Source: Promethearchaeota archaeon (lineage in GTDB: Archaea > Asgardarchaeota > Lokiarchaeia > Sigyniarchaeales > SOKP01). Taken from it: a DNA stretch of 31,169 bases. Position 1 is the first letter of the stretch. Every line of letters begins with the position of its first letter. The DNA is taken from the NCBI GenBank assembly GCA_048940925.1, contig JBHLOC010000036.1, positions 15,923 to 47,091 on the forward strand, in the 5' to 3' direction. The translations under genes and the position numbers were made by a program. A model generated the notes under the pieces. It did not search any database. It saw only the letters and a program-made list of their open reading frames with translations, and was not told where the DNA came from. Below, one piece after another: positions 1 through 31,169 of the stretch.

Positions 1-1057
1 TTAATATTTCTTCTGATTCTGCTCGATTGGATGCTCTTGAACTCGTTTTCAAAATTAAGGCTTTACATAAATTATAAGATCCTTTAATTCTCTTATTTTC
101 GGATTGTTCACTAAACTCTTGGATACGCCCTAAATAGTCATGTGCTAACTTAGTGTCACCAATATCTAAAGCTAATAAACATAAATCAACCAAAAGAGAA
201 GAAAGCCAGTTTATATTTCCAGTTTTTTCAATTAAAAGTACAGATTCCTCATAATATTTTAAAGCCTTGCGATAGTTGCCCTTATATCGATAAACTTCAC
301 CTATATTACCAAGACAAACTCCGATAGCTTGTGTGTGGTTAAATTCTTCAAGTATTTCTAAAGCTTGCTTATAATCATCCATACTTTGATCTAACTCTCC
401 CCTCATGGCAGATATACCCCCATGGTTAGAGAAGCTATATGCGATAATAGTTTTATCAGTAATTTCATCTGTCATCTGCTGACAACGCTCCGCATAATTT
501 AGAGCTTCTTCAAAATTTCCTTGGGCAGTATATGCCATTCCAATCAACAAAAGGCTCATGGCTATCTCATTTTTATCACCTACTTCTTCGAGTAATTTTA
601 AGCCCAATAGCAAATTGTTCAATGTTGCTTTGGGGTTACTCAAAAAATAATAAACCAAACCTTTAGATGTGGCTATAGATCCCTTTCTCTTAGTGATCTC
701 TATTGGATCTTCTACTTTAACGGCTTTAAGTAATTCTTCACCTTGTACTATCACCTCCATAGCATTCTTTGTATCCCCCAACCGTGTCAAAGCATTACCC
801 TTAATAATGAGAGCATCAATTGATTGAAGTCCTTTCATTAATTCTTTACTTTTTCGATACGCTAATTCACTAGAATCAATAGCTTCAGAAAATTTTCCTA
901 TGATATATAAAACAGAGCCTTTTAGAAGATGTAAATAAAGTAATTCTGATGAGGATAAACCACCCTTTTCCTCAATGTTATTTAATTCTTTTAGTGCTTC
1001 ATTAAACTTTCCTTCATTTTTAAGGATTTCTGCTTGTTTTAATTCTTCAGAAGGCAT
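1..1057 (-). CDS. Tetratricopeptide repeat (TPR) protein, 3' end outside window
   Basis: Not in ORF track. Manual translation from ATG at 1057: MPSEELKQAEILKNEGKFNEAL..., open to position 1, with TPR-like repeats (AMSLLLIGMAYTAQGNFEEALNYAERC; GVCLGNIGEVYRYKGNYRKALKYYEES). Confidence 0.9.
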   Translation of the reverse strand, partial: MPSEELKQAEILKNEGKFNEALKELNNIEEKGGLSSSELLYLHLLKGSVLYIIGKFSEAIDSSELAYRKSKELMKGLQSIDALIIKGNALTRLGDTKNAMEVIVQGEELLKAVKVEDPIEITKRKGSIATSKGLVYYFLSNPKATLNNLLLGLKLLEEVGDKNEIAMSLLLIGMAYTAQGNFEEALNYAERCQQMTDEITDKTIIAYSFSNHGGISAMRGELDQSMDDYKQALEILEEFNHTQAIGVCLGNIGEVYRYKGNYRKALKYYEESVLLIEKTGNINWLSSLLVDLCLLALDIGDTKLAHDYLGRIQEFSEQSENKRIKGSYNLCKALILKTSSRASNRAESEEIL

Positions 1058-1255
1058 TTTAAACTGATAAATCTTCTTATTTAGAACATGTCTTAGATTT
1101 TCTTATTTGACTAAATAGTGTAAATATAGCTATATATATAGAGATTATAATTGTTCTTATAAATTCGATGGTAGGGAGATTTTCAAAAACCTCTTAAAAA
1201 TGTGATTTTGTTCCTTTATTTATCTTATGAAGTTCAAGGGGAATCTTTTTTGTTC

Positions 1256-1345
1256 TCAATGAACCTGATAAAAACATAGGTTATATAGGATACTTTTAAA
1301 ATATAATTTTTCTGCTTCAACTAATTCTTTAGATTTTGATTTCAT
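1256..1345 (-). pseudogene. 29-codon ORF resembling the N-terminus of the adjacent TPR gene (possible relic)
   Basis: MKSKSKELVEAEKLYFKSILYNLCFYQVH*; S-K-EL-VE-AE-KL aligns with S-E-EL-KQ-AE-IL of the TPR protein. Confidence 0.35.
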
Positions 1346-1453
1346 AATTTTATTTGTTGGATTTACTTCAGTATTTCTTTAATTTCTTAAAAAATGATTT
1401 GATATGTTTAATAAATAGTTCTTTAAAATTATTTTAATTCTTTTATTTATATC

Positions 1454-2149
1454 ATGAAATTTAATTTTTATTTGTTTGATCTAGACGGTACTTTGTTCCA
1501 TCTTGGCAACATTGGGGCTTATGTAGATCAGATATTAAAAGAAACTTTTAGCATATTAGAAGCTAATAATCCTCCAAAAGGGAATGAAATATACAAACTT
1601 TGGTCTCCTGAAGAGGACTTTTTTGATGTTTTAAAAGAGTGGGGTGTTAAAGAACCACAAAAGTTTTGGAAATTTTTTGATCAAATAGATTTTGATAAGA
1701 GGAAAACGCTTATTAAAAATAAAAAAGCTTATTTATACCAAGACGTAAAGTTTGTATTAGAAAAAATTTATCATCATAAAGATAGTAAAAAACTTGCAAT
1801 TGTGACAAACACAGCATATTATATATGCGACTACATTTTAAATAAATTTAATATCGGTAAATTCTTTCATGAAACATTTTGTTTAGGATATTATGATAAT
1901 GACCAAGAATTTGCCAAACCAAGTGAGAAGGGAATTCTTACAATATTGGATAAATTTGAATATGATCAAAAAATCTCAAAAGCCATCTTGGTTGGAGATT
2001 CCAAATTTGATATAATTGCCGCTAAAAAAGCTAATATTCATGCATGTCTAATAATAAGGAACAAAGATACATATATTAGGCATTACAAAAAGTGGGACAT
2101 ACAACCAGATTATATCATAGAAGGATTAGAAGAACTTCTTTATTTATAA
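1454..2149 (+). CDS. HAD-superfamily hydrolase (phosphoglycolate phosphatase-like)
   Basis: Motif I FDLDGTL, motif II VTN, motif III KP, motif IV VGDSKFDIIAAKKA. Confidence 0.92.
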   Translation: MKFNFYLFDLDGTLFHLGNIGAYVDQILKETFSILEANNPPKGNEIYKLWSPEEDFFDVLKEWGVKEPQKFWKFFDQIDFDKRKTLIKNKKAYLYQDVKFVLEKIYHHKDSKKLAIVTNTAYYICDYILNKFNIGKFFHETFCLGYYDNDQEFAKPSEKGILTILDKFEYDQKISKAILVGDSKFDIIAAKKANIHACLIIRNKDTYIRHYKKWDIQPDYIIEGLEELLYL

Positions 2150-2276
2150 TATGATTAAGTCCATGATTTTTTCTCTAATCGCTCGAAATTAATGAAATAA
2201 TACAAATTGAATGAATAATATTAAATAATCACAGTGATTTTTATTTAATATTGAAAATCTTAAGAGAACAATCCGT

Positions 2277-4004
2277 ATGTCGACAAAATTAGGAGAAGAC
2301 GATTTACTTAGGAAAAAGATATGGAAAATCATCAACCTTATTCAAGCTAATCAGTTATTTGTGCATTCTAAAGATTTAACAATTAAGCATTATGATGAGA
2401 AGAGTAAAAAAGTTAAAACTCAAATCTTACCAGAAATACTCTCTTTATGTGTTTTAAATGCATTAGTACCTAATTCTGCGATGTTATTAATTGGTGGTCA
2501 TGGAGGAGGTAAAACTACACTAGTAAAATTGTTAGGAAGAATGTTTACTGCCAATTCCCTTAATGAAATTGAAAGCTCAATTATAAGGGGGCATCCCCAA
2601 TTAACCGAAGAGAAACTTATAGGTACATTAAAATTAGGGAAATTAATGAAGGATGGAGAGGAAGAAGTTGTATGGCGACAATTTGTAACAAACTTTTGGA
2701 AAATTATTGATGAAGTAAACCGTCTAACCCCATATGCTCAAGATATATTACTTTCTCTGCTTGCTGAAGGAACTGTTAAATATTACGATACAATTACTAC
2801 GGTAACTAAATATTGTTTATTTGCTACCATAAATCCTCATGATGTAGGTACCTTCGAATTATCTCAACCATTTTTGGATAGATTCGGAATATCAGTCCCA
2901 ATTGCGATGCCAGCAAGTCATGATTTACAATTAATCTTAACAGGGAAGGATGAAAAATATAGTGGGTATGATGAATTAATACAAGTTCCTAAAATTCTTA
3001 CTATTGATGATTTGATGGAAGTCTGGTATTATGTCAACAGAATGCCCTTTTCATCTGATGTAAACAGTTATATTCATGCAATTGTACGAGAATATACACT
3101 ATGCGATAGACTTGATAAGGGTAATACTGAAGATCTTAAACCAAGTACAGGTTTGTGCTCGGGTTGTCATTTCAACACAGCTCAGAATATATGTAATAAG
3201 ATAGATTCAATTTTGAGTGTGAGAGTTGCAAAAGATCTCTTAAGATATTCAAAAGCAGTTGCTTGGTTATTAAATCTACCCATCGTTGACATTAATGTTG
3301 TTAATACTATTGCTAGTTATGTTATTTCTCATAGAACAGAATATGTTAAAAGAGAATTAGAAAAATCTCCTTATTATGGTAATATTTATGAATTTTCCAA
3401 GAAGATCTTAAATTTGATTAAAAAGCGATATAAAAAGCGAGAATTTTGTTATCAAATTACTGAAAGGTATAGAAAGGGAAATCCCAAAGAAAATGATTTA
3501 ATCGAGTTAAAAAAGTTTGAGAAGAATGATTTAATTGTAAAATACGATTTAATCCCGTTTGTAAATTCGGTTGACAATAAAACATATCCTCCTCTTGCTC
3601 AACAAATAGGTGAAGCTGCTAAAAAAGGAGATATAAATAAACTCGCCGAAATACGAAACAAGTTAATGGGGAATATAGAATTTCCAAATAGAGGAGATTT
3701 AATTGAATGGTGTAATCGAGAACTTTACAAACAAACAGTTACAGATTATATCATTAAATATGAATATTGGAAAGAATTATGGGCTGATGTTGCAGCTGAA
3801 TTATCAAATTTAGACCAACCTTTAAAGAATGCATTCAGTCAAAGGCAAACTAAACAAATCCGCACTCAAGATATGTTATTAGAAATTAATGTGACTGGAA
3901 CTAAAGAAGATTCTTTAGTAAATATTCAAATTTCTGGTGGCTCTGAAGCCTTGAGATTAAGAGAGATTCTGGATAAATTCGAGTATATACAAAAAGAAGA
4001 ATAG
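2277..4004 (+). CDS. MoxR-like AAA+ ATPase with a Cys-containing lid insertion
   Basis: Walker A GGHGGGKTT, Walker B IIDEVNR, sensor-1 ATINP, arginine finger FLDRF; Cys cluster LCDR...LCSGCHF...ICNK. Confidence 0.88.
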   Translation: MSTKLGEDDLLRKKIWKIINLIQANQLFVHSKDLTIKHYDEKSKKVKTQILPEILSLCVLNALVPNSAMLLIGGHGGGKTTLVKLLGRMFTANSLNEIESSIIRGHPQLTEEKLIGTLKLGKLMKDGEEEVVWRQFVTNFWKIIDEVNRLTPYAQDILLSLLAEGTVKYYDTITTVTKYCLFATINPHDVGTFELSQPFLDRFGISVPIAMPASHDLQLILTGKDEKYSGYDELIQVPKILTIDDLMEVWYYVNRMPFSSDVNSYIHAIVREYTLCDRLDKGNTEDLKPSTGLCSGCHFNTAQNICNKIDSILSVRVAKDLLRYSKAVAWLLNLPIVDINVVNTIASYVISHRTEYVKRELEKSPYYGNIYEFSKKILNLIKKRYKKREFCYQITERYRKGNPKENDLIELKKFEKNDLIVKYDLIPFVNSVDNKTYPPLAQQIGEAAKKGDINKLAEIRNKLMGNIEFPNRGDLIEWCNRELYKQTVTDYIIKYEYWKELWADVAAELSNLDQPLKNAFSQRQTKQIRTQDMLLEINVTGTKEDSLVNIQISGGSEALRLREILDKFEYIQKEE

Positions 4005-4080
4005 AACAATTAAACTTTGAATATCATTATATTGATTTTCGTTATATGCTTTTTCTTCCTTATATTGAGATTAAAATAGA

Positions 4081-4764
4081 TTATCTTTTTCTCAATTCAA
4101 TTTTTAACCATATCGGTAAATTTGCTAATGTAATTTTCTCAACAGAAAAATTTTTTTCAAATGAAGATTTGTTCAATATATCTTTTAGTTCATTTATATC
4201 ATATGTCATCTTAATTTGCTTCTTTAAGAAGTATGGAACTAATTTTCGAGTAAGGAATCCTTCATGAGAAAGATTTTTTTTAATTTCTTCTTTAAGACTT
4301 GATTCATCATATTCTTTATGACTCTCAAATAATATAGCAGATCGCTTTGGTTTTAAAATACGATAGATCTCGTTTAATCCTTCTATGGGATCATTCCATA
4401 GATAAAAACTTCCTGTACACGTTATTAGGTCAAAATAATTACTATTATAATTAGTGTTGGTGATATTGCCTTGTTGTAGATCAGTTTTTATATTTTTAAG
4501 ATTAGTTTTTGCAAGATTTATCATCTTTTCTGAAATATCAAGTCCGTATAACTCAATTTTGGGATTTAGTTTATTAATTTCGATTAGCAATCTTCCGTGC
4601 CCTGTTCCAATATCCAACAGGGACCCTTCATTTATTTGTGTTAATAAAATTTCAGCAATTTGACTTCTTTGAACCTTCATTGGTTCTAATTGCATCATTT
4701 TATCATATAATTTAGCGGCAAATTTTGGTAATTTGATAAAACTTTTTTCTCCACGATCACTCAT
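4081..4764 (-). CDS. Class I SAM-dependent methyltransferase
   Basis: LLDIGTGHG motif I, GLDISEKMI, FDLITC, EIYRILKP. Confidence 0.92.
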   Translation of the reverse strand: MSDRGEKSFIKLPKFAAKLYDKMMQLEPMKVQRSQIAEILLTQINEGSLLDIGTGHGRLLIEINKLNPKIELYGLDISEKMINLAKTNLKNIKTDLQQGNITNTNYNSNYFDLITCTGSFYLWNDPIEGLNEIYRILKPKRSAILFESHKEYDESSLKEEIKKNLSHEGFLTRKLVPYFLKKQIKMTYDINELKDILNKSSFEKNFSVEKITLANLPIWLKIELRKR

Positions 4765-4844
4765 AAATTAATATTCAATTAATCTTTTAATTAAATTAAG
4801 TTTATTTTTTCAGAAATACAGAGAAATTAAAAATAATTAAATCA

Positions 4845-5723
4845 GTGAAAAGATTGAAGTTAAAAGGAATTGATAAATTTCGAGAAAGAATACCTAAATT
4901 TTCAGGCAAAAAGATAATAATTCTACCAATATATTGTATCTTCATTTTTATAATTAGTCTAATGACTCAAATCTATTTTGATTTATTGCCAACTGTAATT
5001 CCTGTTGAGGGTGTATTAGGATATTTTGTTCTCTTATTTCCGGTTTTGGGAGTAGCTCTGATGGGATCAATAGCTATATTTTTAGTATTTCAAATGTGGT
5101 ACCGTCGAGATCGTTTAAAAGCAAAGTATGGTCAATTTTCATACCAAAAAATATTTCTTGTAGGATTCGGAGGCGTCATCATTATCTTTAGTATTGTAGT
5201 ACATAGCTTAATCCTCTTTTATTTCTGGGAGATTAATTTCTGGTCCCAAAATCCCTTCTCAATATTCATAACTCCATTGACATCATACATTACACCATTT
5301 TCTCTAGTTCTAGGCTATATTCATTTCTTTTTAGGTGTATTTATATGTATATTGGGAGTGATGATGTTGGTTCGAGCTATAGAAACTTTTGGGTTTGATT
5401 ATATGGCCGTTACTTATCTTTATTTCCCTGAAGAGAGTGAATTACAAGATCATAAAATTTACTCAGTGTTACGGCATCCAACATATAGCGGGATTTTATT
5501 GATTTGCTGTGGTGGAATGATTATTTATTTAACTCTATATTCAGTTGCATTTTTTCTTATCCTATACGTTGGGATGTATATTCATATTCATTTTGTAGAA
5601 GAAAAAGAATTAATTAATCGATTTGGTAATTCATACAAAGAATATAGAAAGAAGACTCCCGCATTTTTTGTTCACATGAAAAATTGGGGTTTATTTCTCA
5701 AATTCATTCTTGGGAGAGAATAA
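4845..5723 (+). CDS. Isoprenylcysteine carboxyl methyltransferase / PEMT-family integral membrane methyltransferase
   Basis: Multiple TM helices; IYSVLRHPTYSG, EEKELINRFGNSYKEYRKKTPAF are family signatures. GTG start. Confidence 0.88.
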   Translation: MKRLKLKGIDKFRERIPKFSGKKIIILPIYCIFIFIISLMTQIYFDLLPTVIPVEGVLGYFVLLFPVLGVALMGSIAIFLVFQMWYRRDRLKAKYGQFSYQKIFLVGFGGVIIIFSIVVHSLILFYFWEINFWSQNPFSIFITPLTSYITPFSLVLGYIHFFLGVFICILGVMMLVRAIETFGFDYMAVTYLYFPEESELQDHKIYSVLRHPTYSGILLICCGGMIIYLTLYSVAFFLILYVGMYIHIHFVEEKELINRFGNSYKEYRKKTPAFFVHMKNWGLFLKFILGRE

Positions 5724-5779
5724 ATTTTCGAATTTCAGTGATGTCAGTTAATTCCATTCAATATAAAGATATGATAAAC

Positions 5780-6310
5780 ATGAAAAAAATACTAAATTTT
5801 GAGTTTATTGAAAAAGAAATTAAGAAGAAGACTTTCGGAATTATTAGCACGATTGATCAAAACGGCCAGTCTCATTCCACAGGGATTGTATATGGTACAG
5901 CTCCTTCTAAATCAAAATTTGTTTTGTACATTCTAACGGATCGAAATTATAAGAAGGTTAAGAATATAGAAAATAATAATTCTGTTTCATTTGTAATACC
6001 ATTTCCTCATCATATTTTAAGATTTGTTCCAGCAACATGTATTCAGTTCCAAGGCATAGCACAAATTGTGCCTTTTAATGATAGTGAGGCTCAGGAATCA
6101 TTTAGAAATGGTTCCAAAATCCTAAAAACGAACTTAAAACAAGTAAAGAAGATGATTAATAAGGAAGAAAGAGTAGTTTTTATAAAAGTTATTCCGATTA
6201 AGAAACTATTTTGTTACGGATTAGGTTTTAGTTTAATGAAACTCCGTAAGAATATTGAAAGTGGTTCCTATTTCGTTAGAATCCCTGATGAGCGACAAAT
6301 TTTTTATTAA
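5780..6310 (+). CDS. Pyridoxamine 5'-phosphate oxidase-like (split-barrel FMN/F420-binding) protein
   Basis: FGIISTIDQNGQSHST...TDRNYKKVKNIENNNSVSF...IQFQGIA. ATG at 5780 (or 5771) is preferred over the track start 5684, which overlaps the upstream gene. Confidence 0.82.
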   Translation: MKKILNFEFIEKEIKKKTFGIISTIDQNGQSHSTGIVYGTAPSKSKFVLYILTDRNYKKVKNIENNNSVSFVIPFPHHILRFVPATCIQFQGIAQIVPFNDSEAQESFRNGSKILKTNLKQVKKMINKEERVVFIKVIPIKKLFCYGLGFSLMKLRKNIESGSYFVRIPDERQIFY

Positions 6311-6371
6311 TATGGAAAATCAGGTCAAAATGATTAATACTCTTATTTGTAATAAATAAATTAATTATATT

Positions 6372-6500
6372 CTCAAAAGTCGTCCCATATCACAAAATAA
6401 TTGCAAATTTTTGATTTATATCAGAATTAATTTTGAGACTATAGCTAAAAAGATTCATATCATCCACATTCTAAAGGAGTTCTACGAGATCTCAAACTAC
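6372..6500 (-). pseudogene. Degenerate relic of an F420-dependent nitroreductase (DDN) paralog
   Basis: Minus strand reads RRTPLEC (6486-6466) and SDINQKFAIIL*Y (6425-6387), matching RRTPLEY and SDINQKLTIFKWY in the intact gene at 7955-8527; in-frame TGA and a large internal deletion. Confidence 0.65.
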
Positions 6501-6602
6501 TCTTCTCATATTCTTATAAATTTTGATATTATTCTAAGAAGAAAACAGGATCAACAAATTAAAACTTATTATTATTACTAATACAATTGTCTAAAATGCT
6601 CT

Positions 6603-7866
6603 TTACTTTTCGACGTCGTACTGTCCTGGAATGATTGAACTTGACCACTAATAATGAATGCAATTACTGTTGTAATTCCCGCAGGAATAAATAATAATGG
6701 AACCCAAGTCATTTCCACAATAATGAAGATTGCTGCTATAGGATTATTTGTTGCTGCGCCTAAAGTAGCAGAGATTCCTAATAATACAAATAATTCAGGA
6801 TTTTTCGGATAAAAGATAAGACCAAATAAACCCCCGAGTATTCCTCCAATAATCATTAAAGGCATAATTATTCCAGCACTATTCATTGTCCCTATTGAAA
6901 GAACAATCGCAATAAGTATAGCAATTGAAAAGATTAGTAAATAGCCCCAAGGAATATTATAGATAAAACTGGTTAATACATTCAAAAATGATATATCCGG
7001 ATGAACAAGTTCTTCACTATAAGTAAAATTTATACAGGGTACTATTATTAATAGGAAAAGCCCATAACAAATCCCTCCGAATAAAGGTAATATCCATAAT
7101 CCTATTTTTTTTTAAAATGCTTTTTTAATTGATTGATGAAACTTCTTAAGATAATTGTGTAAAAAGCGACAAAAATCCCTATAATAATTCCAAAAATAAC
7201 TAAAATTGGAAAAAGAAGAATATAATTGATGCTTTCTGGTGCTGCTGTAGAGAGTTGAGTACTTATTAGAGGAGCAAATCCAAAAACAAGACAGAAAAAA
7301 ATATAAGCGATTGTAGAAGATATTATTGAGGGGATTAATGATTTATAATGTATATAGTTATTATATGGAAGTTCAGCACAAAATAGAGCTCCACTTATGG
7401 GAACTTTTAATAGTGCAGCGGTACAAGCACTAGCGCCTATAAATGAATAATTGCTTCTATTTGGATTGTCCTTTTTTGAGAAAAGAACTTCTAAATTAGC
7501 TCCGATTAAAAGACCAGGCCCTTCTAATCCACAAATCATTCCAGATCCGAATGTACATGACGTTGCAAATGTTTTTGCAATGGAATTTGGACCTTTCTTA
7601 TAATCAATATCTGATAAGGTGACCTCTTTTATAAATTGATCTGAACCCGTCCCCATAATTCTTTCAAATCTTCCATACTTTACTAAAAGACTTGTTAAAA
7701 AACTTGCTAAAATTGGCGCTAAAAAATAAGGTATGAATGTAAGCCCAGTTTTGAAAAAAAATACAAGATAATTAAACAAAATCATTATAAATCCACATAT
7801 TACACCAAGGATAATAGCCATAACGAATATACGATAATTAATATGAGTCCAAGTTATTTTAAACAC
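6603..7866 (-). pseudogene. ClC chloride channel / H+-Cl- antiporter interrupted by two apparent single-base deletions (pseudogene or sequence error)
   Basis: ClC motifs GTGS, GLEGP (gating Glu), PISGALFCAEL, SAGIIMP, NNPIAAIFIIVEMT are split across track ORFs 7102-7866 and 6578-6985. One extra A in the A9 run (7105-7113) joins them (KKKIGLWILPLFGG...). One extra base near 6643 gives a ClC-like end SG-x-SSIIPGQYDVEK* (stop 6603-6605). Confidence 0.82.
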
Positions 7867-7954
7867 AAAAAATCCTCTTGAATAGTTTAAATTTAATAAA
7901 ATTATTCAAATAATTTCTGAAAGTCATATAAATGTATTTAAGATTAAAAATGAG

Positions 7955-8527
7955 CTAATTATTGTTTTTATGAAGTAAGACGATAGTTATTAAATTTGTT
8001 AGTTTTGAGAGATTAGTGGTTTCAAGATTATCTTTTTTAGGATCCCAACCAAATAATACTTTTGCTGCCTTACTAAATTTCGATATGTACCATTTAAAAA
8101 TTGTCAACTTTTGGTTTATGTCGGAGACAAATTCTAATCGAGGCTTGAAATGGTGAAATCCGCGCATAACTGATACATTATCTGGATTTGACCGTAAATT
8201 TTTTATCCATGTTGCATTCTCTCCTCGTGCAGCAAAGATAACAATAATTCCTTCGTATCGTCTGTACTCTAATGGAGTTCTTCTAGTTTTTCCTGTTTTC
8301 CATCCCTTTGTCTTTAGAATCAAAAATATCTTTCCGAATCCTAATGCAGGCAATAATCTTGCCCTATACAATGGTATTATTAAATACTTGTTTAATTTTC
8401 TCCATCTTTTTAAAATTTTTTTTCTAGATTCTTCATCTTGATAGTGAAAATTATACATTACCGACCCAGCACGCGGTAATTCTTCACTTTCCATGTTAAT
8501 CTCGCTTGGTTTAAACAGTATCACCAT
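7955..8527 (-). CDS. Deazaflavin (F420)-dependent nitroreductase-family oxidoreductase
   Basis: LILKTKGWKTGKTRRTPLEY and AARGENATWIKNLRSNP are DDN-family signatures. Alternative start ATG at 8494. Confidence 0.88.
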   Translation of the reverse strand: MVILFKPSEINMESEELPRAGSVMYNFHYQDEESRKKILKRWRKLNKYLIIPLYRARLLPALGFGKIFLILKTKGWKTGKTRRTPLEYRRYEGIIVIFAARGENATWIKNLRSNPDNVSVMRGFHHFKPRLEFVSDINQKLTIFKWYISKFSKAAKVLFGWDPKKDNLETTNLSKLTNLITIVLLHKNNN

Positions 8528-8659
8528 TAGAAAAATTTTATTAGTTATGAATTTTAAACAATATTTTTCACTTAAAGTTATTGAGTTTGAATTTGAAAAT
8601 AATTGGATAATACCTCAATTAGGTTCTTATCTATAAATTACTAGTTTTCAAAAGTTAAT

Positions 8660-9391
8660 CTAATACAAGGGAAAGTAACCCCAAATTGCTAGTATAATAA
8701 GATAAATGCTTAACCCTAACATGATTATCCAAATTGGTTTATTAAATAACATATGAGGTACTTTTTTTTTATATTCTTCTACTTTTTTTACTCCAAAAGT
8801 TTTCTCAAGATTTAACGCTGATTCAATCCATCCACTTAACCAATGTGAATAGTAAAATATGGGAGCTAAGATTAAACTATAGACTGCTCCGAGTATTAAA
8901 GCCATTCCGATATATATTAACATAAGAGATGTATATATTGGATTCCGGACTATACCCCAAAATCCTGTATCTAAAATCTCTTTAGATTCAAAATGTTGAT
9001 AACTTATAACTTTTAAAACTTTAGATGCAGTTATAATTAGAATAAAAATCCCTGGAATAGCAAATCCAAAACCTATTATACTTAAAATTAGTCCAGGTAA
9101 TACACCAAAATTAATGAAGGGTTCAGTAAATACCTGATTTGAAGGAGTTAAAAACATCCCAAGAGAGCCATAAATTCTCGGTTGTATAGTAAATGGCACA
9201 GCAAACACAATAAAAATACCAAAAAACGCCCCGGAATTTACTGTTATTTTGAAAAATATTAAATGTTTTTCTGGATTTCGCTGATGATATATTATGAAAA
9301 TGCTATATGTCCCAATGAGTGAGAAATATAAAAACAACCAAGCAAACGGATTATATAAGAGATTTAAAAACATTTCAAGCAATAAATTCAT
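8660..9391 (-). CDS. ICMT/PEMT-family integral membrane methyltransferase
   Basis: TM helices; LDTGFWGIVRNPIYTS, ESALNLEKTFG...EEYKKKVP. Confidence 0.82.
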   Translation of the reverse strand: MNLLLEMFLNLLYNPFAWLFLYFSLIGTYSIFIIYHQRNPEKHLIFFKITVNSGAFFGIFIVFAVPFTIQPRIYGSLGMFLTPSNQVFTEPFINFGVLPGLILSIIGFGFAIPGIFILIITASKVLKVISYQHFESKEILDTGFWGIVRNPIYTSLMLIYIGMALILGAVYSLILAPIFYYSHWLSGWIESALNLEKTFGVKKVEEYKKKVPHMLFNKPIWIIMLGLSIYLIILAIWGYFPLY

Positions 9392-9638
9392 AAATATAAC
9401 CGAGAAAGTTGATAATTAATAGTTATTTGCAATAACGAATAATAGAATTTATTTATTTTATTTTAATTTAAAATTTAAATTCCTTAATTCACTCCTCTTT
9501 TTAAAAAAAGTACTAGTTCTAATCTAGTTTTATACTTCTGAGTATAACCACAATTTTTATCGAACCTATTAATTTGAATGAAAGAGAAGATGAGATAATT
9601 TTACTTAGAAGACATTTCAAACTTTTAATAGGATTTCT

Positions 9639-10844
9639 TTACTTAGAATTTGTTTCATCAATTTCAATTATACCTGAGACGGGAAGATCCAACGATTTCC
9701 GCTTTGATAAGAGACTGGCGAATAGAATAGGAATGAAAAAAGTAAAGATAATACTAGATGCTATTATTATCGAGTACAATCCAGAACTTATTAGACCATT
9801 GTTTAATAAAATTGCCATAATCACAATACCAGTGCTAAATTTTACCGATATTCCGACTCCTAATAAAAGAGAATCTTTTCTCCCAAGCTTATTCTTTCCA
9901 CTAATATAACTTCCAATTAATTTAGCCCCCAAACTGACAACAACAACTAAAACTAAAAATAATGGGAACATTAGTAGATAATTCAAGTCCATAGATGCAC
10001 CAACCCATAAAAAAAATAATGGTGCGAATAAACCATAACAGATTGTTTTAATTTCCGATTCAACTAATTTAATTCTTTCTTTAGGTATAAATGTCTTTAA
10101 ACCTATTCCCGCAAATAAAGCCGCGAGAGGAGCAGCCTCAGCATAAAGTCCTATGCCTATAAATAAAAACATGAGGAATATAATGAATATAAAGAGTGGT
10201 TCTATCCCTGTGTGTTTAAATTTACTACCTTTTTCCCCAATTTTGATAAATCCTATTGTTAAAAAGAATAAAATAGCAAGTGCAATAAGAGTCAAAAAAA
10301 CATCAAAATAATCTTGAGATGTTGCCCCTATAAGTAAAATAACTAAAATTAAGCCGAATATTTCTATAATATCATCCAATGTACCTACACCAATAATAGT
10401 CTGCCCCAATGGCTCATTTGTCAATTTAAATTCGTCCAAAATAGGAATTAAAATAGCTTCTCCCACTGTTGCAAAGGATAAACCTACAATGATCGAGATA
10501 AAAAAATTGATACCAAAAAGAAAACAAACAAGAATAGTTCCAAAAAGAGTTGCTAAAGAAATGGTTATTGCTGTCGACTTAATAATGAATTTACCTTGCT
10601 TTTTCATTTCTTTGAGATCTATTTCAAAACCAATAACGAAGAGTAATAAATACATTCCTAGTTGAGCGAGGAAGGTAAAAGTAGATGAGTTAGTAATTTG
10701 AGTAAAGGGATTATATATAGCTAGGAAAAATCCCAAAAGTAATGAAGAAAAGATCCAAGGGATATGAACTTTTTCAATAACTTTCCCAATAAGAAAAGTA
10801 AGCAAAAATACAATACTTAAAAATAAAAATATATTCAATTCCAT
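9639..10844 (-). CDS. Cation:proton antiporter (CPA2 / Kef-NapA type)
   Basis: About 12-13 TM helices; LAQLGMYLLLFVIGFEIDL, GTLDD, APLFFLWVG, AKLIG. Confidence 0.92.
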   Translation of the reverse strand: MELNIFLFLSIVFLLTFLIGKVIEKVHIPWIFSSLLLGFFLAIYNPFTQITNSSTFTFLAQLGMYLLLFVIGFEIDLKEMKKQGKFIIKSTAITISLATLFGTILVCFLFGINFFISIIVGLSFATVGEAILIPILDEFKLTNEPLGQTIIGVGTLDDIIEIFGLILVILLIGATSQDYFDVFLTLIALAILFFLTIGFIKIGEKGSKFKHTGIEPLFIFIIFLMFLFIGIGLYAEAAPLAALFAGIGLKTFIPKERIKLVESEIKTICYGLFAPLFFLWVGASMDLNYLLMFPLFLVLVVVVSLGAKLIGSYISGKNKLGRKDSLLLGVGISVKFSTGIVIMAILLNNGLISSGLYSIIIASSIIFTFFIPILFASLLSKRKSLDLPVSGIIEIDETNSK

Positions 10845-11035
10845 TAAAGGTTCTAGAAGGAAATGAATATTTTAAAATTTATTTAAAAATTAAAAAAAAG
10901 AGGGATTTATTTATAAAACTAAAACTGGTGTTGAATTATTAATGAATTTTTTCCTAAATTTATCGTAAAAAAGTTTCCAAAAAAAATTTAAAATTAAAAA
11001 ACCAATATTATTACAACTAAAGTTTTCTAATATTC

Positions 11036-12127
11036 TTATTTTATTTCAAGGCATTGCGCTAAACATCTTTTAACACATGCATTACAATTTATACATTTAT
11101 CAGGATTTCTTAAATTAACTTTCTTATCTAATTCATCAAATACATATAGATTTCTAGGACACACTTCTATACATACTTTACATCCAATGCATATATCTCT
11201 CTTGAGAATAATTTGGCCATATGGCTGTAATTTATATTCGCCAAACAAAAATTTCATTTTCTCATTACCCTTCTTCCAAGTTTTTGCACCTAATTCACTT
11301 TTATATATTGGAGTTAATCCATGAAAATCTTCTGCTACAATCATTGTAATTAAAAGAGAAGACACTATATTCCAGATTAGATATAAAAAATCAAACATGA
11401 TAAATAGATTAAATAGAATTATGAAGATAAGAACAATCCCTTCATAAATCCAAACTTGTGTTTTTCCAGATTCAGTATGAAGGCTAGGTAAAATCAGCAT
11501 AGTACCATAAATTATAATAACAAAAATTAAAATGGTATCTAAATAAAGTAAAAGATTTAAAAGTGGTAAGAATATAGAAGAAATCCAATAGATCGTGGAA
11601 AAAAAAATAGTTAAAATAAAAAAATATAATGTCCCCATTTCTATTCTTTGTTTGATAGGAAATCTTATCATTCTCTGTTCTTCAGTTTTCCTATATTTTT
11701 GTTCTATAAAAGAAGGGATCTCTTTAGCATATATGGGTCCAAATTTTACATCCCATCCAGTCCTTTTTTTAATAATTATGGGATCTATTCCCGATGCACT
11801 TAATTGAGGCAAGATTAAAGTTCTATGGGATACTAGATCATCTATTCCACTAGTTTTTATAATTGACAAGACAGAATCGGTGTGAAAATCATCTCCACAC
11901 GCTCCACACCACACATTGATTCCCTTGGAGGGTGCAATTAATAAATAACAGTCGAGATTTTTTATTGCCTTTAAAACTCGTTTTACAGTTAAAATAAAAT
12001 TACATGTTAATAAAACAGGACTCTCACTTGTAGGATTTCCAATTTTTATTAGTGTTGGTTCTACAGGAACACCAATCCATCTAAAAAAATAGCCTAGAAA
12101 TAGTCTTATCGAATTTTTTACGCTCAT
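11036..12127 (-). CDS. HgcAB-like fusion: CdhD/HgcA-type corrinoid-binding domain + TM region + 2x[4Fe-4S] ferredoxin
   Basis: IGNPTSESPVLLTCNFILT, cap-helix GINVWCGACG, HRTLILPQLSASG, WDVKFGPIYAKEIP; about 4 TM helices; CIGCKVCIEVCP and CINCNACVKRC. Confidence 0.88.
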   Translation of the reverse strand: MSVKNSIRLFLGYFFRWIGVPVEPTLIKIGNPTSESPVLLTCNFILTVKRVLKAIKNLDCYLLIAPSKGINVWCGACGDDFHTDSVLSIIKTSGIDDLVSHRTLILPQLSASGIDPIIIKKRTGWDVKFGPIYAKEIPSFIEQKYRKTEEQRMIRFPIKQRIEMGTLYFFILTIFFSTIYWISSIFLPLLNLLLYLDTILIFVIIIYGTMLILPSLHTESGKTQVWIYEGIVLIFIILFNLFIMFDFLYLIWNIVSSLLITMIVAEDFHGLTPIYKSELGAKTWKKGNEKMKFLFGEYKLQPYGQIILKRDICIGCKVCIEVCPRNLYVFDELDKKVNLRNPDKCINCNACVKRCLAQCLEIK

Positions 12128-12156
12128 GGTTCAATCATCTGATATAATTTATAATC

Positions 12157-12816
12157 TTAAGTCATTTTTTTCAATCTAAATAACTTTAAAGTATCTAATA
12201 AATAATACTTTTCTTCAATTAAAGAAAAATTATGTTCTTCAAGTCTTTTTTCAATATTTTTTAAATTATTTGTGGTTAATTGTGATTTAAAATATGTAAT
12301 AATTACTAGTGGAACTCTAATAAAAAAGTATATTAATTTCTTCCAAATTTTCTTAGGTTTTACCTCGTCAACTAAAATAAATTCTCCATCATCTTTTAAT
12401 ATTCTATTAATTTGAGCAAGGCAAAAATCTTGCTCACTTTGATAAAATTCGCTAAAAGACAAAATAGCTGTTATTTTATCATAAGACTTATCAGAAAATT
12501 GTTCATCTAATTCAATAACCGGCATTTTAATAATTCGTATACCCTCATTTATTCCTTCCAATTTAATGTTTTTTTTTGCTATCTCGAGCATTTTTTCAGA
12601 ATAATCAATTCCGGTTACAAATGCCCCTTTTTTAGCACATAGAATAGCAAATGTTCCCGTACCCATACCAATATCTAAAAGATTATCATTCTTTTGTATT
12701 AAATTATCTGAGAGGTATCTTTTAATTTTTGGTAAGCGTCCTAATGTCAGAAAATTTATTCCTTTATCATATTTTTCTGCTTTCTTTTCCAATGCTTTCA
12801 TGTAAACATAAGACAT
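12157..12816 (-). CDS. cpaM: Class I SAM methyltransferase, corrinoid-protein-associated (CpaM-like)
   Basis: LLDIGMGTG motif I; N-terminus MSYVYMKALE...YDKGINFLTLG recalled as typical of the methyltransferase found next to HgcAB-like fusions; 29 bp upstream of that gene on the same strand. Confidence 0.78.
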   Translation of the reverse strand: MSYVYMKALEKKAEKYDKGINFLTLGRLPKIKRYLSDNLIQKNDNLLDIGMGTGTFAILCAKKGAFVTGIDYSEKMLEIAKKNIKLEGINEGIRIIKMPVIELDEQFSDKSYDKITAILSFSEFYQSEQDFCLAQINRILKDDGEFILVDEVKPKKIWKKLIYFFIRVPLVIITYFKSQLTTNNLKNIEKRLEEHNFSLIEEKYYLLDTLKLFRLKKMT

Positions 12817-13106
12817 TTATAAGAACACCCTTTTTAGAAATAAATTACTGTTAATCTTTACTAATTTTTTATGGATTAAAGTAAAGCTTACTACAAAAAT
12901 CTTAAAGTTAAATTTTATAAATGAATACTCGAACATTTATTTTCTAAAATCTTGAAACTCTAAGAGATCTTATGATTAAAATTTATTATTGTATTATTAT
13001 CTATATTGATATAAGGAATAAATTAAAAATAGAATATACTCCTATTGTGAGAATGATTAAATGATTAATTATAACAAAATCTTTAAAATAAATTCCTATA
13101 AAAGTA

Positions 13107-14801
13107 ATGAAAGCTAAAAACAGAGAATTAAACAGTAAAGAGAAAAAAATCAAAAAACTAGCTAAAATTGCTTTTAGTAAAGCCCTTGCTGAATTTTATT
13201 ACCCTCCTCTAAGTGAACCTAATTATGTATTTGATTATACACATTTAGAAGGATTTTATATTGATCCGGAGCATAAATGGCAAATAACCATGAATCTCGC
13301 TAATACACCACTATTTAAAGATGATCAGGAATTCTTAGATTATTTTTATATCATTTCACTTCATGAAATATCTCATTATCAGATTATACCTTATGACGGG
13401 CTTATCAATGCTAAGTTGCTCAGAGCTGCAATGAGAAAAGTAAATCAAAATTTCGCACCTATTGTAGTGAATATTTTTGCAGATCTAGTCATTGATACAA
13501 CACTCTATCAAAAATATTCAGAGTTAATTGTATGGGAATTGAAAACTACATATGAAAGCATTAAAAATAAGGGAAAAACTAGTGATTTTTCCAAATTTTT
13601 ATTTCGAGCCTATGAAAAAATCTGGAATTTAGAGATTTTTAAAGATAACACGCTTCATATTATGGATACCTTAGCAGAAAGAGTATCTAAAACTATACTA
13701 AAAGAATTTGAAGATGATTCAACATGGGAAAAGAAAGTAGCATTGATAGCTGGTTATTTGAAAAGCTTAGTTAATGACACCTTTACTTTATTTGGCACGG
13801 GGAGTAAAGCAGACAAAAATAAAGTAAAAAGAAAAAGCCCTGGAGGAGCTATTGTAGAAGTACCTAAAGATGTTTTGGAAGTCATGGAAAATCCGCTAGA
13901 AAACAAAAACTCTGATAAACTAAAGGAAGGTAATGATGATGAGTTAAGGCAAAAAGCAGAGGAATTTGCAAAAGATATTCCTTATTCGGAATTTGGAGGT
14001 CCTGCTCAACAGGCAGGTATTCTAATTGACGGAAGTCCCTTGGCCACATGGTATAGAGGATTGGCTAAAAATCTTATCGAGATTAAAATTTTTGAAGAAA
14101 AGCCAGGAGGTGTATTGCCAGTATATCCTGAAGTTTGGCATATTGGTGATAGAATGGATGAGTTAGATATTGTACAAACCTTGTTAACTAGTCCTATAAT
14201 CATCCCAAATATGACAACACGGAAATGGGCGTTTAGAGAAGGTTCTGGACGCTTAATAGAAAAAAGAATCCCAGATCTCTTAATTGTGTTAGATTCTTCA
14301 GGATCAATGGGTTGGAATTATACTTCAAGAACAAAAAGGGGAAAAGGTCCATATCACACAGCACTAGTAGCTGCTTTTGCTTCTTTACATTATGCCACAT
14401 GTAAGGGTGCTAAATTCAGTATAATAAACTTTTCAAACAGAGCAGATATCTGTCAATGGACTTCAAACTATAAGAAGGCAGAAAAAACACTATTAGGATA
14501 TCAAGGTGGAGGTACTATTTTACCGATAGAAGAAATTGCTCAGCAGTGTGAAAAGGCAGATACAAAAGTTCTTGTTTTCATTATTACTGATTTTGGGATT
14601 TATAATTGGAGTAATGCTAAAAAGAAAATGATTGAGTTAGCTAAAAAAGGTCATAAGATTGTTGGGTTTTTCATAGGATCAACAAGAATACCTAAAGATA
14701 AATTTAAAAACTTGCTAGATAAAGTAACCTTCTATGGAATAAGAGATTCTAAAGATTTAATTAATTTAGTTATAAAAGAAGTTAAAAAGTATTATTTGTA
14801 A
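13107..14801 (+). CDS. vWA-domain protein with N-terminal HEXXH putative metallopeptidase-like domain
   Basis: LHEISHY and NIFADLVID in the N-terminal part; MIDAS LDSSGSMG, GGGT, IITDFG in the C-terminal part. Confidence 0.88.
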   Translation: MKAKNRELNSKEKKIKKLAKIAFSKALAEFYYPPLSEPNYVFDYTHLEGFYIDPEHKWQITMNLANTPLFKDDQEFLDYFYIISLHEISHYQIIPYDGLINAKLLRAAMRKVNQNFAPIVVNIFADLVIDTTLYQKYSELIVWELKTTYESIKNKGKTSDFSKFLFRAYEKIWNLEIFKDNTLHIMDTLAERVSKTILKEFEDDSTWEKKVALIAGYLKSLVNDTFTLFGTGSKADKNKVKRKSPGGAIVEVPKDVLEVMENPLENKNSDKLKEGNDDELRQKAEEFAKDIPYSEFGGPAQQAGILIDGSPLATWYRGLAKNLIEIKIFEEKPGGVLPVYPEVWHIGDRMDELDIVQTLLTSPIIIPNMTTRKWAFREGSGRLIEKRIPDLLIVLDSSGSMGWNYTSRTKRGKGPYHTALVAAFASLHYATCKGAKFSIINFSNRADICQWTSNYKKAEKTLLGYQGGGTILPIEEIAQQCEKADTKVLVFIITDFGIYNWSNAKKKMIELAKKGHKIVGFFIGSTRIPKDKFKNLLDKVTFYGIRDSKDLINLVIKEVKKYYL

Positions 14802-14836
14802 TATAAAAACATCTTTAGAATTTATAAAAAAGGCTA

Positions 14837-15298
14837 TTATTGTTTGTTAATTTCCCGTAAATATAACTTCATAAAGTACCTTTGACTTTGACAATACAAT
14901 AATTTATCTCTCTGAGTTAAATGTGTGCATCTTTGTAATACTCTCTGAATATCTGTCAGTAATTTAAAATTATCATATTTTGCCTTTTGTGGGAACAAAT
15001 CTACTGAATTTTTAACATTACTGTTTACTATAACTTCATAAAACAGATTTTTGAGATTTAAAACAGGTTCAGAATCTTCTAATTTTAAATCTGTCATTAC
15101 TTCGATTTCATCTTGAAGATTTATTGAATTATCATTTTTGGAATTATTAGAAGGATAATCAAATGATATCTCGCAGATCCCCTTATGTCTATATCTGCAA
15201 TCTTGGCAATCACGAGGATATGGAATAGTTTTAACTCGGCAAGCATTATGGATTTTTTTTATAACATCATCCGATTCTTGTAAATTTGAAATCATCAT
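14837..15298 (-). CDS. Hypothetical protein with Cys motif (C-x11-CxxC-x7-C)
   Basis: 153-aa ORF filling the gap between two plus-strand genes; no family recognised. Confidence 0.55.
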   Translation of the reverse strand: MMISNLQESDDVIKKIHNACRVKTIPYPRDCQDCRYRHKGICEISFDYPSNNSKNDNSINLQDEIEVMTDLKLEDSEPVLNLKNLFYEVIVNSNVKNSVDLFPQKAKYDNFKLLTDIQRVLQRCTHLTQRDKLLYCQSQRYFMKLYLREINKQ

Positions 15299-15554
15299 TT
15301 TATTTTGTTTTTATTTTGTTTTACATATAGATTTAAGTAAATTTACCTGTATTTCTCATGTGCTTTTCTAGTAATAGCAGAGAAATATGCACATATATAT
15401 TAAAAACATATAGATTTATCTTTTGAAAGTAAGTGATATCTTGATAATATCCTCTACTAATTAAATATAGATTGATATTTTAGAATTTAAAAAATAAGGA
15501 TAAAGTTTTCTTTTAATGATAAAATAATAGTATTGAATGATAAGGAGTTAAAAA

Positions 15555-16673
15555 ATGAACACTGAAGAAATAGAGATATATAGAACATTACAGGAACATC
15601 TTGACAAATTACCGATTGGCTTTCCTTCTACAAAATCCGGTATTGAATTAAAGCTCTTACAATATTTATTTACACCTGAAGAAGCAAAAGTAGCTACTAA
15701 GCTGAGTTTCACATATGAACCATTAAAAGTTATATATAAACGGATTGATGATCCTAATATTACATCTGAAGAATTAGAAGGATTATTAGAAAATAGTGTT
15801 AAAAAAGGGGCTATCCATTATAAACAAAAAGGAGAGGAAAAATTGTATGCTAATGCGATGTTAATTATAGGTATTTTTGAGTATCAGGTTAATAGGCTTA
15901 CAATGGAATTTATGGATTTAATAAAACAATATGGACAGGAAGTGTTTGACGTTGAATTATTCCGTACCAAAATATCCCAGACTCGCATTATCCCTGTGGA
16001 AAAAAGTATTACACACGAGAATTCGGTAATGACGTATAATAATGTAAGAAATTTAATTAATAAAGCAGAAGAACCTTTTGCTGTTGCTAATTGTGTTTGT
16101 CGTCAAAAACAAGATATTCGCAGAGAAAAGGATCCATGTAAACTTACAGACAGATATGAGACATGTATTGGATTTGGGCCTATGGCACAGATGTATATTG
16201 ATCAAGGGTGGGCTCGTAGAATTACAAAAGAAGAAGTTTTTAAAATTTTGGAAAAAAATGAAGAAACTGGTTTAATATTGCAGCCTGGTAATGCACAACG
16301 ACCCAATTTTATATGTAGTTGTTGTGGATGTTGTTGTGGGTTATTGAGAGATTTGAAAAAGATGAACAATCCAGCAAGACTCATGAAAACTAATTATTTT
16401 ATTGAGATTGATTCTGAATTATGTATTGGTTGTGGAATATGTGTAGATCGCTGTCAGATGGATGCATTAATGCTAGTCAATGACATCTCAACTGTAAATA
16501 GAAAAAAATGTTTAGGTTGCGGACTTTGTGTTATAACATGTTCTTCAGAAGCAATTAAACTTAAGAATAAGGAAAAAGAAACGACTCCACCTGAAACGAC
16601 TGATGACTTAAATGCAATGATCTTGAATAAAAAAAAGAAATTAATTGAAAAATATAATAAATCAAAAACTTAA
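15555..16673 (+). CDS. 4Fe-4S binding protein (N-terminal wHTH-like region, Cys-rich centre, C-terminal dicluster ferredoxin)
   Basis: CVCR, CSCCGCCCGLL, CIGCGICVDRC, CLGCGLCVITC; AAGGAG ribosome-binding site just upstream. Confidence 0.88.
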   Translation: MNTEEIEIYRTLQEHLDKLPIGFPSTKSGIELKLLQYLFTPEEAKVATKLSFTYEPLKVIYKRIDDPNITSEELEGLLENSVKKGAIHYKQKGEEKLYANAMLIIGIFEYQVNRLTMEFMDLIKQYGQEVFDVELFRTKISQTRIIPVEKSITHENSVMTYNNVRNLINKAEEPFAVANCVCRQKQDIRREKDPCKLTDRYETCIGFGPMAQMYIDQGWARRITKEEVFKILEKNEETGLILQPGNAQRPNFICSCCGCCCGLLRDLKKMNNPARLMKTNYFIEIDSELCIGCGICVDRCQMDALMLVNDISTVNRKKCLGCGLCVITCSSEAIKLKNKEKETTPPETTDDLNAMILNKKKKLIEKYNKSKT

Positions 16674-16698
16674 GTTAAGGAGAATTAACAGTAAACAT

Positions 16699-17217
16699 TT
16701 AGAGTATAGAAAGTAGACTATCCACATCAAGCCATCCTTTTAAAGCTTGGATTATGACTCCTTGTTCGTTTATAACAAATTGTCCTGGTCCTTGCTTTTC
16801 CCAACCTTCATATTCTCCATGTGTTATACCATATTTTCTAATATCTTTTATCTTAGAAGGGATTTGTTTAACTGCTTCGTTTGTCATGATACCCAAATCA
16901 TATCTTGCATATAACTCGTCTTTAGAGCTTGGAATAACAGGAAAATCAATTTTTTCTTTTTCAATAAATTCTTTAGAAACTTTTTCACCTGATTGAGTTA
17001 TATATATAATTTTGGCTCCAGTCCTCTCAATTTCATCTTTACGTTCTAAAAGAATTTTCAGGTCTAATTGACATATTGGACACCCGAAATATCTCGAAAA
17101 AATTAACACAATTTTTTGTTTTCCAATTAATTGTGCTAAATCAATTGTGCCAGCGTTATAGGATTCTAATTTAAATATTGGTGGTCTATCTCCTTCTTTT
17201 AAATCTTTTTTTTCCAT
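16699..17217 (-). CDS. Peroxiredoxin-like / AhpC-TSA redoxin (thioredoxin fold)
   Basis: LKEGDRPPIFKL, VLIFSRYFGCPIC (CxxC), PGQFVINEQGVI. Confidence 0.85.
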   Translation of the reverse strand: MEKKDLKEGDRPPIFKLESYNAGTIDLAQLIGKQKIVLIFSRYFGCPICQLDLKILLERKDEIERTGAKIIYITQSGEKVSKEFIEKEKIDFPVIPSSKDELYARYDLGIMTNEAVKQIPSKIKDIRKYGITHGEYEGWEKQGPGQFVINEQGVIIQALKGWLDVDSLLSIL

Positions 17218-17298
17218 AATTTCCTACATCTCAAATATAATATTTTTCTAAATTTTTATTTTCATAAAAGATTTATTGAAATTTTCTATTAATTTAGG

Positions 17299-18087
17299 TT
17301 AATCTTGTCTTTCTTCCACAGACATTACAACAAATCCGATCAAAATTGGAGTAAGAGAGAGTAAAAACAAAAAATACCAGATAAAATATAGGTAAATGAC
17401 ATCTTGAAAATGCCAAGGTGCCCATCCATGATAAGAAATCATAAGAAGAAAAAATCCAATCCCTACTAATTTAGGCCCTGTTTCTTTCGCTTTATACCCA
17501 TAAAAAGCAAATATATATGCCATAGTAAAACAAACTGGAATCCAAATTGTATGAAGGAAGAGATACATTGTAGTTTCAATTGGATTTTCAGAAGGAATAA
17601 AGAATAAACCTAAAATAAGCCACAGAAACCCCAAAATAAGCGTTAAAAAGGTAGGTATTTTCTGTAACTTCTTATTTTCTGTTAGAATTATTAAAATTCC
17701 ATATATTATTCCTGCAGAAAAACAAGGCATTACCCATCTCCAAATAAAAAAATGCAGTGGGGATAAATTCTCATTTGCATTTGGGAATCCTAAAGCTCTA
17801 AATATATGGGCTAAAAAAGTTATACTATAAATAAAAAAACTTATACTCCAAATAATTAAGGAAGGATTATTTCTATTTGTTTTGAACCACCTTAGTAATA
17901 AATATCCTCCTATTGTCCATAATAATATTGTACTGTTTAAACCAAGACCAAATAAAAAAAAACTTGATTCTAAGACAAGAACAGGCGCACCATGAGGCAG
18001 ATTAATTAGTACATAAGTAGAAATGATTGAAATAATCATAAGACCTGCAATATAAAGGAAATGAATTTTTTCCATGGTAATTACCAT
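17299..18087 (-). CDS. Hypothetical polytopic membrane protein (about 8 TM)
   Basis: Eight hydrophobic segments; alternative start ATG at 18075. Confidence 0.75.
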   Translation of the reverse strand: MVITMEKIHFLYIAGLMIISIISTYVLINLPHGAPVLVLESSFFLFGLGLNSTILLWTIGGYLLLRWFKTNRNNPSLIIWSISFFIYSITFLAHIFRALGFPNANENLSPLHFFIWRWVMPCFSAGIIYGILIILTENKKLQKIPTFLTLILGFLWLILGLFFIPSENPIETTMYLFLHTIWIPVCFTMAYIFAFYGYKAKETGPKLVGIGFFLLMISYHGWAPWHFQDVIYLYFIWYFLFLLSLTPILIGFVVMSVEERQD

Positions 18088-18575
18088 TCGAATTTTTTAA
18101 ATTTCTTTACAATTTTTTCGCTATCAAGTTTACTTTTCAACTTATCTTCTAAATGATTATAACAGTCAATTATAATATTATGCAATTCCTCCTTCTTTGA
18201 ATCAATCTCAGCATCCTCCTCCTTTAAAAAACCCTTTGTATAAAACGCTTTATATATATTTACTGTTGACACAATCTTATAAGAATAATCTTTCAATGCA
18301 TCGTAAAATAATTCACTTTTGTAATTTTTATCTGAAATCACTGAAAGCATTACCATTTCTTTTTTCCCACGAGCCCAACATGATGTAATTTCGAAATATA
18401 AGTTTGTTAATTTTAGATCTTCCTCGACTAAAGATACTTCAAAAAATTGATCTGTCATATCCAAATCAAAAAATCCCAATATTTTTTTACTAATTTTTTC
18501 CAAAATTGGATCTGGATATGAAAAGAAAATTTCTGGTCCCATTATTGAATTAAAATACAATAAAGCTAATTGCAT
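18081..18575 (-). CDS. Longin / uDENN-like small protein (Asgard eukaryotic-signature-type fold)
   Basis: N-terminal LLYFNSIMGPEIFFSYP matches the F-x3/4-GP-x-I-x3-P pattern of NPR2/DENN-type longin domains; followed by beta-rich ARGKKEMVMLSVI and C-terminal helices. Confidence 0.62.
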   Translation of the reverse strand: MQLALLYFNSIMGPEIFFSYPDPILEKISKKILGFFDLDMTDQFFEVSLVEEDLKLTNLYFEITSCWARGKKEMVMLSVISDKNYKSELFYDALKDYSYKIVSTVNIYKAFYTKGFLKEEDAEIDSKKEELHNIIIDCYNHLEDKLKSKLDSEKIVKKFKKFEW

Positions 18576-18631
18576 TGGGTTGATACTATTAATTTTTATT
18601 ATTTAATCTATTATTTTTCTCGTTATTTATT

Positions 18632-19276
18632 TTAATAATTCTTCTTGATCCAATCTTGAAAATTTATTTTTCTAAGCTGTTCTGCCCATAAAACTTTTAT
18701 ATTAGGTGTATCGGAGATTAATTTTTCTCTTTTAAGAAGTTCATATAATTTCTCAACAGATTTTTCAATCAATATTTCGTATAATACTTCCTTATTTTCA
18801 AATCCTTTAATTTTGTCTTGTATTTGACTCTTTAATTGTTGAATAATCTTAATCCAATTTTCTTTAAATTTCACAATATATTCTTCAAGTTTATCTGATT
18901 CTTCAATTGAGAATAAAGGGATAGTTAAATGATATTTGTCATTTCTTAATTTGATTAGATTATACCATTCTAAATTCATAAGATGATTGTTTAGTGTTTC
19001 TTTTGCCCATTGGTAAGAAATCTTACAATTATATTCTTCTGTTGTAATTAATAAGGGTTTTGGCGAGAAATTAATATTCTCATAGAGCTCTTGATAACTT
19101 TTTGGTCCTTTAGAAAGCTTAATTAAGATCTCCCTTCTTACTTTATTATCTAAGATCCATGGAATTTCTGGGTCATCCCAAGGTTTTCCGGTTGCAAAAT
19201 CAAACCATGGTTGTATTTGATCTATATTTACTTTTCCTACAAATCTACAATTATGATATTTAGTATTTTCCTTCAT
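18632..19276 (-). CDS. Winged helix-turn-helix (ArsR-like) domain protein
   Basis: VRREILIKLSKGPKSYQEL...KETLNNHLMNLEWYNLIKLRNDKYHLT, with an insertion within the HTH. Confidence 0.7.
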   Translation of the reverse strand: MKENTKYHNCRFVGKVNIDQIQPWFDFATGKPWDDPEIPWILDNKVRREILIKLSKGPKSYQELYENINFSPKPLLITTEEYNCKISYQWAKETLNNHLMNLEWYNLIKLRNDKYHLTIPLFSIEESDKLEEYIVKFKENWIKIIQQLKSQIQDKIKGFENKEVLYEILIEKSVEKLYELLKREKLISDTPNIKVLWAEQLRKINFQDWIKKNY

Positions 19277-19304
19277 TTTTTTTCCCTTATTTATTCGATC
19301 TTAA

Positions 19305-20279
19305 TTACTTTATTAATTGATCTTCTTGAAGCATTGCTTCGATGAGAATATCAGTAGCTTCTTCTTCAGTTAAACCCTTAGCTTGGAGCTCATCAAGCCA
19401 TTTTTGCGGAAATCTCCCTAAAGAAGCTTCGTGTGAAATACTCGAGGTAGGATCAATTGCCCTAATAAAAGGACGAGCCCTACATATGGAACCTTTTCCT
19501 AATACAATTTCACTACATTCTACATGACCATTACATCGTGGAGCGTTTCCTTCAGTAACACCATACATTAACACTTCACCGCCATCTTTTGCTGCTGCTT
19601 TCATCTTAATTACGCTCCTTGCATTCTCTCCCTCAAGAAAAACAGAGTCTCGAATTCTAATAGAGTCTTTCTTGCATTTTCCAAAAGCTTTGATATTAGA
19701 TCTAACCACGCTATTTCTCATTGCATAAATGTCAATCATGATTTTTACTTGTCCAGGTGTTCCTCTTGTAAGATTAAAATTATTTTCAAAAACACTATTT
19801 TCTCCAATATACATATAGCCAACTGGTGCTACTAAAGCTCCTGAATTTTCACCATGATAGTGAGTTTCGCTATATGTAAAATTACTATTTTTTCCAACAT
19901 AAAAATGTCCAAACATTTTATGAATAAGTCCATTTGCTTTTGGAAAACTACAATGTGCTTGCACAATCGCCTCCGTATTATCCTCAGCAATGATTCTAGG
20001 GAATATTTCTTGAACTCCAGTTTCTTTATTTACACCAAAACATAAATGAATTGGTTCTTCAATTTTAGTTCCTTCTTTAATTATGACATCTGCTACTATT
20101 CCATTTTCAATTTCTCTTCCTTTTAATATAACGCCATCTACTTGTTCTACTCCACTTATCTTATTAAAATTTAAAAGAAGTTTAGCACCTTTCCCATGAC
20201 CGGGAATGAAATCTCTAATATCAATATTGTAATCTTCAAGACTTTCTAGAATTTCTTCAGGATATTCAATTTTACTCAT
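19305..20279 (-). CDS. sufB: SufB/SufD-family Fe-S assembly protein (SmsB of the minimal SMS system)
   Basis: PIHLCFG, AHCSFP, YSETHYHG, GHVECSEI, ISHEASLG, GLTEEEATDIL; ATGA overlap with sufC. Confidence 0.9.
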   Translation of the reverse strand: MSKIEYPEEILESLEDYNIDIRDFIPGHGKGAKLLLNFNKISGVEQVDGVILKGREIENGIVADVIIKEGTKIEEPIHLCFGVNKETGVQEIFPRIIAEDNTEAIVQAHCSFPKANGLIHKMFGHFYVGKNSNFTYSETHYHGENSGALVAPVGYMYIGENSVFENNFNLTRGTPGQVKIMIDIYAMRNSVVRSNIKAFGKCKKDSIRIRDSVFLEGENARSVIKMKAAAKDGGEVLMYGVTEGNAPRCNGHVECSEIVLGKGSICRARPFIRAIDPTSSISHEASLGRFPQKWLDELQAKGLTEEEATDILIEAMLQEDQLIK

Positions 20280-21073
20280 GATTTATTTTCCTCCTCAAAA
20301 ATTCTGTCTATATAATCTTCATCAAAACAAAATCCTTCATGTTGGAACAGTTTCCGTTTACAAAACTCTTTTAATCCTGCCTTTGCACAATACTTTAACA
20401 TTACATTTGGAAATACATCTGTTAATAAAGAATCACCTCTCCATAAAAGAGTCCCATAATCGGCTACCATGCCAATATCTTCTCTATGAGTAATCAGTAA
20501 AATTGTCATATTCAATTTTTTAATTTTTTCAAAGATATTCATAAAATCCTCTATAACAATAAAATCTAAACCTGAATCTGGTTCATCTAAGATTATTAAT
20601 CTAGGTCTCATAGCAATTGTTGCAGCTAATTCCACTCTCTTTCTCTCACCTCCACTCAACAATTCGTCTATTACTCGATTTAAATATCTTTCTGGCTCTA
20701 GATTTACAATTTTAAGAGATTCAGTAATTTTTTCATTAAGGTTTGTCTTATCTTTTATACCAAGGGCGATATATTTATATACTGATAAACCATCAATTCT
20801 AGCTGGCTCTTGCCAAGCTAATGTAATTCCCAATTTAGCTCTTTCTGTTATGCTTAAATCAGTAATATCTATACCATCAAAATATATCTTACCTTCAGAA
20901 GGTTTATAATTTTCTAAACCCATTATTGTATATGCTAGTGTTGACTTTCCGCTTCCATTAGGTCCTATAACAGCATGGATCGTACCTTCTCTTACACCAA
21001 ATGATATTTTATTAATTATTACACACTTTTGGTCAAGTGTTGGTATAGTAAGATCTTTAATTTCTAAAATCAA
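20276..21073 (-). CDS. sufC: SufC-like ABC ATPase (SmsC)
   Basis: GPNGSGKST, LAWQEP, LSGGERKRVELA, LDEPDSGLD, ITH; three C-terminal Cys residues; TTG start. Confidence 0.9.
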   Translation of the reverse strand: MILEIKDLTIPTLDQKCVIINKISFGVREGTIHAVIGPNGSGKSTLAYTIMGLENYKPSEGKIYFDGIDITDLSITERAKLGITLAWQEPARIDGLSVYKYIALGIKDKTNLNEKITESLKIVNLEPERYLNRVIDELLSGGERKRVELAATIAMRPRLIILDEPDSGLDFIVIEDFMNIFEKIKKLNMTILLITHREDIGMVADYGTLLWRGDSLLTDVFPNVMLKYCAKAGLKEFCKRKLFQHEGFCFDEDYIDRIFEEENKS

Positions 21074-21215
21074 TTTGAACCACTAAATTAATTCCTTAAA
21101 TATAATTTAAGAAATCTTCACTATTTTATTTATTTCTCGTTTTAATAGGAAATTAAAATATCTCCGAAACTGTTTCATTAGGAAATATATAAAAAAAATC
21201 TAAAAATGTATTATA

Positions 21216-21256
21216 TTAGGTAAATTAAAAAAGACCTAAATAATATTATCTTAGGT
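21216..21256. promoter_or_regulatory. Candidate operator: three TTAGGT/ACCTAA half-sites in the divergent sufC-PAC2 intergenic region
   Basis: TTAGGT 21216-21221, ACCTAA 21234-21239, TTAGGT 21251-21256; the last two flank the palindrome ATAATATTAT. Confidence 0.3.
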
Positions 21257-21346
21257 TTTATTATATATTATATATAACAAAATAATCAAGAAGAAGTGAT
21301 TATAAAAAAAATTAAAATAATGTGTTTGCAATGGTAAAAAAAGAAT

Positions 21347-22153
21347 ATGTTTGCGAAAAATTACTTAGATCAAGTCGATCAAGTATTTCAAGGCAAAAAA
21401 AGTAGTATAATTATAGAGGATTTTGGTGGAATGCGAGAAGGTGCTACTTTAATTCTAGGGTTCGCAGGAATAGGACTTATTGGACCAATTGTGGCTAATA
21501 CCTTAATAGAGCAATTACCAGATATAAAAGAGATAGGGTTTGTTACTAGTGAGTATCTCCCTCCAATTAGCGTTTTTTATGCGGGAGTTTTAAAACATCC
21601 TTTCAGAATTCTATATTCCCCTCAACATAACTTAATTATCGGGGTGTGTGAAGTTCCTTTTCAGGTGAGCAATGCTTATAATGATCTTGCTAAAACAATT
21701 TGTAATTGGGCCTTATCAGATGATATTAAGGCAAAAGAAATAGTAATTTTCCAAGGAATCCCACAGCGTGGTATTATTGATGAATATCCAGTTTATTATG
21801 CTGCTGAAGAAGTTATGATGAAATCTCTTGAGAAATTTGGAATCTCTAAAGTAGAGAAAGGAATTATCGTGGGACCTGAGGCGACCGTTTTAAATGAAGC
21901 TTTAACCAATCATTTAAATGCTTTTGCCTTGTTTACTCCAGTATTAGAAATTCCGACTCCTGAAGGTGCTGCTAGCATTTTAGAAGTATTAAACAAGATA
22001 TATGAATTAAATATAGATACAACCCAACTTATAGAACAAGGAAAAGATATTAAAGCTAAAATGTTAGAATTAGCACAGAAAGCGCAAGAATATCAAAAAC
22101 AACAAGCTGCTTTACCTGGATCTGGCAAAGAGTACACAGGTTATTTTCAATAA
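21347..22153 (+). CDS. Proteasome assembly chaperone PAC2 family protein
   Basis: LILGFAGIGLIGPI, LPPISVF, HPFRILY, GIIVGPEATVL, PTPEGAASILEVL, IDTTQLIEQGKDI. Confidence 0.88.
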   Translation: MFAKNYLDQVDQVFQGKKSSIIIEDFGGMREGATLILGFAGIGLIGPIVANTLIEQLPDIKEIGFVTSEYLPPISVFYAGVLKHPFRILYSPQHNLIIGVCEVPFQVSNAYNDLAKTICNWALSDDIKAKEIVIFQGIPQRGIIDEYPVYYAAEEVMMKSLEKFGISKVEKGIIVGPEATVLNEALTNHLNAFALFTPVLEIPTPEGAASILEVLNKIYELNIDTTQLIEQGKDIKAKMLELAQKAQEYQKQQAALPGSGKEYTGYFQ

Positions 22154-22380
22154 TCAAAGCTTTTTATTCATTTTATTTTTTTACTAATTTCTTAAAATAG
22201 AACTCTTTTTTAAATTCATTCTAAATGATTCAGGCTAATTTTAGTTTATATATTAAAATAATAAAATGAAAGAAATTAGTTTATTGATATTTTATAAAAA
22301 TGAAATTTAAAACATCTTTATTTTTATACAGATTAAGGTTTAATTATTAATGCTTATTAGATTTGTACATGTGGTAAAAT

Positions 22381-22833
22381 TTGGGGAGATTTAAGGAGAA
22401 GTTTATTCCAGTCCAGATAAATCAGGAATTATGTTTAAAATGTGAGCGATGTTTACGCGCTTGTAAAGCTAAAGCTATATATTTTGAGCATGGAATTAGA
22501 ATGGTTGACTACAATAAATGTAGAGCATGTTTAAATTGTGTTCAAGTCTGCCCTCGAAATGCAATTGAAGTAACATCTATTCTTAGGAAAGATCAAGTGA
22601 TAAGCATAAAAATTGATCACGAAGATTGTTCTATGTGTGAAGAATGCTTGGATGGAAGTGGTAATTTTTGTCCTAAGAATCTTTTTTATGTTGATAAATT
22701 TAAAAATAAACAAGACGAAGAAATTAAAGGTATCAAATTTAAGTTTAAAGAAATTGCAAAATGTCAGGGATGCTTAAGATGTGCTGACCTCTGTCCCGAA
22801 AATGCAATAAAACCAGTTAAATATGAAATTTAA
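22381..22833 (+). CDS. Polyferredoxin (four 4Fe-4S motifs)
   Basis: CLKCERCLRAC, CRACLNCVQVCP, CSMCEECLDGSGNFCP, CQGCLRCADLCP; TTG start. Confidence 0.88.
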   Translation: MGRFKEKFIPVQINQELCLKCERCLRACKAKAIYFEHGIRMVDYNKCRACLNCVQVCPRNAIEVTSILRKDQVISIKIDHEDCSMCEECLDGSGNFCPKNLFYVDKFKNKQDEEIKGIKFKFKEIAKCQGCLRCADLCPENAIKPVKYEI

Positions 22834-23480
22834 GATTCGAGTTTTTGAATTTTTTTTACTAAGTCATTTAAGTAGAGGTTTCCCATTCCTAATTTGACAA
22901 GTTCAGAGAAAAATAAAACGACTGCGAATCTCATTTCTTGGATATCTATATAATAGGAGCAAATTTTATGATTATTTTCTAATTCGAGATACATCTTCTT
23001 TAAACTACTAAGTTTTTTCTCACTCCTTACTTCAAATTCTTTAATTATCGAAAATAATGTAGTACTTGGAAGAGAAGAATATAAAACATGCCCATCTACA
23101 TTAAATAATCCAGTTCCCAGAATTTCTTTATCATCTACATAACTTCTTAAAAGGTTAATAATCTCTTGGAACAACGGTTGGGTCGTTAAATCTTTAGTTT
23201 GCTCTTTTTGTTCTATCTCACCGCCTCCTTCATAAAATTCCATTTTAGAAAATTCAAAATCGACCTTTTGATATCCACGAACTTTAAAATTTTTATCTAC
23301 GAAGGACTGAAAACTATGACCACATACAGTTCCAGAGGGAATTGATATAGTAGTCAATTGTTTACTCTGGTTTATAATTTGAGTAGGTATTTTCAATTCT
23401 TTTCTTGTTTTGCAGGTTGGGCAAACTACAGTAATATCTTCATACAACTCTTTAGCTGCAATATCATCTGTCTCGATCAT
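22830..23480 (-). CDS. Zn-ribbon + roadblock/profilin-like domain protein
   Basis: N-terminal CPTC...CGH ribbon; C-terminal ILGTGLFNVDGHVLYSSLP and LGMGNLYLNDLVKKI resemble the roadblock/MglB fold. Confidence 0.62.
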   Translation of the reverse strand: MIETDDIAAKELYEDITVVCPTCKTRKELKIPTQIINQSKQLTTISIPSGTVCGHSFQSFVDKNFKVRGYQKVDFEFSKMEFYEGGGEIEQKEQTKDLTTQPLFQEIINLLRSYVDDKEILGTGLFNVDGHVLYSSLPSTTLFSIIKEFEVRSEKKLSSLKKMYLELENNHKICSYYIDIQEMRFAVVLFFSELVKLGMGNLYLNDLVKKIQKLES

Positions 23481-23636
23481 ATATATCTTCTTTCTTCTTT
23501 TTATTGTAATTTTATCTCTTTAGAATAGTATATTGATTCTAATATTTATTTTCTTACTTACTTATTTAATAAAGTTCTATTAAATTTTATCTGATCATCC
23601 AATGAAATTGGTTTTTAAATAATTATCATTTTATAA

Positions 23637-25208
23637 TTATAATTCAAATCTCTGATCAGTCCAACCAAGACTTGAAAACGCATTTGCTCTTTTAGAACAA
23701 CTTGAACATTTCCCGCAGGGTTCTTCTCCATCACTATAGCAACTCCATGTTAATTCAAATGGGACTTTTAATTCTTTAGCTAATTTTAATACATCTTCTT
23801 TTCTCATTTTGATTAGAGGAAATATTAATCTAATTTTGCGTTTATCTTTTGAATGTTTTCCCGTATTAATCAATTTTTCAATTGAGTTAAAGAATTGAGA
23901 ATTAGTATCAGGAAACTTCTTAGTATCAATCATAATATGTCCTCCTATTATATAATTACATCCATATACTTCTGCGTAATAAGCTGCAATAGAATAAAAT
24001 ACAAGATTTCGCATTGGAATGAATCCTTCTGGAGCATGAATAGCACTTGGAACAGGGAATCCTTCTATTCTCAAATCTATACTTTCTTTTAAATATTCTA
24101 TTGGAACCTCAATTATGTTCACTCGCAAAATTTCAGCTAACTTTTTAGCTGCCAATTTCTCTTTTTCTGGGCGGAAATGATAATTAAAGGATATGGCATA
24201 CAACTCATAACCTTCATGATGTGCCAAGAATAAAGCAGTAGCAGAATCGAGTCCGCCAGATAGTAATATAATCGCTTTTTTTTCAACTTCTTTCTCTTTA
24301 GGGACTAATTTTGCTACGACTGAAGCTTTAACCGCTGTATTAATATCTGATAAATCAAAACCTAAAGCATTAGCTGTTTTATTACCATCTGAAATAATAT
24401 CACACTGCATGACATCTATCATTTCTTTACAAATACCAAATTTTTTAGGTGCTTGATTATAAGGTATAGATTCAATTCGGGGTGTTGGAACATTAAATCC
24501 AATCTCTCTCATGACTTTAAGCACCATATCTATTAAATCACGCATATCAATTATTTTTGGACCAACAAGGTCGTATACTTGATTGCTTTTACCTATTCCA
24601 TCTGCAGCAGCTAAAAAAGCTCTAACAGCATCTTTTACAAATATAGGTTGCATTGAAATTTTTCCACTACCAGCAATATAGATAGTTCCCGCTCCAATCT
24701 GTTCAACCATATCCGGGATTATTTCATCACTTGAACCTAAAATGTAAGAAGGTCTAAAAATAACATAAGGAACATCACTTTCGCGAATAATTTGTTCAGC
24801 TACCCATTTAGAGCGAAAATATTCATTATTAGCCCAACTAATTTTGCCATATTTATCAACTCCTAAACCTGAAGGGAATATAATTCGAGAAATTTTTACT
24901 TCTTTTGCTGCCTTAACAATTGTTTTTATACCCTCAATGTTAATTTTCTCGAATTTTTCTTTAGATCCACATACGACTCCTCTAAAATGAATTAATGCTT
25001 TACATCCAACTAATACTTCTTTAATTGAGTCAAAATTAAAATCTGTTATGACTATAGCTTTAGCACCTAAGCTTTTTACTTCTTTTGCTGCATCTTCTCG
25101 ACGGACAATTCCAATAATATCCCAACCATTTTGAATGGCTTGTTTTATAGTATGTTGTCCTAAATATCCATTAGCACCTGTAATAACTAATTTTTTAGTT
25201 TCAATCAT
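23637..25208 (-). CDS. queC: Fusion: NAD(P)-dependent extended/atypical SDR (about aa 1-300) + 7-cyano-7-deazaguanine synthase QueC (about aa 308-523)
   Basis: SDR: ITGANGYLG, YFRSK (YxxxK), FRPSYILG, QPIFVKD. QueC: AIILLSGGLDS, IPMRN, TWSCY-x6-CGKCSSC zinc site. No stop between the domains. Confidence 0.88.
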   Translation of the reverse strand: MIETKKLVITGANGYLGQHTIKQAIQNGWDIIGIVRREDAAKEVKSLGAKAIVITDFNFDSIKEVLVGCKALIHFRGVVCGSKEKFEKINIEGIKTIVKAAKEVKISRIIFPSGLGVDKYGKISWANNEYFRSKWVAEQIIRESDVPYVIFRPSYILGSSDEIIPDMVEQIGAGTIYIAGSGKISMQPIFVKDAVRAFLAAADGIGKSNQVYDLVGPKIIDMRDLIDMVLKVMREIGFNVPTPRIESIPYNQAPKKFGICKEMIDVMQCDIISDGNKTANALGFDLSDINTAVKASVVAKLVPKEKEVEKKAIILLSGGLDSATALFLAHHEGYELYAISFNYHFRPEKEKLAAKKLAEILRVNIIEVPIEYLKESIDLRIEGFPVPSAIHAPEGFIPMRNLVFYSIAAYYAEVYGCNYIIGGHIMIDTKKFPDTNSQFFNSIEKLINTGKHSKDKRKIRLIFPLIKMRKEDVLKLAKELKVPFELTWSCYSDGEEPCGKCSSCSKRANAFSSLGWTDQRFEL

Positions 25209-25422
25209 TTGGATACTTTATTATTGTTTATTAATTTTAACTTAAATCGATTTTTAAATTTTAAATAAAATAAATGATAATTCTTTTTAATGAAATCTAT
25301 TTTAGTAGTATGAAAAATTCTTTCTATTTATTATTTTAAATAATAAACTATAAAAGGGCTAAATAGCTTCAATTAAACAAAAAATTGAATCAAACAAGTC
25401 CTAAAAAAGGGGTAATCTATTT

Positions 25423-25878
25423 ATGGGATATAAAGTAAGTATAAACTCAACCGAAATTAAATTTAGTGCGTGTCATTTTTTAAAAAAACCCTCTCAATGT
25501 TCAAGACTTCATGGTCATAATTATTATGTCTCTGTTGAAATTTCGGCTGATTTAGATGAAAATCATTTTGTAGTAAATTTTATTGAATTAAATAAGAAAC
25601 TAGAAGAGATAATAAAACCTATGGATCATTACATCTTGGTACCAACAGAATCCAATGATTTAAAGATTATTGAAGAAATGGATTCAGTAAAGATCGTTAC
25701 ATCTGGCAAAGAGTACGTCTTTCCTCAATCCGATGTTTATTATCTCCCTTTACCAGCTACTACTAGCGAACTATTGGCAAAGTATATTCATAACAAATTA
25801 AAAGAAATATATAGTGATAAAAAAATAGTAGTTAAAATCGGAGAAAGTCAAAGTACAATGGCATCCTATGAGGAATAA
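25423..25878 (+). CDS. queD: 6-carboxy-5,6,7,8-tetrahydropterin synthase QueD / PTPS family
   Basis: FSACHFL, CSRLHGHNY, DHYIL, TTSELLAKYI, GES; divergent from queC. Confidence 0.9.
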   Translation: MGYKVSINSTEIKFSACHFLKKPSQCSRLHGHNYYVSVEISADLDENHFVVNFIELNKKLEEIIKPMDHYILVPTESNDLKIIEEMDSVKIVTSGKEYVFPQSDVYYLPLPATTSELLAKYIHNKLKEIYSDKKIVVKIGESQSTMASYEE

Positions 25879-26003
25879 ACAAATGCTTAAGTAAGCACTA
25901 AAGAAAATCCAAAGTAAGATTTATTGAACATGTTCAGCTAAAGAGTTAAATTTATTATAAATTATTAAAAATACAAATAAAAACTCTTATCAGTTGTCTT
26001 CTA

Positions 26004-26900
26004 GTGTTGAGTGATAAAAATTATAAGATTGGAATACTGTACGGAACTCATCCAGATACTGAGATGTTAGCTCAAAAATTCGCTGGCAACCTCATAAATA
26101 ATGAAGAATTCTGTAAAGCATGTGAAAACCTAGATCAAAATGTCAAATGTGATAAATGTCGTGAGCATGTAAAGAGTTTTGCAGGTTCTATTTATTTTTA
26201 TGAAAAGATTGGTGAAAATATCCCTGATTTTATAGAAGAACCTGAACAATTTTTGCCTAAAAATCTTCCCCAAGTAGATTTTATTTTAGTAGTAGGAATT
26301 CATCAAGATTTGTTATCTGGTCTTCCATATTATCTTAAAGACAAAAAAAGTGTAAAAGCTGTAATTGTTCCCATAGAAGATCCTAAATGGGTTCCCGCTG
26401 GTCTTCAAGTTCAAGTTTTAGAAGAATTCGAAAAGTATGGAATTCAGGCAGCTTTTCCTAAACCATTTTGTTCTTTAAGTAGAGAACTAAATGAATATAA
26501 TAAAGTTGGTTTTAACCTCACGAAAGAACATAATTATGTATATGAATTTATAGATTATTTTAAAATAGGAGTTCCAATTGTATCCTTATTATTAAGTAAA
26601 GATGGGGAATCTATTGAAGATACTTGTGTGTTACAATCAGCACCATGTGGGAGTAGTTATTATGTTTGTCAACAACTTAAATCAAAGTATTTTAAAAATG
26701 GGAAAAGTGGGGACTTATCATTAAATGAAAGAATTAGTAAAGCTCATCATGCATATCCGTGTAATGCCTCAATGGATCAAGATAGTATTTTGAAAGATTC
26801 AATCCTTCATGTTGGAGGGTATTTGATCCGAAATGCAATAAGGCGAGAGCTAAATCTAGAAGAACAAGAAGGTCAAAAACTTGTATATGTTATAAAGTGA
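26004..26900 (+). CDS. DUF166-family Cys-rich protein
   Basis: GIHQDL, FPKPFCSL, SAPCGS, HHAYPCNASM, LHVGGY; N-terminal CxxC-x8-CxxC. GTG start. Confidence 0.78.
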   Translation: MLSDKNYKIGILYGTHPDTEMLAQKFAGNLINNEEFCKACENLDQNVKCDKCREHVKSFAGSIYFYEKIGENIPDFIEEPEQFLPKNLPQVDFILVVGIHQDLLSGLPYYLKDKKSVKAVIVPIEDPKWVPAGLQVQVLEEFEKYGIQAAFPKPFCSLSRELNEYNKVGFNLTKEHNYVYEFIDYFKIGVPIVSLLLSKDGESIEDTCVLQSAPCGSSYYVCQQLKSKYFKNGKSGDLSLNERISKAHHAYPCNASMDQDSILKDSILHVGGYLIRNAIRRELNLEEQEGQKLVYVIK

Positions 26901-26910
26901 AGTTATACTC

Positions 26911-26922
26911 TTTTTTTTTTTT
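26911..26922 (+). terminator. Oligo-T tract, candidate archaeal terminator
   Basis: T12 run beginning 11 nt after the DUF166 stop codon. Confidence 0.45.
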
Positions 26923-27210
26923 AAAGATTAAGTATGGAAATTCTTGGTTGAGATATTTTATAGTAAAGTTGATCTTTAATCTGAAGGTTGTAGAACTGAA
27001 AAAAGCCCGATTACCATAAATAAAAAGACTTTTTTTTTGGGAAATTTTTCATACTCTCTTCAAAGCAACACTTTATTGTTGATAATTTAGTTTACTATGA
27101 AATAAAATTAGCATAGAGTATGTGCACGTTTTTTAATTTTTATTTTGACTTGTTAATAACAAAAATTGGACTACAGAAGAAACTTATTCAAATTAATTAA
27201 GATTAAAATT

Positions 27211-28221
27211 ATGAATGTATCGATAAAAGAAGAAGCACATATAATTTATTCAGATCCTAATCGAATCAATGAGAATAAATTTTCAAATGAATTTATCATC
27301 ATAGTTCAAGATCTAGAAAAATCATTCGATAATATTAAAGCCGTTGATGGTATTAGCCTTAAAGTTCGCAAAGGTGAATTATTTTCACTTTTAGGCCCTA
27401 ATGGAGCGGGGAAATCTACAACTATTAGAATGCTTACGACGGTATTAAAACCCTCTAATGGAGATGCAAGAATCACAGATTATAGCCTGATAAAAGAAAA
27501 AAATAAAATTAAACCACTTATTGGCGTATGTCCTCAAGAAAATGTTGTTTTTGAAGCCTTAACAGCAGAGGATAATGTGGAATTTGTTGGTCGAATGCAT
27601 GGAATGGATCCTACTGAGTTAAAAAAGCGAACAAAAATTTTGTTAGAGAAAATGAATATTGCAGGACGAAAAAAGTCTGCAAAATCATTTTCTGGAGGAA
27701 TGAAACGACGTTTAAATATTGTAATGAGCCTTATTCATCAACCACAGATTTTATTTTTGGATGAACCAAGCGCGGGGTTAGATCCTCAAGCAAGACGCCT
27801 AGTATGGGACTTTATCAAAGATCTTAAAAATACGGGAATGACAATCATTCTTACTACCCATGATATGGTAGAAGCTGATGTGTTAAGCGATCATATCGCA
27901 ATCATGGATCATGGTAAAATTATTGCTTCTGGAACCTTAGAAGAACTAAAACGGAATTCGCATAATGGAAATATTCTTGAGTTTAGTTTCTTTTCCAGAG
28001 AAGAGCTTATTCAAGCAAAAAACAAGTTAAAAAAAATAGATAATGTGAAAAAAATCACAAATACGGAAAATAATAAGTTAATTATCTCTTTTACTGGAGG
28101 AGTTAAGACTTTTAAACAAGAAATTTTACGTGAGGTAGAATCATTTAAAACTTTACACTTCAGGGAAGATTCTCTTGAAGATATATTTCTAAAATTAACA
28201 GGTAGGGGGTTACGCGATTAA
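27211..28221 (+). CDS. ABC-2 type (DrrA/NodI-like) exporter ATP-binding subunit
   Basis: GPNGAGKST, FSGGMKRR, LDEPSAGLDP, TTH, SLEDIFLKLTG. ATG at 27211 preferred over TTG at 27166. Confidence 0.92.
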   Translation: MNVSIKEEAHIIYSDPNRINENKFSNEFIIIVQDLEKSFDNIKAVDGISLKVRKGELFSLLGPNGAGKSTTIRMLTTVLKPSNGDARITDYSLIKEKNKIKPLIGVCPQENVVFEALTAEDNVEFVGRMHGMDPTELKKRTKILLEKMNIAGRKKSAKSFSGGMKRRLNIVMSLIHQPQILFLDEPSAGLDPQARRLVWDFIKDLKNTGMTIILTTHDMVEADVLSDHIAIMDHGKIIASGTLEELKRNSHNGNILEFSFFSREELIQAKNKLKKIDNVKKITNTENNKLIISFTGGVKTFKQEILREVESFKTLHFREDSLEDIFLKLTGRGLRD

Positions 28222-29024
28222 TGAAAATGATTGATCTAAAAGCGTGGTATATCGCCAAGAAGAATGTAAAAGAAAAACTTAAGAATATTGGTTCGATGTT
28301 TTGGACTATTGCGTTTCCAATCATGATGTTAATTGTTTACAAGTTAGCCTTTAGTGAAGATGGAGATTATATGATAAATGGATTAACAACTTTTGATGTG
28401 GAATTTCCAGGAATAGTTGTTTATACAATTGGCATGTCTACAGTAACAAGTGCAGTTATGTTTGCAATGAGCAAAAAAAATGGGACACTAGAGCGTTTAG
28501 ATTCAATGCCTGTGAGTCGTGGAAATGTATTTTTAGGAGCTGTAATTTCTGAAACGATTTTCATGAATATTCAACTCATTATAATATTTGCATTTGGATA
28601 TGGGATCTTAGGGGCTCATTTTGAACTTGCAATGATGCCGCTTGGATACTTAATTGCAGTGATTTATGGCATTGCAGCTATCGGATTAGGACTTATTATT
28701 GCAAGTTTTCTTAATTCTCCTGAAGGAGCGAATGGATTTGCAATGTTGGCTCATATGTCCTTAATGTTTGTATCAGGATCATTTTTCCCCTTGGATAATG
28801 GGGGTGTGTTCTTTACTCCCCAGTATTGGGTCAAACAAGTTTATCTCCAATTAACAGTTGTCGGCGATTCCTTTTCAGATTTGTTGTATAGTGGTACTAT
28901 AATTACTCCTACTTCTGAAGCCACTATCATTCCAATATGGGGAGGAATTCTCATGATATTAGTATTCACTGCTATATTTATTATTTTAGGAATTAAAATC
29001 TTTCAGAAAAAAACGACACTTTAA
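28221..29024 (+). CDS. ABC-2 type exporter permease
   Basis: About 6 TM helices; GTLERLDSMPVSR, FVSGSFFP; TAATG overlap with the ATPase gene. Confidence 0.92.
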   Translation: MKMIDLKAWYIAKKNVKEKLKNIGSMFWTIAFPIMMLIVYKLAFSEDGDYMINGLTTFDVEFPGIVVYTIGMSTVTSAVMFAMSKKNGTLERLDSMPVSRGNVFLGAVISETIFMNIQLIIIFAFGYGILGAHFELAMMPLGYLIAVIYGIAAIGLGLIIASFLNSPEGANGFAMLAHMSLMFVSGSFFPLDNGGVFFTPQYWVKQVYLQLTVVGDSFSDLLYSGTIITPTSEATIIPIWGGILMILVFTAIFIILGIKIFQKKTTL

Positions 29025-29385
29025 ATTCATTAAATTTTTTTTCTTTTTTTTATCTACTTTGTTGATTCAGTATTTTTTTTTTGAATATAGAATCGGGAAA
29101 ATAAAGAGAGAATTGTTAAAAATCATGGATAGTCAAAAAGAACTGTATAAAATGCGTCAAATAAAAAAAACTATTGATCTATTATTAATTTTTACTCAAG
29201 GAAGTTTTATGGTTTTTGAAGGGGAAGAGGAAGGAAATATCATTTAAGTTGACATTAAATCTATATAAAATAATAAATTTTTAGAAATCTCCTTAATAGC
29301 CACTAATCATTAGTTGTTGCTCTTATGGTACATAAATGTTATGTTCTAATGTAAGGAAATATATCTTTTATTTAGGTGATTATCA

Positions 29386-31169
29386 ATTAGTACTATAGAA
29401 TGTTCAACATCTTTTTGTGAAGAAATTGAGGAGGAATCAAAAGAAGAATCGTTTTTTGAAGAACATTTTTGGTATTTCCTTATACCTGCAGGGATACTAT
29501 TAGCTCTCTCAATTTTTATAGGAATTGTATTTAAATTGATAATCGTCGATCAAATATTAGCTATTTTGTCAATTTTTCTTTCAAGTTCAGGTGTCGTAAA
29601 AGAAGCAATTGAAGATATCAAAAATAAAAAAATTACGGCAAATATATTAATGTTGACTGCTGTTATAGCCTCATTTTTCATCTTTCATGGGCAAGAAGGT
29701 GCAACGGCTATATTATTGTATGCTATCGCAGAAAGATTAGAGGTAATAACAACAGATAAGTCAAGAAATGCTATTAAAGAATTGTTAGAACTTGCTCCTG
29801 ATGATGCATTGTTAAAATCTGAAAATGGATATGTGAATATTCCCTCAAAGGAAGTAAAAGTGGGGGATATCATTGGCATAAAACCGGGTATGAAAGTACC
29901 ATTAGATGGAGTTATCATAAAGGGAAAATCTTATTTTGACGAGAGTGCGATCACTGGTGAATCTATTCCAGTTTTTAAACAAGAAGGTGATGAAATATTT
30001 GCTGCAAGCTTAAATTCTGATAGCTTTATAGATATTGAGGTTACAAGAGAAAGTACAAATACTATTGTAGCTCAAATTGCTGAAAGCGTGAAAATTGCCC
30101 AACAAAATAAAAGTAAACATGAGAAATTTATTGAAAAATTTGCTAAATATTATACACCAATAATTCTTTTTTCATCTATTTTAGTAATGGTTATCCCTCC
30201 TTTATTTGGGTTAAACTTTTATATTTGGTTTTATCGCGGATTAATCTTGTTAGTGGTTTCTTGTCCCTGCGCTCTTACATTATCTACTCCCTTAGCAAAT
30301 ATAGCATCTTTAACTAAGCAAGCACGGGAAGGTATTCTGGTAAAGGGAAATAGATTTATAGAAAAATTACATGATATTGAAGTTTTTGCATTTGATAAGA
30401 CTGGAACACTTACTGAGGGTAAACTAAAGGTTTTTGATATATATGCCTATAATAGTGCAATTAAATCAGACATAATAAGCATAGCTGCTAGTTTAGAAGT
30501 TCTTTCAGAACATCCTATTGGAAATGCAATAGTTAAACAAGCAAAAGATATGGATTTACCTTTTCATAATGTTGATAATTTTGAAATTGTAAAAGGGAGA
30601 GGAATAAAAGGAAAAATTAATAATGAAATGTTTTATGTGGGTAGTCAAAAATTCTTTGAAAAGTTGGATTATGAAATTCCTATTCATGATATCAAGGAGG
30701 TCGAAAATTTAGGGACTATTCCAATTTTATTAGGTAATGAAAAACATCTATTAGGAATTATTACAATTAGGGATGTTTTAAGAGTTACAGCCCCTGTCTT
30801 AATAGATGGCTTAAAGAAAAGAGGCTACGAAACGGTGTTAATTTCAGGTGATAATCAGAAAGTATGTGATTCAATAGGGGCCTGTCTAAATATAGATCAT
30901 GCTTACGGTGAACATTTGCCAGACCAAAAACTACAAGAAATCAAAAATTTGAAACAGCAATATAAGGGTGTTGCAATGGTCGGAGATGGTATAAATGATG
31001 CTCCAGCATTAGCTCTTTCTGATTTAGGAATTGCAATTGGAGCTTCAGCTACAGATATTACAATGGAAACTGCAGATATCATCATTATTGGAGATGATTT
31101 AAACAAATTACTCACTTATATTGACATTTCTAAAAAGACAAATACAAAAATAAAACAAAACATTTGGAC
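29386..31169 (+). CDS. Heavy-metal translocating P1B-type ATPase (CadA/ZntA-like), 3' end outside window
   Basis: Not in ORF track. Frame open from 29380 to the window end: DESAITGES, SCPCALTLSTP, FDKTGTLT, SEHPIG, SGD, MVGDGINDAPALA. Start is uncertain (ATT at 29386 behind AGGTGA). Confidence 0.92.
   Translation, partial: MSTIECSTSFCEEIEEESKEESFFEEHFWYFLIPAGILLALSIFIGIVFKLIIVDQILAILSIFLSSSGVVKEAIEDIKNKKITANILMLTAVIASFFIFHGQEGATAILLYAIAERLEVITTDKSRNAIKELLELAPDDALLKSENGYVNIPSKEVKVGDIIGIKPGMKVPLDGVIIKGKSYFDESAITGESIPVFKQEGDEIFAASLNSDSFIDIEVTRESTNTIVAQIAESVKIAQQNKSKHEKFIEKFAKYYTPIILFSSILVMVIPPLFGLNFYIWFYRGLILLVVSCPCALTLSTPLANIASLTKQAREGILVKGNRFIEKLHDIEVFAFDKTGTLTEGKLKVFDIYAYNSAIKSDIISIAASLEVLSEHPIGNAIVKQAKDMDLPFHNVDNFEIVKGRGIKGKINNEMFYVGSQKFFEKLDYEIPIHDIKEVENLGTIPILLGNEKHLLGIITIRDVLRVTAPVLIDGLKKRGYETVLISGDNQKVCDSIGACLNIDHAYGEHLPDQKLQEIKNLKQQYKGVAMVGDGINDAPALALSDLGIAIGASATDITMETADIIIIGDDLNKLLTYIDISKKTNTKIKQNIW

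Follow-up and report, generated by a model that had tools for sequence, protein, structure and literature searches.

An SDR::QueC fusion gene divergent from queD in Asgard archaea without QueE, and its possible role in preQ0 synthesis

To our knowledge, QueE, the radical SAM 7-carboxy-7-deazaguanine synthase, is treated as a universal and obligatory step on the way to 7-deazapurines, whether queuosine, archaeosine, DNA deazaguanines or toyocamycin-type antibiotics, and we know of no non-radical route from 6-carboxytetrahydropterin (CPH4) to 7-deazaguanine. Nothing on a QueE-independent route to 7-deazaguanines was found in literature searches. The absence of QueF is normal for archaea, and ArcS and RaSEA require the nitrile. 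In Crenarchaeota, GAT-QueC, which joins a glutamine amidotransferase to a QueC-like domain, is implicated in archaeosine formation. Among SDR proteins, the NDUFA9 subunits bind NADPH and are regarded as non-catalytic, pterin-reducing members are known (DHPR, PTR1, sepiapterin reductase and FolM), and extended members such as GalE, GDP-mannose 4,6-dehydratase and the ring-contracting UDP-apiose/xylose synthase use transient oxidation.

In the window, the whole stretch of 31,169 nucleotides analysed here, a QueC domain is joined to an SDR in one polypeptide (Table 1). Like GAT-QueC, it combines an archaeal QueC-family domain with a helper catalytic domain in 7-deazaguanine metabolism, but the helper is an NAD(P)-binding SDR instead of a glutaminase, and ArcS-like and RaSEA genes exist in the same genome. 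The original prediction had described a 523-aa frame with TGANGYLG, YxxxK (here YFRSK), SGGLDS, PxRN (here IPMRN) and four Cys, head-to-head with queD over 214 bp, and all of these elements were confirmed. Its author knew of no SDR-QueC fusion, and no description of one was found in the literature searched, which included a survey of QueC proteins from July 2026. The database name "7-cyano-7-deazaguanine synthase" conceals half of this protein.

Residues 4-232 were matched by the Pfam families NAD_binding_10 (1.5e-20), Epimerase (8.2e-20) and NmrA (7.2e-15), and residues 311-513 by QueC (1.9e-54; PF06508 at 184.8 bits, cut-off 22). The classical SDR families PF00106 (adh_short) and PF13561 gave no match on the protein, and no GATase family was among its Pfam matches. 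In the AlphaFold2 model (mean pLDDT 89.2, pTM 0.66) both domains were confident, with pLDDT >90 over most of residues 10-300, while the pTM makes the inter-domain geometry unreliable.

Table 1. Coordinates of the SDR::QueC gene, its parts and the divergent queD gene in the window
Feature	Position	Strand	Remarks
SDR::QueC gene, whole	23637..25208	-	523 aa, ATG start
N-terminal extended/atypical SDR domain, NDUFA9-like	24303..25208	-	residues 1-~302; Pfam PF13460/PF01370/PF05368
Lys/Glu-rich linker	24279..24302	-	residues 303-310; pLDDT dip to 65 at 301-310
C-terminal QueC domain, non-canonical subtype (QueC*)	23637..24278	-	residues 311-523 and stop; PF06508 1.9e-54
Divergent intergenic spacer, 214 bp	25209..25422	.	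between SDR::QueC and queD
queD, 6-carboxytetrahydropterin synthase, Cx3HGH type, divergent partner	25423..25878	+	PF01242 2.2e-23

A homopolymer of eight T on the plus strand (24276-24283; A8 in the gene sense) straddles the linker/QueC junction, and the original prediction had warned that an error in it might have merged two genes. The position of this run, and the separate SDR and queC genes of other phyla, would fit such an assembly artefact. However, an uninterrupted SDR::QueC frame without internal stop was observed in 67 species-representative genomes when 400 Asgard genomes were surveyed, and both Pfam domain sets occurred together in at least 120 homologue clusters (507-570 aa, 50-79% identity, 95-100% coverage). 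The linker sequences vary between these homologues and the frame stays open, so the frameshift caveat was rejected and the probability of an artefact is negligible. SDR::QueC is a genuine, conserved two-domain gene under selection. An SDR gene apart from queC, which the prediction had named as counter-evidence, was seen in one sister family only (f3, genomes G131/G132), where it is flanked by glycoside hydrolase genes; even there one genome encodes both the SDR and a QueC of this subtype.

The QueC domain was compared with the canonical motif signature of the family (PMC13329287). It is about 30% identical to Bacillus subtilis QueC (3bl5) and barely passed the NCBIfam model TIGR00364 (151.9 bits; cut-off 150.3). 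With canonical QueC (PF06508 cluster 1, TIGR00364; 3BL5 and the E. coli enzyme) it shares the PP-loop SGGxDS (S317-G-G-L-D321-S322, invariant in 58 fusions), the VPxRN counterpart I397-P398-M-R400-N401 (P and N unchanged throughout, R conserved to at least 90%), the four-Cys Zn site, the essential Tyr and the adjacency to queD. The Zn ligands (C490-Y491...C498-x2-C501-x2-C504) were all invariant in the 58 fusions, with a first spacer of C(x)7C instead of C(x)8C. In place of YxQxHxxE the domain has Y343-H-F-R-P-E-K-E350, in which Q is changed to F and H to P while Y, R and E are kept, and in place of YPDC it has F432-P-D434-T, where the Cys is absent. The fusion differs from canonical QueC by a 300-aa N-terminal SDR, by YxFRPxxE, FPDT and C(x)7C, and by never occurring, when intact, together with QueE. 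The domain falls outside the canonical QueC clade (clade support 100/99), and the subtype is called QueC* here. The Y-x-F-R-P-x-x-E variant was found in all SDR-linked QueCs, but QueC* is also encoded where there is no SDR, a Nitrososphaeria-like contig being one example, so the altered motifs are not specific to the SDR association. The experimentally essential residues (equivalents of Y35, R99, aromatic 131 and Y189) are retained in the fusion; Y131F of E. coli QueC keeps partial activity (PMC13329287).

In the SDR half, the motif T10-G-A-N-G-Y-L-G17 (TGxxGxxG) is present with G11, G14 and G17 invariant in the 58 fusions, as are N13, the NADP-type R36-R37, N90, S113, Y130 and K134, the last two forming the YxxxK. 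When 27 SDR sequences from three phyla were aligned, Y130 and K134 still did not vary, and conservation was at least 90% at S113 and N90. That neither the N-S-Y-K tetrad nor the NADP-binding arginines vary among fusions of 50-79% identity argues for catalysis by this domain. Fe-S or SAM motifs were not found in the SDR domain. Its nearest solved sequence belongs to the 39-kDa/NDUFA9 subunit family of complex I (9g83_P, 1.2e-17), and Foldseek likewise matched NDUFA9/NUEM chains (E ~1e-18, target TM 0.66-0.78), GalE-type epimerases ranking next among the solved matches. With the 39-kDa (NUEM) subunit and its alphaproteobacterial homologue it shares GxxGxxG, YxxxK and NADPH-type basic residues, but identity is only about 20%, and the SDR described here keeps the N-S-Y-K tetrad, is fused to QueC and stands outside any respiratory complex. 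The pterin-acting and transient-oxidation SDRs have the same Rossmann SDR chemistry and offer precedents for hydride transfer to or from a pterin and for redox-neutral rearrangement with bound NAD(P)+; the pterin reductases, however, are classical SDRs of about 250 aa, whereas the fusion domain is of the extended/atypical type, and the comparison of the domain with both groups found no specific kinship. The protein is predicted to act as an NADP-type SDR coupled to a QueC-type, ATP-dependent carboxylate-to-nitrile synthetase.

The inventory of Que-pathway genes, proposed earlier, showed the other steps to archaeosine in place but neither QueE nor QueF. MptA (255 bits, cut-off 220), TgtA (arcTGT; 463 bits, cut-off 350) and RaSEA (338 bits, cut-off 212) were identified in the genome of the window, together with an ArcS-like gene (294 bits, with DUF5591) followed by the RaSEA gene, and with QueD, whose product carries Cx3HGH and scored 73 bits with TIGR03367, under its cut-off of 89 bits. 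The arcTGT and ArcS-like genes are the only TGT-family genes in that genome, and the fusion is its only QueC. QueF (T-fold, PF14489) was absent from the fusion protein and from the whole genome, and YhhQ-type preQ0 uptake was absent from this genome and from the closed genome G189. The idea that the SDR stands in for QueF, with preQ1 formed from preQ0, was the first option of the original prediction and agrees with the missing QueF and the NADP-type, reductase-like domain. It is hardly to be expected, since arcTGT and ArcS-like/RaSEA use preQ0, ArcS/RaSEA need the nitrile, archaea normally do without QueF, and no bacterial-type TGT is present that would use preQ1. The conserved pair C269-D270 (DVMxCD), whose Cys is the only candidate for a QueF-like nucleophile, was rejected because this Cys is missing from the f2 and f4 fusions.

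As for QueE, its models matched in the window genome only an NrdG2-type activase. This 248-aa radical-SAM gene (C55) was rejected as QueE: its score exceeds the cut-off for NrdG2, two NrdD genes are present, and activases of this type occur both in genomes without QueC and in those of the QueE type. The 222-aa radical-SAM paralogues C32 and C75 were rejected too, being patchy and missing from the closed genome G189, and the remaining weak matches to QueE models were MoaA, a glycyl-radical activase and an AhbD-like gene. DUF166, which adjoins queD, was likewise rejected as the missing enzyme, since it was found in 113 of 135 family genomes whatever their pathway type. A highly divergent or non-homologous QueE substitute may possibly be encoded elsewhere in the genome.

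A genuine Asgard QueE, encoded in a queE-queD-queC operon, was searched for in the 400 Asgard genomes, and orthologues (41-53% identity) were found in 77. None of the 67 genomes with an intact fusion had QueE, and none of the 77 genomes with QueE had an intact fusion. The sole overlap (G164) carries a decayed fusion, whose QueC part has lost the PP-loop and contains stops. QueE was absent from all 53 genomes of genus g1, the closed genome among them, and present in one of 42 genomes of g12, which has no fusion; no orthologues were found in g4, g7, f2 and f4. These counts come from related genomes and so overstate independence, though switches between fusion and QueE were seen inside genera g11 and g12. 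The bathyarchaeial order is uninformative as an independent replicate, because no genome there has QueE. QueE fills the slot between QueD and QueC in the gene set, and its occurrence complements that of the fusion, but it has no homology to the SDR, and we only infer that the two are functionally equivalent. Because the intact fusion exists only in genomes without QueE, it may mark a new 7-deazaguanine route.

The fusion and QueD together would be the preQ0 module of those Asgard archaea in which both QueE and canonical QueC were lost. It is quite conceivable, if somewhat short of probable, that they form a QueE-independent route to preQ0 in which the redox chemistry comes from the SDR; both preQ0 as the product and the chemical step of the SDR are what we infer. 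QueD would produce CPH4, and hydride transfer by the SDR might then allow a radical-free contraction of the pterin to the pyrrolopyrimidine ring with loss of ammonia, possibly through transient oxidation and re-reduction of a dihydropterin, as in extended SDRs with bound NAD(P)+. The QueC domain would convert the carboxylate into the amide and then the nitrile, and the product could pass through arcTGT and ArcS/RaSEA to archaeosine. In aerobic bacteria the oxidation could be performed by a DAO-family flavoprotein of the same operon. More tentatively, the SDR may replace QueE on CPH4 in general, alone in anaerobic archaea or with the DAO flavoprotein in aerobic bacteria, and be fused to QueC in one Asgard order, so that QueD and one polypeptide would suffice for preQ0.

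A large Asgard lineage, one close to the archaea from which eukaryotes descend, has retained arcTGT and QueC, as have some Bathyarchaeia; QueE is absent from them, and an oxidoreductase is always fused or coupled to QueC. If the chemistry that is lacking comes from the SDR, it would be a new enzymatic answer to a ring contraction for which only a radical reaction has been known, and of biocatalytic interest as an alternative that tolerates oxygen and needs no Fe-S cluster. It would also correct pathway reconstructions in which these archaea count as incapable of archaeosine synthesis. Should the module make another pterin or deazapurine, the compound itself would be new; either way the hypothesis can be tested directly with one clonable gene.

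A rather unlikely explanation is that QueC* is an ordinary QueC working from CDG to preQ0, with the SDR as an accessory for re-reduction of oxidised CPH4, by-product removal, NADPH sensing or an NDUFA9-like scaffold, and with an unrecognised enzyme for the QueE step. The non-catalytic closest relatives of the SDR, the existence of DHPR, PTR1 and FolM, the unlinked SDR of f3 and the pTM of 0.66, which fixes no domain interface, are compatible with it. It is opposed by the invariant tetrad and NADP arginines, which point to catalysis, and by the failure of any QueE substitute to emerge, as the NrdG2-like, 222-aa radical-SAM and DUF166 genes do not track the fusion; it also leaves unexplained why the presence of the SDR coincides so exactly with the loss of QueE.

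Some lineages count against the preferred reading, a QueE-independent preQ0 route. Vicinamibacteria carry SDR-DAO-queD operons besides a full canonical queD-queE-queC operon and have no QueC*, so that their SDR module either duplicates the canonical route or has another product. Families f2 and f4 retain a standalone queD-queC pair of canonical type beside a distant fusion, and about 10 genomes of the genus live without the QueD and fusion module at all. These cases, together with the replacement of three conserved substrate-pocket positions of canonical QueC (Q and H in YxQxHxxE and the C in YPDC), would suit a module that turns CPH4 into another derivative, such as 6-carboxamido-, 6-cyano- or 6-aminomethyl-pterin or a modified deazapurine, with archaeosine made from salvaged preQ0. 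This is judged unlikely, as a strict exclusion of the fusion by QueE with canonical QueC would be unexpected between unrelated pathways, the more so with switches within genera and a fusion decaying beside QueE; the essential QueC residues are kept, the YhhQ transporter is absent from the window genome and from G189, and Bathyarchaeia keep arcTGT with SDR and QueC* as their only que genes.

In these Bathyarchaeia neither PTPS/QueD nor QueE was found, even in a closed genome, so their SDR and QueC* cannot start from CPH4 made by QueD. They, like the Vicinamibacteria with a canonical operon, leave room for rival readings. Only one TGT-family gene exists there, hence no ArcS, and this would fit an action on preQ0 already present in tRNA, as has been suggested for the GAT-QueC of Crenarchaeota, with archaeosine or a reduced derivative as the product at position 15; as a precedent, Phillips et al. 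reportedly described in 2012 a fusion of a QueC-like with a helper domain that takes part in archaeosine formation. Such an action is nevertheless very unlikely, for the window genome already has ArcS-like and RaSEA genes, the tight pairing and co-loss with queD would be unexplained, and these genomes would have no QueC left for preQ0 synthesis.

The SDR family is linked to queC and queD across three phyla. SDR and queC are separate and translationally coupled in Bathyarchaeia (L081, L082, L086) and on four metagenome contigs (L023, L024, L025, L027), which indicates that the association predates the fusion, and one bacterial contig has overlapping genes for a classical SDR, QueC*, DAO and PTPS. 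This linkage agrees with a QueD-derived pterin as substrate, the second option of the original prediction, though not for the side branch of sepiapterin-reductase type with which it was framed; the third option, a function in sugar modification, gained no support. A modelled complex of QueD with the SDR domain, run without controls, scored 0.01, a value that weighs neither for nor against their association.

At 48 of 53 Asgard loci, queD lies upstream in divergent orientation, and its loss goes along with loss of the fusion. QueD itself is common to fusion-type and QueE-type genomes, between which it is 56-75% identical. No family was matched in an Rfam scan of the window, so the spacer holds no recognised riboswitch. 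It contains a conserved AT-rich block at about 25325-25385 and a GGGG ahead of the queD start, and when seven orthologous spacers were aligned, invariant columns fell at positions 120-147 of the window spacer; the spacer may serve as a promoter or operator.

A single 523-aa open reading frame encodes an SDR (residues 1 to about 302) followed by a QueC domain (residues 311-523). Residues 4-232 matched the Pfam models NAD_binding_10, Epimerase and NmrA, and residues 311-513 matched QueC (1.9e-54), while the NCBIfam QueC equivalog gave 151.9 bits, narrowly over its 150.3-bit cut-off. The original prediction of this fusion carried the caveat of a homopolymer error at the T8/A8 run. An artefact was rejected and the fusion is genuine, because a six-frame scan found the frame unbroken, with zero stops, in 67 of 400 Asgard species genomes, and a search of 5.8 billion proteins gave at least 120 fusion clusters among the matches listed (507-570 aa, 50-79% identity, 95-100% coverage), all with both domain sets. 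The 67 genomes belonged to the window's genus (g1) and genus g12 of its family, to genera g4 and g7, to g11 (one genome) and to the sister families f2 and f4, whose fusions were 34-38% identical to that of the window. Named homologues came from Asgard MAGs and bore '7-cyano-7-deazaguanine synthase' as their sole name.

Across 58 aligned fusions no variation was seen at the SDR tetrad N90-S113-Y130-K134, in the glycine motif, at the NADP-type Arg-Arg pair that follows strand 2, in the QueC PP-loop or at the four zinc cysteines; therefore both halves, equally conserved, look catalytically competent. In an AlphaFold2 model made with 58 homologues as input (mean pLDDT 89.2), confidence fell off only at the linker and at one QueC loop, and the pTM of 0.66 indicates two well-folded domains with a mutual orientation that is not confidently fixed.

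Features of the window around the SDR::QueC fusion
Feature	Position	Strand	Remarks
PAC2 proteasome-assembly-chaperone family protein	21347-22153	+	fusion neighbour
Polyferredoxin	22381-22833	+	fusion neighbour
216-aa protein	22830-23480	-	fusion neighbour; CxxC pair, no Pfam match
SDR::QueC	23637-25208	-	523 aa
T8/A8 homopolymer run	24276-24283		site of the earlier frameshift concern
AT-rich block	25325-25385		conserved in seven orthologous spacers
queD	25423-25878	+	starts 214 bp from the fusion; PF01242, Cx3HGH signature of QueD-type enzymes
DUF166 Cys-rich protein	26004-26900	+	PF02593; directly after queD

The predicted head-to-head arrangement with queD was also borne out, and 48 of 53 Asgard loci have queD on the upstream side of the fusion in divergent orientation. 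The AT-rich block between them, with a near-invariant TATTTATTGTTTT..CATAAA.TATAAAAATA, had no match to an Rfam family and is probably a shared promoter or operator.

The gene inventory proposed earlier was run on the window's genome (4.8 Mb, 100% complete by markers, 8.4% contamination). An MptA-type GTP cyclohydrolase, QueD, arcTGT (TgtA) and an ArcS-like gene (DUF5591 and PUA) immediately followed by RaSEA were present; FolE, QueF and a second QueC were absent, and a YhhQ-type preQ0 transporter was found neither there nor in G189, a closed genome of the genus. Thus preQ0 is consumed by the ordinary archaeosine machinery. The SDR had been suggested to take the place of the missing QueF, which is unlikely because no gene present would use preQ1. 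The ArcS-like protein (G000:C7:116747-119924; L002, L005) has 696 aa with an N-terminal extension, and its 294 bits fall below the 440-bit NCBIfam ArcS cut-off, yet the adjacent RaSEA is clear.

QueE was not found in the window's genome, where the sole match of the QueE models was a 248-aa protein scoring above the NrdG2 cut-off. This NrdG2-type activase was rejected as QueE, with two NrdD genes present and the protein itself shared by 52 of the 53 genus members, QueC-less ones included. Other weak matches, also rejected, were MoaA, a glycyl-radical activase, an AhbD-like protein, and a pair of 222-aa radical-SAM genes with a patchy distribution.

A bona fide Asgard QueE (L117), from a queE-queD-queC operon of a same-class genome and with QueE models as all its best NCBIfam matches, was then used as query. 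Orthologues (41-53% identical) occurred in 77 of 400 Asgard genomes, but in none of the 53 genomes of g1 (G189 included), in none of g4, g7, f2 and f4, and in one of 42 in g12, which had no fusion. The QueE-positive genomes were those with weak, QueC-only matches to the fusion, and bear queE-queD-queC operons with canonical QueC (e.g. G155). QueE was found in 0 of 67 genomes with an intact fusion and an intact fusion in 0 of 77 with QueE, counts which overstate independence since the genomes are mutually related, although switches between the two types were seen even within g11 and g12. Only G164 has both, and its fusion is broken: the SDR frame is out of phase, and the QueC part contains stops and has lost the PP-loop. 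QueD was orthologous in both types (56-75% identity), and every g1 or g2 genome without QueC had QueD missing or decayed, some retaining remnants of both. In several genus members (G177, G183, G187, G191 and G225) all that is left of QueC is a C-terminal fragment of about 100 aa, queD of G183 is riddled with stops, and about ten further genomes of the genus have neither gene; the module appears to have been lost repeatedly. In family f21 (G117, G119-G122), QueE carries 1-3 in-frame TAG, with TGA/TAA additionally in G117, and the match, otherwise 52-53% identical, exceeds the query by about 90 nt, which could reflect insertion, recoding or decay.

Compared with an experimentally refined canonical signature (PMC13329287), the fusion QueC retains the PP-loop, the Tyr of YxQxHxxE, the Arg of VPxRN and the zinc-motif Tyr, and has Phe, still aromatic, at the YPDC tyrosine position, while the Q and H of YxQxHxxE and the C of YPDC are replaced. 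All SDR-linked QueCs share these replacements (subtype QueC*) and fall outside the canonical clade (100/99 support), which contains the Asgard QueE-linked QueCs. QueC* is common without an SDR too, e.g. on a Nitrososphaeria-like contig following an extended QueD, so the motif change alone does not prove a new substrate. On that contig (L137:6173-7657), QueC* directly follows a 275-aa protein composed of an uncharacterised 130-aa N-terminal domain and QueD.

The closest solved relatives of the SDR were NDUFA9/39-kDa complex I subunits and an alphaproteobacterial homologue (sequence 1.2e-17; Foldseek about 1e-18), then GalE-type epimerases; sequence and fold comparison with solved structures gave no characterised enzyme near enough for substrate transfer. 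Searched alone, the SDR family was tied to que genes across three phyla. Bathyarchaeia, closed genome CP070659.1 among them, and several metagenome contigs have an unfused SDR (279-313 aa, 41-47% identical to that of the fusion) ahead of an unfused queC; the two genes lie 4 nt apart or overlap. In Vicinamibacteria (Acidobacteriota), an SDR (29-36% identity) is first in an operon with a DAO-family flavoprotein and a QueD-type PTPS. One bacterial metagenome contig (that of P0188) has four overlapping genes, for a classical SDR (adh_short), QueC*, a DAO flavoprotein and PTPS/QueD, with no radical-SAM gene nearby. An SDR apart from queC, which would have spoken against the original prediction, was found only in sister family f3 (G131 and G132), between glycoside hydrolase genes, and even there QueC* is present elsewhere in the genome.

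The conserved fusion, the conserved neighbourhood with both flanking pathway genes, the co-loss with QueD and the strict complementarity to QueE and canonical QueC are the classical signature of non-orthologous displacement; therefore we propose QueD and SDR::QueC as a QueE-independent route to preQ0. The QueD product 6-carboxytetrahydropterin (CPH4) would be oxidised at N5-C6, its ring would open and reclose onto C4a as ammonia and water leave, and a final hydride reduction would give aromatic 7-carboxy-7-deazaguanine, a chemically coherent sequence that would be redox-neutral overall. Such a scheme would account for the pairing of an oxidase (DAO) and a reductase (SDR) beside QueD in aerobic bacteria, and for how anaerobic archaea could get by on a single NADP-bound SDR, GDP-mannose-dehydratase-like. 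Three facts do not fit: Bathyarchaeia with SDR and QueC* have arcTGT, with QueE and any PTPS not found; Vicinamibacteria lack QueC* and possess a canonical queD-queE-queC operon as well; and f2/f4 genomes retain a canonical-type queD-queC pair alongside the fusion. These misfits keep alive that the module yields a different CPH4-derived product, that the SDR is merely accessory with an unrecognised QueE substitute elsewhere, or that the fusion acts on tRNA-bound preQ0. In G279 (family f4), a gene for a 163-aa purine phosphoribosyltransferase-like protein comes after the standalone queD-queC pair (L118:5058-6854), and the genome has a distantly related SDR::QueC fusion as well.

As the original prediction stated for the fusion, no description of it was found in the literature, nor any of the link between this SDR family and que genes or of de novo pathways that do without QueE; the literature covered included a July 2026 QueC-family survey and an April 2026 preprint on genome mining of deazapurine clusters. 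SDR::QueC is a specific, cheaply testable candidate for something categorically new.

Among the local neighbours, the PAC2, polyferredoxin and 216-aa CxxC genes were not kept beside the fusion in other genera. The DUF166 gene was rejected as the missing enzyme, since 113 of 135 family genomes carry it whatever their que pathway type; its protein is unusually conserved, with 80-94% identity within the genus.
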